Part shown: positions 1 through 64,000 of the stretch, piece by piece | How the letters are laid out: each line of letters opens with the position of its first letter | Position numbering within the stretch: position 1 is the stretch's first letter | DNA from: Dehalococcoidia bacterium | Lineage (GTDB): Bacteria; Chloroflexota; Dehalococcoidia; Lucifugimonadales; G963668185 | DNA length: 64,000 nucleotides | Direction: 5' to 3' | Assembly: GCA_963668185.1 (NCBI GenBank) | Contig: OY764162.1 | Span: forward strand, 678,915 to 742,914 | The notes under the pieces: model-generated | The model's input: the letters and a program-made list of their open reading frames with translations, nothing else | Told to the model about the DNA's origin: nothing | The model's database searches: none | Position numbers and translations under genes: made by a program

Positions 1-1194
1 GACCTTCGAGAAAGTCCCAACGTCCGGCAGCAACTCGCGCAGCTCCCGCACCTCGCCTCCGATCGGGCTGACCGACGCCGCGCTCTCCCCATACTGGTTG
101 AAGAACGCGAAGAACGCCTGGTTGAGCTTCCGGATGCCGTATCCGCCCAGCCTGAGCCGCCACCGGCGCTCCTTCATGTACTCCTCAGCCTCCTCCACCC
201 TGCCTTCCGCGAGTAGCTCGTCGGTGCGCAGCCGCGTCTCCCTCAGGAAATCCGTTATCTGCGGGTTTGCGACCTGGCCGCTCTGGTAGCTGAATGAAGA
301 CTCGTCGAGGTCGCCGCCCATACGCTCGAAAGCCATGTCCCCGATCTCCCGTCCCGCCAGGTCCGCTGCTGTCTCGTTGAGCGTCGTCATGTCAGGCGAG
401 TCGAGATAATTCCAGCCGAGCGGCTTAAAGAACCAGTGGTTGTGCAGCCACTCGTGCGCCGCCGTCCTTGTAACCGTTCGCAGCGTGTTGTCGTCCAGCA
501 CCAGCGCCGGATAGGTCCCTATGCCGCCGAGGTTGATGACAAGGGCCGATACGTCGTGCTCTTCCTCGATCTCTCGTTCGAGCTGGTCTCGTTCGAACGG
601 TCGCAGCCCCGTCCGCATCGCCACCGTGCCCTGCAGCCGGATCTCATCCCTCGGCGAAGTGATCAGCAGCGTGGGTGTGCTGTCGAGCCGGATGTCCACA
701 GGAGGCCAGATCAGGCCAAGAGCCAGCCCGAAGCCCTCCTCGACCAGCACCGCGCTGATCTCCGCCTCCAGCGCCTCCTCCGCCTCCGGACGGAGCCTGT
801 TCCTGGTGGCCTTGAGTTCGTCAAGGTACTCCGTCGAGATGGGCGAGACCTTGCTCGCGCTCGTCCCCGGTATCGCGGTCCGCGACTCCAGCAGTCCTTC
901 GATCCTCGCCTCTTCCTTGTGAAGCCTGCGGACGGTAAGAAGGTACTCGTCGAGCATGGCCAGCCGCTCTTCTCTCGGCGGCCTGTGTCCCGGCCGCAGT
1001 TCGAAGATCCAGTGGACCCACTTGTCCGGCAGGGTCGAAATCTCATAACCCACGAAGGAGAACAGGTACGGCGCGGCGTTGGCCTTGCCCGGCGTGAGGA
1101 ACAGGGAGTCGGACTGCAGGTACAGCATCGAGACGAGCATGACCAGGACGAAGCCCGTCTTGCCGAGCCGGCCGAACCGCGCGCCGGCGGTCAT
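1..1194 (-). CDS. Putative membrane-anchored zinc metallopeptidase (HExxH...E); 3' end runs off the window
   Basis: Absent from the ORF track because it is open at the edge. Manual translation from ATG 1194 (ATGA overlap with the MFS stop) gives MTAGARFGRLGKTGFVLVMLVSMLYLQ... then AAHEWLHNHWFFKPLG...TTLNETAA, a gluzincin-like motif, after a hydrophobic N-terminus. Confidence 0.7.
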   Translation of the reverse strand, partial: MTAGARFGRLGKTGFVLVMLVSMLYLQSDSLFLTPGKANAAPYLFSFVGYEISTLPDKWVHWIFELRPGHRPPREERLAMLDEYLLTVRRLHKEEARIEGLLESRTAIPGTSASKVSPISTEYLDELKATRNRLRPEAEEALEAEISAVLVEEGFGLALGLIWPPVDIRLDSTPTLLITSPRDEIRLQGTVAMRTGLRPFERDQLEREIEEEHDVSALVINLGGIGTYPALVLDDNTLRTVTRTAAHEWLHNHWFFKPLGWNYLDSPDMTTLNETAADLAGREIGDMAFERMGGDLDESSFSYQSGQVANPQITDFLRETRLRTDELLAEGRVEEAEEYMKERRWRLRLGGYGIRKLNQAFFAFFNQYGESAASVSPIGGEVRELRELLPDVGTFSKV

Positions 1195-2513
1195 CTGGCT
1201 GTCGCGGCGCTCTCCCCGTCTGCGTACCGGCCCGGAGACAGCTCGTGGAGCCTGCCGAGCATCAGGAACGGCACGAACGCGAAAGCCGCCCCCGCGATGC
1301 CGACGCCTGTGAGTCCGAACGCGCCCGCGATCACCCCGGCCAGCACCGGCACGCCTATCGAGAAGCCGCTTCCGAAGGTGTCGTTCGCTCCTATCGCGCG
1401 GCCTCTAGCGTCCGGCGCCGTGGTGTCCGCCAGTATGGCCGTGGAAGCGACGTTCACCGACGACCAGCCTACCCCAACCAGGAACAGGCCGAGCGTGATT
1501 ACGGCGTACACGGGAGTCACGGGGACCAGCGCCGCCCCGGCGACGGCTGTCAGCAGGCCCGCGGCCAGCATCGGCTTCCTGCCCGCCGCGTCGGCGGCGC
1601 GCCCGAAGAAGATAGAAAACGCGAACATGCCCACCACGTGCAGGGCCACCGCCAACGCTATCGATCCCAGCGAGTAGCCGCTGTTGGACAGCACCAACGG
1701 CGTCATGATCATCATCATGCTCATGTTGGCCTGCGCGGAGGCGAAGCACAGATACGCCACCTGCTTGGGCCGGTGCGCCAACAGCGGCAGCAGTCCGACG
1801 CTCGCGCCCGCCGGCCTGGGGCCGTGCGCGTGGCCCGGCCAGTACTCGGACAAGTTCTCGGCGATCCACTTCGGGTCCGGCCTAACCATGACGAAGCATA
1901 CGAATGCCGGTACCAGCGATATGGGCAGCAGGAACCAGGACAATGCCAGCGGGTCCTGGCCCGCCATGGGAGAGAGCCATTCGCCTCCCCTGACCACTAC
2001 CGGCGATATGAACGCCCCCGCCACCGTGCCGGTGAGCACGAATCCCAGGCCCTCGCCGCGCCTGGCGGTAGGGTACATGTCCGACGCCGCCACTCTGATC
2101 TGCCTGCCCGCGCCCACTCCCAGGCCGAGCACCAGGATTCCGCCGATGAACACCGCGAACGAGTCGGCGATGAGCGACAGGCCGAGCAGGCACGCGCCGC
2201 CGAGCCCCAGCACCACCGACGCCGCCATTCCGAACCTGCGGCCGTACCTGTCGTTCAGCATACCGATCGGATAGGAGACCACGACCTGCGTCGCGGCCAG
2301 CACCGTCCCCCCGATCCCGGCCCAGACGACGCTCCCGGTGATCGTGGTCACCATGAGCGCGCTGAGCGTGATCGCCATCTGCATCGTGGGGCCCTGGAGC
2401 GCGAGGCCGAGCGTGATTAAAAGCGTGTTGCGGCGAATGGCCCTCGGTATCGGCTCCGCGACCGGGTCCGTCCTGAACCGCACGGGACTTCCGAGCCTTG
2501 GAAGGAACTTCAA
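1191..2513 (-). CDS. MFS transporter
   Basis: 440 aa, about 12 hydrophobic segments, motif A-like GMLNDRYGRR and GRAADAAGRK. Confidence 0.9.
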   Translation of the reverse strand: MKFLPRLGSPVRFRTDPVAEPIPRAIRRNTLLITLGLALQGPTMQMAITLSALMVTTITGSVVWAGIGGTVLAATQVVVSYPIGMLNDRYGRRFGMAASVVLGLGGACLLGLSLIADSFAVFIGGILVLGLGVGAGRQIRVAASDMYPTARRGEGLGFVLTGTVAGAFISPVVVRGGEWLSPMAGQDPLALSWFLLPISLVPAFVCFVMVRPDPKWIAENLSEYWPGHAHGPRPAGASVGLLPLLAHRPKQVAYLCFASAQANMSMMMIMTPLVLSNSGYSLGSIALAVALHVVGMFAFSIFFGRAADAAGRKPMLAAGLLTAVAGAALVPVTPVYAVITLGLFLVGVGWSSVNVASTAILADTTAPDARGRAIGANDTFGSGFSIGVPVLAGVIAGAFGLTGVGIAGAAFAFVPFLMLGRLHELSPGRYADGESAATAR

Positions 2514-2588
2514 ACCCTGCCCCTCAGAAGCTCATCGCGCAGCTTCTCAGAACGCGGAGAAAGCTGGAACGATGGGTAACCGCCGCCC

Positions 2589-3671
2589 TCATGCCAGGTC
2601 GTCCAGCATCGGCATGACCTCTCCGGCCAGCAGCCTCATCGAGCGCTCCCACTTGTCCTTCGGCTCCCACTCGTGCCCCATCGCCAGCAGCACTCCGAAT
2701 CCGCCGACCTCCTCGTACCCCCTTCGTATCTGGTCCGCAACGTCCTCCGGGCTGCCGACGATCCAGATGTTGTCCAGGAAGTACTCAGGCGTCAGCTCGG
2801 AGTCAGGCATGTCTGGATCGACCTTGAAGATGGGCCTGCGGTTGCTGAAATTCATCAGGTTCATCCAGTACTGCATGTAATCGCGCGCCAGCACGCCTTC
2901 CAGCGCGTCCTGCCTGGCCTGCTCCGTCGTCTCCGCAACGTACACCTCCCGTGCAATCCGCCACAAAGACCGGTCCGCCTTCTTCCCAGCGGCTTCGGCG
3001 CCCTTCTCCACAGAGTCCCAGTGCCCCTTAACAGTGCTCATGGGAATGAAGTTCACGCTCATCGGCATCCAGCCTCGCGCTCCGGCCAGGGTCAGCGTGT
3101 CCGAGTTGGGTGACACGCCCGCCACGCCGATGGGCGGGTGCGGCTTCTGGTACGGCCCCAGGTGCCATCTCAGGCCGATCTCCTCGACCGGCTCCGGCAC
3201 AGTTCCCCTCCATCGCGGGTGCTCGTAAAGCCCGGGCTTGGGGTCTTTCCAAAGCTCGATTATCAGGTCCACCGCCTCCCGCGTCAGCGCCCGCTGGTCA
3301 ACCTTTGTGGAGTCGAAGTCGAAGAGTTGCTGGTCTCCCGGGGTGGAACTGGAGCCGACGCCCCAGTAGAAACGCCCCCGCGCCATGTGGTCTAGTTGAG
3401 CGATCCTGTGGGCAAGCATGAACGGATTGTGGTTGGGCATGCACGACACGCCGGTGCCGAGAATGATGTTCTCGGTCATCGCCAGCGCCTGGGCGATGAA
3501 CAGGTCGGGAGCAGGTATGTTTTCCCACTCAAAGGTCAGGTGCTCCCCTATCCACGCCTCCTCGTAGCCGAGCCTGTCCAGCAGGACGATCTGTTCCAGG
3601 TCGCTGTGAATCGTCTCGGTGAAGTCGTGCCCAGGAGGATGGAGCGGCATTGTGAAGTAACCGAGTTTCAA
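2589..3671 (-). CDS. LLM-class (luciferase-like) flavin-dependent monooxygenase
   Basis: KLGYFTMPLHPP, LGYEEAWIGEH, IAQLDHMARGR, PYQKPHPPI, IVGSPEDV. Start placed at TTG 3671 after AGAGGA; the ORF track starts at 3710. Confidence 0.92.
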   Translation of the reverse strand: MKLGYFTMPLHPPGHDFTETIHSDLEQIVLLDRLGYEEAWIGEHLTFEWENIPAPDLFIAQALAMTENIILGTGVSCMPNHNPFMLAHRIAQLDHMARGRFYWGVGSSSTPGDQQLFDFDSTKVDQRALTREAVDLIIELWKDPKPGLYEHPRWRGTVPEPVEEIGLRWHLGPYQKPHPPIGVAGVSPNSDTLTLAGARGWMPMSVNFIPMSTVKGHWDSVEKGAEAAGKKADRSLWRIAREVYVAETTEQARQDALEGVLARDYMQYWMNLMNFSNRRPIFKVDPDMPDSELTPEYFLDNIWIVGSPEDVADQIRRGYEEVGGFGVLLAMGHEWEPKDKWERSMRLLAGEVMPMLDDLA

Positions 3672-3735
3672 TGTGATTCCTCTTTGTGGCCTCGCAGACT
3701 TGCGTTCCAATGAGGCCGGAATGAGTATTCTGCGG

Positions 3736-5058
3736 CTATGGTAGCCGACCCTTACCGGTGCGGGCGACCTTCGCGGCAGGCCTGGCCTCAGGCAGCGTCG
3801 GGCGCCGCACCGTTGTCACAAGCAGCGCGCCGCCCGCGCTGAGCCCGGCGAACAGCATGAACGGCAGGAAGTAGGTGCCCTGCACGTCGTATGCGTAGCC
3901 GGTGAGTATCGGCGCGACGATCATCGCCAGGTTGTTGGGCAACTGCGAGAGCCCCATGATCGTCGCGAACGAACGCCTGCCGAAGTAGTCGCCGCGTATA
4001 GCGGTCATGAGCGGAATGCGCCCACCAATTGCGATTCCGTACAGAACGGCGTACGGGTACGCCATGGCAACACTGTCCGCATAGGCGAGGATTACAAGCG
4101 ACCCCGCCTGTATGAGCAGGAGCACCGTCAGGATGGGCGGCTTCGGCAGCTTGTCGGCCAGGAACCCCGCCGCCATCTGCGCGGGCATCGCGAACACCGT
4201 GGTCCACATGGTTATGGTGGCAGCTCCGGTCCAACTCATGCCCAGGTCAACCAGCTTCGGCGAAAGGTGCAGAGACAGGCTGACGATTGACGCCGTTGAG
4301 GACAGGTGCACGATGGTCAGAATCCAGAAGGCACGCGTTTTGAGCGCTTGCTTGGGCGTGAAATCGACTTCTCTGCTCTCGTCCGTTCCGGCTGAATCCT
4401 GACCTCTGCCGAAGTCCGGGCCGTCCGGCCGTTCGCCGCGGTCCTCCGGCCGGTTGCTTAGCGCTTTGAACACCGGCAAGACTGTCAGGAGCAGCGCCGC
4501 GCCTATGCCTGTCATCGCTATGCTGAAGCCATGGGACTGGATTCCAAACGCGAGCACCGGTACCAGGAATCCGCCGAAGTGCACTCCCATCATGGCGGTG
4601 GCCATGGCCTTGCTTCGGTGCCGGATGAACCAGTTGTTTACCATGGAAATGATCGCGAGCCATCCGCCCAGGCTGGAGCCAATCGTAACGAGAAAGAAGG
4701 TCGCGTAGAAATGCCACAGCTCCGTTACGCGCGCCACCAGCAGGAAGCCCACACCCATCGTCACGAAGCCGATCACGATCATCTGGCGGTTTCCGAAACG
4801 GTCCACGAGAAACCCTTCCATGGGTCCGATGATGGCGCCCTGCACCCGTGCTAACGAGAAAGCTCCGGAGAGGGCTGTGCGGCTCCATCCGAACCGCGCC
4901 TCCAACGCCACTAGATAAGTGCCTACCCCCATGAACGTTGTGACGGACATCAACGTGAGCAGGAACATCGACACGCCCACGATCCTCCATCCGTAGAAGC
5001 CCCACATCTGCTCGATGGCCAGATGGATGCCGGATCGCGCTGGCGTCGTCTTACTCAT
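3736..5058 (-). CDS. MFS transporter (OFA/monocarboxylate-like)
   Basis: FYGWRIV, GFLVDRFGNR, NNWFIRHRSKA, GDYFGRRSFATIMG; 12-TM pattern. Confidence 0.9.
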   Translation of the reverse strand: MSKTTPARSGIHLAIEQMWGFYGWRIVGVSMFLLTLMSVTTFMGVGTYLVALEARFGWSRTALSGAFSLARVQGAIIGPMEGFLVDRFGNRQMIVIGFVTMGVGFLLVARVTELWHFYATFFLVTIGSSLGGWLAIISMVNNWFIRHRSKAMATAMMGVHFGGFLVPVLAFGIQSHGFSIAMTGIGAALLLTVLPVFKALSNRPEDRGERPDGPDFGRGQDSAGTDESREVDFTPKQALKTRAFWILTIVHLSSTASIVSLSLHLSPKLVDLGMSWTGAATITMWTTVFAMPAQMAAGFLADKLPKPPILTVLLLIQAGSLVILAYADSVAMAYPYAVLYGIAIGGRIPLMTAIRGDYFGRRSFATIMGLSQLPNNLAMIVAPILTGYAYDVQGTYFLPFMLFAGLSAGGALLVTTVRRPTLPEARPAAKVARTGKGRLP

Positions 5059-5231
5059 ACCGGCGCGGATTGTAACAACTGTCGCTCAGGTTGAAGCAGC
5101 GTCCCCGCATGCCTATAATCGCCACTCATAGCGGCATCTGCAGGCTGGGCTTCATACATAGCGGCTGCGCCTTTGCTTCGAAGCCCTGCGGCAGTGCCCT
5201 TCAGCCCACGCATTCACGCGGAGGATATTGG

Positions 5232-5786
5232 ATGACCACTCAGGCTGCTCTACTCAACCCGATGACCGTCCTGGACCAGTTCAAGAAGAACGACGTCACG
5301 CACGTTGTGTATCTCCCCGACAGCGAGACCAACCACCTGTTCATAGCCATGGAGAACGATCCTGACATCGACGTGATTCCGGTGGCGCGGGAGGCGGAGA
5401 CGATGGCCATAGCCGCCGGGCTCATAATCGGCGGCAAGAACCCCGTCTGCCTGCTTCAGAACACGGGCATGTTCGAGTCCGGCGACTCAATCCGTGGTCT
5501 CGGTCTGGATGTCAACCTGCCCGTGGTCATGGTGATCGGTTACAGGGGCTGGACGCGCCACGGCAACACGCCGGACTCCGCGGCCAGGTTCACGGAGCCG
5601 TTCCTGCACGCCTTCGGCATCAACTACTACCTCGTCGAGGACGACGCTGACGCCGACAGGTTTACGATAGCGTTCGAAGAGGCCCGGGCGCAGAATCGCC
5701 CCGTCGCGGTCCTGGTGGGCGACGAGTACCACGGGTTCAACAGGCCCGACCTTGACGAGGTGAGAGAAGAGATCTCGCGGCAGTAG
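5232..5786 (+). CDS. TPP-dependent decarboxylase alpha subunit (sulfopyruvate decarboxylase ComD / phosphonopyruvate decarboxylase N-half-like)
   Basis: VVYLPDS, VAREAETMAIAAG, LLQNTG, VIGYRG; ATG 5232 after GGAGGA. Confidence 0.8.
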   Translation: MTTQAALLNPMTVLDQFKKNDVTHVVYLPDSETNHLFIAMENDPDIDVIPVAREAETMAIAAGLIIGGKNPVCLLQNTGMFESGDSIRGLGLDVNLPVVMVIGYRGWTRHGNTPDSAARFTEPFLHAFGINYYLVEDDADADRFTIAFEEARAQNRPVAVLVGDEYHGFNRPDLDEVREEISRQ

Positions 5787-5847
5787 GCCCGCTCCCCCGC
5801 GCCTGTCAGCCTCAATAGACGTCCCAAAAAGACAGTAAGGAAAGCAC

Positions 5848-6432
5848 ATGATACGCAACAGCGATTTGATGGAAGTCCTCTCCAAGCATCGGGGAGAAGC
5901 TGTGGTGATGAGCACCATGACCGCGACGCGCTCGTGGACGGCCGCCAGCGATTCAGAAGCGCTGGACCTCCCCCTGGGCGGGGCCATGGGCAAGACGTCC
6001 TCAGTGGCGCTGGGCATTGCGCTGGCCCATCCCGACAGGAAGATCATCGTTCTGGACGGCGACGGCAGCCTTGAGATGAACCTGGGCACCCTCGCCACGA
6101 TCGCGGGCAAGGCCCCCGCGAACCTGTACCACTTCGTCATGGAGAACGGCGTGTACGCCGTGACGGGCGGACAGCCGATTCCGGGCAAGGACAGGGTCTC
6201 GTTCGCCGAGATGGCGAAGGGCGCCGGTTACTCGTCCGCCTATGAGTTCGACGATCTGGAGGACTTCGCGCTGAAGATCGCCGATATCCTCGCTGAGGAC
6301 GGCCCTGTCTTCGTCACGATAAAGGCCGAGCCGGAGATTCAGAACGAGCCGATTGGCCGCCGGACCCGCCCAGTCGGGCAGCGCTCCACCGCGGTCGCGC
6401 TTGCCGACCTTCGGAAAGAGTTGGGCGTCTAG
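5848..6432 (+). CDS. TPP-dependent decarboxylase beta subunit (ComE-like), copy 1
   Basis: GAMGKTSSVALGIALA, LDGDGSLEMNLG...ENG (TPP-binding GDG...N), TGGQP. Confidence 0.85.
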   Translation: MIRNSDLMEVLSKHRGEAVVMSTMTATRSWTAASDSEALDLPLGGAMGKTSSVALGIALAHPDRKIIVLDGDGSLEMNLGTLATIAGKAPANLYHFVMENGVYAVTGGQPIPGKDRVSFAEMAKGAGYSSAYEFDDLEDFALKIADILAEDGPVFVTIKAEPEIQNEPIGRRTRPVGQRSTAVALADLRKELGV

Positions 6433-6447
6433 GCCGTCGCCAGCCTG

Positions 6448-7026
6448 ATGATTGAGCTTGAGGACGCGTTCGAACTCATCGAACGACATCGCGGCGACGC
6501 CGTAGTGATCGCGTGCCAGGAGAGCAGGCATGCGTGGGAGGCCGTCAGCGACACCCCGGACCTCGACATCCCCTTTGCCGGCTGCATGGGCAAGGGCTCC
6601 TCGCTCGGCCTCGGGATTGCCCTCGCCCAGCCCGACCGGAAGGTCATTGTCCTGGATGGCGACGGCAGCCTGCTGATGAATCTTGGCGGGCTTGCGACCG
6701 TCGCGGGCAAGTCGCCTTCCAACTTCTACCACTTCGTAATCGAAAACGGCATCTATGCCGGAACGGGCGGCCAGCCCATTCCCAACCGGGGCGGCGTCGG
6801 CTTTGCCAGCATGGCTGAAGCGGCCGGATACAATCAGGCGCACGACTTCGACGACCTTGAGGACCTGACGCTGCACTTGAACGATCTGATGTCTGCGAAA
6901 GGGCCGGTCTTCGCATCTCTCCGCGTCAGGCCGGTCCCTGAGACCAGGCCGATGAGCCGCAGGCCACGGGGCCGAAGACTGAGCGAAAGCCTCGAGTCCG
7001 TCAGAAAATCCCTCGCCGTCAACTAA
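6448..7026 (+). CDS. TPP-dependent decarboxylase beta subunit (ComE-like), copy 2
   Basis: GCMGKGSSLGLGIALA, LDGDGSLLMNLG...ENG, TGGQP; paralog of the preceding gene. Confidence 0.85.
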   Translation: MIELEDAFELIERHRGDAVVIACQESRHAWEAVSDTPDLDIPFAGCMGKGSSLGLGIALAQPDRKVIVLDGDGSLLMNLGGLATVAGKSPSNFYHFVIENGIYAGTGGQPIPNRGGVGFASMAEAAGYNQAHDFDDLEDLTLHLNDLMSAKGPVFASLRVRPVPETRPMSRRPRGRRLSESLESVRKSLAVN

Positions 7027-7128
7027 CCCGACAAGTGGCAAGGCTGCCGCGGCCCCTCGAGACGATGCGCCCTGCCCTTTCCCAATCCGCCCCTGAAGGT
7101 TAGGATGGGTTGAACGCTGGAGGCAAAC

Positions 7129-8619
7129 ATGACGCAGAGAAGCTATGCGGGCACTACGGACGCTCCCGAGTTCCCCGGGAATTTGGAGTGGCTCAACAGC
7201 GACGGCCCCCTCACGCTGCGGGAGCTGCGGGGGAAGATCGTACTTCTGGACTTCTGGACTTACTGCTGAATCAACTGCATCCACGCATTTCCGCAGTTGC
7301 GGAAACTGGAGCAGAAGTACAGCGATGAGCTCTTCGTCATTGGAGTGCACTCAGCCAAGTTCATGGCGGAGAAGGCCACTGAGAACGTCCGGCAGGCGAT
7401 CCTCAGATACGACCTTGAGCATCCCGTCGTAAACGACGCCGACTTCCAAGTCTGGCAGCAGTACGCCGCCCGCGCATGGCCGACCTTCATGTTCATAGAC
7501 CCCCAGGGCAGGATCATAGGCCGCCATGAGGGAGAGATTCCTTACGACGCCATGGACCGCGTCCTGGGCGAGATGGTCGCGCAGTTCGATTCGTCCGGCC
7601 TGATAGATCGCCGGACTATCCCCCACACGTTGGAGAAGGAAAAAGAGACCGACCGCCCCCTGTCATTCCCCGGAAAAGTGCATGCGGACGGCGCCTCCGG
7701 AAGGCTGTTCGTGGCCGACTCCAACCACAATCGCATTGTGGTTGCTACGCTGGACGGCTGCGTAACGGACGTGATCGGCTCGGGAGAGGCCGGGATGTCG
7801 GACGGCGGCTACACATCCGCCCGGTTCCACGATCCGCAGGGCATTGTCGTCGATGGCGACACGCTCTACGTGGCCGACACCAAGAACCACGCTATTCGCT
7901 CAGTGGATCTGGCGCAGCACAGGGTCTCGACAGCCGCCGGCACGGGCCAGCAAGCCAATCGCTTTCACTCCGGCGGCCCAGGACTGGAGACCAGCCTCGC
8001 CTCGCCCTGGGACGTGGAACTGCACGGCGCCAACCTGTACATCGCCATGGCGGGATTCCACCAGCTTTGGAGGATGGACAGGGCCACTTGCGAAATCCGG
8101 CCTCATGCCGGCAACGGCCGCGAGAACATAGACGATGGCCCATTGAAGTACGCTCAACTGGCCCAGCCGAGCGGTATCGTCACGGACGGCGCCCTGCTCT
8201 ACTTCACCGATAGCGAGACCAGTGCGATCCGGTCGGCCGACCTCGATCCCAGCGGTCGTGTGAAGACAATCGTCGGCGTCGACCTGTTCCAGTTCGGCGA
8301 CCTCGACGGAGTGGGTGACGCGGTGCGTCTCCAGCACCCCATCGGCATATGCACGTGGGAAGACCGCCTGCTGATTACCGACACCTACAACAACAAGGTC
8401 AAGAAGGTCTATCCGCACTCTCGCCGGGTTGAGTCGTTCATTGGCAGCGGTGAGGCCGGCAATGCCGACGGCGGGCGTTCCGAAGCCAGCTTCAATGAAC
8501 CCGCCGGACTGAGCGCGGCTAACGGCAACCTGTACATCGCGGACACCAACAACCACTCCATCCGGGTCGCGGACCTGCTCACAGGCCGCTTGACCACCCT
8601 GGAGTTGGCAGGCCTGTAA
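7129..8619 (+). CDS. Thioredoxin-like + NHL-repeat protein (NHLRC2/SOQ1-like); candidate selenoprotein, UGA at 7267-7269
   Basis: GGAGG then ATG 7129. Translation is [46 protein letters not shown]-(TGA)[17 protein letters not shown], in frame with ORF 7297-8619 ([12 protein letters not shown], repeated [27 protein letters not shown] blades). 496 aa with read-through. Confidence 0.88.
7288..7305 (+). promoter_or_regulatory. Putative bacterial SECIS hairpin
   Basis: TTTCCGC-AGTT-GCGGAAA: perfect 7-bp stem with a G in the apical loop; the loop starts 25 nt after the in-frame UGA. Confidence 0.65.
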
Positions 8620-8635
8620 CCGGGCCGTCCGCAAG

Positions 8636-10678
8636 ATGCCTAACCGCCTCGTACACGAGACCAGCCCTTACCTGCTTCAGCACGCCAACAACCCCGTGGA
8701 CTGGTACCCGTGGGGCGAAGAGGCGTTCGAAGAGGCGCGCTCCAGGGACAAGCCCGTCCTTCTCAGCGTCGGTTACTCCGCCTGCCACTGGTGTCACGTC
8801 ATGGAGCGCGAGTCCTTCGAGCACTTTGAGATCGCCCGGACCATGAACGACAACTTCGTCTGCGTGAAGGTTGACCGCGAAGAGCGGCCTGACGTGGACG
8901 CCATCTACATGACCGCCGTCCAGGCGATGACCGGCCAGGGCGGATGGCCGATGACCGTGTTCCTTACGCCGGACGGAAAGCCGTTCTATGGCGGCACGTA
9001 CTTTCCGCCTCGGGACCGCGGGCCTATGCCCGGCTTTCCCAGGGTGCTGGAGGCGATCAGCCGCTACTACAGCGAACACCGGGGGGAGGTCGATGCAACC
9101 TCCGCCAGGCTGATCGAACAGATCGAGCGGTACCAGTTTGCCGGCCGCGGCGTCGAGCCATTGACTCCGGACCTGCTTCAACGCGCCTACTCCGGGATTC
9201 GCGCGGAGTTCGACCACGTCAACGGAGGCACCGGCTCCCAGCCCAAGTTTCCCCAGCCTATGGTGTACGAGTTCCTGCTTAGGCATCACGTCCGCACGGG
9301 CTCGCCGGACGCCCTGGAGATGGTGGAGCTTACGCTTGACAAGATGGCCCGCGGGGGCATCTACGACCAGCTTGGCGGCGGGTTCCACAGGTACTCCACG
9401 GACGCAATCTGGCTCGTCCCGCACTTCGAGAAGATGCTGTACGACAACGCGCTCCTCGTAAAGCTGTACCTCCACACATACCAGGTCACGCGCAAGCCGC
9501 TCTACAGGAAGGTGATTGAACAGACCCTCGAATACGTAATGCGGGAGATGACCGGCGGCGAAGGCGGCTTCTACTCGGCCCAGGACGCCGACAGCGAGGG
9601 GGTCGAAGGAAAGTTCTTCGTTTGGCGGCCCGACGAAATCAAGTCGGTGCTCGGCGAGGACGATGGTGAACTCGTCAATCTCCACTTCGGCGTGACACAG
9701 CACGGTAACTTCGAGGGCCGCTCCATCCTCTTCGTTGACGGCGAGCGATCGGCAGCACTCGAGAAGTCCCAGCTTTCTGAGGAAGAGTTCGACGCCCTCC
9801 TCGAACGATGCCGCGGGCGGCTCCTGGAGCACAGGGAGCGGCGCATCAAGCCCGAACGAGACGATAAGGTCCTGACCGCATGGAACGGGCTGATGCTCCG
9901 GGCGTTTGCCGAAGCAGCTTCAATACTCGAAGAGTCTGAGTATGCTTCCGTGGCTAGGAAGAACGCCGACTTTCTTCTAACCCGTCTGCTTGAGGACGGG
10001 CGGCTGAAGCGTTCGTTCAAGGACGGCGACGCCAGGCTTAATGCGTACCTTGAGGACTACGCCTTCCTGATCGACGGCCTTCTTGCGCTGCACGAGGCGA
10101 CTTTCGAGTCAAGGTGGCTGGAAGCGGCGATAGAGCTTGGCCGGACGATGATCGACCTGTTCTGGGACGAAGACGAAGGCAGGATGTATGACACGAGCCG
10201 GGACCACGAAAAGCTGATCGTGCGGCCCAGGGACGTATCCGACAACGCAGTCCCCTCCGGGGGAAGCATGGCCGTGGACGTGCTCCTGCGTCTGGCCATC
10301 ATCACTGGCGACAGAGACATGGAGCGCGTGGGCGCAACCGCGCTCAGATCGGTTCGCGAACTCATGCTGATGGCGCCGCTCGGAGCGGGCCAGTGGCTAT
10401 GCGCCCTCGATATGTACCTGTCGGAGCCGCGCGAGATCGCAATCGTGGCGCGGCGCGGCGAGCCTGCCGCTGATGCCCTTGCCGCAGAGGTCTTCCGCCA
10501 TTACATCCCCAACCGTGTCATGGTTGGCGCGGCAGACCCGGCCGAGGCCGTTGAATCTCCCCTCCTGGAGTCGCGCGAAGCCGTGGACAGCGCACCCACC
10601 GCGTACGTCTGCCGCAACTACGTGTGCCAGTTGCCCGTCACAGAACCGCAGACGCTCGCCAACCTGCTAGCGAGTTGA
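8636..10678 (+). CDS. Thioredoxin domain-containing protein (YyaL/SSP411, DUF255 family)
   Basis: MPNRLVHETSPYLLQHANNPVDWYPWG, SACHWCHVMERESF, GGGFHRYSTD...PHFEKMLYDNA. Confidence 0.95.
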   Translation: MPNRLVHETSPYLLQHANNPVDWYPWGEEAFEEARSRDKPVLLSVGYSACHWCHVMERESFEHFEIARTMNDNFVCVKVDREERPDVDAIYMTAVQAMTGQGGWPMTVFLTPDGKPFYGGTYFPPRDRGPMPGFPRVLEAISRYYSEHRGEVDATSARLIEQIERYQFAGRGVEPLTPDLLQRAYSGIRAEFDHVNGGTGSQPKFPQPMVYEFLLRHHVRTGSPDALEMVELTLDKMARGGIYDQLGGGFHRYSTDAIWLVPHFEKMLYDNALLVKLYLHTYQVTRKPLYRKVIEQTLEYVMREMTGGEGGFYSAQDADSEGVEGKFFVWRPDEIKSVLGEDDGELVNLHFGVTQHGNFEGRSILFVDGERSAALEKSQLSEEEFDALLERCRGRLLEHRERRIKPERDDKVLTAWNGLMLRAFAEAASILEESEYASVARKNADFLLTRLLEDGRLKRSFKDGDARLNAYLEDYAFLIDGLLALHEATFESRWLEAAIELGRTMIDLFWDEDEGRMYDTSRDHEKLIVRPRDVSDNAVPSGGSMAVDVLLRLAIITGDRDMERVGATALRSVRELMLMAPLGAGQWLCALDMYLSEPREIAIVARRGEPAADALAAEVFRHYIPNRVMVGAADPAEAVESPLLESREAVDSAPTAYVCRNYVCQLPVTEPQTLANLLAS

Positions 10679-10760
10679 TCGGCGTCGTGGCCGGCGCTAG
10701 AGAGTCGTCTTCAGGCGGCGCAATCCCATGCACCGCCAACCGCAAGCGCGGCGCTCGCGA

Positions 10761-11153
10761 ATGAGCACGGGAGCGCTGGCGACTCTGCTGTTGGTCGGTC
10801 TTGGTGGATTCGCAGGATCGATACTGCGGTACGGCGCCGGCGAGTGGCTTCAGCGACTCTTGGGGGACTCGGCCTTCCCGTTCGGAACGCTGTTCGTCAA
10901 CGCGGCCGGCTGCCTCACGATTGGAATCCTTGCGGGACTCTCCGAGTCCCGCGACCTGCTCACCGAGGACGCGAGAAACTTCCTGTACGTGGGTGTCCTG
11001 GGCGGCTTCACCACGTTCTCGGCGTTCGGGTACCAGACGCTCACACTGATGCGAGACGGCCACACGGCAATGGCCCTCGCAAACGTCGGCCTGCAACTCG
11101 CGCTCGGCCTCAGCGCCGCCGCCGGGGGCTACTTGGCCGCCCGCGCGCTGTAG
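10761..11153 (+). CDS. crcB: Fluoride efflux channel CrcB/Fluc
   Basis: GGFAGSILRY, FPFGTLFVNAAGC, GVLGGFTTFSAF. Confidence 0.93.
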   Translation: MSTGALATLLLVGLGGFAGSILRYGAGEWLQRLLGDSAFPFGTLFVNAAGCLTIGILAGLSESRDLLTEDARNFLYVGVLGGFTTFSAFGYQTLTLMRDGHTAMALANVGLQLALGLSAAAGGYLAARAL

Positions 11154-11162
11154 CGCTGGCCG

Positions 11163-12068
11163 CTAGACCTCCGTATCGTAAACCACCTTCCCGTCCCGCC
11201 ACGTCGGGACAGAGCCGGTAAGGGCTATAGCCCGCCGCCGCGCCTTGATCGCGGCTCGGCGCAAGGCGGCCTCCGCGCCGTCAACGTCACGAGAGTGCGG
11301 GTGCTCTTTACCGTCATTCCCGCGCAGGCGGGAATCCAGGTGCGGCGGGGGTGGGCCGCCTCCCGAAACCTCGGTGTCGTAAACGGTCTCGCCGTCCCGC
11401 CAGGTTGGAACTGAGCCTGTGAGTGCAATCGCTCGCTGCCGCGCCTTCACCGCCGCTCGTCGCATGGCGGCCAACGCGCCGTCGAAGTCGTATGGGCGCC
11501 GGCGTTCTTGGAAAGTCTGCCTGTGTGTTGTTTGGTCATCGGCAACCGCAGTTGGCCCCCGTTCGATGAGCACGGGTGAAGTTCCTGCGCCAGAGAGCAA
11601 CGCCCACTCGTCAACTAAGTCTTTGTAGAGTAGCTCAAAATTGCGCCAGCCTGCGTCAAATCGGCGTCGGATCGTCTCCTCCGGTATATCGTGGCCGCCT
11701 TCGATCACTCGGTTTCGCACCCGTGAGACCGCTATCTCCGGATCCGGCAGACGCAGAAAGTACAACCGCACTCGGTAGCCCTCTGCCTGCCAGCGCGGGA
11801 TCATGCGAGCATAGCCCCGGCCGCTCAGTGTCGTCTCGAAAGCGAAGCTGGCGCCTCTTCGGACGTAGTCTTCGATCATCTCCAGCATCATCCTGCCCGC
11901 GCGGAACGTCTCGCGCTCCGGCTGTAGCGGGTTCAAGCCGGCCGCCAGCAGATCGGCGTTTACGAACGTCGGGCAGTCCGCTTCGTTGACCAGGAACTCC
12001 CTTGCGAACGTGGTCTTGCCCGCCCCGTTCGGGCCGGCGATGATCAGTATCTTCTTCGACGGCTCCAT
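11163..12068 (-). CDS. Zeta-toxin-like P-loop ATPase (COG4185-like) fused to a duplicated C-terminal module
   Basis: IIAGPNGAGKTTFA, FVNAD, FAFETTLSG, RVIEGGHDIPE. Two 41-aa tail repeats. Start at 12068 chosen because it lies 7 nt after a TAAGAT -10. Confidence 0.85.
   Translation of the reverse strand: MEPSKKILIIAGPNGAGKTTFAREFLVNEADCPTFVNADLLAAGLNPLQPERETFRAGRMMLEMIEDYVRRGASFAFETTLSGRGYARMIPRWQAEGYRVRLYFLRLPDPEIAVSRVRNRVIEGGHDIPEETIRRRFDAGWRNFELLYKDLVDEWALLSGAGTSPVLIERGPTAVADDQTTHRQTFQERRRPYDFDGALAAMRRAAVKARQRAIALTGSVPTWRDGETVYDTEVSGGGPPPPHLDSRLRGNDGKEHPHSRDVDGAEAALRRAAIKARRRAIALTGSVPTWRDGKVVYDTEV
11311..11339. repeat. REP/dRS3-like palindrome (ATTCCC-N8-GGGAAT), intragenic copy
   Basis: CCGTCATTCCCGCGCAGGCGGGAATCCAG; variants at 26584-26612 and 39996-40024. 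Confidence 0.8.
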
Positions 12069-12108
12069 GCCCACCATCTTACACCAAGGGCTCCGGGCAA
12101 CCTGAATC

Positions 12109-13599
12109 GTGCCCCTGGCCTGCTATCATTGCGGCTACCAATGCGCGGAGGCCGATGCCCTGTCATCGCAGTTGATCGAAGAACTCAAGGCAGTCGTAGG
12201 GCCGGAGTACGTCGTGCACCTCCCAGAAGACCTGATCGTGTACGAGTACGACGCTTCGATTGATACCGCCGTACCGCTGGCTGTGGTACTACCCGGAACG
12301 TCGGACGAAGTTGCGGAGGTCGTCCGCATCGTCTGCGCTCACGGCGCGCCGGTGGTGCCGCGCGGCGCGGGCACCGGGTTCAGCGGCGGCGCGATTGCCG
12401 GTCCGTCTTCTATCGCGTTGGGCCTCGCCCGCCTGAACCGCGTATTGGAAATCGATACCGGGAACATGCTGGCCACGGTGGAGCCCGGCGTCGTCAACCT
12501 TGAGTTGTCCAACGCAGTAGCGGTCCACGGCCTTTACTACGCGCCCGACCCTTCCAGCCAGCAGGTATGCACGATCGGGGGCAACGTCGCGGAGAACTCC
12601 GGCGGGCCTCACTGTCTGGCTTACGGCGTGACCACAAACCACGTGTTGGCCCTGGAGATTGTGAGAGCCGACGGCTCGGTGGAGTGGATCGGCTCCCCTT
12701 CCCGCGAGACCGCCGGTTACGATCTTCGCGGAGTCGTTGTCGGTTCGGAAGGAACGTTGGCCGTCGTGACCAAGATCGTCGTCAGGCTGCTCAGGAAGCC
12801 GGAGGCCGTCCGGACGCTGCTCGCCGTGTACTCGAAGATGGAGCAGGCCTCAGCAGCCGTTTCCGGGATAATCGCCGCTGGCATTGTGCCGGCCGCCGTG
12901 GAGATGATGGACGCGCTCTGCATCCGCGCGGTCGAGCCGGCCGTCAACGCCGGCTATCCGGCTGACGCCGAGGCGGTGCTCCTGGTTGAAGTGGACGGCC
13001 TTCAGGAAACCGTCGACGAGGAGTCGCGCGACATTGAGGCGGTATGCCGCGAGCATCGGCCAATGGAAATCAGAACAGCGACCGACGAAGGCGAACGGGC
13101 GCGCCTCTGGGCAGGCCGAAAGGGCGCGATCGGCGCACTCGGCCGCCTCGCGCCGAACTACTACCTGCTGGACGGCACGGTGCCCCGCACGAGGCTAATG
13201 GAAGCTATGAACGGCATTGGCGAGATCTCAGAGCAGGTTGGCCTGCCCATCGCCAACGTGCTTCACGCCGGCGACGGCAACCTGCATCCCTGCATACTGT
13301 TCGACATCAGGGACCAGGATCAGACCGCCCGCGCCGTTAAGGCGGGAGGCAGCATACTGGAGTTGTGCGTAGAACTCGGCGGCGTGCTGTCGGGCGAGCA
13401 TGGCATCGGCCTGGAAAAGCAGGAGTTCATGCCGCTCATGTTTACGGAAGACGACATGGAGGCCATGTCCAGGCTGAACCCGGCCTTTGCCTCCGGCGAC
13501 AACTTCAACCCCGGCAAGGTCTTTCCGAAGGGGTCCGAGTACACTGGCATCGATCACTCCGCGCTTGTTGCGCACGCCGGCCCGGCCGCCTACGTGTAG
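12109..13599 (+). CDS. glcD: FAD-linked oxidase, glycolate oxidase subunit GlcD-like
   Basis: PRGAGTGFSGG, YAPDPSSQQVCTIGGNVAENSGGPHCLAYGVT, HAGDGNLHP, SGEHGIGLEK. True start is probably near 12160-12172. Confidence 0.9.
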   Translation: MPLACYHCGYQCAEADALSSQLIEELKAVVGPEYVVHLPEDLIVYEYDASIDTAVPLAVVLPGTSDEVAEVVRIVCAHGAPVVPRGAGTGFSGGAIAGPSSIALGLARLNRVLEIDTGNMLATVEPGVVNLELSNAVAVHGLYYAPDPSSQQVCTIGGNVAENSGGPHCLAYGVTTNHVLALEIVRADGSVEWIGSPSRETAGYDLRGVVVGSEGTLAVVTKIVVRLLRKPEAVRTLLAVYSKMEQASAAVSGIIAAGIVPAAVEMMDALCIRAVEPAVNAGYPADAEAVLLVEVDGLQETVDEESRDIEAVCREHRPMEIRTATDEGERARLWAGRKGAIGALGRLAPNYYLLDGTVPRTRLMEAMNGIGEISEQVGLPIANVLHAGDGNLHPCILFDIRDQDQTARAVKAGGSILELCVELGGVLSGEHGIGLEKQEFMPLMFTEDDMEAMSRLNPAFASGDNFNPGKVFPKGSEYTGIDHSALVAHAGPAAYV

Positions 13600-13614
13600 C
13601 CGGCGGCGCCGAGT

Positions 13615-14907
13615 TTGGCCTTCACGGTCTCTTCAACCTTGACCTCGCACCTCAGCACTTACGATTCTATCGATGGCGTCGTTCCGGGCGCTGCCGTCGA
13701 GCCGCAGTCGGTCGATGATCTTCGCTGTGCCATCGTAGATGCCGCAGATTGCGGCTCAACGGTGGCCCCCGTTGGCGGCGGGACGAGGCTCGACCTCGGG
13801 AACCCGCCGGACTCCCTGGACCTGATGGTTTCCACCCGCCACTTGAACAGGCTCGTCAGGCACACGCCGGACGACCTGACCGCGGCGGCGGAGGCCGGGA
13901 TCACAATCGCCCGTCTCCAGGCCGCTCTCGCTGAGCACGGCCAGTATGTGGCGGTGGACCCGCCGCTGCCGGGGCGCGCAACGCTTGGCGGCACGTTAGC
14001 CGTCGGCTTCTCAGGGCCCGCCAAGTGGCAGTACGGCAACGTGCGCGACTGCGTCATCGGCCTGTCGGTCGTTCAGGCAGACGGCAAGCTCACCAGGAGC
14101 GGCGGCGAGGTGGTCAAGAACGTCTCAGGCTACGACCTCGCTCGCATGCACGTCGGCGCGCTTGGAACGCTCGGGGTGATCGTCGAGGCGTCGCTGAAGT
14201 TGACTCCCCTGCCGCGCACGGAGACCACGCTGCTCGCCGGCTTCACTACCATGAACGCGGCGTGGCAGGTCGGCCTGGCGGTGTTTCAGAGCCGCGTCGT
14301 GCCGCTTGCGCTCACCGTATTCGACGCGCGTGCGGTCAGCCAGCCCGGCATCCCTCTGGGATCGCACGCCGCCTACCTTGCCATCCGCCTGGGAGGCAGG
14401 CCCCTGACGGTGGAGCGCCAGATACGGGAGTGCCGGACGCTGATCGAGCGGTCGGACGGCGCCTTGCCGGAAGCCTTCGACCGCGCCGAAGCGTCTCCCC
14501 TCTGGAACGGCCTGCGTGACTTTGGCTGGAGTGACCGGGCAAGGCCCAGCCTGCTGCTTCGGGCCATGACGACGCCGACGGCCGGCGCAGCCGCACTTGA
14601 TGCCCTCACAGCTTGCGGCGCGGAAGGCCCCAGACCTGCGCTCGTCAGCCACCCGGCGCACGGCACGATAAGCGCGGGCTGGTTCGGCGACGCCGAGGCG
14701 CCGGGCGCCGCCGCGCTGCTCGAAGCCCGCAAGGCGATTGAAGAACTCGGCGGACGCCTTGTAGTAGAGCGCTGCCCGCTCGCGCTGAAGTCGGAGGTCG
14801 ACGTCTGGGGAGACCCCGGGCCGGCACTCGCCACCATGCGCAGACTCAAGAAAGAGTTCGATCCGGCGCGCATCTTCAACCCCGGCCGATATGTGGGCGG
14901 CATCTAG
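13615..14907 (+). CDS. glcE: FAD-binding glycolate oxidase subunit GlcE-like
   Basis: GGGTRL, ATLGG, SGGEVVKNVSGYDL, KKEFDPARIFNPGR. Confidence 0.88.
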   Translation: MAFTVSSTLTSHLSTYDSIDGVVPGAAVEPQSVDDLRCAIVDAADCGSTVAPVGGGTRLDLGNPPDSLDLMVSTRHLNRLVRHTPDDLTAAAEAGITIARLQAALAEHGQYVAVDPPLPGRATLGGTLAVGFSGPAKWQYGNVRDCVIGLSVVQADGKLTRSGGEVVKNVSGYDLARMHVGALGTLGVIVEASLKLTPLPRTETTLLAGFTTMNAAWQVGLAVFQSRVVPLALTVFDARAVSQPGIPLGSHAAYLAIRLGGRPLTVERQIRECRTLIERSDGALPEAFDRAEASPLWNGLRDFGWSDRARPSLLLRAMTTPTAGAAALDALTACGAEGPRPALVSHPAHGTISAGWFGDAEAPGAAALLEARKAIEELGGRLVVERCPLALKSEVDVWGDPGPALATMRRLKKEFDPARIFNPGRYVGGI

Positions 14908-16214
14908 TGTCGACAACTCTGCACACATTCGCGGAAGGCAAGGGGCCGTCCGAGGAGGACCTGTACAAGTGCGTGCACTGCGGGTTCTGCCTGCAGGCGT
15001 GCCCCACCTACGTTGAGACCGGCCTGGAAACCGAGTCTCCGAGGGGCCGGATCGCCCTGATGAAGGCGGTACGCTCCGGCCGGATCGGGATCACGCCAAG
15101 CGTCCTGCAACACTGGGAGCTTTGCATCCAGTGCAGGGCCTGCGAGGCCGCCTGCCCTTCCGGCGTTCCGTATGGCCGCATGATCGAGGCCACTATGGCG
15201 GAGACGGCGCGCCAGCGTTCGTCTTCGTGGATGGCGCGGCTCGCGTCGGCTGTTGCGCTCGACCACGTGCTGCCGCATCAACGCAGGCTGTCGATGGTTA
15301 TAGGCAGCGCGCGCCTCTATCGCAAGACCGGCCTGCACGGGGCTGTTCGCAAGCTGCGGCTGCTCAGGCCGTTCTCGCGCACCCTGAGCGATCTTCACGA
15401 CGCGCTGCCAGCAATTTCGGGGCGGAACTTCGCGGCCAGGGGACAGGTCGTTGCCGCTCGCGGCGAGAAGCGGACGCGCGTCGGCCTACTTGCGGGCTGC
15501 GTCATGCCGCTGGTGCACGGCCCCCAGATGGAGTCCGTCGTGTCCGTGCTTTCGAGGAACGGCTGCGAGGTCGTCGTACCGGAGGGCCAGGCGTGCTGCG
15601 GCGCGATTCACAGCCACGTGGGCGATCTGGACCGGGCCCGAGATCTGGCGCGGGGCAACATCGACGCCTTCTCCCGCACCGGGGTGGACGCCGTGGTCGT
15701 GGCCTCGGCCGGATGCGGCGTTCGCATGAAGGAGTACGGCGACCTGCTGCGGGACGATCCCGAATATGCGGAGCGCGCCGTCCAGTTCGATTCCAAAGTC
15801 AAGGACGTGCACGAGATTCTGAGCGCCCTGCCCTTCAGACCTCCGACCGGCCGGCTCGATTGCAGCGTCACGTACCAGGACTCTTGCCACCTGTCCCACG
15901 CCCAGGGCATCACTCGCCAGCCGAGGGAGTTGATGGACGCCGTCCCCGGACTGAGGCGCGTCGAGATGGAGCACGCGTCGCGCTGCTGCGGCGCCGGCGG
16001 GACGTACACGATCACACAGCGCGACTTCTCCCTGCGCCTGCTGGAGCGCAAGATGCGGACCGTGGCGGCAACCGGCGCGGACGTGCTGGCAACCGCGAAC
16101 CCCGGCTGCGCCATGCAGCTGGAGTACGGCGCGCGGCGTTTCGGCGTGCCGGTGAAGGTGCAGTACGTCACCGACCTTCTCGAAGAGTCGTACAGGCTCG
16201 CCGAAGCTCAGTAG
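14907..16214 (+). CDS. glcF: Fe-S glycolate oxidase subunit GlcF-like (two 4Fe-4S motifs + CCG domains)
   Basis: CVHCGFCLQACPTY, CIQCRACEAACPSGV, CCGA, YQDSCHL, CCGAGG, ANPGC. Confidence 0.92.
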   Translation: MSTTLHTFAEGKGPSEEDLYKCVHCGFCLQACPTYVETGLETESPRGRIALMKAVRSGRIGITPSVLQHWELCIQCRACEAACPSGVPYGRMIEATMAETARQRSSSWMARLASAVALDHVLPHQRRLSMVIGSARLYRKTGLHGAVRKLRLLRPFSRTLSDLHDALPAISGRNFAARGQVVAARGEKRTRVGLLAGCVMPLVHGPQMESVVSVLSRNGCEVVVPEGQACCGAIHSHVGDLDRARDLARGNIDAFSRTGVDAVVVASAGCGVRMKEYGDLLRDDPEYAERAVQFDSKVKDVHEILSALPFRPPTGRLDCSVTYQDSCHLSHAQGITRQPRELMDAVPGLRRVEMEHASRCCGAGGTYTITQRDFSLRLLERKMRTVAATGADVLATANPGCAMQLEYGARRFGVPVKVQYVTDLLEESYRLAEAQ

Positions 16215-16324
16215 AGGCCCACCTTCCTCCATCTGTGGGCGTTTCCCCCTTGAAGAGACCTTCGCCGCGCGGATGCTTTACACTACCCCGCAACACTCAA
16301 GAAAAATCCGAAAGGAGAGGGCTG

Positions 16325-17116
16325 ATGGACCTTGGCCTGAAAGGCAAAGTAGCGGTGATAACGGGCGGCAGCGAGGGCATAGGCAAGGCTTCCGCCGTCA
16401 AGCTGGCGGAGGAGGGCGCCACCGTCGTGATCTGCGCGCGCCGGGAGGACGTGCTGGAGGCCGCGGCCGCCGAGGCCCGCGAGGCATCCGGCGGAGACGT
16501 TACCGGCATATCGACGGACGTCACCGACCCGGCTCAACTCGCGTCCCTGTTCGACCGGGTCGTCGAGACGCACGGCAGGCTGGACATCCTTGTGAACAAC
16601 GCGGGGTCGTCAGCCGCCAGCTACTTCGGCGACGTGTCCGACGAGGAATGGCAGTACGACCTGGACCTGAAGCTGTTCGGCGCGATCAGGTGCTCGCGCC
16701 TCGCGATTCCGCACATGCGCAAGCAGGGCGGCGGCCGCATCGTCAACGTCACCGCGGTCGCGGGCAAGGCGCCTCCGGGCAGTTCCGTGCCCACGTCCGT
16801 CAGCCGCGCGGCCGGCATCGCGCTGACCAAGGTTATGTCCAAGGACTACGCCGCGGACCAGATCCTCGTGAACACGGTGTGCATCGGCCTCGTGAAGAGC
16901 GGCCAGATAGACCGGCAATGGATGGCGGACCGGGAGAACGAGCCGGACCTCACGCGCGACGAGTGGTACGAGCGCAGGGGCAAGGCGATCCCGGTGGGCC
17001 GCGTCGGCGAGGCCGAAGAGGCCGCGAACGTGATCGCATTCCTGGCGTCGGACGCCGCCAGCTACGTCACGGGCAGCTCGATCCACATCGACGGAGGCTC
17101 CGCCGCGACGGTTTAG
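16325..17116 (+). CDS. SDR family oxidoreductase
   Basis: MDLGLKGKVAVITGGSEGIG, LDILVNNAG, ASYVTG; AAGGAG RBS before ATG 16325. Confidence 0.92.
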   Translation: MDLGLKGKVAVITGGSEGIGKASAVKLAEEGATVVICARREDVLEAAAAEAREASGGDVTGISTDVTDPAQLASLFDRVVETHGRLDILVNNAGSSAASYFGDVSDEEWQYDLDLKLFGAIRCSRLAIPHMRKQGGGRIVNVTAVAGKAPPGSSVPTSVSRAAGIALTKVMSKDYAADQILVNTVCIGLVKSGQIDRQWMADRENEPDLTRDEWYERRGKAIPVGRVGEAEEAANVIAFLASDAASYVTGSSIHIDGGSAATV

Positions 17117-17170
17117 GGATTAGTGCGCGGTGCGTGTCGCCGGTGAGGATTACGGAAGGGATGGTGCGGC

Positions 17171-17551
17171 ATGCGCCTCATTGTTTTGCCTCTGCTTGTC
17201 TTTCTGACCTTGGCGGGCATCGCCTGCGCCGGTGATGACGAGCCAACGCCCGGGCTGGTTGACCAAATCTCTTTTGAGTTGGATCCCGGAGTACACGGGC
17301 ACCTGTTCAGCTTGGAGGCGGGAGCCGAGTTGGAGTTGGAGTTCAGGTCGGACTCAGAGGTCGATCTCAGGCTGCTTGACCCAGAAGGCCGCGAATTGGG
17401 CAGTTGGGAGCGGGTCATTCACGTGGACAAGCAGTTATTCGAAGTGGAGTCGGCTGGTCAGCACAAGCTGGAGATTGACAACTCGTCCCCGGGGTCAGCG
17501 CCCACGTCCGTCACCATAACGATGCAAGTGTTTCCGCCTAACGGCGGGTAG
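17171..17551 (+). CDS. Putative lipoprotein with a small beta-sandwich (GOLD/PPC-like) domain
   Basis: Signal peptide ending GIAC (lipobox-like); VDLRLLDPEG, GQHKLEIDNS. Confidence 0.6.
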   Translation: MRLIVLPLLVFLTLAGIACAGDDEPTPGLVDQISFELDPGVHGHLFSLEAGAELELEFRSDSEVDLRLLDPEGRELGSWERVIHVDKQLFEVESAGQHKLEIDNSSPGSAPTSVTITMQVFPPNGG

Positions 17552-17708
17552 GACCGCGTCTGGCCGAATGTCTAGACCGTAGCGTCGGCGCAGGTGAGGA
17601 CAGGCACAGAGACGCGCAGCCCGCACGTAGCATCCCAACAGGCGAGGCCGCTGTGACTTAGGGCAGCCCTATGTGGCGCTTGCCAAACGGTCCAAGTCAC
17701 AGGAGCCA

Positions 17709-18083
17709 TTACCGGCACGCATCCTTCAGATGCTTGGACGCCCGCCGGATCGTCACGCCGACCGGTTCAATGCAGGCCCCAGGCTCCCACGGACTCTCCT
17801 GCCAATACGTAACGATGTCCGCATTCTCAGTAATGTTAGCCGGATCGCTCACGGTAGCTCCCAGGGTGAGCGTGTCAGCTTTCGTATCGTAGCCGCACCT
17901 GCCTAGGGGCAGGTACGAGGAAGCGCCTATCACTTCAAGGCCCACAACGTGACGACTTTCGTCGTCCGTAAGGTGAACCACCACTTCCAACAGATCGAGC
18001 AGAGAGGAGCTCGTTTCCTCATCCTCGCCGGTGAACAGGCGCAGCACGTCAACGTCCTTGTCATACAGAAGCTGCAGGCTCAT
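17709..18083 (-). CDS. DUF2283-like protein with two tandem modules (putative antitoxin)
   Basis: YDKDVDVL...VVGLEVIGAS and YDTKADTL...PVGVTIRRAS. Confidence 0.65.
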   Translation of the reverse strand: MSLQLLYDKDVDVLRLFTGEDEETSSSLLDLLEVVVHLTDDESRHVVGLEVIGASSYLPLGRCGYDTKADTLTLGATVSDPANITENADIVTYWQESPWEPGACIEPVGVTIRRASKHLKDACR

Positions 18084-18432
18084 CACGTACCTCCAGGTTG
18101 TCGTACACTCTCCTAAAGTACGAGTGGTCGCCGCGATTCCACGCTCTCGTCGCGTTCCCGTCAGGAAAAGCGGTCACGATTGTTGCATCATCCATCGAGA
18201 CGACCACCCGAACCACTTTCTCCAACTCCGGCGAGTAGGCCAGGTAGTTCCGGCTACGGCGACCGTGTGAGTCGCTGCGCTCACCCTTCAGCAACCAGTT
18301 ATCCAGCACGTCTTCAACGATCCGCCTTGTGATCCTCCGGTGGGGCTTCTCGACCATGTGACGGCTCAGCGCCCTGATCTTCCCTCCGCCACTCAACTCG
18401 CGTTGAAATCCCGGCCCGCATCTGTCGCTCAC
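18061..18432 (-). CDS. Putative toxin (DUF4258/RelE-like) of a TA pair; start uncertain
   Basis: SRHMVEK..RRITRRIVEDVL, VRVVVS...IVTAFPD; overlaps the DUF2283-like gene. Confidence 0.55.
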   Translation of the reverse strand: MSDRCGPGFQRELSGGGKIRALSRHMVEKPHRRITRRIVEDVLDNWLLKGERSDSHGRRSRNYLAYSPELEKVVRVVVSMDDATIVTAFPDGNATRAWNRGDHSYFRRVYDNLEVRDEPAASV

Positions 18433-18481
18433 CCAAGCACCTGCTTGTCAACACGCTTGCCGATTTAATGATTGTAGCAAT

Positions 18482-19588
18482 CTACCTGACACTGTGATGC
18501 CCTACCCGTCCCCCCCGCTGGCCGCGCTGGCGGAGCGCGTGGTCGGTCAGCACGATGGCGAGCATGGCCTCCACGATGGGCACCGCCCGCGGCAGCACGC
18601 ACGGGTCGTGGCGTCCCCTGCCCCGCATCGTCGCCGGCGCGCCGTCCTCGTCCACGGTGTCCTGCTCGCTCGCGATCGTTGCCGTCGGCTTGAACGCCGC
18701 GCGGACGATGACGCTCTCCCCGTTGGAGATGCCGCCCTGTATCCCGCCGGAGTTGTTCGTCCTCGTGCGTATGCGCCCGCCCTCGCTGTAGAACGGGTCG
18801 TTGTGTTGCGAGCCGGTGCTGCGTGTGCCGTCGAAGCCCGATCCAACCTCGAAGCCCTTGCACGCGGGCAGCGAGAGCATCGCCTTAGCGAGATCGGCGT
18901 CCAGCTTGTCGAAGACCGGCTCGCCGAGGCCGGGCGGCACGTTGCGCGCGACGGCCTCCACCACGCCGCCGAGGGAGTCGCCGGCCTTCCGCGCCTCCTT
19001 GATGCGCTCGATCATGCGGACCGCGACGTCACCGTCCGGGCACCGGGCCGCGTTCGACTCCACGTCCTCCTGCCTCACGGTCTCCGGGTCCACGTCCGCC
19101 TCGATGCACTGCACTCTCTTGACGTAACCGATGATCTCCACACCGTACTCGGACGACAGGAAGAGCTTGCCGATTGCGCCCGCCGCCACGCGGCCTACGG
19201 TCTCCCTGGCGGAGGCGCGCCCGCCCCCTTTCCAGTTGCGGACGCCGTACTTGGCCTGGTACGTGTAGTCGGCGTGCGACGGCCTGTAGAGGCGCCGCAT
19301 GTACTCGTAGTCCTTGCCCCGCGCGTCCTGGTTCCACACGCCAATCGAGATCGGAGTTCCAAGTGTCACGCCCTCGAACACGCCGGAAAGCAGGGTTGCC
19401 TCGTCGGCCTCCTTCCGCTGCGTGGATATGTGGCTCTGGCCGGGCCGTCTTCGGGTAAGCTCAGACTGGATCGCCTCGATCGAGAGAGGAAGCCCCGGAG
19501 GGCAGCCGTCGACGGTTACGCCCACGGCGTCCCCGTGCGACTCGCCCCACGTGGTCACGCGGAATGCGCGCCCGAAGGTGTTTCCCAT
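18482..19588 (-). CDS. aroC: Chorismate synthase
   Basis: MGNTFG...[45 protein letters not shown]. Confidence 0.97.
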
Positions 19589-19866
19589 CTTGGTCTGCTC
19601 CGCCCTTAGTCTGGCCGCTCGCCCTGCGCCGTCTATCCTACCATCGGGGAAAGCTGGCATGGTAACATCCGTGCCGGTCCCCAAAGCTGCGGGCATACCT
19701 GAAACAACGCGCGGCTCCACTTGGTCGCGGGCGGCTGGCGGGGCCGGATCGATACGCAAACGCGCGAAGGGTCCGGGCTGAACACCTGCGAGCGCCTCTT
19801 GTGTTTACACGAGTGAGCGCGCTCGCAGCCCGGGCCCAACCGACTTGAACATCGGAGGACCTTCAC

Positions 19867-22158
19867 ATGACTTCAAACATGGTTCTTTCCAAGAAAGAGT
19901 ACAAGGTTGTCGGCACCCGACCCGTCCGGCACGACGGCGTCGAGAAGGTGACGGGCGCCGCGCGTTACGGCGCCGACGTCCACCTGCCCGGCATGTTGCA
20001 CGGCAAGGTCCTGCGCAGCCCGCACGCCCACGCCGTCATCAAGCGGTTGGACACGTCGGCGGCTGAGGCCCATCCCAGCGTGAGAGCCGTGGCGACCGGC
20101 AGGGACTTGGCGGAGGTGGCCGAGGGCCTGTCCGAAGTCGGGGAGGACATCTTCACCAGCCTTCGCTACATGCGCGACAACATACTTGCGGCGGACAAGG
20201 CCCTGTACGCCGGCCACCCGATCGCAGCCGTCGCCGCCGACAGCCCGCACCAGGCCGAGGAGGCGCTGGCGCTCATCGAGGTCGAGTACGAAGTCCTGCC
20301 GCCGGTCGTGGACGTCGAGGCCGCCATGGCAGCCGACGCGCCGATTCTCCACGAGCGCCTGGCCACCGCGGGGCTGGAAGGCGAGGACTACAAGGCCGAC
20401 ACGAACATCGCCAGCCACGAGCAGTACATCCTGGGCGACGTAGAAGCAGGTTTCGAGCAGTCGGACATCGTCGTCGAGCGCGAGTTCAGGACGAAGACCG
20501 TCCACCAGGGCTACATCGAGCCGCAGAGTTCCACCGTCGTGTGGCGCGGCGACGGCCAGGTCGTCGCGTGGGCCAGCAGCCAGGGACACTTCGGCGTGAG
20601 AGACAGCACCGCTACCGTGCTGGGGCTGCCCCAGTCCAGGGTCAAGGTGATACCGATGGAGATCGGCGGCGGCTTCGGAGGCAAGCTGTCTTGCCGCTTG
20701 GAGCCGATCGGGGCCGTGCTTTCGAAGAAGTCCGGAAGGCCCGTCAAGCTGGCCATGACGCGCGAAGAGGTCCTCACCGCCACCGGCCCGACTTCGGGCA
20801 GCTACGTGAAGATGAAGATCGGCGCGAAGAACGACGGCCGGATAGTCGCCGCGCAGGGCATGCTTGCGCTGGAGGGCGGCGCATTCCCCGGCTCGCCCGT
20901 CGGCGGCGCGGCGGCGTGCATGCTCTCGCCCTACAACATCGAGAACGTCCGCCTGGACGGGTACGACGTGGTAACGAACAAGCCGAAGACGACGGCTTAC
21001 CGGGCGCCGGGCGCGCCCATCGGCGCGTTCGCCGTGGAAACGATAGTCGACGAAATCTGCGAGCGCCTGCAGATGGAGCCGCTCGAAATGCGCGCGCTGA
21101 ACGCAGCCAGGGAAGGCACACGGCGCGCGGACGGCGTGGTGAACGGCCCGATCGGCATGGAGGAGATCGTCGAGGCCGTACGGTCCCATCCGCACTACGG
21201 TTCGCCGCTGTCCGACGGCAACACGGGCCGAGGCATCGCGTTCGGGTACTGGCGGAACAACACCGGCCCGTCCTGCGCCGTCGCCAACGTCGCCCCGGAC
21301 GGCGGCGTAGCCCTGACCGAGGGATCCATGGACATCGGCGGCTCGCGCACGGCGGTCGCCCAGCAACTCGCCGAGGTGCTCGGCATCCCTGTCGAAGACG
21401 TGCACCCCACCGTCGGAGACACCGAGGCGATCGGCTACACCTCCGTCACGGGCGGAAGCGGCGTTGCGTTCAAGACCGGCTGGGCGGCACACGCCGCCGC
21501 CGAGGACATCAAGTCCCAGCTCATCGACCGCGCCGCGTTCATCTGGGAGACCGACGCCTCCAACGTCGAGTACGTGGACGGCGCTCTCAGGCACAAGGCG
21601 GACCCCGAACTCAGCTACACGTTCAAGGAGATCGCCGCACAACTCAACAGCACCGGGGGTCCGGTGGTTGGCCGCGCCAACGTGTATCCCACGGGCGTCG
21701 GCGGCTCGCACATGGCCAACCTAGTGGACGTCGAAGTGGATCCGGAGACCGGCAAGGTGCAGGTGACGAGATACACCGCGTTCCAGGACGCGGGCAAGGC
21801 CGTGCATCCGAGCTACGTCGAGGGCCAGATGCAGGGCGGCAGCGTGCAGGGCATCGGCTGGGCGCTGAACGAAGAGTACTTCTACGGCGACGACGGGCGC
21901 ATGGCGAACACGTCCCTGCTCGACTACCGCATGCCGACGAGCCTCGACGTGCCCATGATCGACACGGTGATAGTCGAGGTGCCGAACCCCGGCCATCCGT
22001 TCGGCGTTCGCGGCGTCGGCGAGTCCTCGATCGTTCCGCCCATGGCAGCGATCGCCAACGCCATCCACGACGCCGTCGGCGTACGAATGCGCGACCTGCC
22101 CATGAATCCGGACTCCGTCGTCCGCGCGCTCGCCGAGCACAACGGGGCCGCGGAATAG
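19867..22158 (+). CDS. Xanthine dehydrogenase family molybdopterin-binding large subunit
   Basis: KVTGAARYGAD, IGGGFGGK, AYRAPG, EGQMQGG, RGVGE. Confidence 0.93.
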   Translation: MTSNMVLSKKEYKVVGTRPVRHDGVEKVTGAARYGADVHLPGMLHGKVLRSPHAHAVIKRLDTSAAEAHPSVRAVATGRDLAEVAEGLSEVGEDIFTSLRYMRDNILAADKALYAGHPIAAVAADSPHQAEEALALIEVEYEVLPPVVDVEAAMAADAPILHERLATAGLEGEDYKADTNIASHEQYILGDVEAGFEQSDIVVEREFRTKTVHQGYIEPQSSTVVWRGDGQVVAWASSQGHFGVRDSTATVLGLPQSRVKVIPMEIGGGFGGKLSCRLEPIGAVLSKKSGRPVKLAMTREEVLTATGPTSGSYVKMKIGAKNDGRIVAAQGMLALEGGAFPGSPVGGAAACMLSPYNIENVRLDGYDVVTNKPKTTAYRAPGAPIGAFAVETIVDEICERLQMEPLEMRALNAAREGTRRADGVVNGPIGMEEIVEAVRSHPHYGSPLSDGNTGRGIAFGYWRNNTGPSCAVANVAPDGGVALTEGSMDIGGSRTAVAQQLAEVLGIPVEDVHPTVGDTEAIGYTSVTGGSGVAFKTGWAAHAAAEDIKSQLIDRAAFIWETDASNVEYVDGALRHKADPELSYTFKEIAAQLNSTGGPVVGRANVYPTGVGGSHMANLVDVEVDPETGKVQVTRYTAFQDAGKAVHPSYVEGQMQGGSVQGIGWALNEEYFYGDDGRMANTSLLDYRMPTSLDVPMIDTVIVEVPNPGHPFGVRGVGESSIVPPMAAIANAIHDAVGVRMRDLPMNPDSVVRALAEHNGAAE

Positions 22159-22258
22159 CGCCCCCGCCTGAAAACCCCGCGCGGCCCTTCACTCGTATCA
22201 CAAGAGGAAGCGCCGTCCCGCGTCCGGTAAAATGCCGCCGCCAGAGTACAGACAACCT

Positions 22259-22292
22259 CTTCCCCAGTCTGCTGGGGAAGACTGAGATGGGG
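22259..22292. repeat. Palindromic repeat family CTTCCCCAG-TCTG-CTGGGGAAG
   Basis: Identical 22-bp core also at 40977-40998 and 54939-54960; half copy at 39954-39969. Confidence 0.8.
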
Positions 22293-22324
22293 CCAAAAGC
22301 GAAAGGTCTCGGAAAGCATCAACG

Positions 22325-23302
22325 ATGGCAGTTGACACAGACGCCGTAAACGGCGATTACACGATCTCGGTGCAGGGCGCCACCAAGGTGTTCGGCCCCA
22401 CCGTCGCCGTGGACCGCGTCACGTTCGACATCAAGAAGGGCGAGGTGGTTGGCTTCCTCGGCCCGAACGGCTCCGGCAAGACCACCACGATGCGCCTCAT
22501 CACCTCGTTCTACTCGCCGGACGGCGGCACGATCTTCGTGGACGGGATCGACACGCAGGACGACGAGACCGCGACCCGGGAGCTGATCGGGTACCTGCCC
22601 GAGAGCAACCCCCTGTACGAAGACATGCTCGTGAACGAGTACCTCGCCTTCGTGGCCGACCTTCGCGGCATCCCTACCTCGGAGTACAAGCGCAACCTCG
22701 AGCAGACAATCGACGAGACCGGCATCAACGAGGTGTACTACAGGCCCATACACGAGCTGTCCAAGGGCTACCACCAGCGCGTCGGCCTTGCTCAGGCGAT
22801 TCTGCACCAGCCTGAGGTACTGATCCTCGACGAACCTACGGAGGGACTCGACCCCAACCAGCGCGTCACCATACGCGAGCTCATAAAGTCGCTCGGCGAG
22901 GAGCGCACCGTCCTGCTGAGCACGCACGTGATGCAGGAGGTGGAGGCCACCTGCGAGCGGATTCTGCTCATCAATCGCGGCAGGCTGGTGGCCGACGACA
23001 CCGTGCAGGAGCTACTGACGCGGGCGCGCGGTCTGCGCCGCCTGTTCGTCGAGGCCGAAGGCAACCAGATCGAGTCCAAGCTCAACGTGCTCGACGGCAT
23101 CGGCGGCATTCGCCGGTTGGACCCAATCGAAAACCGCAAGCGTTACGAGTTGACCGTCGCCGGCGACGCCGATCTCAGGCCGCAGGTGTTCAACCTAGCG
23201 AAGAAGGAAGGCTGGACGCTCTGGGAGCTCCACGAGGAGGCCTCCAGGCTGGAGGACGTCTTCCACGTCCTCACGGAAGAGGCGGAGCGGGAGGCACGGT
23301 AA
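22325..23302 (+). CDS. ABC transporter ATP-binding protein (GldA-like)
   Basis: GPNGSGKTT, LSKGYHQRVGLAQA, LILDEPT. Confidence 0.93.
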   Translation: MAVDTDAVNGDYTISVQGATKVFGPTVAVDRVTFDIKKGEVVGFLGPNGSGKTTTMRLITSFYSPDGGTIFVDGIDTQDDETATRELIGYLPESNPLYEDMLVNEYLAFVADLRGIPTSEYKRNLEQTIDETGINEVYYRPIHELSKGYHQRVGLAQAILHQPEVLILDEPTEGLDPNQRVTIRELIKSLGEERTVLLSTHVMQEVEATCERILLINRGRLVADDTVQELLTRARGLRRLFVEAEGNQIESKLNVLDGIGGIRRLDPIENRKRYELTVAGDADLRPQVFNLAKKEGWTLWELHEEASRLEDVFHVLTEEAEREAR

Positions 23303-23309
23303 GCACGCC

Positions 23310-25577
23310 ATGCGGCCGTTCCTGGCGCTCGTAAAGAAGGACCTCAAAGGTTACTTCGACCAGCCCACCGGGTACATCCTGGTGATCATCTTCGTCGTCC
23401 TTCTGTCGTACCTGTTCTTCAACGCCGCTTTCCTGACCGACGAGGCGTCGCTCAGGCCGCTCTTCACGGTAGAATTCAGCCCTTCCCTGCCCTGGCTGCT
23501 AGCGATCTTCGTTCCCGCCGCCACGATGCGCCTGCTGGCGGAGGAGCACCGGGACGGCACGCTCGAATTCCTGATGACCCAGCCCGTGCGAGGCTGGACG
23601 GTGCTGCTGGCAAAGTTCACGTCCGGCCTCGTGTTCGTGGGCGCAGCCATCGCCGCCACGGTCGTCATCCCGCTCACGCTCCAGACCGCGGGCGACCTGG
23701 ACGAAGGCGCGATCATCGCCCAGTACGTCGGCAGCCTGTTCCTGACGGCGTCGCTCATAACCATCGGCCTGTTCACGTCGAGCCTGACACGGAACCAGAT
23801 CGTCTCGTTCATGGCCGCCCTCGCGCTCAACTTCATCCTGATGCTGGCCGGCCTCGATCTCGTGCGCGCCGCCCTTCCGCTGAACGTGGCGGTGCTGTTC
23901 CAAGACCTCAGCCCGGTCACGCACTTCAGCACCATGGCTCGCGGCGTGCTGGACCTCCGGGACGTGCTGTACTTCCTCGCGCTCATCTTCACCTTCCTCA
24001 GCGCCGCGTATCTGATGCTGCGGGCGCGGTCGCTGAGCCGGCGCTCTCCCCGCTTCGTGCTCCTGCAGTTCGGCGTCGCGGGCCTCGTAGTGCTGAGCCT
24101 GCTCGTCGGCTGGTTCGGAAGCTCGATCGGCGGCAGGCTGGACCTGACGGAAGACAAGCTGTACACGCTGAGCGACGGGATGCAGCAGATCGTTGACCAG
24201 CTTGACGATGTCCTCACAATCAAGCTCTTCGAGTCCCAGGACCTGCCCCCGCAGGCTGCGCTCGTCGCGAGGGACGTGAACGACTTCCTGGACGAACTCG
24301 CCGCAACGTCGGAGAACGTCGTCGTCGTCAAGCGGTACCCCAAGCCGGACGAAGAGGGCGACGAAGCCAGCCTGGAAGCGCAGTTGCTGGGCGTGCCCCA
24401 GGTCCAGTCCGAGGTGCGCAGCCGGAGCGAGTTGCAGCTTCAGAACATCTACCTCGGCCTTGCGATGACATACGCGGACAGGAAGGAGATTCTCCCGTTC
24501 ATCGAGCAGGTGGACGGCCTGGAGTACCGCGTCGCTTCGCTCGCCAACCAGATGATCTCACGGGAACGAAAGAGCGTCGGCTTCCTCTCCGGCCACGACG
24601 AGATGACGCTCGAAGTCCACCTGCAGACCATCGGAAACGCCCTCGCGGTCAACTACGACGTCCTACAGGTGGAGGCCGAAGAAGGGCGGGAGTTGGACCT
24701 TTCGGGCCTAGACGTGCTCGTCGTTCCCCGGCCCGTGTCTCCGATGCCGCCGCAGCACCTCCAGGAGATACAGGACTACATAGACGGCGGAGGCAGGGCC
24801 GCGTTCCTACTGGACCCGATCGTCGTAGTCCCCGATCCGAACAGCCCCGCGCTGCTCGGCTTCGAGAACACCGCGAGCATGGCGTCGTTCGTGAGGCGCT
24901 ACGGTGTTTTCGTGGACAGTGACCTGCTGCTCGACTTCCGGTCGTACTCCAACTTCCCCGGCTCCGCGCTTCCCTACCCTTACTGGATGCGCGTCCCGGT
25001 CATCGACAACAAGATCGCCGGCAACGCCGAGACCGCCGTCCTCGCCTGGGCAAGCTCCGTCGGCAGCACGCGCTCCGAGGTCGGCGCGGTCGAGGTCATT
25101 CCGCTGCTCGAAACGCGCGGGTCGGCTGCTCGCCTGGAGCTTGCGGAAGACCGGCCCGTGTTCAACGTCAGCCCGGACGTGCTTCCCGACGTGCCCGCGA
25201 CCGAATGGCGGGAACAGCTCACCGGCGTGGCCGTCACCGGTCAGGCGCCGGCCTCGAACGACGGGACGGCGTTCCGGCTGGTGGTGGTGGGCGACGCCGA
25301 CTGGGTATCCGACACGGTGCTAAGCCAGCCGGACGGGCCCGGCAACCTGCTGCTGTTCTCGAACCTGGTGGACTGGCTTGCCCAGGAAGACGCGCTCGCG
25401 GACATCAGGTCGAAGCTCATAACGTCGCGCCAGCTTCTGTTCGATTCCCAGACGCACCAGCTGCTCGTGCAGTACGGAAACGTGGTGGGCATACCCGCCT
25501 TCTTCGCCCTGCTCGGCCTGTTCCGCTACTTCATGCGCCGCCGCGCCACACGGAGGATCTACCGAAGTGCAAGGTAG
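23310..25577 (+). CDS. ABC-2 permease fused to a GldG-like domain (GldF-GldG-like fusion)
   Basis: ATMRLLAEEHRDGTLE, GVLDLRDVLYF, RLDLTEDKLYTLS, VGFLSGHDE, LVVVGDAD, NLVDWLA. Confidence 0.88.
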   Translation: MRPFLALVKKDLKGYFDQPTGYILVIIFVVLLSYLFFNAAFLTDEASLRPLFTVEFSPSLPWLLAIFVPAATMRLLAEEHRDGTLEFLMTQPVRGWTVLLAKFTSGLVFVGAAIAATVVIPLTLQTAGDLDEGAIIAQYVGSLFLTASLITIGLFTSSLTRNQIVSFMAALALNFILMLAGLDLVRAALPLNVAVLFQDLSPVTHFSTMARGVLDLRDVLYFLALIFTFLSAAYLMLRARSLSRRSPRFVLLQFGVAGLVVLSLLVGWFGSSIGGRLDLTEDKLYTLSDGMQQIVDQLDDVLTIKLFESQDLPPQAALVARDVNDFLDELAATSENVVVVKRYPKPDEEGDEASLEAQLLGVPQVQSEVRSRSELQLQNIYLGLAMTYADRKEILPFIEQVDGLEYRVASLANQMISRERKSVGFLSGHDEMTLEVHLQTIGNALAVNYDVLQVEAEEGRELDLSGLDVLVVPRPVSPMPPQHLQEIQDYIDGGGRAAFLLDPIVVVPDPNSPALLGFENTASMASFVRRYGVFVDSDLLLDFRSYSNFPGSALPYPYWMRVPVIDNKIAGNAETAVLAWASSVGSTRSEVGAVEVIPLLETRGSAARLELAEDRPVFNVSPDVLPDVPATEWREQLTGVAVTGQAPASNDGTAFRLVVVGDADWVSDTVLSQPDGPGNLLLFSNLVDWLAQEDALADIRSKLITSRQLLFDSQTHQLLVQYGNVVGIPAFFALLGLFRYFMRRRATRRIYRSAR

Positions 25578-26535
25578 ACAGGTAGTTCTTGTGTTCGTCG
25601 TTCTGGCGGCCATAGCGGTCGCCGGACTGGTTGGACGTTTCGTCACGGCCGGCTCCGACGAGTTGTCGCTTGAGGGCCTCCTGCCGATTACGCCGGACGT
25701 CGTCGACGAGGTCACGCTTGAGGACGGCGGCGAGCAAACGACGATCCGCAGGCAGAACAACGAGTGGCTGCTGGTTACCGGGCGCACGGAGCCCGCGTTC
25801 GACCGCCGCTTGGCGGTGTTCTGGAACGCGGTGCTCCTGGTTGACGGCGCACAGCTCATCGCGCGGAACCCCGCCAACCACGAACTCATGGGCGTGGACG
25901 ACGCGCAGGGCGTGCGCGTCGGCTTCTACCTCGGGGACGCCTTGCAGGAAGAGTTGGTCTTCAGCACCGTCTGGACAGAAGAGGCGCAACTCTGCTACGT
26001 AAAAAGGCCGCGCGGCGACGAGGTGTACGGCGTGCCGTGCGGCTTCGACCAGATCTTCGACCCGTCGCCCTACTCGTGGCGGAATCCCATCATCGCGCAA
26101 CTCCCCCGCGATCAGTTGGACTCGATGACGTTCGCCTATCAGGACGACGTGTTCGTTGTGCGGCGGTCCGGCCCCGGCTGGGTCATCGAAGCGGACGGAC
26201 AGCAGTTCACGGCCAATCCGCTCCAGGTGGAGACGATGCTGCAACTCGCGGAGTTCGTCGTAGCGCAGGGCTTCGTCCACGACGAAGAGGCGGGCGCTGT
26301 CGACTTCAGTTCTCCCCACGCGGAGATCACGGCCACTACCGCGCCCGGATCGCAGTTGGGCGGAGTGAACCTCCGCTTCCTGAAAGTGTCCGAAGACACT
26401 TACTACGTCCAGCGCCAGGGCTCAGACGACGTCTACCTCGTTGACGGCCCAACCGTCGACGCCCTGCTGCGCCCCCGCGAAGGCTACATCTTCACCATCG
26501 AACCCGCCCCGGACACCGCAGACAACGGGGGCTAG
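25567..26535 (+). CDS. DUF4340-like membrane-anchored protein
   Basis: N-terminal TM; repeated YVKR/YYVQR...VYLV modules; typical third gene of Gld-like ABC operons. Confidence 0.75.
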   Translation: MQGRQVVLVFVVLAAIAVAGLVGRFVTAGSDELSLEGLLPITPDVVDEVTLEDGGEQTTIRRQNNEWLLVTGRTEPAFDRRLAVFWNAVLLVDGAQLIARNPANHELMGVDDAQGVRVGFYLGDALQEELVFSTVWTEEAQLCYVKRPRGDEVYGVPCGFDQIFDPSPYSWRNPIIAQLPRDQLDSMTFAYQDDVFVVRRSGPGWVIEADGQQFTANPLQVETMLQLAEFVVAQGFVHDEEAGAVDFSSPHAEITATTAPGSQLGGVNLRFLKVSEDTYYVQRQGSDDVYLVDGPTVDALLRPREGYIFTIEPAPDTADNGG

Positions 26536-26716
26536 CCGGCTACGTCAACCGAAACTGATTGTCGATAGGAGTAGCTCATTTTGCCGTCATACCGGCGAAG
26601 GCCGGTATCCAGAGGTGGGACGGGTACTCCTCTCACGAACTCTGAACACTTGCCAGATACTCCTCTCAGTACACAAGGCGTCACGCAAGGTGGTAGACTT
26701 TGGCTAGGAGGCAACA

Positions 26717-26902
26717 ATGGCAACGATTGAAGAGCGTGTAAGTCGTCTTGAAGGCGGGTACGAACACCTCGCAACGAAGGCGGACGTGTACAGGGCCATT
26801 GCCGACGTTCGATCAGACCTCAACCGAGCCATGCTCACCCTGGGTATCTTTATGACCGGCTTGGTCGGGGCTGCCGTTGCTTTCTTAAAGCTGACCAGCT
26901 AG
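26717..26902 (+). CDS. Small coiled-coil + C-terminal TM protein (DUF1640-like ATKAD motif)
   Basis: AGGAGG RBS; EERVSRLEGGYEHLATKADV; hydrophobic tail. Confidence 0.7.
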   Translation: MATIEERVSRLEGGYEHLATKADVYRAIADVRSDLNRAMLTLGIFMTGLVGAAVAFLKLTS

Positions 26903-26927
26903 CAGAATCATTGCCCTTGCACCAATC

Positions 26928-27008
26928 GTAGGGGCGATTCGCGAATCGCCCGCGGCGCCGTACGGCAACCGATTGCCCCGCCTTTACGGGCCAGGGGCCC
27001 AGCCCTAC
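26928..27008. repeat. Pair of inverted GTAG-type REP elements (BIME-like)
   Basis: GTAGGGGCGATTCGCGAATCGCCC (+) and GTAGGGCTGGGCCCCTGGCCC (-); related copy GTAGGGGCCGTTCGCGAACGGCCC at 46454-46477. Confidence 0.7.
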
Positions 27009-27985
27009 GTATGCGCCGCCTCGTAGTGCGCGCCTAGGGCGTCGTACCCGAAGTCGCTGTCGATGTCCCGCCACACCGAGTGCACGTGGTTCGCGTTGTC
27101 CTGCGTGTTGTCGTACTCCACGAAGAATCGCGGCCCGTGGATGCGATAGTAGTGCGGCTCGCGCCGCCTGTCGCCGCCCGCCCAACCGAAGTGGATGTCC
27201 CCTGCCCCGGCGGCTTCGATCTCCCTCATCGAACTGGCGGCAAGGCCGCCCTCGTGCCGATCCACGTACAGCCTCACCAGCGCCATCAGCCTGTCGCGCG
27301 AGTCCGCAAGCAGCGCGCCCGCCGCGACCCCTGCCGGGCTGCCCATGGTCACTCGATCACTGGCCCGCATGATTATCTCGCTCGGCGCCACAGGGTAGAT
27401 CGTCGCAATCGACCGCAGGTCGTCGTCCAGCGACACGAACAGTTCCCGCGCCAGGTCCTCCTCTTGCCTCATGATCCTCAGGCCCTTGTGAGGCCCGTGG
27501 AACACCTCCGCGGGATTGGCCCCCAGGAAGCAGGGCGTCGATCCCGCCACCTCCCCGTCGATGATCGTGAAGTTCAGGGAAACGTGGTGCCCGTCCACCC
27601 TCCAGCCCCACGGCCCATCGCCGGGCTCGCCGAACACGGTGTGAAAGTAGAGTTCCGGCCGCCTGTGGAAGCCGGAACCTCCCGATCTCGCCTCGATCTC
27701 CCCCAGGATCAGTTCGTGCTCGAAGATCTGCTTTGCCCGCTGGTAAGCGTTCGGGCTCAGCCCGGTCGCCATGAGAGCGTCCGCCGCCTCCAGCGCCGCG
27801 CCGTCCATCTCGCCCCTCGACAGCCCCTGCCGCTCCATCGGGATGAAGTTCCAGTTGAGCCGCTCAGCCGTCTCGAACGGGAACGTGGCCCTCGCCCGCT
27901 GCGCGGTGTCAAGCCTGCCCAGCCACGCCTTAGCCGCCTCCGCCATCTCCTGCGCCGTCTTCACCGTATCGCTTCCATTAGTCAT
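27005..27985 (-). CDS. DUF3500 domain protein
   Basis: PWGWRVDGHHVSLNF, TPCFLGANP, HYYRIHGP, EYDNTQDNANHVHSVWRD; AGGAGG RBS. Confidence 0.9.
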   Translation of the reverse strand: MTNGSDTVKTAQEMAEAAKAWLGRLDTAQRARATFPFETAERLNWNFIPMERQGLSRGEMDGAALEAADALMATGLSPNAYQRAKQIFEHELILGEIEARSGGSGFHRRPELYFHTVFGEPGDGPWGWRVDGHHVSLNFTIIDGEVAGSTPCFLGANPAEVFHGPHKGLRIMRQEEDLARELFVSLDDDLRSIATIYPVAPSEIIMRASDRVTMGSPAGVAAGALLADSRDRLMALVRLYVDRHEGGLAASSMREIEAAGAGDIHFGWAGGDRRREPHYYRIHGPRFFVEYDNTQDNANHVHSVWRDIDSDFGYDALGAHYEAAHT

Positions 27986-28115
27986 CGCGCGCCTCCTTCC
28001 GTGCCCCATCCTACTCTTCCCTACGTGCTCTTTGCACCTCTCCTGACTCCCAGCCCATTGAACTCAGCGACGGTCACGTGTAACTTATCCTAACCACAGC
28101 TTGGAGTATTGGAAA

Positions 28116-28577
28116 ATGGCTTCAGCAGATTCAGGAACGATCGCGTCCCTTCGTCTTTGCCTCGGGCACCGCGAGCCCATGTGTGAGGTCGAGACCGTTG
28201 ACATAGTCGCCGGCTACGGCATCGAAGGCGACCGGCACGCCACCCGCGGCCGGGCGCGCGCCCACCGGCAGGTACTGCTGATGGCGCAGGAGACGCTCGC
28301 CGCCTTCGGACTCGCGCCCGGCGAGGTCAGGGAGAACATCACTACGCAAGGCCTCGCCCTGCAGGAATTGCAGCCCGGCGACCGCGTAGCACTGGGAAGC
28401 GACGCCGTGCTTGAGATCACCGAAGATTGCGAGCCGTGCGAGCGCATGGACGAGTTGCGCCAGGGCCTTCGCACCGCGCTCGACGGCAAGCGCGGAATGC
28501 TCGCCACCGTGCTGGAGAGCGGCACGGTCCGCGCCGGCGATGCCGTCCGCGTGGTCAACGTCGCGGCGGCCCGCTAA
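28116..28577 (+). CDS. MOSC domain protein
   Basis: GIEGDRH, RQVLL, GEVRENITT, LEITEDCEPC, GTVRAGD. Confidence 0.88.
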   Translation: MASADSGTIASLRLCLGHREPMCEVETVDIVAGYGIEGDRHATRGRARAHRQVLLMAQETLAAFGLAPGEVRENITTQGLALQELQPGDRVALGSDAVLEITEDCEPCERMDELRQGLRTALDGKRGMLATVLESGTVRAGDAVRVVNVAAAR

Positions 28578-28586
28578 CCTCCCCGT

Positions 28587-29639
28587 ATGAACCAAGACCG
28601 CATGCAGGGCTTGGCGCAGACCGTGCTCGGGCCGATTCCGGCCCACGAGCTCGGCCCCACCATGACTCATGAGCATATCCTCATCGACTTCAGAACCACG
28701 TTCGATCCTCCAACCGCCGCCTCGGACTTAGGACGGGCGTACGAGCCTGTCAACCTCCAGAACCTGGCCTGGGTGCGCTACCACTGGAACAGGAACGAGG
28801 ACAACCTGCTCCTGACCGACGAAGAGACCGCGATACGCGAGGTTGAGTTGTTCCGGCGCGCCGGCGGCCGCACCATCGTCGAAGCGACGACGATCGGAAT
28901 CGGTCGGGACCCGCTTGGCCTGGCCAGGGTGTCCACGGCGGCCGGCATAAATGTAATCATGGGAGCCGGCTACTATGTCGCGGCCACCCACTCGCCGGAC
29001 ATGGACCACGTGGAGGAGGAGCAACTCGCCGCCCGCATCATCGGCGACATCACGGAAGGGGTAGATGGTACGCGGGTCAAGGCCGGCATCATCGGAGAGA
29101 TCGGGTGCACCTGGCCCCTCACGGCCAATGAGCGCAAGGTGCTCCGCGCCGCCGCCTCGGCTCAGAGGGAGACGGGCGCTCCGCTGCTGATCCACCCCGG
29201 CCGCAGCCCGCGCGCGCCGTTCGAGATCCTGGACATCCTCTCGGAGGCCGGCGCGGACATTGGCAGGACGATCATGAGCCATCTGGACCGCACGTACACG
29301 GACGAGGACTCGCTCGTCGAGTTCGCGGCCAGGGGCTCATACCTCGAATACGACCTCTTCGGAGTGGAGTGCTCCTACTACCCCCTGTCCGACATCGACA
29401 TGCCCAGCGATGCCCAACGACTGGACTACATCCAGCGCCTGATCGCCGAGGGCTATCAGGACAGGATCGTCGTGGGCCACGACATGTTCTCGAAGCACAG
29501 GCTCAACGCTTACGGCGGCCACGGCTACGCACACATCCTTGAGAACATCGTCCCCAGGATGCGCAAGCGCGGCATGGAAGAAGAGACCATCCGTGCGATA
29601 CTGATCGACAACCCCGCCCGCGTTCTGGCGTTCGCCTGA
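28587..29639 (+). CDS. Phosphotriesterase-family metallohydrolase
   Basis: QTVLGPI, TMTHEH, GIIGEIG, IHPGR, MSHLDR, NPARVL. Confidence 0.92.
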   Translation: MNQDRMQGLAQTVLGPIPAHELGPTMTHEHILIDFRTTFDPPTAASDLGRAYEPVNLQNLAWVRYHWNRNEDNLLLTDEETAIREVELFRRAGGRTIVEATTIGIGRDPLGLARVSTAAGINVIMGAGYYVAATHSPDMDHVEEEQLAARIIGDITEGVDGTRVKAGIIGEIGCTWPLTANERKVLRAAASAQRETGAPLLIHPGRSPRAPFEILDILSEAGADIGRTIMSHLDRTYTDEDSLVEFAARGSYLEYDLFGVECSYYPLSDIDMPSDAQRLDYIQRLIAEGYQDRIVVGHDMFSKHRLNAYGGHGYAHILENIVPRMRKRGMEEETIRAILIDNPARVLAFA

Positions 29640-29684
29640 ACCTTCCCCGTCAACAAATCGAACTCAAGCACGAAGGAGAGACCT

Positions 29685-30149
29685 ATGTCCGCCGAAGACA
29701 GACTTGAAGAGTTAGGAATCGAGCTTCCGGAGTCCCCTGCCCCAATCGCGAACTACGTTCCGGCAGTGCGTACCGGCAACCTGCTGTACCTGTCGGGCGT
29801 CGGCCCGGCCGCGCCGGCCGAAGGCCCCGCGCCGACCGGCAAGCTGGGCGCCGATCTCACCGTTGAGCAGGGCTACGAAGCCGCGAGGCTGACCGCCGTC
29901 AACCTGATAGCCCGCCTCAAGAGCGAGCTTGGAGACTTGGGCAGAGTCAACCGCGTCATCAAGCTGCTTTCGATGGTCAACTCCGCTCCCGACTTCGATC
30001 AGCAGCCCGCAGTGGCCAACGGCTGCTCCGATCTGCTCGTCGAGGTGTTCGGAGACAAGGGCCGGCACGCTCGCTCCGCCGTAGGAATGGCCGCCCTGCC
30101 CGGCAACATCCCCGTTGAGATCGAAATGATCGTGGAGGTCTCAGACTAG
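29685..30149 (+). CDS. RidA/YjgF family protein
   Basis: PIANYVPAVRTGNLLYLSG, GRHARSAVG, VEIE. Confidence 0.92.
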   Translation: MSAEDRLEELGIELPESPAPIANYVPAVRTGNLLYLSGVGPAAPAEGPAPTGKLGADLTVEQGYEAARLTAVNLIARLKSELGDLGRVNRVIKLLSMVNSAPDFDQQPAVANGCSDLLVEVFGDKGRHARSAVGMAALPGNIPVEIEMIVEVSD

Positions 30150-30517
30150 CGCCAGGCGCTCAGCGTCCCGGATAAAGTTTATGGTCTCTCGAATTAAGAG
30201 TTCCGTCTCGTCAACCGGGTCGCACGGCCGTAGTAGAAACACTCGCCGTGTAGCGTCGCCTGAAGGTCCAGGTATCGTCGCCGCAAGGCGCGCAACTTGG
30301 GATCGGTCGGCACGAGGCGACGCAGACCCGCGCTGGTCGCGGCGGAGGTCCGGGGTTCATCGCCGGTTCGGGCTAGTATGAGGGCGTCGGTGGCGCGCTT
30401 AGCCGCGCACCAAGCCTTCTCAGCGGCGTCGCGAATGTCCCCCGCCGACAGCCTTTGCAGCGCGGCGGCGTGCATTAAGTGAGCGTCGGCGAAGGCATCG
30501 GTCATAGTTGTGGCCAT
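30141..30517 (-). pseudogene. PaREP1/HEPN-like protein, apparently frameshifted near 30225
   Basis: GDIRDAAEKAWCA...LHGECFYYG; a helical-looking C-terminus CDPVDETELLIRETINFIRDAERLALV continues in another frame. Confidence 0.55.
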
Positions 30518-30568
30518 GTGTTTTCTCCAAAGAGCCAGAGAAAGTCTAACCAACGACGCCGCTATGCG

Positions 30569-32167
30569 CTAGCCCGCACTCTGCCCTGTGGCAGCCTCTA
30601 CCGGATACCGCGCCGCCCAGCCGTCGAAACCGCCGGATAGCGCCGCCGCGCTGTGTCCCATCGCCTGTAGCTGCTGCGCCGCACGGACGCCCGTCGCGTC
30701 GCCCGGTCAGGCGCAGTAGGTAACGATCAGCGCCTCTCCGCGCGGCCTGCCCGCCGCCCACTCGGAGACCTCGTCGGGCAGTACTCTCACGGATCCCGGT
30801 ACCTGCAACCCGGACGCCGCGTAAGCAGACCGTGAGCGCACGTCCAGGATCACCGACGGCGTGACGCCGCCCGCCATCTCGCGCAGCTCCTCCGGCGTTA
30901 CGGTCCGCACTTCGCTGTCGTCCCGCGCGAACAGCCCGTCCGCCGTTCCTTCCCGCTCCTCAGCTAGCGTTGCTCGGTCAGCCTTTCGTCCGTACCATGC
31001 GCCCAGCGGCGTCGTGCTCGCCCCGTGGATAGCCACCGACGCAATAACGACCACACCTACCGTCGCCAGCAACTCCTCGGCCCCCGGTACGTGCGCCTGC
31101 ACGGCAAGCAGCGCCAGCAGCAGCGAGTTCAGGCCGCGAGGCCCGAACCACGCGATCAGCCCCTTCGCCTCAAGGCTCAGCCTGGTCCGCGCCAGCAGAG
31201 CTCCCAGCACCGGCGGACGAAGTCCGAAGATCACGATGGCGGCCAGCGCCGCCGCCAGCGGGATGTTGACCGTTTCGAGAATGCCGGACAGCACCGCGCC
31301 GAACAGCACGAACGCCAGCAGCATCGCCATCTCGGACGTCACCTCGCCGTACTCCATGAAGCAGTCGCAAAGCCGCTGGTTCAGCAGCACCACGGCCAGC
31401 CCTGCGGCGAAGGCGGCCAGGAATCCGTCGCCACCCGCCGCCGTGGCCGCGCCGAAGGCCGCCAGCACGAGGCCGATGCCGTAGAACGACTGATGCTCAC
31501 GGCGGATGTTCATTCGAGCGTCCACCCGGTTCATCAGCCACGATCCGACGCCCCCGATGGCAAACCCTATCGCCGGGCCCAGCAGCAGAAGTTGAGCAAG
31601 GAATCCGCCCCACGCTGCCATGTCCCTGCCCTGCGCCTGGGCGACCGCAATCAGCACCAGGATCACGGGAAGCACGATGATGTCGTTCGTTCCCGCCTCT
31701 ATCTTGAGCACCTGCCGCACCGAGCGCGGGACTCTTTTGTCGCGCACAAGCTCTCGGAGCACCACCGGGTCGGTCGAGGCGAGTATCGCCCCGCCTATGA
31801 ACGCGACCAGCCAACCGAATCCCAGCATGAGCGCCAACGGCAGCGCGCCAAGCGAAATGATGAGCGCCGTGCCCGGCCCCAGGATCAGCGCGGGTATCAG
31901 CCACCGCCGGCCCAACTCCTCGACCTGCAGGTTCAGCGCGTCCAGGAAGAGGACAAGCGAGAGCGTCAGGGCCGCGACCACTTCGAGGATAGGATCGTGC
32001 GGCCCCATCTCCAGCAATCCGAACCCACTCTCGCCCAGCAGCAATCCCAGGCCCAGGAACAGTATCGGGAATGACAGTGGAGACCGCTCCACCGCGCCCG
32101 ACACCAGCGCGGTGACCACCATGATGACCGCGATCAGGCCGAACGCCGGAAGAAACTCAGGTAACAT
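30569..32167 (-). CDS. Cation:proton antiporter (CPA1/NhaP-like) fused to a C-terminal rhodanese domain; candidate selenoprotein, UGA at 30709-30707
   Basis: GAILASTDPV, LKIEAGTND, WFGPRGLNS, then ILDVRS...VPGSVRV...IVTYCA-(TGA)-PGDATGVRAAQQLQAMGHSAAALSGGFDGWAARYPVE...TAG 30569. The rhodanese fold is complete only after read-through. Confidence 0.85.
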
Positions 32168-32223
32168 GGGCTGTGGCCTTACTGCGACCCAACTAAGTTC
32201 ATGCAGGTAAGGCTACAAGGGCG

Positions 32224-32964
32224 CTAGCCCTGGCTGTCTAACCTGTCTCCGCGCAGGCGGCCCAACTCCGCCTGAAGCTCACGGATCTGAGCCTCAGCGG
32301 CTATGCGCATCGCGCGCTCTTCGCCGAGGACGTTCAGCCACTCCCCGGTGGCGCTGTCGCGCAGGCGGAACCTTCCGAACCCATCCTCCAAAAGGTGGTA
32401 CACGTCCACCCCCAGGACCTCGCTCCGTGACCACGTGCTGCCGTCCGTCTCCTCGCGCAATTCCAGCCGCTCATACTCTCCATCCACCAGCCGCTCACCC
32501 ACCAGCGGTTCGCCGTAATGCTCTCCGTTTCGGTCAAGGCGCCAGTACTCCGTAACCCCGATGCGCGCGTATATCTCTCGCTTATCACCCAGATCTCTTG
32601 CCGCCGTACTCGCCGACGCCACCTCCATCACAAAGGCAGGCGGCTTGCCCCATTCGTCTATCCTGTAGCTCCGCCGCTCTCGCCTGATGAACTCGGTGTC
32701 CACTCCGAACACGACGTAGCAGTCCGGCGATATCACCGAGCCGGGCGTGTCCGAGTCGTACACGATTACCGCTGTGGGACCGGACACGAGCACCGTGGGA
32801 TCGTCCGCGTAGCGTGCCCGGATGATCGGGTTGACGTGGTCTATCGTGTCTTCCTGCTGCATCCCGTCCTCTATCGGTTCGGCCACGTCGCTTATCAACT
32901 CGTACCAGGGACGGTCAGCGACGTCGGACGGCAGGGGCATCTTCGCGCCTGCTGGTGTCGTCAT
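32224..32964 (-). CDS. Uma2 family (PD-(D/E)XK-like) endonuclease
   Basis: ISPDCYVVFGV, PAFVMEVASAST, DLGDKREIYARIGVTEYW. Confidence 0.88.
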   Translation of the reverse strand: MTTPAGAKMPLPSDVADRPWYELISDVAEPIEDGMQQEDTIDHVNPIIRARYADDPTVLVSGPTAVIVYDSDTPGSVISPDCYVVFGVDTEFIRRERRSYRIDEWGKPPAFVMEVASASTAARDLGDKREIYARIGVTEYWRLDRNGEHYGEPLVGERLVDGEYERLELREETDGSTWSRSEVLGVDVYHLLEDGFGRFRLRDSATGEWLNVLGEERAMRIAAEAQIRELQAELGRLRGDRLDSQG

Positions 32965-33078
32965 GGTCGGGCCTCCGGTTGCGCTTTCACAGTACCCATC
33001 CTATCACGCACGCGCTCAGGTTCCGTAAAGCATCTTCGAACAGGTAGTCATGCTTGGGCATCGGCTATCGAATCGTCG

Positions 33079-34248
33079 CTACGCCAGCACCTGCATCGTG
33101 TAGCGCGACTCCAGTAGCTTGCCGGCCTCGAACCGGCCTAGGTTCAGCATCGAGATGTCGATGGTCGTTGCCTGCCCGTCCGCGATAAGCTCCGCCATGG
33201 TCTGGCCTATCATCGGGGACAGCTTGAAGCCGTGGCCGCTGAACCCTACGGCGCAGTACAGGCCGTCGATGCCTTCCACTGCGTCCAGCACCGGGTGCCA
33301 GTCCGGCGTGACCGTGAACAGCCCCGACCATCCGCCGCGAAACAGGCCGTCCTCCATGCCAGGTATGCGCCTGGCCAGCCGGATCATCGTCCGCTCCACC
33401 TCGCGCATGTCCACGCCCTGGTCGAAGTCTTCCGGCGTGCCGTCGTGCTCGTCCTCCCCTACCCCAACCATCGTGATGTTCCCAACGTCAGGTCTTGGCG
33501 ACATGTCGTTGACCACGTCGCCGAGGATGGGATGCTGGCCTATGCTGTCCGGCCTGCGGATCATCACCACCTGATGCCGCACCATGCCAAGCGGCACGTC
33601 CACGCCGATACCGGCCAGCAGCTTCCGCGACCACGGCCCGGCGGCAACCACCGCAGTGTTAGTCTCGACGCGCTCGTCCCCGAACCGCACCGCCACCACG
33701 CGCCCGCCCTCGATGTCGATCCCCGTAACGCGCGCGTCGGTCCGCACCGTTGCGCCAAGCTCGCGTGCGCGGCCGGCGAAGCCGTTCGTGACCGAGTACG
33801 GATCCGCGTAGCCGGACTCCGGCTCGTACGCGAACACCTCGCCCTCCTCTGCCGCGAGCAGCGACGAGATGCGCGTCACGTCCTCCGGGCCGACGATCGC
33901 GGTGTCCACTCCCACGGCCTGCTGCATCTCCACGTTCGCCTCGAGCGCCTGACGCTCAGACTCGGTTACCGCGATGAAGTAGCCTGTCTTGACATACCCG
34001 GAAGGCGTGCCCGTGATCTCCTCGAAGTCCCTGAAAATCTTGAGGCTCTCCCAGGCCATGCGGGTCGTGACCTCGTTCGAGTAGTGCATCCTGAGGATCG
34101 CCTGGGACCTGCTCGTCGAGCCGGAGGCCAGCGTCGTCTGCTCCAGCAGAACCGTGTTCGTGACCCCCTTCAGGGCGAGGTTGTAGAGGATGCTCGTCCC
34201 CATCACACCGCCGCCCACCACAACCACGTCCGCCGTTCGCGTTGCCAT
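33079..34248 (-). CDS. FAD-dependent oxidoreductase (DAO/sarcosine oxidase beta-like)
   Basis: VVVGGGVMG, AAGPWS, TPDWHPVL, GFSGHGFKLSP. Confidence 0.92.
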   Translation of the reverse strand: MATRTADVVVVGGGVMGTSILYNLALKGVTNTVLLEQTTLASGSTSRSQAILRMHYSNEVTTRMAWESLKIFRDFEEITGTPSGYVKTGYFIAVTESERQALEANVEMQQAVGVDTAIVGPEDVTRISSLLAAEEGEVFAYEPESGYADPYSVTNGFAGRARELGATVRTDARVTGIDIEGGRVVAVRFGDERVETNTAVVAAGPWSRKLLAGIGVDVPLGMVRHQVVMIRRPDSIGQHPILGDVVNDMSPRPDVGNITMVGVGEDEHDGTPEDFDQGVDMREVERTMIRLARRIPGMEDGLFRGGWSGLFTVTPDWHPVLDAVEGIDGLYCAVGFSGHGFKLSPMIGQTMAELIADGQATTIDISMLNLGRFEAGKLLESRYTMQVLA

Positions 34249-34322
34249 TCCAACTTACCTCCGTACTATCCCCTTATGGGTGCAGAGCCTGCCCCGTACC
34301 CCGATACGGGGGCCGCGGCCTG

Positions 34323-35915
34323 CTAGTCGTGGAAGTCCCTGACGACCTTGCCGGGGGCCGCGCCGGTGTACTCCCCGTCCTCGATCACCACCGTTCCGTT
34401 GACCGCCACGTGCGGCACGCCGACCGCGTAGCTGTGCGGCGACTCGAACGTCGCCGTGTCCGCCACCGTTGCCGGATCGAGCGCGACTATGTCGGCGGCG
34501 TAGCCCGGCGCTATCCGGCCGCGCCTCGTCAGCCCCATCCGGGACGCCGGAAGCGTCGTCATCTTCCTGATCGCTTCGGCGAACGAGACCACGCCGTGTT
34601 TCCGCACGAACTCGGCAATGAACCGGGGGAACGTGCCGTAGCTTCTCGGGTGCGGCACTCCCGCCGACAGCACTCCCTCGGTGGACAGCGAACTTCCGTC
34701 CGAACCGACGGAGATGAGCGGGTGCTGCGCTATCTCCAGGACGTCGTCCTCGCGCATCGCGTGGATGACCACCATCGCCTCGCCCATCTCGTACAGCCGC
34801 ACGGCGGCCTCGGCCGGGTCGCAGCCGAACTCCTCCGCGATGGCGGTCATGGTCATGCCCTCGAATCGCGCGTCCTCGGCAAGCCGGGAGATCACGACGC
34901 CCTCAGGGCTACGGTTGTAGTCATAGTTGTAGTTGATCCCGTCCTTCACCTGGGACCTCGTCTTGGAGTCGGCCAGCCGCTCCAGCGCCGCCGCCCGTCC
35001 GCCGGCCAGCGCCCAGCGCGGGAAGATCGCGCCCGTCAGCCGCGTACTTGCGGCTGTGTACGGGTACTGGTCCCCGGCAACGTCCAGGCCCTCATCGACC
35101 GCCGAGTCTATGAGCCTCAGCACGTCGGGCGCCCTGCCGAACACGGTCGGGCCGACACACTTGACGTGCGAAAGTTGCAGCCGAACGCCCGTACGTCTGC
35201 TGATCTCGATCGCCTCGTTCAGCGCGACAAACAGTCCCACCGAGTGGGCGCCCTCGTCGCGGATGTGCGTGGAGTACACCTTGCCGCGCTCCGCCGCGGC
35301 GCGGCAGATGTCAATCACCTCTTCCAGGCGCGCGTAGTTGCCGGGGTCATAGAACAGGCCGGTGGAGAATCCCATAGCCCCTTCGTCCAGGCACTCCGCC
35401 ACCAGTTCCCGCATCCTGTCCTGCTCCTCGGGCGTGGGGAATCTCGCGTCGAGGCCGACGACGCAGGCCCTGATCGTGCCGTGACCAACCTGGCCCGCAA
35501 GGTTGAGCGGCGGACGGGCCGCCTCGACGGCGTCCAGGTACTCTCCGAACGACGTCCAGCCCAGCCTCTTCGACTCTGGCCCTCTGCCCAGCCGCGCCTC
35601 GAGCTGCTCGCGGGCCTTGCCGATCACCGGCGCGCAGAAGCTGCTGCCGCAGTTGCCCGCAAGCTCCAACGTGACGCCCTGCCGCACCTTGCTCTGCGCC
35701 GTCGGATCGTGCAGGAACGAGGCGTCGCTGTGCGTGTGGAGGTCGATGAAGCCCGGCGTCACGGCCAGGCCGGACGCGTTGACGGTCTTCGCGGACTCGC
35801 CTTCGAGCCGCCCCACGGCCACGATCTCGTCCCCCGCGACGGCCACGTCCGCGGAGTACGGCGGGCTTCCCGTCCCGTCGTAGATAGTCCCGTTCTTGAT
35901 GACGAGGTCGTACAT
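34323..35915 (-). CDS. N-acyl-D-amino-acid deacylase (D-aminoacylase)
   Basis: PGFIDLHTHSD, GNCG, STGLFY, THIRDE, DQYPY, HPRSYGTFPR. Confidence 0.93.
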   Translation of the reverse strand: MYDLVIKNGTIYDGTGSPPYSADVAVAGDEIVAVGRLEGESAKTVNASGLAVTPGFIDLHTHSDASFLHDPTAQSKVRQGVTLELAGNCGSSFCAPVIGKAREQLEARLGRGPESKRLGWTSFGEYLDAVEAARPPLNLAGQVGHGTIRACVVGLDARFPTPEEQDRMRELVAECLDEGAMGFSTGLFYDPGNYARLEEVIDICRAAAERGKVYSTHIRDEGAHSVGLFVALNEAIEISRRTGVRLQLSHVKCVGPTVFGRAPDVLRLIDSAVDEGLDVAGDQYPYTAASTRLTGAIFPRWALAGGRAAALERLADSKTRSQVKDGINYNYDYNRSPEGVVISRLAEDARFEGMTMTAIAEEFGCDPAEAAVRLYEMGEAMVVIHAMREDDVLEIAQHPLISVGSDGSSLSTEGVLSAGVPHPRSYGTFPRFIAEFVRKHGVVSFAEAIRKMTTLPASRMGLTRRGRIAPGYAADIVALDPATVADTATFESPHSYAVGVPHVAVNGTVVIEDGEYTGAAPGKVVRDFHD

Positions 35916-35922
35916 GTTCGTA

Positions 35923-36690
35923 TCAGTCCTGTCTGTAGTCTGTGGGGACGGGCTGGATTTCCAGCGTCACGACGCTGCTCATCCACACCTGCGCCCCAAT
36001 GCCTTCGAGCGCCCGTTGCCCGGGCCGGTCCACTTCCAGCACTCGCTCAAGCAGCGCGTCCCCGAAGTCGCCGACGTAACCGCACCTCTTGCGGAAGCCG
36101 TTCAGCGTGTGCCTCTCCCCTCCCAACAGCACGTAGTCGATCGAGTCCTCGTGCGCCGCGAACACGGCCCGCGTCACCTCGCAGCACTTGTCGTACAACT
36201 CCCGCACGAGCCGTTCGCGGCTTCGCGCGAACCTCCCGGCGGAAGATCCTCCCTTGCGATGACGGTTCTTCACGTATCGGGAACCCGTCTTCGACGCGAC
36301 TAGTTTGTCCCCTTGCGCAACTCCCACCGCGTACCTGCCCAACCTGAGCAACACTATCCCGACGCAATACTCCGTGTCCAGCATGGCCAGCAACGGCTCC
36401 GCATCGAAGCCGTCCGCGTGCAGGTCCGCGCGTAGCGGAAACGGCGGCGCGACCGCTGCCGCGTACTCGCTGCCGCGAAACACCGCCAGCCCGGTGGCGG
36501 ACCGCCCGGCCTCCGCGGTCGCGTCGCCCAGCGGCACGAACCCCGCCTCCGCGCCGGCTTGCCGCGCGGGCGGAGCGCCGTTGTGCGGCAGGTAGTCGCT
36601 TCGGAACCCGTCGGGGCGCGCCGCCAACTCAGCGAGAAACCGCCTGAGGCCCGCCTTGCCCATACGCGACCTGTCTGTCACCTGGAGCAT
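35923..36690 (-). CDS. acVLRF1 (Actinobacteria/Chloroflexi Vms1-like release factor) family protein
   Basis: VAPPFP, LLRLGRYAVGV, ASKTGSRYVKNRHRKGGSSAGRFARSRE, LLGGER. Confidence 0.8.
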   Translation of the reverse strand: MLQVTDRSRMGKAGLRRFLAELAARPDGFRSDYLPHNGAPPARQAGAEAGFVPLGDATAEAGRSATGLAVFRGSEYAAAVAPPFPLRADLHADGFDAEPLLAMLDTEYCVGIVLLRLGRYAVGVAQGDKLVASKTGSRYVKNRHRKGGSSAGRFARSRERLVRELYDKCCEVTRAVFAAHEDSIDYVLLGGERHTLNGFRKRCGYVGDFGDALLERVLEVDRPGQRALEGIGAQVWMSSVVTLEIQPVPTDYRQD

Positions 36691-36900
36691 CGCGCCCCCA
36701 TCCTAACCCTTCGAGGGACTCGACGTAGGCTGCTGCGACTGGCATGAAGACAGGGTGACTCATTAACATGGTCGCCTACTCGGTAACCGCAGTTATGAGG
36801 CCGATTCCCTCCTTCGGTAACCATTAGTTTTGAGGTCACAGGGAAGTGGATGGCGGCGAGTGGTTAGTGGCTAGGCCTGTGTGACCGTGTGGGCGCCCAG

Positions 36901-37272
36901 CTACTCCCTCGTCTGGATGACGACCCGGCCGCCGTTCTCGACTTCCACGTACAAGCTATGACCGACGAGCAATCGCATACCCGCTAGGGGCGTGGCGTCG
37001 GACACATAGGCGTCGGCATGGCGCAGGTAGCCGTCCCAAAGAACCTCGACGCTGTACACGTCGAACGTTGCCTCACTGCCGTCGGCCAGAATTGCCGAGG
37101 CCCTGGTCACGGCGGTCAATCCCAGTTCTGTCGCCAGCGCCGCCGGCAGGGTCAGGAACTCATTGAAACCGGTGTCTATAACGGCGTCTATCGCACGGCT
37201 TTGCCCCGATGGGCCTTGCACTGTAAGGGATACGGTAGCTTCCAAGGCGGCGTTCACCACGCCCTGGATCAT
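36901..37272 (-). CDS. Clan AA (retropepsin-like) aspartic protease
   Basis: IDAVIDTGFNEFLTLP, LADGS, PLAGMRLL. Confidence 0.88.
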   Translation of the reverse strand: MIQGVVNAALEATVSLTVQGPSGQSRAIDAVIDTGFNEFLTLPAALATELGLTAVTRASAILADGSEATFDVYSVEVLWDGYLRHADAYVSDATPLAGMRLLVGHSLYVEVENGGRVVIQTRE

Positions 37273-37586
37273 TCCGTCCTCCGCAATGCCCCGGCGCCGA
37301 AGCTGGTCAGGGCCCTGTACCCGACCCGCTCACTCCAGACGTTGATAGCGTCCGGGCGCTGCGCGCGCAGACGGTCAACCGCCTCAAGCACAAAGCCGCC
37401 GATGGCCCAACTGCCGGTATCCACGTCTATGGAGACGATCTCCCCAACGTGGTCGGCCTCAACCTGCCGTCGGATGTCCCGCTCGTACATCCGCTTGCCA
37501 AGATAGGCGACCTCATCCCTTGTGCGGGTCGGGAGCCGCCTGTCCTGCGCCTCATGCGCGGGCGCTCTTGTCTTCGCGTCTCTCAT
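37269..37586 (-). CDS. Small partner protein of the aspartic protease (DUF5678-like)
   Basis: GKRMYERDIR, GEIVSIDVDTG, RVGY; ATGA-coupled to the protease. Confidence 0.7.
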   Translation of the reverse strand: MRDAKTRAPAHEAQDRRLPTRTRDEVAYLGKRMYERDIRRQVEADHVGEIVSIDVDTGSWAIGGFVLEAVDRLRAQRPDAINVWSERVGYRALTSFGAGALRRTE

Positions 37587-37652
37587 GAGTCTCGCCTTTC
37601 GCAAGGGTTCTGTCGCATTATGGCATAAAGCCTGTCACGGGCGCCTAGAGCA

Positions 37653-38144
37653 TCAGCGTGGCGGGAAGGCATCTTGCTCAATCTGTGCTGCCCTGTCGAG
37701 AAGTCCTTGCTCCTTGACTTTTACACGATATTCCTTACGGAGACGGGATTTGAACTCCTCAACCCATTCCTGAGAGGTCTGGGATTCCTCATATCGAATA
37801 TCCTTCCGAAGATTGGCATTCACATCATCGGCGACCGTGATTATGAACTGGTTAACATCTTGAGTGAGGATGTTGGAGGCAGGGGTGTTGAGGTTACTCA
37901 GACGCTTCATATCAAAAAGGCCCGCTTCATTGAAAGCCTTATATCCGAGATCCGAGGCGACATTCCCAGTCTCCTTGCGGTAATTAACCAATTCATCATA
38001 TTCATCGACAATCCACTGTCTATTGCGAGCTTGCGCTGAGCGTGCGGCAGAACGACCTACCGCCAGTCCGCCCACTGCAATGACAACGAGCACGAAAATA
38101 TTCAGTATCTCGCCAATTGTGATGCTCCAAGACCACCAATCCAT
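37653..38144 (-). CDS. Hypothetical protein, N-terminal TM, AT-rich
   Basis: 163-aa ORF with AGGAG RBS in a visibly lower-GC segment. Confidence 0.6.
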   Translation of the reverse strand: MDWWSWSITIGEILNIFVLVVIAVGGLAVGRSAARSAQARNRQWIVDEYDELVNYRKETGNVASDLGYKAFNEAGLFDMKRLSNLNTPASNILTQDVNQFIITVADDVNANLRKDIRYEESQTSQEWVEEFKSRLRKEYRVKVKEQGLLDRAAQIEQDAFPPR

Positions 38145-38198
38145 TGTCGACTCCTAGCCTAGTCCGGCCTCTCGGAACGGGATGGTCACGCCCGCTTC

Positions 38199-39875
38199 CT
38201 ACCTCCTGCGCCGCCTTCTGCGCGTTGTGCGTTGCGCCCGGCCGTGCCGCAGGTAGGGTTCGCGCTCCGGGGGCAGGTGGCCGTTGGTACGGTTGCGCGC
38301 CTGCAAGCCCGTCAAGGTAAGGTGGTCCTTCTTTTCCTTGTTGCAGGGCGGGCATAGCAGCGTTAGGTTGTCGTAGGCGTCGCTGCCGCCTTCCGACGTG
38401 GGGCGGATATGGTCAACCTCCAACACGCGAGGGTCGAAGCCGTAGTCGCGCCCGCAACCCTGGCAGAACGCGCCGATGTCGGCCAGCAGGCGCGGATGCT
38501 GCGTCCTGGGCTTGGGATGCCGGGGGCGTTTGCCCGTCGGCGTTCGGAAGGCGACCGTTGCGGGATCGCCGTCGTCCGTGCGCTGGGGAGGGACGGTCTT
38601 CAGGTGAATGTCCGCGAACGTCAGGGTTTGCTGCCCGCGCTTCTTCTTGGACTGCGGAACAACCAGGTTCTCCTGCTCCATACGGTCGAGCACCATCTGG
38701 TACGCGCCGTCCCATATATCGATGCCGACCCACTGCCGGCCCAACCGTTCGGCGGCCACGGGCGTTGTGGCGCAGCCAACGAACGGATCAAGCACCATGT
38801 CGCCGGGATTCGAGGACGCCTTGATGATGCGCTCGTACAACGCCAACGGCTTCTGAGTCGGGTAGCCTGTGGCTTCGCCCTTCTTGCTGTAATTGGTGAA
38901 CCCGCGTGGTTCAAGAATCAGGTCTTGGGGAAGCTTGCCCGTGTCGGCGGCGGCGTATCTCTTGAGGCCGGGCCACTTTCCCCTATCGGGATGATGGATG
39001 AGCCCTGCCTTGTCCAGCGCGTCAAGCCGTTCGTGAACGCCGGCGATGCCGCGGTAGCCGGGGATGAACTCCCGCTCTATGTACTCCGCGTACGTGCCCG
39101 TCTTCGGAACCGACCAAACGCGGTTCATCGCATATACGTCGTAATCCTTCCACGGCAACGTGCTGGGGCTGCCCCTTTCGGCATTGTGGCGGGGGCCTGT
39201 CAGGTTGTCGGCGCGGTAACGTCCCCGTTCGTCTTGCGAGGGATACGCGATGCGCAACTCTTCCGGTGTCCTAGGGGTCGCGATAGCACTGCCATTCCAA
39301 GTAGTGTCCCCTCCCTTCACGTAGTAGAGAATCGTGTCGTGGATGGCACCGAACCGCTTGGCGTCATTGTGGCTTACGGACCGCCTCCAGACGATCTCAT
39401 TACGGAACTGGTCCGGCCCAAAGACGGCATCGAGCATGCACTTCACCCAAGCATGGGCGGTGTGATCGATATGCAGGTAGAAGCTCCCGCCATCCGCAAG
39501 CACCCGGTGCATCTCCAGCACCCGGACGCCAAGCCAGCACAGGAACGCGCCCATGCCGTTGCTGTGGGCTTCCTTCGCCGACATGATGACGTTCCAGATC
39601 TCCGGCTCGTCCGTGGAGATGCTGTCAAGCCAATCGGGGTGAAGGTCTTCGCGCCACCGCCACCTATCCTCGAAGCCCACGCCCGCGCTCATCTTGTCGG
39701 GCGTCACGTGGAAGTCCTTGTTCTTGTTGAACGGCGGGTCGGTAGCTATCAACTGCACCGAACGGCTATTCATCCCCTGTAGCACGGGCAGGTTGTCGCC
39801 GTGGTACAGGGTACGGTTCTCGAAGTTCATCCTGCTGGCGGGAACGGGATTCTGCATGCTCGCGGTGTCCGGCAT
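38199..39875 (-). CDS. N6/N4 DNA methyltransferase (beta order) fused to a C-terminal HNH endonuclease
   Basis: [29 protein letters not shown]; C-terminal CQGC...VDHIRP...[10 protein letters not shown]. Confidence 0.9.
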
Positions 39876-40054
39876 CGTGCTGCCTCAGGTTGTCGGATTC
39901 GGGCCGGCGGCCATCATCCGCAACCTTAGTCTATCATACGTTCTGATAGGATGCAGCAGACTGGGGAAGAGGCCGGAGGTTCGTCCAAGCCACCCCTGGA
40001 TTCCGGCCTTCGCCGGAATGACGGGTTATGCAAAGGTCTCCGAGATCCGGGCAG

Positions 40055-40084
40055 TTGACGCAGCCCGCCGCGCGTTCATAAACT
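40055..40084 (+). promoter_or_regulatory. Putative sigma70 promoter of rpiB
   Basis: TTGACG-N18-TAAACT. Confidence 0.45.
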
Positions 40085-40126
40085 TGCCATAGCCGTGGAC
40101 TACAAGACTGGGTCTAAGGGAGAACT

Positions 40127-40582
40127 TTGCGAGTTGCAGTAGGCGCAGATCATGCCGGCTTTCACCTCAAGGAGCAGTTGGCCGAACTCCTGAGAGAGCA
40201 GGGCCACGAGGTCCACGACGTGGGCGCGCACGAGCACGATCCGGCCGACGACTTCCCGGACTTCGCGCTCGCCCTAGCCGAAAGGGTGGCGTCCGGCGGC
40301 TCCGAGCGGGGCGTCATGGTCTGCGGCAGCGGCGTCGGCGCGAGCGTTGCCGCGAACAAGACGCCGGGGATACGCGCCGCCGTATGCCACGACTCGTACT
40401 CGGCGCATCAGGGCGTGGAGCACGACGACATGAACGTGCTGTGCCTGGGCGCTCGAATCGTGGGCATCGAAGTGGCGAAGGAACTGGTCGCCAACTTCCT
40501 GGCCGCCGAATTCAGCGGCGAAGAGCGTCACATGAGAAGGCTTCGGAAGGTGATCGCCATGGAGGACGCATCCTTCCGGTGA
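40127..40582 (+). CDS. rpiB: Ribose-5-phosphate isomerase B
   Basis: GADHAGF, CGSGVG, ANK, HDDMNVLCLGAR, RHMRR. Confidence 0.95.
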   Translation: MRVAVGADHAGFHLKEQLAELLREQGHEVHDVGAHEHDPADDFPDFALALAERVASGGSERGVMVCGSGVGASVAANKTPGIRAAVCHDSYSAHQGVEHDDMNVLCLGARIVGIEVAKELVANFLAAEFSGEERHMRRLRKVIAMEDASFR

Positions 40583-40595
40583 ATGCGGACTCGGT

Positions 40596-40793
40596 CTAGC
40601 CCTCTTCTTCGATTCCCGACGCCCGCAACTTGTCGGCCTCCGCATTGCTCAGGATGCGGAACACGGAAGAGTCGGGGTCTTCGTCTGCCACGCCCCGAAC
40701 GGCGGGGCGCCCGTTCTTCAACTTCACCAGCTTGGGATTGCGAATCACGACGTTCTTACGGAGCTTAAGCGAGTATGCGGTGAGTTCGTCCAT
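40596..40793 (-). CDS. Small DUF5679-like protein
   Basis: GGAGG RBS; AYSLK...NPKLVKLKNGRPAVRG...VFRI. Confidence 0.65.
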   Translation of the reverse strand: MDELTAYSLKLRKNVVIRNPKLVKLKNGRPAVRGVADEDPDSSVFRILSNAEADKLRASGIEEEG

Positions 40794-40918
40794 AACAACC
40801 TCCATTGTGCAAGATGTACCGACTGGGACTTCCCATATCAGGAGTTTTCAGGCATATAGAGCAGCCCAGGCGGGATTATAGCATCACAGCCAGACTTAAA
40901 ACGACCACTCGGCCAAGT

Positions 40919-41042
40919 GTAAGTGTTCAGAGTTGATGTGGCGACCCGGTATTCGCCGCTTCTACCCCATCTCAATCTTCCCCAGTCTGCTGGGGAAGAG
41001 GCCGGAGGAGCACATGGCCTCTCACGAAGTCTGAACAATTAC
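40919..41042. mobile_element. Putative 124-bp MITE with GTAA-starting terminal inverted repeats
   Basis: GTAAGTGTTCAGA ... TCTGAACAATTAC (13 bp, 1 mismatch) enclosing a palindromic repeat; similar right end at 26630-26654. Confidence 0.55.
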
Positions 41043-41059
41043 ATGCTTCTTGTCTGTCT

Positions 41060-42193
41060 TCAAGCGCCCGTCACCTCTTCCATCACCCTCAGGACGTTCT
41101 CTCCCAGGATCTTCCGCACGTCGTCCGGCGCGTATCCGCGCTTGAGCAGTTCATCGGTGATCCACGGCATCATCGAGCAGTCGTCCAGGCCCCTCGGCGT
41201 CGAAGGAATGCCGTCGTAGTCGGAGCCCAGTCCCACGTGGTCCGCGCCCATGACGTTGACCATGTGGTCGATGTGGTCTATGACCTCGGTGTAGTGCGGA
41301 GGTTCCAGTTCCGCGCCCAGCCGCTCCCGGTGCCGCCGCCGGAGATCGCTGAGCGCGCGCTCCAACGCCTCGCCGCTCCCGCTCCATCCGGCCTCCAGTT
41401 CGGCAGTCTCCTGCTTGTGCCGCTCGCCGAGTTCCTCCGCCGCCAGCCGGTGCGACTCCGACACGAACGCCGGCGCGAAGTTCACGGACACGACGCCGTT
41501 GTTCGCCGCGACCGCGCGTAGCTGGTCGTCGTTCATGTTGCGCGGGTGCTTGCAGATTGCGAGCGCCGATGAGTGCGACGCCATCACCGGCTTGCTCGTG
41601 ACTTCCATCGCGTCCCAGAACGTCTTCACCGAGACGTGCGAGATATCGACGATGATCCCCAGCCGGTTCATCTCGCGCACCACTTCCCTGCCGAGGTCGT
41701 TCAGCCCGTCGTGGCGCGGCTCGTCCAGGATGCCGTCCGCCCAGTTGTTGGTGTTGTTCCACGTCAGCGTCATGTACCGCACGCCGAGTTCGTGGAACAT
41801 TCGGAGCGCCGCCAGGTCGTCCTGTATCGCGTGGCCGCCCTCGATGCACAGGATGCCCGCGATCTTGCCCTGCGCCTTCGCGTCCCGGACGTCGGACGCC
41901 GTACGCGCCTGCGTTATGCGGTCCGCGTGGGCGCCGAACGTCGCGTACATCGCGTCGAAGTACTGGAGCAGGCGCTGGATGCCGAAGTTCAGTTCGTACT
42001 CGTGCGGGTTCAGCCATCCCGCGAAGAACTGTCCCGTGATGCCGCCTTCTTGCATACGCGGTATGTCCATGTGTCCCCTGCCCGTGTCCAGGCCGAGGTC
42101 CTCGCCGTCGTCCACCGCGCGCCCGAAGCTGTCCGAGTGCGTGTCGACGACTATCGATGAGAAGTGAAGCTCGCGCGCCTTCTCGCTGACCAT
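41060..42193 (-). CDS. Membrane dipeptidase (peptidase M19)
   Basis: VDTHSD, IEGG, YMTLTW, DISH, ASHS, RNMND, GLGSDYDG. Confidence 0.93.
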   Translation of the reverse strand: MVSEKARELHFSSIVVDTHSDSFGRAVDDGEDLGLDTGRGHMDIPRMQEGGITGQFFAGWLNPHEYELNFGIQRLLQYFDAMYATFGAHADRITQARTASDVRDAKAQGKIAGILCIEGGHAIQDDLAALRMFHELGVRYMTLTWNNTNNWADGILDEPRHDGLNDLGREVVREMNRLGIIVDISHVSVKTFWDAMEVTSKPVMASHSSALAICKHPRNMNDDQLRAVAANNGVVSVNFAPAFVSESHRLAAEELGERHKQETAELEAGWSGSGEALERALSDLRRRHRERLGAELEPPHYTEVIDHIDHMVNVMGADHVGLGSDYDGIPSTPRGLDDCSMMPWITDELLKRGYAPDDVRKILGENVLRVMEEVTGA

Positions 42194-42331
42194 GTGCGCC
42201 TCCCGTTGACTTGAGTATCTATGCACCGGTCCGCAGTGTCCCCCACCCCGCCCCGCCGCGCAACCTCTTATACCTTCCCCGGTCTGCTACGCTATCATTA
42301 ACGTACAAAGCCAAATTGAGGTAACTGAACA

Positions 42332-44983
42332 ATGAACGGTCCCGAGCTGAGAGAAGCCTTCCTGAGTTTCTTCGAAAGCAAGGCTCACTCCAGGGCTGCC
42401 AGCTCCTCCCTGATTCCCGTCGGGGACCCGACTCTCCTGCTCACGACCGCGGGCATGGTCCAGTTCAAGCCGTACTTCGCGGGGCAGTCCGTTCCGCCCA
42501 ATCTCCGCATGGCCACGTCGCAGAAGAGCTTCCGCACCGACGACATCGACGAGGTCGGCGACGCCACGCACCTGACGCTGTTCGAGATGCTCGGCAACTT
42601 CAGCTTCGGCGACTACTTCAAGGGCAGGGCGATGGACTACGCCCTGGAGTTCGTGCTGGACCACATGGGCCTTGAGAAAGACCGGTGCTCGATAACCGTC
42701 AACCACATCGACGAGGAGAGCATCGGCCTGTGGATGGACCGCGGCATCCCCGAAAGCCGCATCTACCGCTTCGGCGACGAAGACAACTGGTGGGGGCCGG
42801 CAGGCGACGAAGGGGCGTGCGGCCCCAACTCGGAGATCCATTACGACACCGAGTCACCCCGCAGCTGCGGCGAGCCGGACTGCGCGCCCAACTGCGAGAA
42901 CACGTTCGGCCCGCACAACGAGACGTGCGAGCGTTTCGTCGAGCTCTGGAACCTCGTCTTCATGCAGTACGAGCAGCACCTCGACGGCACGCGAACCCCC
43001 CTGCCCGCTCCCGGCGTGGACACCGGCATGGGCCTGGAGCGCGCCGCCGCCATCCTGCAGGGCGCGGACACGGTCTATGAGACCGATCTATTCAACCCCA
43101 TCGTCGAAAAGGTCGAAGAGGTCACCGGACGGCGCCGCGGCTCGGAGTACGAGACCGACTACGCCCTTCGCGTCCTCGCGGACCACGCGCGCGGCGCGGC
43201 GTTCCTCGTCGCGGACGGCGTCGTTCCCGGCAACGAGGGGCGCGGCTACGTCGTGCGCAGGGTAATACGCAGGGCCATCCGGCACGCGCGCCGACTCGGC
43301 CTGGAGAGGCCGTTCCTCGGAGAGATCGCCGAGGTCGTAATCGAGCAGATGGGAAGCGTTTATCCGGAACTCCCCGCCAACCGCGCATTCATCCTGACCG
43401 TGCTACAGCTTGAGGAGGAGCGCTTCCAGCAGGCGTACCAGACGGGCCTCGGCGTGCTGGAGGACGCCATGAAGGGCTCCGCGCTGCTTTCCGGCGCGGA
43501 CGTGTTCCGGCTCTGGGACACGTACGGCTTCCCCGTCGAGATGACCACGGAGATCGCCCAGGAAAACGGCGTGGAGGTGGACCTGGAAGGCTTCGAAACG
43601 GAGATGGCGCGCCAGCGGGAGCGGGGCCGCGCCTCCGCCAGGTTCGGCGGCGATCAGGCCAAGATCCGCGTTTACGAGAGCCTCGGCGTAACGGACACCC
43701 CGTTCAACGGCTACTCCTCGCTGACCGGCTCCTCGGTGGTCGTCGGCCTGATCGCGGACGGCCAAGTCGTGGACAGCGCGTCCGAGGGGCAGGCCGTGGA
43801 AGTAGTCCTGATGAGCACGCCTTTCTACCCGGAGGGCGGCGGCCAGGTGGGCGACGCGGGCACGCTGGACGGCCCCGATGGCCGCATAGACGTCGACGAC
43901 ACCCAGAACGTGATGGCCCACCTGATAGTCCACTTTGGGACGGTCGCCCGCGGCGCGGTGAATCTCGGCGACAACGTGGACGCGTACGTTGACCCCGTTC
44001 GCCGCGAGGACACCGCCCGCAACCACACCGCGACGCACCTGCTCCACGCCGCCCTGCGCCAGGTGCTCGGCCCGCACGTCCGGCAGGCAGGCTCGCTCGT
44101 CGCGCCCGACCGCCTGCGCTTCGACTTCACGCACGTGCAGGCCATGACCGACGGCGAACTGTGGGACACGCAGTTCCTGGTGAACGAGAAGATCAGGCAG
44201 AACGCGAAGGTCCTGAAGGACGAAGACAGCTACACGCGCGCAATCGAACGCGGCGCGCTGGCCTTCTTCGGCGAAAGGTACGAAGAGAACGTGAGGCTGA
44301 TCGAGATCGCCAACGGCGACACCTTCAGCTTCGAGGTATGCGGCGGCACACACGTCGGCCGCACCGGCGAGGTCGGCTCGCTGTTCCTGCTGGGCGAGTC
44401 CAGCATCGGCGCGGGAATTCGCCGGATCGAGGCCGTCAGCGGCCGCGCCGCGGAGCGCGTGTTTTCTGATAGGCACAGGACGCTGGAAGGCGTAGCCCGC
44501 GACCTGCAGACCTCGTCCACGGAAATCGGCGACAGGCTTCAGCGTCTGCTGGACGAAAACGCCGAGTTGCGCCGCGAGAGGGACCAGCTGCGCCGCCGTA
44601 TCTCGCTGCAGTCCGCGGAGAGCCTGCTCGACGCGAAGGTCGAGGTCGAAGGCGTGCCGGTGCTCGCGGTCAACGTGCAGGTCGAGACCGTCGAGGCCCT
44701 GCGGGAGATGGGCGACTGGCTACGGGACAAGCTTGGCAGCGGCGTCGTGGTGCTCGGCGCGGTCGTGAACGACCGCCCGTCGTTCATCGCGATGGTGACC
44801 CAGGACCTGCTCCCGTCCGGCCTGGACGCCGCCGCCATCGTCAAGAGCGCGGCCAAAGAGGTGCAGGGCGGCGGCGGCGGACGCCCGGACGTCGCGCAGG
44901 CCGGAGGGCGCCGCGCCGACAAGCTGGACGACGCGCTCGCCCTCGTTCCCGACCTCGTCCGGGAGGCCCTCGCCGCCTCGTGA
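42332..44983 (+). CDS. alaS: Alanine--tRNA ligase
   Basis: DPTLLLTTAGMVQFKP, FEMLGNFSFGDYFK, DTGMGLER, NHTATHLLH, CGGTHV, GGGGG DHHA1. Confidence 0.98.
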   Translation: MNGPELREAFLSFFESKAHSRAASSSLIPVGDPTLLLTTAGMVQFKPYFAGQSVPPNLRMATSQKSFRTDDIDEVGDATHLTLFEMLGNFSFGDYFKGRAMDYALEFVLDHMGLEKDRCSITVNHIDEESIGLWMDRGIPESRIYRFGDEDNWWGPAGDEGACGPNSEIHYDTESPRSCGEPDCAPNCENTFGPHNETCERFVELWNLVFMQYEQHLDGTRTPLPAPGVDTGMGLERAAAILQGADTVYETDLFNPIVEKVEEVTGRRRGSEYETDYALRVLADHARGAAFLVADGVVPGNEGRGYVVRRVIRRAIRHARRLGLERPFLGEIAEVVIEQMGSVYPELPANRAFILTVLQLEEERFQQAYQTGLGVLEDAMKGSALLSGADVFRLWDTYGFPVEMTTEIAQENGVEVDLEGFETEMARQRERGRASARFGGDQAKIRVYESLGVTDTPFNGYSSLTGSSVVVGLIADGQVVDSASEGQAVEVVLMSTPFYPEGGGQVGDAGTLDGPDGRIDVDDTQNVMAHLIVHFGTVARGAVNLGDNVDAYVDPVRREDTARNHTATHLLHAALRQVLGPHVRQAGSLVAPDRLRFDFTHVQAMTDGELWDTQFLVNEKIRQNAKVLKDEDSYTRAIERGALAFFGERYEENVRLIEIANGDTFSFEVCGGTHVGRTGEVGSLFLLGESSIGAGIRRIEAVSGRAAERVFSDRHRTLEGVARDLQTSSTEIGDRLQRLLDENAELRRERDQLRRRISLQSAESLLDAKVEVEGVPVLAVNVQVETVEALREMGDWLRDKLGSGVVVLGAVVNDRPSFIAMVTQDLLPSGLDAAAIVKSAAKEVQGGGGGRPDVAQAGGRRADKLDDALALVPDLVREALAAS

Positions 44984-45432
44984 GGCTGCTTTCGCTGGAC
45001 GTGGGCGACCGGAGAATCGGGGCCGCGCTGAGCGATCCTCTCGGCATAACGGCCACGCCCCTGCCCGCCATCGACCGCAAGCGCGTCCGGGACGCTCCCG
45101 CCGCCGTGCTGGGCCTGGCGCGGGAGCACGAGGTGTCGGGAATCGTCGTCGGCTTCCCCCTGACGCTTTCCGGGGAGGCCGCGCACCAGGCCGCCAAGGT
45201 CAGGGAGTTCGTGCGCGCCCTGGAGTCGCAGACAGAGCTGCCCGTAGTCGCCGTGGACGAGCGCTTCTCCACTCAGGAGGCGGAGCGTCTGCTCAGATCG
45301 ACGGGAAGAAGTCCCCGCTCGCGCGACAAGGGCGCTCTCGACTCCGCCGCAGCCGCCGTCATCCTGCAAACATATCTCGACGCGCAGGCCCGCCAGCCCT
45401 CCTCCCCACCGCTCGGGTTCCGTTCGTCCTGA
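44980..45432 (+). CDS. ruvX: YqgF/RuvX pre-16S rRNA nuclease
   Basis: LDVGDRRIG, VVGFP, DERFST, DSAAAAVILQ; coupled to alaS. Confidence 0.95.
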   Translation: MRLLSLDVGDRRIGAALSDPLGITATPLPAIDRKRVRDAPAAVLGLAREHEVSGIVVGFPLTLSGEAAHQAAKVREFVRALESQTELPVVAVDERFSTQEAERLLRSTGRSPRSRDKGALDSAAAAVILQTYLDAQARQPSSPPLGFRSS

Positions 45433-45445
45433 GCCTGTCGAAGGA
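45421..45445. repeat. REP-like family with TGAGC(C/T)TGTCGAA core
   Basis: Copies at 45421-45445, 46935-46959, 54888-54910 and reverse at 58675-58701. Confidence 0.75.
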
Positions 45446-45568
45446 CCCCGCCACGAGTGAGACCCCCTTGCATTAAATACTCTCATGTGCGAAAACACTC
45501 AGGCCACTGCGACACTTACAGTGGCCAGGCGCCGCTCCGCCCGGACTTAGAAGCAAACTGGAACTTTC

Positions 45569-46429
45569 ATGACTAGACTAGCTGGGATAGTTGGCCACCC
45601 GTTGGGGCATTCCGTCTCTCCCCCGATGCACCAGGCCGCGTTCGACGCGCTCGATATGAACGTGCGCTACAGGAGGTGGAACACGCCTCCGATAATGCTT
45701 CCGTACAGGCTGGAGGCCATGCGCCGCGAACGCTGCCTGGGCGCGAACGTCACCATCCCACACAAGGCCGTCGCCTTCGAATACGTTGACGAAGCCGATC
45801 CCCTGGCCCGGTCCATCGGCGCGATCAACACGATCGTGAACACGGAAGGCCGGCTTACCGGCTACAACACCGACGCGCACGGCTTCGTCACGTCCCTCAA
45901 GCACGAGATCGGGAGCAGTCTGGCGGGAGTCAACGCCCTCGTGCTGGGCGCAGGCGGCGCCGCGCGGGCCGCGGTCTTCGGCCTGGCCGGCGAGGGCGCC
46001 GGAAGCATCGCGATCGCCAACCGCACGGCTCCCAAGGCCGCCGCGCTGGCCTCCGCCGCCGGGCCGGACGCCAACGCCGCCGTCGTCGAGCTCGGCAGCG
46101 AAGAGTTCGAGCGGACGGCTCTCGCCGCCGATCTGATCGTCAACTGCACCTCTGTCGGCATGGCGGGAGGCTCCTCCCCGGACGGGACTCCCATCCCGAA
46201 GCAGCTTCTCAAGAAGGAGACCGTCGTCTTCGACATGGTGTACAACCCGGCCGAGACTCCCCTGCTCGCCGATGCCGCCGAGGCCGGCGCAGTGGCGGTG
46301 GACGGCCTGGCCATGCTCGTGCACCAGGGCGCGGCCGCCTTCGAGCTGTGGACCGGCGAGCCCGCCCCGCTCGACGTCATGTTCGCCGCCGCCCGCGAGG
46401 CGATGGCCGAGATGCAGGAGACTTCGTAG
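45569..46429 (+). CDS. aroE: Shikimate dehydrogenase
   Basis: HSVSPPMH, GANVTIPHK, GYNTD, GAGGAA, DMVYNP, MLVHQG. Confidence 0.96.
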   Translation: MTRLAGIVGHPLGHSVSPPMHQAAFDALDMNVRYRRWNTPPIMLPYRLEAMRRERCLGANVTIPHKAVAFEYVDEADPLARSIGAINTIVNTEGRLTGYNTDAHGFVTSLKHEIGSSLAGVNALVLGAGGAARAAVFGLAGEGAGSIAIANRTAPKAAALASAAGPDANAAVVELGSEEFERTALAADLIVNCTSVGMAGGSSPDGTPIPKQLLKKETVVFDMVYNPAETPLLADAAEAGAVAVDGLAMLVHQGAAAFELWTGEPAPLDVMFAAAREAMAEMQETS

Positions 46430-46527
46430 CTTCCCGCCGCCTCTAAATCATCCGTAGGGGCCGTTCGCGAACGGCCCTTCCCAGTTAACATCCCCCTACG
46501 CCAACTGGGTTTCCGTTCCTCTACCAG

Positions 46528-46872
46528 CTATTCCCCGTTTTCGAAGTCCTGGCCGAACTGGTCCCAAAACTCAGCCAAGTCTCCCCAATCAGATTCCTCC
46601 ATGCCGTTGCCTCCGGTCGGGTCCATCGACGACAGTATCCACAACAACATGCCAAAGAGGGCTTCGCCGAACTCATCGGAATCTTCCCCGTCCCGCTCGT
46701 TGTCCAACTGCATCTGCTCGACCATGCTGAGCAATTCGGCTTGCGTCGCTTCCACTGCGGCCACCTGCTCTTGCAGGTCTTCAATCGCGTCGAGCACTTC
46801 GTCATCGTTCGATTGGCAAGCCACGCCTGCCAGGACCACCACTGCCGCAAGAAGCACGACCAGCTTTCTCAT
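46528..46872 (-). CDS. Hypothetical lipoprotein
   Basis: AAGGAG RBS; MRKLVVLLAAVVVLAGVAC lipobox; acidic coiled-coil. Confidence 0.65.
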   Translation of the reverse strand: MRKLVVLLAAVVVLAGVACQSNDDEVLDAIEDLQEQVAAVEATQAELLSMVEQMQLDNERDGEDSDEFGEALFGMLLWILSSMDPTGGNGMEESDWGDLAEFWDQFGQDFENGE

Positions 46873-47128
46873 GCTGTCTCCTTAATCTCGATCAGACACT
46901 CGTACAGGTCAGACTCCGCCATCGGTCCCGAACCCGTTCGTGGTGAGCCTGTCGAACCATGAGCGGGCTGCCAGCCGCCATTTTACGTAATCACCTATAG
47001 CGAAACGGAACCGGACCGGCCCCGCACTTGCAAGGCTGCCGGATAGACAGTTAGCCTGTGCCCCGTACGCAAGTCGCCGGCTTGAGCGCATCACAAGCAA
47101 AGGGCATTAGAGGAAGCCGCACACACCC

Positions 47129-48004
47129 ATGCACTGTCACCAATGCGGTAGCGAAAACCCCGACGGCGCGCGGTTCTGCGGAAACTGCGGCGTTGGACTG
47201 GACGCCGGCCAGCCCCATCCTCACGAGGCCGGTCCCTCCATTGCCGGCCGCCCAGGCGCGGGAGACATCCCGCCGCGCGATCTCGGACAGCTAATCTCGG
47301 CAACCTTCGCCGTGTATCGCCGCGCCGCCCTGCCGCTGTTCATCATCGCGCTCGTTCCGCAGGTCCCGAACATCTTCAACTTACAGCAAGAACCCATGTT
47401 GAGCCTTGTCTTGACCATCGCGGCGACCCTGCTCAGCATCGCCGCCGGCGCCGCGGGCGTCTTCTGCGTCGGCCATGCGCTGACAGGCCGCAGCACGGAC
47501 GTACTCGACTGCTACGGCCGCGCCGTGAACGTCTTCCTACCCATGCTCGGCGTGGTCGTCATCGTCACGCTGGCGCTGGTCGGCTCGGCCATACTGATGC
47601 TGATCGTCATCGGCATACCCCTGTTCTTCTTCCTGCTCGTCATCTGGTCATTCGCCACACACGCCGTCGTGATCGAGAACAAAGGCGTATTCGCCGCCCT
47701 CGGTCGTAGCCGCGAGTTGGTGCGCGGCAACTGGTGGCGCGTCTTCGGCATCGGCCTCGTGTTCGTGCTCATCACGATTGCCCTTGTCGTGCCGGTCATA
47801 GTCCTTTCAATTATCGTCGAGCTGCTGTTCAATCCCAGTCTTCTCGTGTTCAACATCATCAGTGCGGTGACCGCAGCCCTGCTGGTTCCGCTCTGGCAGG
47901 TCGTCGGCACCCTGCTATACATCGACCTCCGCGTCCGCAAGGAAGGCTACGGCCTGCAGTCCCTCGCCGACGATCTCAGCCGCAGGCCGGGAGACGCCCG
48001 CTAA
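47129..48004 (+). CDS. Zinc-ribbon + multi-TM membrane protein (GDPD membrane-domain-like)
   Basis: CHQCG...FCGNCG; ALGRSRELVRGNWWRVFG; LYIDLRVRKEG. Confidence 0.8.
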   Translation: MHCHQCGSENPDGARFCGNCGVGLDAGQPHPHEAGPSIAGRPGAGDIPPRDLGQLISATFAVYRRAALPLFIIALVPQVPNIFNLQQEPMLSLVLTIAATLLSIAAGAAGVFCVGHALTGRSTDVLDCYGRAVNVFLPMLGVVVIVTLALVGSAILMLIVIGIPLFFFLLVIWSFATHAVVIENKGVFAALGRSRELVRGNWWRVFGIGLVFVLITIALVVPVIVLSIIVELLFNPSLLVFNIISAVTAALLVPLWQVVGTLLYIDLRVRKEGYGLQSLADDLSRRPGDAR

Positions 48005-48044
48005 CGCTAGGAATCCGAATACGCCCGCCAGGAGAAGCCAACCC

Positions 48045-48800
48045 ATGAACGACCATGAGCGCTACCTGTTCGACCTCAACGGCTATCTCGTCGTGCCCAA
48101 CGCGCTGACCGCGGACCAGGCCGCGCGGCTCAACAGCGTCCTTGATGAGCACATCGCCGCCGAGTGCCCGCCGGACATGCGCACGCACAGGTTCGTGCCC
48201 CTGCTCGAATGGTCTCAGGACTACCGCGACCTCATAGACAACCCATCCGTGAAGGGCCACCTGGTTGAGCTTCTGGGCGAACAGTTCCGGCTCGACCACG
48301 TCTATCTGGACGTCATCAGGTCGGGCAAAGGCCCGATCGGGACCAGCCTTCACGGCGGCGCAGTCCCCTACAACCCCACGCACTACTACCACTTCCAGGA
48401 CGGGATGATGCACAACGGCCTTTCCGTGGTCGCCTACAACCTCAAGGACGTGGGCCCGATGGACGGCGGCTTCGGATGCGTGCCCGGCTCGCACAAGAGC
48501 AACTACAAGTTCCCGGACGAATGGAGGGAGATGGAAGAGCCGGGCCCGTTCGTGGAGCGCGTCACCGGCCCGGCGGGCACCGCCATCCTGTTCACCGAGG
48601 CGCTCACCCACGGCACCCTGCCCTGGAAGGGCGCCGACGAGCGCCGCACCATCTTCTTCAAGTACAGCCCGAACCCGCTCTCATGGTCGGCTACCTTCCT
48701 CGACCCCAACGACTACGAAGACCTCACGGACGCCCAACGCGCCATCCTCGAAGGCCCCAACGCCCGCTACCGATACAGGTACCAGCCCGATTCCACGTAG
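48045..48800 (+). CDS. PhyH-family Fe(II)/2-oxoglutarate enzyme (HxG variant)
   Basis: YLFDLNGYLVV, LHGG, DGGFGCVPGSHK, EALTHG, RRT. Confidence 0.88.
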   Translation: MNDHERYLFDLNGYLVVPNALTADQAARLNSVLDEHIAAECPPDMRTHRFVPLLEWSQDYRDLIDNPSVKGHLVELLGEQFRLDHVYLDVIRSGKGPIGTSLHGGAVPYNPTHYYHFQDGMMHNGLSVVAYNLKDVGPMDGGFGCVPGSHKSNYKFPDEWREMEEPGPFVERVTGPAGTAILFTEALTHGTLPWKGADERRTIFFKYSPNPLSWSATFLDPNDYEDLTDAQRAILEGPNARYRYRYQPDST

Positions 48801-48930
48801 GGCCGGTGTGCGGGCGGCGGCCGCCCTCCCTGTCGTTCCGAGTCTCCCGAGGAACCTCTAACGAGGTCACTGCAAACGACCTACTCCGTAACTCGCGCCA
48901 GCAAGGCCGCTCAACGCCGTCTTGAGGAAG

Positions 48931-49071
48931 TTAAGAAGAGGGCTTAGGCGGAGGGCCGGGAGGCTTACCTGTACTTTTCTCGGGCAGTGGCGGCCTGGTT
49001 CTCGGGCCTGTACCTGTCTTCACGGCTGTTCCTGGCCGAGGTTTACTCGATGCATTGTCATTGCGTGCCAT
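48931..49071 (-). CDS. 46-aa Pro/Lys/Gly-rich small protein
   Basis: GGAGG 7 nt before ATG 49071; MARNDNASSKPRPGTAVKTGTGPRTRPPLPEKSTGKPPGPPPKPSS*. Confidence 0.45.
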   Translation of the reverse strand: MARNDNASSKPRPGTAVKTGTGPRTRPPLPEKSTGKPPGPPPKPSS

Positions 49072-49103
49072 TGTCCAGCCTCCAATTGAGGGAGTGACTA
49101 CTC

Positions 49104-49649
49104 CTAGTGATGATTAACAATATCATAAATGGACGTTGCAGACCATCCTTCCGCAGATCTGGAGTCTTTTCGGTAACTCGGATTACGGAAAAAACTGTAT
49201 ACGAGTACCGACTCAACACTGGACGTCACTATGAACTCGGCAATTTCATGATGAGTCTCACCCGGCTCCACTATCATCTCATCTTGACTCCAAGCGCGTT
49301 CAATTCTGTTGAGTATCTTCCACTGTAAGTCTTTCTGTTCTTGATTATCGAAAACCTGCGTGTAGATCCGTTCAACCTCGGAGTCTGATACTGGCGAAAC
49401 CTGCTGTATTGAGAACTCTCCCTCGTTTAATGCAATGCTAACTCTGGAAGTGTTACTCAAAGCTACGTCAACTGCAATATGTACATACTGGGAGCCAACA
49501 GGTCTGTGAGAGATGCTGTGTGTTACCGTCAAATGAGGCTCAAAGGGCCGAAACACCTGAAACCTGCGTAGCGCAAAGTATCCGCCAACAATTATCGCTG
49601 CTGTAGTGGCAACAGCTTGTACTGTCTGCGCTATGTTGATTACTTCCAC
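49104..49649 (-). CDS. Hypothetical protein, N-terminal TM + beta-rich domain, AT-rich
   Basis: 181-aa ORF in a visibly lower-GC segment. Confidence 0.65.
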   Translation of the reverse strand: MEVINIAQTVQAVATTAAIIVGGYFALRRFQVFRPFEPHLTVTHSISHRPVGSQYVHIAVDVALSNTSRVSIALNEGEFSIQQVSPVSDSEVERIYTQVFDNQEQKDLQWKILNRIERAWSQDEMIVEPGETHHEIAEFIVTSSVESVLVYSFFRNPSYRKDSRSAEGWSATSIYDIVNHH

Positions 49650-49751
49650 GGCTCTTCAGTCAACGGCTGATTGAACGATACACTTTCTAGGATTGTAGCT
49701 CATTGCGTCTGTCAGCATGCCGCATAGTACAGTGAGACCAGCCCACACCCC

Positions 49752-52700
49752 CTACCCCACCGGCCACCCGCCGTGCGCCGTGATTGCCTCGTCGATGCGC
49801 GCCATCAGACGCGGCGTCTCCGCCAGTGCCGCGCACACCCGCTGGTAGTGCGCTATGTCGTCGTAAGTTAGGGTGCGCCGCCTGCGGTCTTTGAGCCACT
49901 TCTCTGCCGAACGGTAGCCCCCGATCGTGAACCCCCACGTCTCCGGCGACACCCCCTCGAAGTACTGGCCCCCGTTGATGTACACCCGCCCGCCATTCGC
50001 TTCCGTCGGAGGGGCGTACCGCACCTTGTCCACGCGGTTGTCCCCCGCCTCCGGGAACGACGGCCTCTCCTCGCCCTCCGCCTCCATCAGGTGCAGCGAC
50101 GCCAGCCGCCCGCCAATCCCCACGAGCGCCGCGAACAGTTCGCGACTGCCCGTCAACGGAACCCTCGGAAAGTCCGACTTCAGAAAGTCCGCGTACCGTC
50201 GCCGGTACTCCGGGCTGTGCAGCACCGCGTAGATGTAATGGAAGACGTCTTCCGGCCCGAAAGTAGTCTGAAGGTCGCCGGGCCCGTCCGCCGTGAAGCT
50301 GAGGCCGAGCTTGGATCCCAGAGCCTGCACGAACCCATCGCTGAGGTTTGGATTGCGTTCGGATACAAATTGGCTCTGGCTTGGCGCAGAGTGTATGTAC
50401 AGTGGAAACAGGCAATTCCCGCCGCGTCTGAACAGGTTGAAGTCTGAGGTAGCCTTAGCAATGAAGCATACGTCCCACGACTCCGATCCAATCACTTGAC
50501 CGGCCCGGCCTATGCACAGTCCCACGTTCGGCCCGGCCAGCATGTGGCGCATCACTCCCGGACGCGGCATACAAATGAATCCGCGCGTCTGACCGGTGTA
50601 ATACGTCCACCGCCTGTCGAACGGCCTGTACAGGATTGGTTTTACGTACTCGTCGGCTTCCGGGTGTGAGTTGATGTCTCCTTGTGCCCAGCTAACTTTC
50701 CAGTCTCTGGCATCCCTTCCCAGATTGAACCGCTCTCGCGCTTTCTCTTCCGAAAGCTCCGCGAACTCGGCGGCCACCTGCTTCATCTGTTCCCGTGACC
50801 ACTGCACCGCGAGCTTGTCCCTGGCCGTCACGATTCCAACGGAGTTGTTGGGAAACACCTCTGGGATCGCCCATCCCGCCTCATACTCTTCGGCCAGCGC
50901 CTCGTCCCTCGGAACGAACAGGTAGAGTGGCTCCTTGGGCGAAAGCTCGACCCATGGGGTTGAATCTACGTCGTTCGACACGAGCCAGTTGTACTTGCCG
51001 CCATTCGGCTCTCCTTCCCTTTCTCCCCATATGCTCGCATAGAACATATGTGGGAGGGGGGGGGGGTGAACCAGACCGCCAGTCTGCCCGCTTGACGAAC
51101 AGCCCGATCGCCACGCCCTGCTGGATGTCGAACACGTTCTCATCCGCGCCCCCTTCCGGCGTCCGCTCCTTCTTCCTCGCGTTCCCGTGTAGGTCCAGCA
51201 GGTATATCTCGTCGAATGCCTCCATCAGGCTCTGCCGCATCCCACGGAACGTGGGGTTGTCCAGGTAGCTGTGGTTCGTGACGAAGCCCAGCACACCCTC
51301 GCCCGTCTGCTCGATTTTCCACTGCGCGAACCGGATGAACTTCACGTAGTCGTCGTTCAGCCACTTTGGATTGCGCTCCCCCAGCGGCGCCCCATCGACC
51401 TCGAAGTAGTTGGCTGTGCTCTTCTCACCGTCCCTGCCGCGCATCAGGCCCGTTATCCAGTCGCCCGCGTTCGCGGAGTGCCCGGAGTAAGGCGGATTCC
51501 CAAGCACCACCATCACCGGCTTCTCGCGCTTCACTTCGTCGGCGCTTCGGGACTCGCGGGCGATCTCGTGGGCGAACAGCGGCCCCGTGGCCGACTCGTG
51601 CGCTTCTTCGAGCGCGTTCGTAAGGAACACGTTCAGCCGCCGGCCCTCCGGCATCGCGAACCCGGACTCCGGCCCCGCGATCTCCAGCGCAAGCTTCAGG
51701 TGGCATATCGCGTACGGCGCCATCAGCAGCTCGAACCCGAACAACCTCGGCAGAAGGTGTTCTTGTACGTACTCCGGCCATGCGCCCGCCAGCCCCTTCC
51801 CGTGCACCGTCTCCCTGATGTTCGCCGCCACCTCTCTCAGGAAAGTGCCCGTGCCCGTAGCCGGGTCCAGAATCAGCACGCGCGGGGTGGCTGCTTGACC
51901 ATCCGCGGACTCAATGACCTCGGTATCGGCAAGGCCGTCCGTCAGCCCGAACTTGCCTCGCAGTATCCGATCTACACTGCGCACGATGTAAGAAACGACC
52001 GGTTCCGGTGTGTAATAGACTCCTCGCATCTCCCGAAGTTCATAGTCGTAAGCTGTCAAGAAATCCTCGTAGAAGTGGACTACCGGGTCCCGGCCGACCG
52101 TCGAGCTGCCAAAGTTCTCGAGTATCGCCTCCATGTCGGCGCGGTCGAGCAGCCGCGCGAGGTCGTCCACGACCCACGCGGTGCGCGGGTCGATCCCCGG
52201 CCCGGCGATCTGCCCGAACACCGCCTGCAAAAACGGCGTCGTCTCCGCAAACACCGCCGACTGCCGCGTGAACGGCCCACTGCCGGAGAGGTCATGGCGG
52301 CACCGCGCCGCGAACAGTCCGTACGCCGCCGTCTGCGCCTGCAGGTCCGCGAACTCCAGGTAGTTGAGATCGCCGATCAGCACCTCGCGGTAAGCGTCCA
52401 GCAAATCGCCGAGCGGCCCGGAGAAGCCCTCGCTGGCGAAGATGCTTACCACGCCGTTACGCAGCAGCCTCGCCTTGCCCGCCATCCGCCTTGCAAGATC
52501 GCGGGAGTTGTCGACCACCGGCGCGTCGGCATCGAAGAACGCGGCCAGCAGGTCCGCGACTTCACCCGCGCCCGCGCCGTCGTACCTCAAGCCGCCCTGC
52601 CCGTCCGAGCGTCCCGCCCGCGCCGCGTCGCCGCGCAACTCGCCGTCCACGTACCAGCGAAACTCCACGTAGTCGGTCAGCACCAGGTTCGGCAGCCCAT

Positions 52701-52992
52701 CGCGGTAGCGCCTGAGTTGCTCGCTGCCCTCGACGCTGTCCAGGTCCGCGCCGACGTCCTTGCACTCGACGTGCCCTATCGGCACGCCGTCGCGCTCCAC
52801 GATGAAGTCCGGCGCGCCGCACGCCACCTGCGAAGGCTCGTTCAGCGCCGTCACCCCGTCGCCGCCCAGCGCCTCCAGCAGCGTCTTGAGAAACGGGCGG
52901 TAGCTGTGCTCCGTCGCCTGCCCGGTAGCCCGCGTCCCCGACACCTCCCTCACGTACGCCCGCAGCGCCGCGCTCTGTCCCTGATTGGTCAA
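49752..52992 (-). pseudogene. Type IIG/ISP-like single-chain restriction-modification enzyme, frameshifted in a C11 tract
   Basis: N-part (50881-52992 frame): GAPDF...VECK nuclease, GVYYTP, LDPATGTG, GNPPY. C-part (49752-51143 frame): GIVTARD, YRPFD, YIYAVLHSP, DFPRVP, IGGY target-recognition region. Removing one C joins them into about 1079 aa. Confidence 0.85.
51056..51066. repeat. G11/C11 homopolymer at the R-M frameshift
   Basis: Read directly from the sequence: ...TGGGA GGGGGGGGGGG TGAA... Confidence 0.9.
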
Positions 52993-53090
52993 TTCACACT
53001 GTCCTTAAGCATTGTCATTCGCCCAATTCTAACCCTGACCGGCTATAGCGCCGACCTCGGCCGCTGGTGAGGCCGTTCGGCGGGAGATCT

Positions 53091-53126
53091 GTCTCATTTT
53101 GTCTCATATCGTCTCATGCAGTCATA
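53091..53126. repeat. 10-bp-period direct repeat GTCTCATNNN x3 plus a partial copy
   Basis: gtctcatttt gtctcatatc gtctcatgca gtcata. Confidence 0.7.
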
Positions 53127-53196
53127 ATAGCACCGTTGTTCGCAGAAGGGAAGGGATCGTTCAGGCTGGTCCCGCCTCGGTTACAATGGCAACCCT

Positions 53197-54846
53197 ATGA
53201 ACGCCGTTCCTAAAGCGAACATCTTCCTGACCGGCTTCTCCGGCTCCGGCAAGTCCGCGGCCGGAAGCGCCGTCGCCCGGCGGCTCGGCTGGACCTTCGT
53301 GGACATCGACGCCGAGATCGTCCGGTCGCAGGGCATGTCCATTGCGGACCTGTTCAGCCGGCACGGAGAGGCCCGATTCCGCGAGCTCGAACGCGAGGCG
53401 CTGGCCGCCGTCTGCGAGAACGACCGGCAGGTCGTCTCCACCGGCGGCGGCGTGGCCGCGGACGCGCGCAACCGCGATCTGATGCGAGCCTCGGGCCTGG
53501 TCGTGTGCCTGGAGGTCGCGCCCGAAACGCTCCACCAGCGCCTCATCGACCAGGCAGCGGGCACTGGCGAGGCCGAGGTCAGGCCGATGCTGGCCGGGGC
53601 CGATCCGCTCGCCCGCATCCGTGACCTCAAGGCCCAGCGCCAGCCCGCCTACGCAATGGCGGACTGGATAGTCCAGACGGACCGGCTCGACATCCCGGAC
53701 GTAGCGGAAGAGGTGGTCCGGTTCTGGGAGCGGGCGGTCGCCGCGCCCTCCAGGTTTCCCGACGCCTCCTCGGTCGTAAGGGTCGCTTCCGGCGACTACC
53801 CCGTCTGGGTGGGATGGGGCAACATCGCCGGCCTCGGAGAGCGGGCCGCCGAACTCGTGTCCCCTTCCGCGGCGTACGTCATCACGGACGGGGGCGCATT
53901 CACGCACGGGCGTGCCGCGCAGGCGTCGCTCGAAGCCGCGGGCGTCCCCGCTCACCTGCTACAGCTTCCCCAGGGCGAGTCCTCGAAGGCGCTCGGCACC
54001 GTCAGCGTCATCTACAACTGGCTGGCCGGCCTCCGCGCCACTCGCGGCGACCTCGTGCTGGCCGTTGGCGGCGGCGTGGTGGGCGACGTGGCCGGGTTCG
54101 CCGCCGCGACTTACCTGCGGGGAATGCCGTTCGCGCAGGTGCCCACCAGCATGCTCGCCATGATGGACTCCTCCATCGGGGGAAAGACAGGGGTGGACCT
54201 TCCCGAGGGCAAGAACCTCGTCGGCGCATTCCACCAGCCGAGGTTCGTTCTCGCCGACGTGGGGACGCTGGGCACCCTGCCCCACCGCGAGCTGGTCTCC
54301 GGCTGGGCCGAGGCCATCAAGCACGGCCTGATCCTCGACGAGCCACTCCTTTCGACCTTCGAAGAGCGCGCCGGCGAGATCATGGCCCTCGACCGCGACA
54401 CCGCGACCGACGCCATACGACGAAGCATCGCCGTCAAGGCGGACGTCGTGTCGCGCGACGAGAAGGAAACGCTCGGCATCCGGACGCTGCTCAACTACGG
54501 CCATACCATAGGACATGCGCTCGAAGCCGCCACCGGATACACAAGGTTCCTGCACGGCGAGGCCGTGAGCATCGGCATGATGGGCGCCGCCGACATCGGC
54601 ATGAACATGGGACTGCTATCCGGCGAAGCCGTCGATCGCCAGCGCCGCATCCTCCAGGACTTCGGCCTTCCCCTGTCCTGCGGCCCGATCGACGTCGAAG
54701 CGCTCCACAACGCCATGCGCATGGATAAGAAGACGGAGGGCAGTTCGATCCGCTGGGTGCTGCTCGACGGCATCGGCAACGCCGTCACCCGCAACGACGT
54801 ACCCGACGAAATCGTCCGTAACGCCGTCTCCCGCCTCCTTGCCTAA
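53197..54846 (+). CDS. aroB: Shikimate kinase / 3-dehydroquinate synthase fusion (AroK-AroB)
   Basis: GFSGSGKS, GEARFRELE, STGGG, RPML; then GGGVVGDVAGF, DSSIGGKTG, KNLVGAF, LNYGHTIGHALE, HGEAV. Confidence 0.95.
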   Translation: MNAVPKANIFLTGFSGSGKSAAGSAVARRLGWTFVDIDAEIVRSQGMSIADLFSRHGEARFRELEREALAAVCENDRQVVSTGGGVAADARNRDLMRASGLVVCLEVAPETLHQRLIDQAAGTGEAEVRPMLAGADPLARIRDLKAQRQPAYAMADWIVQTDRLDIPDVAEEVVRFWERAVAAPSRFPDASSVVRVASGDYPVWVGWGNIAGLGERAAELVSPSAAYVITDGGAFTHGRAAQASLEAAGVPAHLLQLPQGESSKALGTVSVIYNWLAGLRATRGDLVLAVGGGVVGDVAGFAAATYLRGMPFAQVPTSMLAMMDSSIGGKTGVDLPEGKNLVGAFHQPRFVLADVGTLGTLPHRELVSGWAEAIKHGLILDEPLLSTFEERAGEIMALDRDTATDAIRRSIAVKADVVSRDEKETLGIRTLLNYGHTIGHALEAATGYTRFLHGEAVSIGMMGAADIGMNMGLLSGEAVDRQRRILQDFGLPLSCGPIDVEALHNAMRMDKKTEGSSIRWVLLDGIGNAVTRNDVPDEIVRNAVSRLLA

Positions 54847-54984
54847 CCGCAGCAAGACGGCCCTGAAAACAGGGGCTGTTCATTTCCCGCTCACCCTGAG
54901 CTTGTCGAAGAACATGGAAAAGTGTCTTTCTCTGACCCCTTCCCCAGTCTGCTGGGGAAGGTTGGGATGGGGTTCGGCGACCCC

Positions 54985-55812
54985 ATGACATGGCTCTGGT
55001 TCGTCCTGCTCGGCCTCGGAGCGGGGTCTTACGGGGTGATCGTCGGCGCAGGAGGCGGCTTCATCATCGTCCCGATCCTCATCACCTTCTTCGAGTACGA
55101 TTCGAAGATCGCCGCCGGCACCTCCCTGGCGCTGGTGGCCGTCAACGGCATTTCAGGTTCCATCGTCTACCTCAGGTCCGGCCTGGTGGACCGCCGCAGC
55201 GCGCTCTTGTTCGCCGCCGCCGCCCTGCCCGGCTCGGCGCTCGCGCCGTTTGCCCTGAAGCGCGTTCCGGGCGAAGGCTTCATGCTGGCGTTCGGTATTC
55301 TCCTGCTGGGCCTCGCACTGCACACCATCCTCCGGCGCTCGGACGTCGAAGCGCCTGCCGAGTCCTCTCCGGCGTCCGGCCCGGCCTGGCTGCTCTTTGC
55401 CGGGAGGCGCATCCGGGCCGACGACGGCACGGAGTACCGGTACCGCTTCAGCGAGACGCTGGCCGCGCTCGTCAACATCGTGCTGGGCTTCATCTCCAGC
55501 TTCTTCGGAGTGGGCGCCGGCTTCCTCCGAACGCCGCTGCTGATCGCCTTCTTCCGCTTTCCGGCCAAGATCGCCGCCGCGACGTCGATATGCGCCCTCG
55601 CGGTCTATTCGACCGCCGGCACAGGGGCGCACGCCTCGCTGTCGCACGTCGAGTGGTACCCTGCGTTCGTGGGCATCGGAGCCGGAATGATCGCTGGAGG
55701 GCAGCTTGGAGCGCGGATCGGCACACGCCTGAAAGGCCCCTGGATCGTGCGCCTGCTGGTGCTCCTTCTGGCCGCGCTGGGCGTGAGGCTGATCGTGGAG
55801 GCGCTGCTTTGA
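54985..55812 (+). CDS. Sulfite exporter TauE/SafE family protein
   Basis: GAGGGFIIVP, AAGTSL, FFGVGAG, AAATS, GGQLGA. Confidence 0.9.
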   Translation: MTWLWFVLLGLGAGSYGVIVGAGGGFIIVPILITFFEYDSKIAAGTSLALVAVNGISGSIVYLRSGLVDRRSALLFAAAALPGSALAPFALKRVPGEGFMLAFGILLLGLALHTILRRSDVEAPAESSPASGPAWLLFAGRRIRADDGTEYRYRFSETLAALVNIVLGFISSFFGVGAGFLRTPLLIAFFRFPAKIAAATSICALAVYSTAGTGAHASLSHVEWYPAFVGIGAGMIAGGQLGARIGTRLKGPWIVRLLVLLLAALGVRLIVEALL

Positions 55813-56981
55813 GCCGGGACCGCTTCGAACTTCGGGCAACCGACGGCAAGGCCAGGGCCGGCGGCGTCCACACGCCGCACGGCTCGTTCCCTACTCCAGC
55901 CTTCATGCCAGTGGCCACCCAGGGCTCCGTCAAGGCGGTGGACTCAACGGACCTGGAGGCGTTGGGCGCAAGGATCGTACTTTCGAACGCCTATCACCTG
56001 TACCTGCGCCCCGGCGTTGAGTTGATCGAGGAGATGGGCGGCCTTCACTCCTTCATGGCCTGGGACGGCCCTGTTCTCACGGACAGCGGCGGCTTCCAGG
56101 GCTTCAGCCTCGAGAGGCTTCGCAGAATCTCCGAGGAGGGCATCGCCTTCAAGTCGCACTTGGACGGCAGCAGCCATCTCTTCACTCCTGAGAACTCCGT
56201 CCAGTTCCAGGAGAGGCTTGGAGCCGACATCATCATGCCGCTCGACGTGTGCGTGCCCGCCGACAGCGACCGGGAGACCGTGGAGTCAGCCCTCGCCAGG
56301 ACGACGCGCTGGGCCGCCAGGCGCCTGGACGCGCACTCTGAAAGCAGGCGGCAACTCTTCGGCATAGTGCAGGGAGGGTTGTTTGAAGACCTCAGGGAAC
56401 GGTCGGTCCGGGATCTCGTCGCGCTGGACTTCCCAGGGTACGCCATCGGCGGCCTCAGCGTCGGCGAGAGCAAAGCACAGATGTACCACATGACCGCTTA
56501 CACCGCGGGCTTGCTTCCCGAGGACAAGCCAAGGTATCTAATGGGCGTCGGCTCGCCTGAGGATCTCGTCGAGTGCGTGGCCGCGGGCGTGGATATGTTC
56601 GACTGCGTGCTGCCGACTCGCGTCGCCAGGAACGGCGCGCTGTTCACTCCCGACGGGCGCGTGAACGTGCTGGGAGCCGGATTCAGGAAGCTGGAGCGGC
56701 CTCTGCAACCCGGCTGCGACTGCTTTGCCTGCCGGAACTACTCAGCCGCGTACCTGCATCACCTGTTCAGGGCGAAGGAACTGCTGGCCTACCGGCTGGC
56801 CTCAATCCACAACCTGCGCTTCGTGATACGGCTGACCGAGGAGATGCGCGCCGCCGTACTGCGCGGCGAGTTCGCGGAGTACCGCCGCGATTTCCTCCGC
56901 AGATTCATGCCCACCGACGAGGCCGTCCGGGTGGAGCAGAAGCGCAAGTGGGCGCAGTCCACAGGTCGCCGGGTTCCCTAG
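55809..56981 (+). CDS. tgt: tRNA-guanine transglycosylase
   Basis: TPAFMPVAT, NAYHL, LTDSGGFQ, GIVQGG, YLMGVG, DCVLPTR, CDCFAC...H; TTG 55809 overlaps the tauE stop. Confidence 0.96.
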   Translation: MSRDRFELRATDGKARAGGVHTPHGSFPTPAFMPVATQGSVKAVDSTDLEALGARIVLSNAYHLYLRPGVELIEEMGGLHSFMAWDGPVLTDSGGFQGFSLERLRRISEEGIAFKSHLDGSSHLFTPENSVQFQERLGADIIMPLDVCVPADSDRETVESALARTTRWAARRLDAHSESRRQLFGIVQGGLFEDLRERSVRDLVALDFPGYAIGGLSVGESKAQMYHMTAYTAGLLPEDKPRYLMGVGSPEDLVECVAAGVDMFDCVLPTRVARNGALFTPDGRVNVLGAGFRKLERPLQPGCDCFACRNYSAAYLHHLFRAKELLAYRLASIHNLRFVIRLTEEMRAAVLRGEFAEYRRDFLRRFMPTDEAVRVEQKRKWAQSTGRRVP

Positions 56982-57253
56982 CCTCCCGCTACGGCAGGGA
57001 CGATGCTTATCTCGTCTCCGTCATTGGTGGCCGTGTCGAGACCGCTGAGAAAGCGCACGTCTTCGCCGTTGACATAGACGTTAACGAACGAGCGGATCGC
57101 GCCCTGCTCGTCGCACAGGCGCTGCTTGATTCCGGGGTACTCCGAGTCCAGCGAGGCGATGACTTCTGAGATGTTGGAGCCTGCCACGTTGACTTGGTCC
57201 GCTCCACCCGTCATGCGTCGTAGGGGTGTTGGTATGCGTACGTTAACGCTCAT
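56978..57253 (-). CDS. MoaD/ThiS/CysO-like ubiquitin-fold sulfur carrier
   Basis: VRIPTPLR, FVNVYVNGEDVRF, C-terminal PAVAGG. Confidence 0.92.
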   Translation of the reverse strand: MSVNVRIPTPLRRMTGGADQVNVAGSNISEVIASLDSEYPGIKQRLCDEQGAIRSFVNVYVNGEDVRFLSGLDTATNDGDEISIVPAVAGG

Positions 57254-57296
57254 CTGGAAATCGTCCTCCTCGCGTGGGTACGAGATTTGCGGCCCG

Positions 57297-58526
57297 CTAC
57301 TGGACCGTGCCGTTGTAGTTGCGCTTGAATGAGTCGTAATCGGGCGCGGTCGTGGTAATCTCCACCGTGCCCGCCATCACCTCTTGCGTCTTCAGGCCGT
57401 TGCCCGTGATGTAAGCGACCGTCAGTTCATCATGGCCGATTCGCCCGCTCTCCACAAGGTTCTTGAGGCCGGAGATCACCACGCCCCCCGCGGTTTCCGT
57501 GAATATGCCCTCGGTCTCGGCCAGCAGCTTTATCCCTTCGGCAACCTGCTCTTCCCTGCAGATCACTCCCGAGCCGTTGGACGCCTTCACCGTCCTCAGC
57601 GCGTAGATACCGTCCGCGGGGTTGCCGATGGCGAGCGACTTCGCGACTGTGCTCGGCTTGACGGGCCGCACCTGCGTTTCGTCATCCTCCCATGCCCTCA
57701 CGATCGGGGAGCACCCCTCCGCCTGGGCGACGTGCATCCGGGTTCCAACGCCGTCGATCAGATCGAGGTCACAGAACTCGTTCAGTCCCCGCCATATCTT
57801 CGTGAACATCGCTCCCGACGCCGCCGGAACGACGCAGTGGTCGGGAGCCTGCCAACCAAGCTGCTCCGCGACCTCGTAACCCAGCGTCTTGCTGCCCTCG
57901 GCGTAGTACGGGCGCATGTTGATGTTGACGAAGGCCCAGCGGTTGTTGTCCGCCACTTCGCTGCACAGGCGATTCACCTGGTCGTAGTTGCCTTCGATAG
58001 CGATCATGCGGGCGCCGTAAACGCCGGCGCCGAGGATCTTTCCCTGCTCAAGGTCGGCGGGAAAGAATACGACGGTCTCCATGCCGGCCTTCGCTCCGTG
58101 CGCGCCTACCGCGCCCATCAGGTTGCCCGTGGAAGCGCAGGCCAGCGTGTCGAACTCGAACTCAAGCGCCTTCGTGGACGCCACCGAGACAACCCGGTCC
58201 TTGAACGAGAAGGACGGATTGACGCTGTCGTTCTTGACGTACAGGTTGTTCAGGCCCAGCGCGCGGCCGAGGTTTTTGGCGCGAACCAGAGGCGTGAAGC
58301 CGGTCCCAAGGTCAACCGGCTTTTCGGACTCGACCGGCAGCAGGTCGCCGTATCGCCACATCGTGGGAGGGCCCTGCCGTATCCGGTCTCGGGAGATCAC
58401 ACGGCTGATAGCATCGTAGTCGTACTCTACTTCGACAGGCCCGAAGCAGAGGTCACATACGCTTATGGGTTCCGCAGGGTACTCTGCGCCGCACTCGCGG
58501 CACCGGAGACATCGGACCTTTTCCAA
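57297..58526 (-). CDS. thrC: Threonine synthase-like PLP enzyme
   Basis: CRECG, NPSFSFKDR, ASTGN, EGSKT, SLAIGNP, TGNGLK. Confidence 0.88.
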   Translation of the reverse strand: MEKVRCLRCRECGAEYPAEPISVCDLCFGPVEVEYDYDAISRVISRDRIRQGPPTMWRYGDLLPVESEKPVDLGTGFTPLVRAKNLGRALGLNNLYVKNDSVNPSFSFKDRVVSVASTKALEFEFDTLACASTGNLMGAVGAHGAKAGMETVVFFPADLEQGKILGAGVYGARMIAIEGNYDQVNRLCSEVADNNRWAFVNINMRPYYAEGSKTLGYEVAEQLGWQAPDHCVVPAASGAMFTKIWRGLNEFCDLDLIDGVGTRMHVAQAEGCSPIVRAWEDDETQVRPVKPSTVAKSLAIGNPADGIYALRTVKASNGSGVICREEQVAEGIKLLAETEGIFTETAGGVVISGLKNLVESGRIGHDELTVAYITGNGLKTQEVMAGTVEITTTAPDYDSFKRNYNGTVQ

Positions 58527-58616
58527 TAGCCGTTCCTAAGCTCCGGCCGTGTGATTGTGGGAAGGCCCGGACACCGCTCTCGACGCCTCGCGCCGAGCCT
58601 TCTTGAACTTGGGCGG

Positions 58617-58646
58617 ATACTAGCAATCCCAAGCTGAGAGTGTCAA
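58617..58646 (-). promoter_or_regulatory. Putative sigma70 promoter of the thrC-like/MoaD operon
   Basis: Minus strand TTGACA-N18-TAGTAT with an extended TGn. Confidence 0.6.
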
Positions 58647-58778
58647 GAAATGCAAGCTGCGCCACAGCTGTGGCCGTGGTTCGACAGGCTCACCACGAAC
58701 GAAACGGAAACGCTGTCTGCCGGAACTTGTCCGGCGTTGGACCTCTGGCTATACTCAGACGGAGCGAGGTTCTTTGTG

Positions 58779-59429
58779 ATGGCGGCCAGGTCTCTCCCTC
58801 TGTTTCCTCTTCAGACGGTCCTGTTTCCAAAGGGAACGCTGCCGCTCCAGATATTCGAAGAGCGGTACAAGCTGATGCTCCAGCACTGCTTGAACGCCGA
58901 TTCCAAGTTTGGAGTCGTGCTCATCAAGAGCGGGCCGGAAGTAGGAGGCCCGGCAACCACCTACAACGTAGGAACGGTGGCGAAGATCGTTCAGGTGAGC
59001 CCGGTGAGAGAGGGACGAATCTTCATCTCCGTGTATGGCCTGGAGCGCTTCGAGATCTCGGGACTCAAGCAAGTGGACCCCTACATGGAAGCGCGGGTAG
59101 AAGCTCTGCCCGATACCGAAGACGATCCTCCGTTGTCGTCGGAGCGCGTCGCCGGCATCAGAGAGGCCGCCGCCCAGCACGTGCGGCTTTCGCTGGGCAT
59201 GAGGGCCGGCTGGACGCGCGACATCACCCTGCCGGACGAGCTGGGTGATCTTTCCTACCACCTCGCGGCTGTTATCCAGGCGCCGACCCAACTCAAGCAG
59301 AAGTTGCTGGAACAGCCGTCGACGGCCCGCCGGCTGGAACTGGAGGCGCAGTGGATGGACTCGACCAGGGACCCCCTCAAGGCGCAGGTGGCCCAACGGC
59401 TCCTATACAAGAGGTTTGGCCGCCAATAG
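58779..59429 (+). CDS. LON peptidase substrate-binding domain protein
   Basis: LPLFPLQTVLFP, LPLQIFEERY, FGVVLI, KQKLLE. Confidence 0.92.
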   Translation: MAARSLPLFPLQTVLFPKGTLPLQIFEERYKLMLQHCLNADSKFGVVLIKSGPEVGGPATTYNVGTVAKIVQVSPVREGRIFISVYGLERFEISGLKQVDPYMEARVEALPDTEDDPPLSSERVAGIREAAAQHVRLSLGMRAGWTRDITLPDELGDLSYHLAAVIQAPTQLKQKLLEQPSTARRLELEAQWMDSTRDPLKAQVAQRLLYKRFGRQ

Positions 59430-59476
59430 GCCCAATCGCAAGGTCTCCCGATGCGGGAGCCGCGTTCAGGCCGACT

Positions 59477-60673
59477 CTAGAGCCTGCTATGAGCGTCAAC
59501 TACGTCGGCCAGCTTCGCGATCCCCTCGTGAATCTCGGTAGTTGAGTTGTAGCCGAAGCACAGGCGCGCGTAGTTCCGGCCCTCGCCCGTAGGCGAGAAT
59601 ATGACGCCGCTCTGGTACAGCACGCCAGCCTCAGCCGCCTCTTCGCGGCAGGCTTCGAGGTCCGTTCCTTCCGGCATCTTCATCCACACGTAAAGTCCGC
59701 CTTCCGGCCTGCTCGACGTGGCTGACGACCCGAAGCTCTCGCCAATGGCCGCGAGCATCGCGTCGCGCTTGGCGCGCTGCACGTCAAGCATGTGGTCCAG
59801 GTGGTCCGGCAGGACGTTCCTCCCGAACCTGTGGATCGTCATGGCTGCCATCTCGTTTATGCCGCCGCCCGCTTTGATCGGCGGAATGCGGTCGAGCACC
59901 TCGTCCGGGGCCTCGACGTAGCCCATGCGCACGCCCGGCGCGACTATCTTGGAGAACGATCCGACATAGAGCACGCGGCCGCTGTCGTCGAGAGACCTGA
60001 TCGAGTGAACGTTCTCGCCCTCGTATCTCAGGTCCACGTAGCAGTCGTCTTCGAAGACGACTATGCCGTGGCGTCCGGTTACGTCGAGTATGGCCCTGCG
60101 CCGTTCCATGCTCATGGTCCAGCCCTGGGGATTCTGGAACGTGGGGATCAGGTAAACGAACTTGATCTTCCTCCCCTCGTCGGTTGCCGACACTATCGCT
60201 TCATCAAGCGCGTCGGGCAACATTCCGTCATCGTCGCTGGGTATGCCCCGCACCTCAGCGCCAAAGCCGCGGAACATGTTCAACGTGCCGGAGTAGAAGA
60301 AGTCGTCGGCCAGGACCACGTCTCCAGGGTCCAGCAGCGAGCGGCAGAGCAGATAGATGACTTGGCTCGAACCCTCGCCAAGATAGACGTTGTCCGGGTG
60401 CGTGGCTATGCCGCGATCCGAGGCCAGCTTCTCAGCGACGTACTCGCGCAGCGGCGGGTAGCCCTGGGGATTCGGGTACAAAGCGAGGCCTGCCGCCTCT
60501 TCCCGCATCGCCGCCGCAAGCGACTCCACAAGCTCGTCTCCGGGAATGGTCTCCGGGTCCGGGTAGGCTACGGCGAAGTCGTACTTTGCCCGCCTGGCCG
60601 GTTGCCTGCTGCGTCCTTCGGGCAGCCCGTCCGCAAACAGGGTCTCATAGCTGAACTGGTTCGTACTCGACAA
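59477..60673 (-). CDS. PLP-dependent aminotransferase class I/II (LysN/MocR-core-like)
   Basis: GYPPLRE, PTFQNPQG, EDDCY, GSFSKIVAPGVRMG, PEGGLYVW. Confidence 0.92.
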   Translation of the reverse strand: MSSTNQFSYETLFADGLPEGRSRQPARRAKYDFAVAYPDPETIPGDELVESLAAAMREEAAGLALYPNPQGYPPLREYVAEKLASDRGIATHPDNVYLGEGSSQVIYLLCRSLLDPGDVVLADDFFYSGTLNMFRGFGAEVRGIPSDDDGMLPDALDEAIVSATDEGRKIKFVYLIPTFQNPQGWTMSMERRRAILDVTGRHGIVVFEDDCYVDLRYEGENVHSIRSLDDSGRVLYVGSFSKIVAPGVRMGYVEAPDEVLDRIPPIKAGGGINEMAAMTIHRFGRNVLPDHLDHMLDVQRAKRDAMLAAIGESFGSSATSSRPEGGLYVWMKMPEGTDLEACREEAAEAGVLYQSGVIFSPTGEGRNYARLCFGYNSTTEIHEGIAKLADVVDAHSRL

Positions 60674-60853
60674 AGGTTGCCTCCTGATCCTGGGCTGGTG
60701 TCCGTCGATGCCCTCCGATCGATCTCGTATGGGATCAAGGTAGTAGTCTATTGCGAGAGCGCGAGCCGTACAACCCTGCGCCCTACTACGGTGCTACAAT
60801 CTGCGGCGCATCGTTCGGACGCGGCGCCTCAAGGAAGCTATCGGTCTATCGCC

Positions 60854-62065
60854 TTGCCAGCAAGAAACTTCGACGTAGCCATCATAGGCGGCGGCATCAT
60901 CGGCCTGGCCACGGCCATGCGAATGGCCGAGAACAACAGCGGGTCGAGTTTCGTGGTCCTGGAGAAGGAAGACCGGCTTGCCCAGCACCAGACCGGCCAC
61001 AACAGCGGCGTCATACATGCGGGCATCTACTATGCGCCGGGTTCCAGCAAAGCCAACTTCTGCTCTGAAGGCGGCGCCCTTCTCCGCCGGTTCTGCGACG
61101 ACCACGGGGTGGCCTACGACATGTGCGGCAAGGTCATCGTCGCAACAGACGAGTCTGAGATTCCCGGCCTGGAGGAACTCTACCGCCGGGGCACGGTCAA
61201 CGGCGCCGTGGGGCTGCGGATCGTGGACAGGGAGGAGTTGCTGGAGCTGGAGCCGCACGCGGCGGGAGTCAGGGCGATCCACTCGCCCGGCACGGGGATC
61301 ATCGACTTCGTGGCGGTCTCCGAGGCATACGCCGATGAGTTCAGGCGTTCAGGCGGGGAGATCGTGCTTGGCGCAGAGGTCTCGTCGGCAGCGCGGCACG
61401 GCGGCCTGCGAACGCTGGAGACGAGTCAGGGCGACTTTTCGGCGAGGTACGTGATCAACTGCGCCGGACTCCAGGCTGATCGCGTGGCGCTGATGATGGG
61501 CGCGCAGTTGGACGTGCAGATCGTCCCTTTCCGAGGGGAGTACTTCACGATACGCCCTGAAAGCGCGAGCCTCGTGAACGGGCTGATCTACCCGGTCCCG
61601 GACCCGAAGCTGCCATTTCTGGGCGTCCATTTCACCAAGAGGATCGACGGTTCCGTCGAGGCTGGGCCAAACGCCGTGATGGCGTTCGCCAGGGAGGGAT
61701 ACGGGCGTACATCGTTCAGGCTGGGCGATGCGCTGGAGTCGATAAGGTTCGCCGGCTTCTGGAAGATGGCCCTCCAGCACTGGAAGACGGGCCTTGGCGA
61801 GCAGTACAGATCGCTGGTCAAGGGCCGGTTTCTGCGCTCGCTGCAGGTCCTCGTACCGGAAATCACGATGGACGACCTGGGAGAGCCCGGGGCAGGCGTC
61901 AGGGCCCAGGTGGTGTCCAGAGACGGGGCGCTGCTTCAGGACTTCAGCATCGCGTCGTCCGAACATGCCATTCACGTGGTAAGCGCGCCCTCACCGGGCG
62001 CGACTTCGTCGCTGGCGATCGCGGACCACATCTCGCAACTGGCCGCAGACACGTTTCGCTTGTGA
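60854..62065 (+). CDS. lhgO: L-2-hydroxyglutarate oxidase
   Basis: IIGGGIIGLA, HQTGHNSGVIHAGIYY, PFRGEY, PFLGVHFT, AGVRAQ, SPGATS; TTG start at 60854 inferred. Confidence 0.92.
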   Translation: MPARNFDVAIIGGGIIGLATAMRMAENNSGSSFVVLEKEDRLAQHQTGHNSGVIHAGIYYAPGSSKANFCSEGGALLRRFCDDHGVAYDMCGKVIVATDESEIPGLEELYRRGTVNGAVGLRIVDREELLELEPHAAGVRAIHSPGTGIIDFVAVSEAYADEFRRSGGEIVLGAEVSSAARHGGLRTLETSQGDFSARYVINCAGLQADRVALMMGAQLDVQIVPFRGEYFTIRPESASLVNGLIYPVPDPKLPFLGVHFTKRIDGSVEAGPNAVMAFAREGYGRTSFRLGDALESIRFAGFWKMALQHWKTGLGEQYRSLVKGRFLRSLQVLVPEITMDDLGEPGAGVRAQVVSRDGALLQDFSIASSEHAIHVVSAPSPGATSSLAIADHISQLAADTFRL

Positions 62066-62078
62066 AAGGAGACTTGAG

Positions 62079-62996
62079 ATGAAGATGGCGTACGCCTTCA
62101 GGAAGAGTTCGTATTACCCCTGGATAGGGCTCCGCTTCGCGGGCTTGCCGGACCATCGGGCTCGATCGGCGTGGCTGGACGACGTGCAAGAGATCGGGTT
62201 CGAAGCGATCGAGTTGGGGATGCCGGACCTCGAAGGCCTGGAAGGAGGCCCGGCCGCGGCGACTGAACTGAGGGCGGAACTGGACGGAAGAGGCCTGGGG
62301 CGAACCGTCCGGATCGGGGCTGGCTTCGCCAATCCCCGGACCGAGGGCAGGAACCGCGCCGCCCTGCTGAAGGCCATCGAGTCGTCCGGGAGCATTGGCG
62401 CAGAGATCCTCAACGTCGTGGTCGCCAGCGGGCTCAGGCATCCAGGCGCGCCCGGCTCAAGCACCGGCGAGCCGGTCTCGCAGGGTTCGAGCCGCGATGC
62501 GACGCACGACGACTTCGAGCGGACCGCGCGACATCTGCGGGACGCGGCTGAGGAGGCCGTCAAGCACGGAATGATAATCACCATCGAGTTGCACCACCTG
62601 TCGCTGGCTGACAATAGCTGGTCGATGCTTCATCTGCTTGACTTGGTCGACAGTCCCGCAGTGCTTGCGAATCCCGACTTGGGGAACGTCATCTGGGCTT
62701 ACGACGTTCCCGAGGAGACTACCGAGGACGCGATCGTGGCGCTGGCCCCGCGGGCGGGGTACTGGCACTGCAAGAACCTGATCAGGGTGCCCATCTTGAA
62801 GGGCGAGCGCACGGAGTTCATAAAGGCGGCGCTGCCCGACGGCGAAATCGACTACCGGTTTTCGGTCGCCGCCATGCTCGACGCCGGGTACGACGGGTAC
62901 ATGGCGGTGGAGGGCGCGCTCTGGGGCGACCAACTCCACCAGGACAAGCGCAGCTTCGACTACGCGAAAGGGCTGATCGAGAGCCTCAGCAGCTAG
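62079..62996 (+). CDS. Sugar phosphate isomerase/epimerase family (xylose isomerase-like TIM barrel)
   Basis: GFEAIEL, IELH, NPDLGN, HCKN, GEIDY, GYDGYMAVE. Confidence 0.85.
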   Translation: MKMAYAFRKSSYYPWIGLRFAGLPDHRARSAWLDDVQEIGFEAIELGMPDLEGLEGGPAAATELRAELDGRGLGRTVRIGAGFANPRTEGRNRAALLKAIESSGSIGAEILNVVVASGLRHPGAPGSSTGEPVSQGSSRDATHDDFERTARHLRDAAEEAVKHGMIITIELHHLSLADNSWSMLHLLDLVDSPAVLANPDLGNVIWAYDVPEETTEDAIVALAPRAGYWHCKNLIRVPILKGERTEFIKAALPDGEIDYRFSVAAMLDAGYDGYMAVEGALWGDQLHQDKRSFDYAKGLIESLSS

Positions 62997-63002
62997 GAAC
63001 CG

Positions 63003-64000
63003 CTAGCGTCGGAACTCGTTGAGGCGGCTGAGCCTCTCGCCCACCCGGTGCAGCGTGTCTTCGTTCTTGGCGAACGCGAAGCGGACGAAGGGTCTGGCCT
63101 GCTCTTCGCTGTGGTAGAAGGCCCTGCCCGGAACGGGGGTTACGCCGATCTCACGGCACAGGAAGTATGAGAACTCCAGGTCGTCGTCGTAGCCGCAGTC
63201 AGGGTACCTGCACATGACGTAGTAGGCGCCCATCGGAGTAGTGAAGTCGAAGCCGGCGTCGCGCAGCATGGGAAGGAACATGTCGCGGCGGCGCTGGTAG
63301 CCTTGCCCAAGCTCCCTGTAGTACTCAGGCCCGTACCTGAGCGCAGTGGCGGCGGCCTCCTGCAGCGGGTGAGCCGCGCCGATCGACAGGAAGTCGTGGA
63401 CCCGGCGGATTCCGGTGGCGATCTCGTCGTTCGAGGTCACGGCCCAGCCGATGCGCCAGCCGGTTGCGCTGTACGTCTTGGAGAAGCTGTTCACCGTCAC
63501 AGTGCGGTCCGCCATCCCCGGCAGTGACGCGATGCTGTAATGGACGGCCTCATCGTAGATGATGTGCTCGTAGGGCTCGTCGGTGAGGGCGACGGCGTCG
63601 TACTCGATGCAGAGTTCCGCAATCAGTTGCAGCTCCTCCAGCGAATAGACCTTGCCAGTGGGATTCTGCGGCGTGTTGACGACTATCGCCTTGGTGTTTG
63701 GATTGAACGCGGCCCGCAGTTCGTCTTCGTCGAACCAGACGCGATCGCCCTCGGAGCGCAGCTGCACGTACACGGGCTTCCCGCCTGAAAGGATCGAGTC
63801 CGGGCCGTAGTTCTCATAGAACGGCTCGAACACGACGACCTCTTCGCCGGGATTGACCACGGCCATCATCGCGGCGATCATCGACTCGGTGGCTCCGCAG
63901 CAGACGGTCACGTGTTGAGCCGGATCTACCTCCACGCCGTTGAAGCTGGCGAACTTGTCCGCGATCGCTTGCCGGATCGAGTCTGTGCCCCACGTGACCG
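63003..64000 (-). CDS. PLP-dependent aminotransferase class I/II (methionine/kynurenine aminotransferase-like); 5' end outside the window
   Basis: FEPFYENY, NTPQNPTG, DEPYEH, SFSKTYSATGWRIG, VRFAFAK; the frame appears open to the edge. Confidence 0.9.
   Translation of the reverse strand, partial: VTWGTDSIRQAIADKFASFNGVEVDPAQHVTVCCGATESMIAAMMAVVNPGEEVVVFEPFYENYGPDSILSGGKPVYVQLRSEGDRVWFDEDELRAAFNPNTKAIVVNTPQNPTGKVYSLEELQLIAELCIEYDAVALTDEPYEHIIYDEAVHYSIASLPGMADRTVTVNSFSKTYSATGWRIGWAVTSNDEIATGIRRVHDFLSIGAAHPLQEAAATALRYGPEYYRELGQGYQRRRDMFLPMLRDAGFDFTTPMGAYYVMCRYPDCGYDDDLEFSYFLCREIGVTPVPGRAFYHSEEQARPFVRFAFAKNEDTLHRVGERLSRLNEFRR

Follow-up and report, generated by a model that had tools for sequence, protein, structure and literature searches.

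A candidate selenocysteine form of the SOQ1/NHLRC2 thioredoxin-like/NHL family in a Dehalococcoidia bacterium

Does the TGA that interrupts a thioredoxin-like reading frame in a Dehalococcoidia genome end a short peptide, or does it specify selenocysteine (Sec) within a longer protein? The frame lies in a 64,000-nucleotide stretch (the window) of a genome that consists of a single contig and is 96.6% complete, and a preliminary description of the sequence had considered it a Sec form of the NHLRC2/SOQ1 family. That proposal is supported by alignment to the family, by conservation of both the TGA and a downstream hairpin, by the sel genes of the genome, and by assembled reads. Positions 7129 to 8619 very probably constitute one gene for a 496-residue, cytoplasmic selenoprotein that combines the thioredoxin-like (Trx-like) and NHL core of SOQ1 and NHLRC2 and carries Sec at UGA codon 47.

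The gene contains 496 sense codons followed by a TAA at 8617 to 8619, and the TGA is its lone internal stop (Table 1). The strong ribosome-binding site and ATG that had been described were both found, and the UGA is, as had also been described, in frame with the downstream NHL-encoding portion. Translation with TGA read as U places Sec at position 47 of the 496 residues, and a start located 46 codons upstream of the Sec codon recurs in most orthologues. By alignment, these N-terminal 46 codons are the first strands of the Trx fold, kept in frame. Farther along, the Trx-like domain includes a conserved W-P-T cis-proline loop ("awptf," opposite "cwptl" and "swptf" in the NHLRC2/SOQ1 alignment), the role of the cis-proline being that given in PMC6107167. 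The protein has no signal peptide, which argues for a cytoplasmic rather than a lumenal location.

Table 1. Features of the Sec gene and its downstream neighbor, in window coordinates.
Feature	Position	Strand	Basis
Shine-Dalgarno sequence GGAGG	7118–7122	+	Read directly; 6 nt 5' of the ATG at 7129
Coding sequence, Trx-like domain plus NHL propeller, without signal peptide and without C-terminal domain	7129–8619	+	Translation with TGA=U, Pfam, crystal-sequence alignments
Trx-like (TlpA/Thioredoxin_8-type) domain, approximately residues 11–146	7159–7566	+	Pfam Thioredoxin_8/AhpC-TSA/Redoxin
Active-site motif C46-U47-I48-N49-C50 (predicted)	7264–7278	+	Matches CCINC of SOQ1 (C430–C434) and NHLRC2 (residues 89–93)
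UGA, predicted Sec codon 47	7267–7269	+	Conserved TGA column, Sec machinery in genome
Hairpin, candidate bacterial SECIS	7288–7305	+	Fold statistics, conservation, covariation
NHL-repeat beta-propeller, approximately residues 176–495	7654–8613	+	Pfam NHL (E = 1.4e-27); NHL-only crystal constructs
DUF255/Thioredox_DsbH (YyaL-like) gene with CHWC	8636–10678	+	Pfam PF03190 (E = 7.5e-78)

Alignments to solved structures assign the protein to its family. Residues 10 to 495 align with the SOQ1 crystal sequence 7djj (E = 1.2e-127) and residues 11 to 491 with the NHLRC2 crystal sequence 6gc1 (E = 1.7e-109), and the propeller by itself matches the NHL-only constructs of SOQ1 (7djm, residues 176 to 495, E = 9e-74) and NHLRC2 (6g7w, residues 176 to 491, E = 1.6e-61). 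Since solved homologues match at E values of 1e-127, the fold of the window protein is fixed. The order of domains (Trx-like, then NHL propeller), the CC(I/V)NC site, which appears as C-U-I-N-C, and the cis-proline loop are those of the family. In alignments both to the SOQ1 and NHLRC2 crystal sequences and to 71 bacterial Cys-form loci, U47 stands opposite the second Cys of CCINC (the leading Cys of CxxC), supporting the earlier claim that the UGA replaces this residue.

In plants, a photoprotective quenching pathway is governed by SOQ1. This Trx-like/NHL/C-terminal domain (CTD) protein of the Arabidopsis thylakoid lumen (7djj, 7djk, 7djl, and 7djm) shares with the window protein the motif context DFWTYC-C/U-INC, in which Sec47 corresponds to C431. 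Unlike SOQ1, the window protein has Sec for Cys and lacks the HAD domain, the transmembrane helix, and the CTD, ending opposite chain residue 513 of 667; and, in contrast to the lumenal SOQ1, it has no signal peptide and is probably cytoplasmic. According to 10.1101/2021.03.16.435614, the function of SOQ1 is abolished by C431S and by C434S. A 2024 preprint ascribes redox-active Cys pairs and methionine sulfoxide reductase (Msr) activity to SOQ1 and places the Msr chemistry on a catalytic Cys pair in the CTD, a pair that is missing from the window protein. Within the family, SOQ1 alone has a reported Msr or thiol-disulfide exchange activity, in that preprint.

Human NHLRC2 (6gc1 and 6g7w) shares the Trx-like domain and six-bladed NHL core, has its CCINC motif in the cleft where these domains meet, and keeps the cis-proline loop; it has no signal peptide and is cytosolic, the location also predicted for the window protein, whose Sec stands for its Cys90. 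NHLRC2 is reported to be inactive in an insulin reduction assay (PMC6107167). It is essential in humans, its variants underlie FINCA, a fatal disease of childhood, and no biochemical function is assigned to it in the reports on it. The preliminary description had regarded the redox activity of the whole family as unresolved, which still holds for NHLRC2 but, going by the 2024 preprint, no longer fully for SOQ1.

The TGA recurs among relatives of the window gene. Among 150 orthologous loci, 79 have it in one shared column (69 from Chloroflexota and 10 from Planctomycetota), and the remaining 71 are CCINC Cys forms; because the surveyed genomes are related to one another, these locus counts exceed the number of independent events. 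At the level of the order, 20 of 23 orthologue rows have one TGA. Hand counts from tables give one TGA in 49 of 90 orthologue rows in the class survey (401 genomes) and in 63 of 80 rows in the phylum survey (401 genomes), and a TGA in 11 of 58 in the Planctomycetota sample and in 0 of 24 in the Acidobacteriota sample. The column was verified in 18 + 10 + 20 + 20 Chloroflexota loci and in 10 of the 11 Planctomycetota loci.

Orthologues with the TGA reach down to approximately 43% protein identity, with the frame otherwise intact. This recurrence in 79 loci of different genomes refutes the idea of a pseudogene or of a TGA introduced by faulty sequencing or assembly, an explanation that has nothing in its favor beyond the presence of the stop codon and whose probability is negligible. 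Logan contigs from two runs (X1 and X2, both of DNA type and from one study) show no differences from the window over 7000 to 7316, TGA included, although they are not independent of the assembly, since they possibly derive from the same sample. The assembled reads therefore agree with the TGA, where the preliminary description had allowed that they might not.

If the TGA were a true stop, the locus would encode a 46-residue peptide and, from a TTG or ATG just downstream, a separate, N-terminally truncated protein of 440 to 446 amino acids, with the hairpin being incidental or serving in translational coupling. This is how the gene looks to standard annotation: the table-11 list of open reading frames gives only 7297 to 8619, and approximately 54 of the best 120 database relatives (hand count) are 440 to 453 amino acids in length, two of the short entries beginning with "MH(V/I)FPQLRK" and one with "MRKLEQ." Such entries are, however, an expected artifact, because gene callers cannot read Sec, and many Sec genes of Chloroflexota and Planctomycetota are annotated publicly as truncated proteins of 440 to 449 amino acids without the active site. 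Moreover, the upstream 46 codons are conserved in frame and can be aligned with both SOQ1 and NHLRC2 starting at residue 10, the truncated product would be left without CxxC and half of the fold, and the stop falls exactly on the catalytic Cys column in every one of the TGA-bearing loci. Termination at this codon is also at odds with a complete Sec system in the genome and is very unlikely.

That system comprises a tRNA-Sec gene (selC), which scores 63.9 bits with Rfam and is called by ARAGORN as SeC with anticodon tca, together with selA (536 bits), selB (336 bits), and selD (380 bits), each over its curated cutoff; the check for sel genes that had been suggested thus recovered all four. In selD itself a TGA interrupts the motif ...CAG-U-ASK..., and a GC-rich hairpin comes after it. 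An alternative code in which TGA denotes Trp or Gly was rejected, TGA being a normal stop elsewhere (it closes 28 of the 71 open frames of at least 250 codons in the window) and the full Sec system being present.

Downstream of the UGA is a perfect 7-bp stem formed by TTTCCGC (7288 to 7294) and GCGGAAA (7299 to 7305), closed by the loop AGTT (7295 to 7298). The hairpin sits within the codons for F-P-Q-L-R-K and is set off from the UGA by 18 nt (+22 to +39 when the U of that codon is +1), and the distance from UGA to loop is exactly 25 nt, as first reported. The 54 nt from the UGA fold at -19 kcal/mol (z = -3.68), and none of 200 dinucleotide shuffles folds as well, indicating that the hairpin is more than a product of chance.

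Conservation of the hairpin follows the Sec codon. Of the 69 Chloroflexota Sec loci, 63 have all seven pairs, and no more than five of seven occur in any of the 71 Cys-form loci examined, all of which lack the hairpin. In the alignment used for covariation (A2), 96.3% of cells are paired and four of the seven pairs have changes on both sides; its score is matched by 0 of 500 shuffles, slid controls pair at 30 to 70%, and RNAalifold independently predicts the identical seven pairs. The survey of Chloroflexota that had been proposed accordingly found both TGA and hairpin conserved across the phylum, with covariation. Across 45 distinct sequences, the core CCGCAGUUGCGG (+25 to +36) shows no variation from +25 to +35, and one sequence departs from it at +36. 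Among the invariant sites are codon position 3 for Pro and Gln and codon positions 1 and 3 for Leu and Arg; the remaining third positions vary.

The nucleotide conservation of the hairpin partly overlaps the conserved peptide FPQLRK. The invariance at synonymous sites and the covariation across codons speak against peptide conservation as its only cause, and by these comparisons the hairpin behaves as a functional RNA. At the same site, Cys forms encode an IPDLKKLE-type peptide, as opposed to FPQLRKLE in Sec forms; because one Cys form of the protein database (P0007) retains FPQLRKLE, this peptide alone is not diagnostic of the Sec form.

The bacterial SECIS consensus calls for a loop 16 to 37 nt after the UGA and a G within the first two loop bases, and the hairpin fits this consensus. 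The fdhF-type SECIS of E. coli is likewise a stem-loop shortly 3' of the UGA with G-U in its apical loop; in comparison, the stem in the window has seven uninterrupted base pairs and a loop of 4 nt, and its binding by SelB is predicted. A scan of 7000 to 8700 with Rfam at E ≤ 1 placed no model on the hairpin and returned two weak unrelated matches (SAM-IV, 22.7 bits, and snoU82P, 20.3 bits), but Rfam appears to be without a generic bacterial SECIS model, making this null result uninformative. A further likeness to the fdhF type is a U bulging from the 3' arm of the hairpin in some relatives (L039, L176, and L177).

The UGA might alternatively be read through without Sec, by near-cognate insertion of Trp or Cys or by insertion of Cys through the Sec machinery at low selenium, with the hairpin stimulating readthrough or regulating translation. 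Cys insertion at Sec-UGA codons under selenium limitation has been reported in other systems and offers a precedent. Against such readthrough, the hairpin stands at the distance typical of a SelB-dependent SECIS and has G-U in its loop, and the Sec machinery occurs in the window's own genome, in which the sel genes were examined. Trp in place of the nucleophile would ruin the site, and Cys inserted part of the time would be a by-product of the Sec mechanism itself rather than a separate explanation. This alternative is very unlikely.

With Sec as the preferred reading, SelB with Sec-tRNA(Sec) would bind the 7-bp AGUU hairpin and bring Sec to the ribosome at codon 47. The active site of the product, C-U-I-N-C, would then have Sec in place of the N-terminal attacking Cys of CxxC (SOQ1 C431, NHLRC2 C90), a residue whose counterpart in the solved homologues begins a helix within the cleft that faces the propeller. 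The propeller would dock a protein substrate and Sec47 would attack an oxidized sulfur on it (disulfide, sulfenate, or methionine sulfoxide). A selenenylsulfide would next form between Sec47 and Cys50, to be reduced by a cytoplasmic thiol reductant, for which the DUF255 CxxC protein, if cotranscribed, is one candidate.

The absence of the CTD bears on this chemistry. The window protein stops right after the propeller, without the C-terminal beta-stranded (nDsbD-like) domain and its Cys pair, a domain that is indispensable in SOQ1 and described as nonconserved in NHLRC2. Where the sequence was followed to the stop codon (48 Chloroflexota and 10 Planctomycetota Sec loci), just 438 to 474 residues come after Sec, the exception being L028, which ends at a TAA 272 residues after Sec, and the CTD is missing from every Sec form whose 3' end was read. 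Because Sec forms are without this DsbD-like domain, their Trx-like site would have to act on its target directly, with no relay of electrons to a CTD, and the Trx-like/NHL core would be catalytic without one.

Natural Sec/Cys pairs are reportedly an established indicator of catalytic redox cysteines, a principle attributed to Fomenko and colleagues (2007). On sequence grounds, the wide occurrence of a Sec form is thus an argument for the second CCINC cysteine being a catalytic nucleophile and, for this poorly understood family, for redox catalysis at the CCINC site. [quoted passage not shown] The first Cys of CCINC would be a helper that Sec makes unnecessary, as suggested by its replacement with Ala or Gly in 18 of the 79 Sec loci versus 0 of the 71 Cys loci. 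The Sec form also makes available a bacterial protein that is small and soluble, suited to enzymology and substrate trapping.

Long bacterial Cys forms (such as Brocadia P0122 and Blastocatellia P0123) have 50 to 60% identity to the window protein over the Trx-NHL core and the same CCINC context. Unlike the window protein, they have a signal peptide or lipoprotein-like N terminus and a CTD of approximately 140 residues with a Cys pair, and they carry Cys, with neither the hairpin nor a DUF255 neighbor. The Brocadia protein aligns to SOQ1 residues 8 to 640.

As judged from its sequence, the window protein belongs to the known class of thioredoxin-fold UxxC selenoproteins. Families of this class such as NF041054 (ResA-like WAxxUGC motif-containing) and NF041199 (Trx7/PDZ domain-containing (seleno)protein) likewise carry Sec as the N-terminal residue of CxxC, within a TlpA/ResA-like Trx fold, and they too have Cys homologues and a SECIS hairpin just downstream. 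In contrast to the window protein, none of these families has an NHL propeller, and their scores on it fall far short of the cutoffs (22 bits against 300 for NF041054); in a search of NCBIfam, no model reached its cutoff for the window protein.

The distribution of Sec and Cys forms was mapped onto an unrooted tree of 128 rows, built with FastTree only, with the Sec site set to X and with rows of fewer than 400 residues after the site left out. The Sec/Cys label requires five changes, three of them forced by starred branches, against a shuffle mean of 42. Three Cys forms (L033, L040, and L110) are placed among Sec forms, and the planctomycete Sec forms lie apart from the planctomycete Cys forms. 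Because the tree is unrooted and quick and has many open forks, the direction of these changes (gain, loss, or transfer) was left unassigned.

Literature searches, judged by titles and abstracts, returned no paper tying selenocysteine to the NHLRC2/SOQ1 family; supplementary family lists lay outside their scope. The main texts of BSepDB (PMC13326102) and deep-Sep (PMC12013277) contain no "NHL," and their family lists sit in supplements, a website, and a figure (BSepDB Fig. 1, top 20 families), where an entry for these proteins may already exist with a generic name. The nearly invariant core of the hairpin supplies a simple marker for reannotating the truncated Chloroflexota and Planctomycetota genes.

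The preliminary description had also suggested a redox operon including a downstream CxxC, YyaL-like gene and crcB. Both genes are present as described, the DUF255 gene beginning 16 nt after the stop of the Sec gene and CrcB at 10728 to 11153, but the operon holds at most for the Sec gene and DUF255, a pairing kept only within the window's own order. Immediately after the Sec-family gene comes a DUF255 gene in 17 of the 23 loci from the same order and in 9 of the 11 loci titled Dehalococcoidia in the genome_contigs set, and it is absent from 69 of 69 Cys-form loci of other groups (68 from other phyla and one from a Chloroflexota Thermobaculum MAG). CrcB was dropped as an operon member, having no match in 103 related loci, only five of which (L049, L051, L052, L053, and L074) extend at least 0.9 kb past the DUF255 gene. 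The DUF255 gene is probably cotranscribed with the Sec gene, and its product is a possible functional partner of the Sec protein. On the upstream side, a TPP-enzyme gene adjoins the Sec gene only within the genus (L019 to L022).

The window's gene for a Trx-like and NHL propeller protein is very probably a genuine selenoprotein gene, an interpretation made in the preliminary description and supported here with corrections. The gene itself, its conserved UGA, a covarying hairpin, a selenocysteine (Sec) system in the genome, and a match to an essential catalytic-type cysteine are directly established. The ribosome-binding site, start codon, TGA, hairpin, and 25-nt spacing that had been described from the sequence are all located where they had been placed. 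Under table 11, gene calling sees the Sec gene only as 7297-8619, with a TTG start and a product of 440 aa; TGA is the terminator of 28 of the 71 long open frames within the window.

Features of the Sec gene (window coordinates).
Feature	Position	Strand	Detail
Shine-Dalgarno GGAGG	7118-7122	+	6 nt upstream of ATG 7129, read directly
Coding frame	7129-8619	+	496 sense codons, TAA 8617-8619
In-frame TGA, codon 47	7267-7269	+	sole internal stop of the frame
Perfect hairpin TTTCCGC/AGTT/GCGGAAA	7288-7305	+	loop 25 nt past the TGA

The reads agree with the TGA, in that Logan contigs from two public runs, possibly originating from the source sample of the assembly, are identical to the window over 7000-7316. 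In sequencing runs X1 and X2, the summed Logan contig depth at 7285-7341 rises from ~19-27 to 175-300 exactly over the hairpin, and the contigs are interrupted at 7291-7320, their loose ends resembling other orthologues. The SECIS stretch appears to be identical letter for letter in several community members.

The Sec protein contains a Thioredoxin_8/AhpC-TSA/Redoxin domain at residues 11-146 plus NHL repeats (Pfam), and along its whole length it aligns with two homologues of solved structure: its residues 10-495 match chain residues 6-513 (of 667) in the lumenal portion of Arabidopsis SOQ1 (7djj; E 1.2e-127), and human NHLRC2 is matched at E 1.7e-109 (6gc1). Each alignment retains the W-P-T cis-proline loop and pairs U47 with the second Cys of CCINC, i.e., the first Cys of CxxC, as the preliminary description had predicted. 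Because SOQ1 function is abolished by C431S or C434S, according to the SOQ1 structure preprint (10.1101/2021.03.16.435614), U47 takes the place of the essential attacking cysteine. SOQ1 differs in possessing a C-terminal domain (CTD), at the start of which the window protein ends; no signal peptide was found in the window's Sec protein. A second relative, outside the window in the same genome (G000:C1:1041096-1041536), consists of the Trx domain only, with 39% identity over residues 10-155; it has no TGA and lies inside a 488-codon open frame.

The TGA is conserved well beyond this assembly. Hand counting across 61 same-order genomes gave 23 full or near-full orthologue rows, 20 with one TGA, 2 with none, and 1 fragment missing the site; by six-frame reading, 18 loci carry the TGA in the identical column, and both exceptions encode CCINC. 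Four unbiased six-frame survey samples, with rows counted by hand, placed one TGA in 49 of 90 orthologue rows for the class (401 genomes), 63 of 80 for the phylum (401 genomes, including the unpublished G655, G486, and G582), 0 of 24 for Acidobacteriota (251 genomes), and 11 of 58 for Planctomycetota (251 genomes). The TGA occupies the identical column in 20/20 class loci, 20/20 loci of other Chloroflexota classes, and 10/11 planctomycete loci fetched, the exception (L179) having no match to the search pattern used. The 80 best loci from public species-representative genomes comprised 10 Sec forms (all titled Dehalococcoidia), 69 Cys forms, and 1 truncated locus, a scan skewed to Cys forms because its single pattern contained Cys codons. 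Of these Cys loci, 68 come from other phyla (Acidobacteriota, Armatimonadota, Planctomycetota, Ignavibacteriota, Latescibacterota, and others) and 1 from a Chloroflexota Thermobaculum MAG. All fetched loci having the site amount to 79 Sec and 71 Cys forms, some being one genome reached through two tools. One Chloroflexota contig (G648:C157) holds two Sec-form copies with equal scores, at 31142-32611 (-) and 37858-39327 (+), in opposite orientation and ~5 kb apart.

Folding of the 54 nt that begin at the UGA gives -19 kcal/mol (z = -3.68), which none of 200 shuffles equals. Numbered from the U of UGA, the core CCGCAGUUGCGG spans +25 to +36; across 45 distinct Dehalococcoidia sequences, its positions +25 to +35 never vary and +36 deviates in one. 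The conserved stretch takes in synonymous positions of Pro, Gln, Leu, and Arg codons, and third positions elsewhere vary freely. The 7-bp stem was predicted independently by RNAalifold. The covariation anticipated for Chloroflexota was recovered in an alignment of 42 sequences, which we chose for diversity from 68 Chloroflexota Sec loci: 96.3% of cells are paired, compared with just 30-70% in control structures shifted by 1-3 columns; 4 of the 7 pairs show compensatory changes on both sides (for example, U-A to C-G or G-C); and the covariation score was matched by 0 of 500 column shuffles. Since the covarying columns fall in different codons and codon positions, constraint on the peptide does not explain the covariation. 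Of 69 Chloroflexota Sec loci, 63 form all 7 pairs at fixed positions, whereas the 71 Cys loci form at most 5 of 7 at the same positions (mean, 2.8). The peptide at this site is (F/L)PQLRKLE in Sec forms versus IPDLKKLE-type in Cys forms. A full-length CCINC Cys form (P0007, 497 aa) still encodes the Sec-typical FPQLRKLE and may represent a recent Sec-to-Cys change. Hairpins of planctomycete Sec forms lie in other registers, several with a GC-rich stem capped by AGUU or AGUUG. The bacterial SECIS consensus, comprising spacing and a G in the loop, was reportedly defined by Zhang and Gladyshev in 2005, and the window hairpin presumably agrees with it in both respects; an Rfam search returned no match to the hairpin.

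The organism is able to make selenoproteins. Its genome, a single contig of 2.78 Mb and 96.6% complete, contains all the sel genes sought: tRNA-Sec (Rfam, 63.9 bits; SeC with anticodon tca by ARAGORN), selB (336 bits), selA (536 bits), and selD (380 bits, one internal TGA). This selD (G000:C1:1184915-1185835; L014, TGA at locus position 1531) is a selenoprotein gene itself, with the TGA in frame in ...CAG-U-ASK... and, ~29 nt past it, a GC-rich hairpin, UGGCGCAG-GUC-CUGCGCCA, with G-U in the loop.

In the mechanism we propose, SelB carrying Sec-tRNA(Sec) would bind the hairpin and direct Sec to codon 47, Sec47 would attack an oxidised sulfur of a propeller-docked protein, and a cytoplasmic reductant would resolve the selenenylsulfide formed with C50. 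A 2024 SOQ1 preprint reports that the Trx-like domain passes electrons on to the CTD and that a Trx-NHL-CTD construct has Msr activity; Sec forms, having no CTD, would thus have to act directly.

Among the 48 Chloroflexota and 10 planctomycete Sec loci read to the 3' end, all stop at 438-474 residues past Sec, and hence have no CTD, except L028, whose frame ends at a TAA 272 residues past Sec. The 71 Cys forms extend 524-612 residues past the Cys in 49 cases and 442-472 in 16, and 6 run off contigs. Two long Cys forms that were translated each have a signal-peptide-like N terminus and a C-terminal Cys pair, and one of the two, from Brocadia, aligned to SOQ1 chain residues 8-640, CTD included. 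In some planctomycete Sec forms, inspection by eye suggests a signal peptide or membrane anchor. Ala or Gly replaces the first Cys of CCINC (A-U-I-N-C, G-U-I-N-C) in 18 of 79 Sec loci (L129-L138, L147, L156-L158, L169, L170, L173, and L041) and in 0 of 71 Cys loci. In a quick tree, the Sec label is strongly clustered (5 changes versus ~42 in shuffles), three Cys forms nest within Sec forms, and planctomycete Sec forms are separate from planctomycete Cys forms. Dehalococcoidia families f72 and f114 (e.g., G192, G303, and G175) have Cys-form orthologues within ~700-900-codon open frames, which may be long proteins, bearing a CTD or extended at the N terminus, that occur in the class alongside short Sec forms.

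We rate the Sec gene among thioredoxin-fold UxxC selenoproteins with a canonical bacterial SECIS, and its tie to NHLRC2 and SOQ1 is what makes it notable. No NCBIfam model covers the Sec-form family, and a literature search found no relevant link of selenocysteine or selenoprotein to NHLRC2, SOQ1, or NHL repeats. In the public protein collection, close relatives are deposited as 440-453 aa (~54 of the best 120, by hand count); of three such short entries read, two start just past U-I-N-C and one six residues later, at the TTG that lies within the hairpin. These relatives carry source names such as "alkyl hydroperoxide reductase" and "sugar lactone lactonase YvrE," and none is named as a selenoprotein. 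The main text on BSepDB gives 111 families without their names, and the Sec-form family could be there under a generic thioredoxin-like name.

The redox operon that had been suggested holds at most for one gene pair. Beginning 16 nt past the Sec-gene stop is a DUF255/Thioredox_DsbH gene whose product has a CHWC motif. The DUF255 gene is immediately 3' of the Sec gene in 17 of the 23 loci from the same order and in 9 of the 11 titled Dehalococcoidia, and none of the 69 Cys loci outside Dehalococcoidia has it. The adjacency of crcB was not found to be conserved in related loci. Given this lineage-restricted distribution and the lack of conserved neighbours across 7 bacterial genomes reported by Biterova et al. 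(PMC6107167), the Sec gene/DUF255 pair is new but narrow. The upstream gene (6448-7026, +), with a TPP_enzyme_C domain, has the Sec gene as its neighbour in the genus (L019-L022) but not outside it.

What the first reader, a model, noticed from the sequence alone, without database searches (positions are those of the whole stretch)
30569..32167. Candidate selenoprotein: cation/proton antiporter fused to a Sec-containing rhodanese domain (Y-C-A-U-P)
Seen: the annotated ORF stops at TGA in the middle of a rhodanese active-site loop (IVTYCA*). Reading through gives 45 more residues (PGDATGVRAAQQLQAMGHSAAALSGGFDGWAARYPVE...), including the C-terminal rhodanese signature LxGGxxxW, and ends at TAG 30569. 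The sequence just after the UGA (CCGGGCGACGCGACGGGCGTCCGTGC) can form a GC-rich hairpin with a G-containing loop, either ACGG-GCGT-CCGT or GACGC-GACGG-GCGTC. The transporter part also carries LCDCF. Established: rhodanese domains fused to membrane proteins often have YCxCP here, and bacterial SECIS elements lie directly 3' of the UGA. Inference: a membrane transporter gated or loaded by a CxU redox/selenosulfide centre. I do not know this architecture as a described selenoprotein family.
Basis: partly seen in the sequence, partly recalled or inferred. Interest (0 to 1): 0.9.

Follow-up and report, generated by a model that had tools for sequence, protein, structure and literature searches.

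The report
Selenocysteine antiporter with rhodanese domain
This gene encodes a membrane cation/proton exchanger whose cytoplasmic tail domain most likely carries the rare amino acid selenocysteine at a codon that normally means stop, so databases record the protein, and its relatives across one bacterial phylum, as cut short.

Summary
The ORF at 30707-32167 (-) stops at TGA inside a rhodanese active-site loop (IVTYCA|TGA). Reading through completes the domain and ends at TAG 30569.

- **Sec machinery:** the genome has selA, selB, selD (itself with an in-frame TGA) and a tRNA-Sec with anticodon tca.
- **Codon at the column:** of 27 orthologous loci from 27 genomes, 25 have TGA, one has TGT (Cys) and one has TGG.
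- **Database entries:** 112 of the 120 listed clusters end exactly at YC[TASN]. Five read on with Cys.
- **Downstream sequence:** it stays open for 41-57 codons and is under purifying selection (dN/dS 0.16-0.40).
- **SECIS candidate:** a 5-bp hairpin starts 19 nt after the UGA. It is paired in 135 of 135 cells, has compensatory changes, and its third codon positions are nearly frozen.

The rhodanese module is a below-threshold relative of the known CxU selenoprotein family NF041203. I found no description of its fusion to a CPA1/NhaP antiporter, and sources name these proteins as truncated cation:proton antiporters. Function is inferred: a redox or sulfane-sulfur sensing C-x-U centre regulating ion exchange.

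Verdict: genuine selenoprotein, a new variant of a known kind.

The parts
30569..32167 (-). Full read-through coding sequence: 532 residues with U at 487, plus the TAG stop at 30571-30569
   Evidence: sequence, ORF list, translation with TGA=U. Orthologues are open for 41-57 codons after the same column.
30998..32116 (-). CPA1/NhaP-type cation:proton antiporter domain (residues 18-390), about 13 helices
   Evidence: Pfam PF00999, 134.5 bits. AlphaFold2 model pLDDT 91.2, pTM 0.89. Foldseek matches SOS1, PaNhaP, MjNhaP1, SLC9C1, NHE1 and KefC. The ASTDP and TND motifs align with SOS1.
31361..31369 (-). C267-D-C269 motif at the start of helix 264-299, inferred to lie on the cytoplasmic side
   Evidence: C267 and C269 are present in 119 of 119 aligned family members. 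CxC occurs in 19 of 20 rhodanese-bearing representatives against 17 of 50 rhodanese-less paralogues. The side of the membrane is inferred from helix order in the model.
30611..30898 (-). Rhodanese domain (residues 424-519), spanning the TGA
   Evidence: Pfam PF00581, 40.2 bits. NCBIfam NF041203 rhodanese_LYCAU, 74.3 bits, below its cut-off of 115. Model pLDDT 88-95 over this part.
30713..30715 (-). Codon of C485, the canonical rhodanese catalytic-Cys position
   Evidence: Conserved in 118 of 118 sequences. Aligns with YC of BH2092 and with the start of the GlpE match at chain residue 65, a weak match at E 0.066.
30707..30709 (-). In-frame TGA, the proposed selenocysteine codon (U487)
   Evidence: TGA in 25 of 27 orthologous loci, TGT in 1, TGG in 1. 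Cys at this column in 5 full-length database homologues and in 7 representatives at 50% identity.
30676..30690 (-). Candidate SECIS hairpin: 5' arm GCGUC (30690-30686), loop CGUGC (30685-30681), 3' arm GGCGC (30680-30676). It starts 19 nt after the U of UGA.
   Evidence: 135 of 135 cells paired, 3 of 5 pairs with compensatory changes, 0 of 500 shuffles as high. RNAalifold predicts the same helix independently. Third-codon-position entropy is 0-0.24 bits inside the stem against 1.4-2.0 bits at other four-fold sites.

Best explanation
The gene encodes one 532-residue selenoprotein. An NhaP/CPA1-type monovalent cation:proton antiporter (residues about 1-400) is joined by a conserved linker (LAEERE) to a cytoplasmic rhodanese domain whose active-site loop reads Y-C485-A-U487-P.

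Proposed decoding (inferred): when the ribosome reaches UGA 30709-30707, SelB carrying Sec-tRNA(Sec) is recruited by the small GC-rich hairpin that begins 19 nt downstream (GCGUC-CGUGC-GGCGC). That sequence also encodes the conserved S/G-A/V-R-A/V-A residues. Selenocysteine is inserted and translation continues for 45 codons to TAG, completing the rhodanese fold. Termination at the UGA would leave an antiporter with an incomplete rhodanese domain.

Shown here: the conserved UGA, the Cys-containing homologues, coding conservation after the UGA, the conserved hairpin, and the complete Sec machinery.

Inferred function (about 35% for the specific form): C485 sits at the canonical catalytic position. 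U487 lies two residues later, at the N-terminus of helix 488-502. Together they form a redox-active selenenylsulfide or persulfide-accepting centre. This centre senses oxidants, sulfane sulfur or electrophiles and regulates Na+(K+)/H+ exchange, possibly through the invariant C267-x-C269 on the cytoplasmic end of a transporter helix. The analogy is to the cytoplasmic regulatory domains of KefC, SOS1 and SLC9C1. The confidence figure refers to the core claim that this is a genuine Sec-containing antiporter-rhodanese fusion.
For: **Machinery in the same genome**
- selB 336 bits (cut-off 242).
- tRNA-Sec 63.9 bits; ARAGORN calls it tRNA-SeC with anticodon tca.
- selA 536 bits.
- selD 380 bits with one in-frame TGA.

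**Codon at the column**
- 38 loci were examined and 27 carry the rhodanese part. Of these, 25 have TGA, 1 TGT and 1 TGG. One TGA locus, L049, comes from an unpublished genome.
- Of 120 listed database clusters, 112 end exactly at YC[TASN] and 5 read on with YC[STA]C.
- Of the 150 best representatives at 50% identity, 23 end at YCx and 7 have Cys at the column.

**Sequence after the TGA**
- 41-57 open codons follow in all 27 loci.
- dN/dS is 0.155-0.403 over 36 codons in 6 same-genus pairs.
- GG[FY]xxW and EATSAR are conserved across the phylum (listing).

**Hairpin**
- 100% of cells paired; compensatory changes GC->AU, CG->UA and CG->UA; 0 of 500 shuffles as high; slid controls 19-64% paired.
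- RNAalifold finds the same helix.
- Third positions in the stem are nearly invariant.
- The loop has invariant G at positions 2 and 4. [quoted passage not shown]
- The genome's own selD has a GC stem with a GUC loop after its UGA.

**Other support**
- selA is present in all 18 TGA-bearing genomes of the phylum sample, against a base rate of 308 of 401, and in 5 of 5 relatives checked.
- The AlphaFold2 model is confident across both domains: pLDDT 91.2, pTM 0.89.
- The known CxU rhodanese selenoprotein family NF041203 is the best rhodanese-specific NCBIfam match.
Against: - There is no direct evidence of selenium in the protein.
- No run on record as RNA held the stretch.
- The hairpin has only 5 bp. 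In this genome it contains a G-U pair, is worth about -5 to -7 kcal/mol, and competes with a stronger local alternative fold.
- No Rfam SECIS family matched.
- The 76 nt after the UGA fold no better than shuffles (z +0.98).
- The one Cys-form locus with DNA in hand (L028) also keeps the hairpin, with two UA pairs. Part of the pairing may therefore follow from the palindromic codon pattern of S-A-R-x-A rather than from SelB binding.
- Three of 27 copies are disrupted: a 1-nt indel plus TGG, a 2-nt indel, and an internal deletion.
- One representative has Thr at the column.
- For the functional part, no partner gene is conserved within 1.5 kb beyond the genus.
- The CxC motif also occurs in 17 of 50 rhodanese-less paralogues.
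- Distances between CxC and CxU in the model could not be read.
- The active-site loop lacks the basic residues of thiosulfate sulfurtransferases (sequence; the comparison is recalled).
Confidence: 0.9

Rival explanations
1. The TGA is an ordinary stop. The product is a 486-residue antiporter with a vestigial half rhodanese domain, and the downstream 45 codons are untranslated remains.
For: Gene callers of all the sources shown end the protein here. The local RNA fold is not exceptional. No Rfam SECIS matched.
Against: The frame stays open for 41-57 codons in 27 of 27 loci. dN/dS after the TGA is 0.16-0.40. Rhodanese C-terminal motifs are conserved at 40-50% identity across the phylum. Cys-containing full-length homologues exist. 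The Pfam rhodanese match spans the stop.
Confidence: 0.02
2. The UGA is read through, but not as selenocysteine. It could be near-cognate Trp or Cys insertion, or a reassigned code.
For: One orthologue has TGG at the column.
Against: That TGG copy also carries a frameshift. TGA serves as the true terminator of 11 of the 27 orthologues, so the code is not reassigned. The complete Sec machinery is present. The column is Cys in homologues. A conserved hairpin with a G-containing loop follows the UGA.
Confidence: 0.03
3. This is a rival about function. The C-x-U centre and the membrane C-x-C are not a regulatory switch. They form a relay that binds or hands over the transported species itself, such as a soft monovalent metal (Cu+, Ag+, Tl+-like) or a chalcogen species. 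The protein would then be a specialised transporter rather than a Na+/H+ exchanger.
For: C267 and C269 are invariant in 119 of 119 members. CxC is enriched in rhodanese-bearing members, 19 of 20 against 17 of 50. Other predicted transporter selenoproteins listed in the 2026 review are linked to metals or thiosulfate: MerT-like, the E1-E2 ATPase, YeeE/YedE and the SO_0444 Cu/Zn efflux protein (PMC13188914, passages read). ChrE, a chromate-resistance rhodanese, gives a weak match of 40 bits, below its cut-off of 120.
Against: The canonical CPA1 ion-site motifs (TDP, ND, two Arg) are conserved. That these residues are ion-site residues is recalled. The CxC lies at a helix end rather than in the ion-binding core, by position in the model's helix list. 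No metal- or sulfur-related neighbour gene is conserved.
Confidence: 0.2
4. This is a rival about purpose. The UGA acts as a selenium-dependent switch between two products. The full-length regulated antiporter is made when Sec-tRNA is available, and a truncated, differently behaving antiporter is made when it is not.
For: Termination at the UGA would leave the whole transporter domain intact. Sec forms far outnumber Cys forms in this family: 112 to 5, 23 to 7 and 25 to 1.
Against: Nothing tested here speaks to the ratio of the two products. A half rhodanese domain may simply be degraded.
Confidence: 0.1

Closest known systems
NCBIfam NF041203 rhodanese_LYCAU, 'rhodanese-related (seleno)protein'. 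The reviews PMC9312934 and PMC13188914 list it as a rhodanese form with a CxU motif (passages read).
   Same: Rhodanese fold with Cys at the catalytic position and Sec or Cys two residues later (Y-C-A/T-U). It is the best rhodanese-specific NCBIfam match: 74.3 bits, covering profile positions 17-125 of 126.
   Different: The score is below the family cut-off of 115. The known family is a stand-alone protein of about 126 residues, whereas here the module is the C-terminal domain of a 13-helix antiporter. Only one weak short relative was found in the 'shorter' search. No member over the cut-off is present in this genome.
NhaP/CPA1 Na+(K+)/H+ antiporters: PaNhaP 4cz8/4cz9/4cza and MjNhaP1 4czb
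   Same: Pfam PF00999 matches. Foldseek TM-score is 0.72-0.76 normalised to these targets. The TDP and ND motifs and two invariant arginines (R317, R344) are conserved.
   Different: The archaeal proteins have no rhodanese domain and no Sec. The CxC at residues 267-269 is not general to the family: SOS1 has no Cys there (alignment). The NCBIfam K+/H+ antiporter equivalogs score below their cut-offs (133.7 against 355).
CPA transporters with cytoplasmic regulatory domains: KefC with glutathione (8by2), SOS1 (8jd9, 7y3e, 8iwo) and SLC9C1 (8pd3 and others)
   Same: Same transporter fold with a C-terminal cytoplasmic domain appended (Foldseek hits). KefC is controlled by thiol chemistry through glutathione and its adducts (recalled, not tested here).
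   Different: Their regulatory domains are of the KTN/RCK, cyclic-nucleotide-binding or other kinds, not rhodanese. None contains Sec. Regulation of the present protein is inferred only.
Other predicted transporter selenoproteins: MerT-like protein, E1-E2 cation ATPase, YeeE/YedE, SO_0444 Cu/Zn efflux protein and SaoP (listed in PMC13188914)
   Same: Membrane transport proteins with a predicted Sec in a Cys-rich motif.
   Different: They have unrelated folds. In the passages returned by the word searches, no CPA or antiporter family is listed, and the word 'antiporter' does not occur in that review.

Membership tests
Bacterial selenoprotein (SelB/SECIS-dependent UGA decoding) | In-frame UGA inside a conserved domain, with the frame open and conserved downstream | tested here: met
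   the Pfam rhodanese match spans the UGA; 41-57 open codons follow in 27 of 27 loci; dN/dS is 0.155-0.403.
Bacterial selenoprotein (SelB/SECIS-dependent UGA decoding) | Homologues with Cys at the UGA column | tested here: met
   TGT in 1 of 27 loci. Five Cys forms among the 120 listed clusters. Seven among the 150 representatives.
Bacterial selenoprotein (SelB/SECIS-dependent UGA decoding) | selA, selB, selC and selD in the same genome | tested here: met
   all four are over their cut-offs, and ARAGORN calls a tRNA-SeC with anticodon tca.
Bacterial selenoprotein (SelB/SECIS-dependent UGA decoding) | SECIS stem-loop shortly 3' of the UGA, with a G in a small apical loop | tested here: met
   A conserved 5-bp hairpin with a 5-nt loop C-G-K-G-Y starts 19 nt after the U of UGA. 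It shows covariation and frozen third positions. Caveats: the stem is short, and no Rfam family matched. The numeric spacing rules of bSECISearch are recalled, not checked.
Bacterial selenoprotein (SelB/SECIS-dependent UGA decoding) | Selenium demonstrated in the polypeptide | not testable with these tools
   Needs 75Se labelling or mass spectrometry.
NF041203 rhodanese_LYCAU (seleno)protein | HMM score at or above the curated cut-off of 115 bits | tested here: not met
   74.3 bits for the protein and 70 bits in the genome search.
NF041203 rhodanese_LYCAU (seleno)protein | Y-C-x-U/C motif in the active-site loop | tested here: met
   IVTYCAU in the window and YC[TA]U in 25 loci.
NF041203 rhodanese_LYCAU (seleno)protein | Stand-alone single-domain protein (profile length 126) | tested here: not met
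   Here the module forms residues 417-525 of a 532-residue fusion.
Pfam PF00999 Na_H_Exchanger (CPA superfamily) | Score above the gathering threshold and the CPA fold | tested here: met
   134.5 bits against 26.2. Foldseek probability is 1.00 to PaNhaP, MjNhaP1 and SOS1.
Pfam PF00999 Na_H_Exchanger (CPA superfamily) | Cation/proton exchange activity | not testable with these tools
   Only motif conservation was seen (TDP, ND, R317, R344). That these are ion-site residues is recalled.
NCBIfam NF003716 potassium/proton antiporter (equivalog) | Score at or above the cut-off of 355 bits | tested here: not met
   133.7 bits.
Pfam PF00581 Rhodanese | Score above the gathering threshold over the whole domain | tested here: met
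   40.2 bits against 22.2, covering profile positions 1-101 of 102, but only when the TGA is read through.

The most novel reading that the evidence does not exclude
This would be the first selenoprotein among secondary-active CPA cation/proton antiporters. Ion exchange would be switched directly by chalcogen chemistry. The cytoplasmic C485-x-U487 centre would form a selenenylsulfide, or exchange with the invariant C267-x-C269 at the transporter's cytoplasmic mouth, in response to oxidants, sulfane sulfur or electrophiles. Because the Sec form dominates across the phylum, selenium supply would itself set how much regulated versus truncated transporter a cell makes.
Probability: 0.3. Interest if true: 0.8.

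Novelty: new variant of a known kind. Interest (0 to 1): 0.62.

Why it matters
If confirmed, this adds a selenoprotein architecture that is absent from the reviews I could read. It would be a CPA-type ion exchanger carrying a Sec redox centre, and a concrete system for asking what CxU rhodanese modules do.

There is also a practical annotation consequence. In the protein collection searched, 112 of the 120 listed relatives are recorded as products of about 485 residues cut at the Sec codon. Those that carry a source name are called 'cation:proton antiporter' or 'NhaP-type antiporter'. The full domain and the Sec residue are therefore systematically missed in this phylum, where 308 of 401 sampled genomes carry selA.

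The compact hairpin that doubles as the codons for S-A-R-V-A is a neat case of overlapping RNA and protein constraints.

Tried and rejected
**RNA structure**
- An Rfam scan of window 30500-30800 at a permissive threshold gave only two chance-level hits (mir-1893 and AS-pc02, E above 1) and no SECIS family.
- RNAfold of the 76 nt around and after the UGA gave z = +0.98 against shuffles, so single-sequence stability is uninformative here.
It has 63.7% of cells paired, no covariation, and 430 of 500 shuffles as high, so I rejected it as the conserved element.

**Gene context**
- In the window the neighbours are Uma2, a PaREP1-like protein, RidA, a phosphotriesterase and a DAO oxidoreductase.
- No flanking ORF within 1.5 kb is shared beyond the genus, so no partner gene was found.

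**Relatives of the rhodanese module**
- The 'shorter' search found only one weak hit, a 91-residue fragment that also ends at IVTYCT.
- No NF041203 member over the cut-off is present in this genome.

**Other read-through candidates in the window**
- A scan for ORFs ending in TGA with at least 35 open codons after gave many hits, as expected at this G+C content.
- Of the three candidates checked by Pfam, two had no family. In the third, the N6_Mtase match lies before the TGA. I dropped all three.

**Expression and model geometry**
- No RNA holder was listed for the stretch.
- The model's coordinates are not exposed, so the distance between C267/C269 and C485/U487 could not be measured.

**Literature**
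- Searches found no paper describing an antiporter selenoprotein.
- The word 'antiporter' has 0 occurrences in PMC13188914, PMC9312934, PMC13326102 and PMC1794560. These papers were read by passage search only.
- PMC12013261 and PMC9879109 (the Haft papers) are not held.
- Supplements and the BSepDB database itself could not be seen. They may already list these genes under a rhodanese heading.
Full report
**What is in the sequence**

On the minus strand an ORF runs from ATG 32167 to TGA 30709-30707 (486 aa) and ends ...GEALIVTYCA. Reading the TGA as U gives 45 further residues up to TAG 30571-30569, for 532 residues in all. Pfam places Na_H_Exchanger on residues 18-390 (5.5e-39, 134.5 bits). 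It places Rhodanese on 424-519 (5e-10, 40.2 bits, profile positions 1-101 of 102), so the rhodanese domain is complete only if the TGA is read through.

**Can this genome decode UGA as Sec?**

The window lies in a single-contig genome of 2.78 Mb. That genome has:
- selB at 336 bits, cut-off 242;
- a tRNA-Sec at 63.9 bits, gathering score 47, which ARAGORN calls tRNA-SeC with anticodon tca;
- selA at 536 bits;
- selD at 380 bits, with one in-frame TGA of its own.

**Comparative test of the codon**

I searched the read-through protein against 41 related genomes and 401 genomes sampled across the phylum. Of the 38 loci then examined with tblastn, 27 carry the rhodanese part and 11 do not.

At the column of residue 487 the codon is TGA in 25 loci, TGT in one (L028) and TGG in one (L029). 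The flanks are conserved as Y-C-[TA]-U-x-x-E-A-T-S-A-R-[VA]-A-[RQ]...GG[FY]xAW, even at 40-50% identity. One of the 25 TGA loci (L049) comes from a genome flagged as unpublished. Without it the count is 24 of 26.

Every one of the 17 matches that cover both domains, including the window, has exactly one TGA. After the column the frame stays open for 41-57 codons in all 27 loci. Eleven of them use TGA as their real terminator, so TGA is not reassigned.

Within the genus, Nei-Gojobori dN/dS over the 36 codons after the TGA is 0.155-0.403 in six pairs. Over the 30 codons before it the range is 0.087-0.167.

Three copies are disrupted:
- L029 has TGG plus a 1-nt indel in a G run.
- L030 has TGA plus a 2-nt loss in an AG repeat.
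- L031 has TGA but lacks roughly residues 210-472.

That leaves 23 intact TGA forms and one intact Cys form.

**Protein databases**

A search with residues 400-532 found 144 proteins, of which the best 120 were listed.
- 112 of the 120 end exactly at YCT, YCA, YCN or YCS (94, 12, 3 and 3). They were cut at the same stop. One of them is the window's own product.
- Five read on with YC[STA]C[PI]D[DE].
- The three others are a fragment ending VAY, a fragment ending CCH and an unrelated 879-aa protein.

Where a source gives a name, it is 'cation:proton antiporter' or 'NhaP-type antiporter' from Chloroflexota, Dehalococcoidia, Ktedonobacterales or Herpetosiphonaceae MAGs. One partial Cys form is instead named 'rhodanese-related sulfurtransferase'. 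None is named a selenoprotein.

In the library of representatives at 50% identity, 23 of the best 150 end at YCx. Seven have Cys at the column, one has Thr, and two are poorly aligned after the site. This is the Sec/Cys pattern expected of a selenoprotein family in which the Sec form predominates.

**The RNA element**

I aligned 63 nt around the codon from all 27 loci (A1). RNAalifold predicts one helix, columns 29-33 with 39-43. My pair count on the same helix gives 135 of 135 cells paired. Three of the five pairs show changes on both sides (CG->UA twice, GC->AU once, CG->UA once), plus five G-U variants. None of 500 shuffles reaches the observed values, and slid controls give 19-64% pairing.

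The consensus is GCGCC-CGUGU-GGCGC. In the window it is GCGUC (30690-30686), CGUGC (30685-30681) and GGCGC (30680-30676), starting 19 nt after the U of UGA. The loop's second and fourth bases are invariant G.

Among the 25 TGA sequences, third codon positions inside the stem have entropies of 0, 0, 0.24 and 0.24 bits. The conserved Ala, Thr, Leu and Gly codons outside the stem have 1.59-1.99 bits. Amino-acid conservation alone does not explain that constraint.

The genome's own selD has an 8-bp GC stem with a GUC loop beginning 28 nt after its UGA. [quoted passage not shown] The numeric spacing rules of bSECISearch I only recall.

Points against this reading:
- The helix is short.
- In this genome it competes with a stronger local fold.
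- Rfam has no match.
- The single Cys-form locus also keeps the pairing.

It is not conserved: 63.7% paired, no covariation, and 430 of 500 shuffles as high.

**Other checks**

- selA is over its cut-off in 308 of 401 genomes of the phylum sample. That includes all 18 sampled genomes that carry the TGA form. It is also present in 5 of 5 relatives checked, including the Cys and TGG carriers. Related genomes are not independent, so this is only consistent with the reading, not a statistical test.
- Contigs from four public runs (three samples, one study; one may be the source of this genome) cover the TGA without any differing letter.

**Structure and family placement**

AlphaFold2 on a 75-sequence alignment (A2; the unpublished locus was left out) gave pLDDT 91.2 and pTM 0.89. 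The model has about 13 helices. In the rhodanese domain, strand 481-484 is followed by C485-A-U487 and helix 488-502.

Foldseek's best matches are SOS1, PaNhaP (TM-score 0.72-0.76 normalised to the target), MjNhaP1, SLC9C1, NHE1 and KefC. The ASTDP and TND motifs align with SOS1. D133, N161, D162, R317 and R344 are invariant or nearly so in the family. That these are the CPA1 ion-site residues is my recollection.

C485 aligns with the YC of BH2092, and the GlpE match starts at chain residue 65 (weak, E 0.066). C485 therefore holds the canonical catalytic position, and U487 lies two residues later.

In NCBIfam the rhodanese part matches NF041203 rhodanese_LYCAU, 'rhodanese-related (seleno)protein', at 74.3 bits, below its cut-off of 115. 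The K+/H+ antiporter equivalogs are also below their cut-offs. The genome has no stand-alone NF041203 member over the cut-off. The 'shorter' search found one weak 91-aa fragment, which also ends at IVTYCT.

**What it probably does**

This part is inference. The protein keeps the CPA1 hallmarks, so cation/proton exchange is the default function. The appended rhodanese domain has an acidic, proline-containing loop rather than the basic loop of thiosulfate sulfurtransferases (the comparison is recalled). Its Cys-x-Sec pair sits at a helix N-terminus, an arrangement suited to a selenenylsulfide or persulfide-accepting redox centre.

C267 and C269 are present in 119 of 119 family members. By helix order they lie at the cytoplasmic end of helix 264-299, on the same side as the rhodanese domain. 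CxC is found in 19 of 20 rhodanese-bearing representatives and in 17 of 50 rhodanese-less paralogues. It is enriched but not exclusive, and the comparison is confounded by relatedness. The one intact Cys form has LCDSF.

By analogy with the regulatory cytoplasmic domains of KefC, SOS1 and SLC9C1, I consider a redox or sulfane-sulfur sensing switch on the antiporter the most likely role, at about 35%. A substrate or metal relay comes second at about 20%, and a selenium-dependent two-product switch third at about 10%. No conserved neighbouring gene helps to decide.

**Novelty**

Sec-containing rhodanese proteins with a CxU motif are already listed in two reviews (PMC9312934 and PMC13188914, passages read). 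The latter gives NF041203 as their model. Neither review contains the word 'antiporter'. The same is true of the BSepDB paper and PMC1794560.

Seven full-text searches found no paper on an antiporter selenoprotein. Two Haft papers are not held. A homology-based listing under a rhodanese heading therefore cannot be excluded.

I rate this a new variant of a known kind: a known Sec module in an undescribed fusion. It is widespread in one phylum and systematically annotated as truncated.

Noticed in passing
Outside the window: own genome C1:1184915-1185835 (+), locus L018, with TGA at locus position 1531-1533: The genome's selD carries an in-frame TGA (...LADCAG-U-ASKF...). An 8-bp GC stem with a GUC loop follows, starting 28 nt after the UGA. 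This suggests SelD is itself a selenoprotein here.
   Followed up: partly
L029 (genome G022), L030 (G032) and L031 (G011): Three orthologues are disrupted. One has TGG at the Sec column plus a 1-nt indel in a G run. One has a 2-nt loss in an AG repeat between the two domains. One lacks roughly residues 210-472. These may be decay or assembly errors. All three genomes keep selA.
   Followed up: partly
L028 (genome G007): The only intact Cys-form locus with DNA in hand has LCDSF instead of LCDCF in the transporter. It still forms the hairpin, through two UA pairs (GUGCU/AGCAC).
   Followed up: no
Protein P0136 (415 aa, library of representatives): A homologue has Thr at the Sec column (VVVYCATPREATS), which is neither Cys nor a stop.
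   Followed up: no
Protein P0122 (91 aa): This short rhodanese fragment has a hydrophobic N-terminus and also ends at IVTYCT. It may be another CxU-type selenoprotein cut at its UGA, possibly exported.
   Followed up: no
Phylum sample of 401 genomes: selA is over its cut-off in 308 of 401 sampled genomes, so Sec decoding is very common in this phylum. Several small-genome families of the same class lack it.
   Followed up: no
Window 32224-32964 (-) and 30194-30553 (-): The gene is flanked by a Uma2-family putative endonuclease and a small PaREP1-like protein. Neither is conserved next to the orthologues outside the genus.
   Followed up: partly
Window 50695-52992 (-): A 703-aa ORF with an N6 DNA methylase domain ends at TGA followed by 62 open codons. 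The Pfam match lies before the TGA, and nothing suggests read-through.
   Followed up: partly
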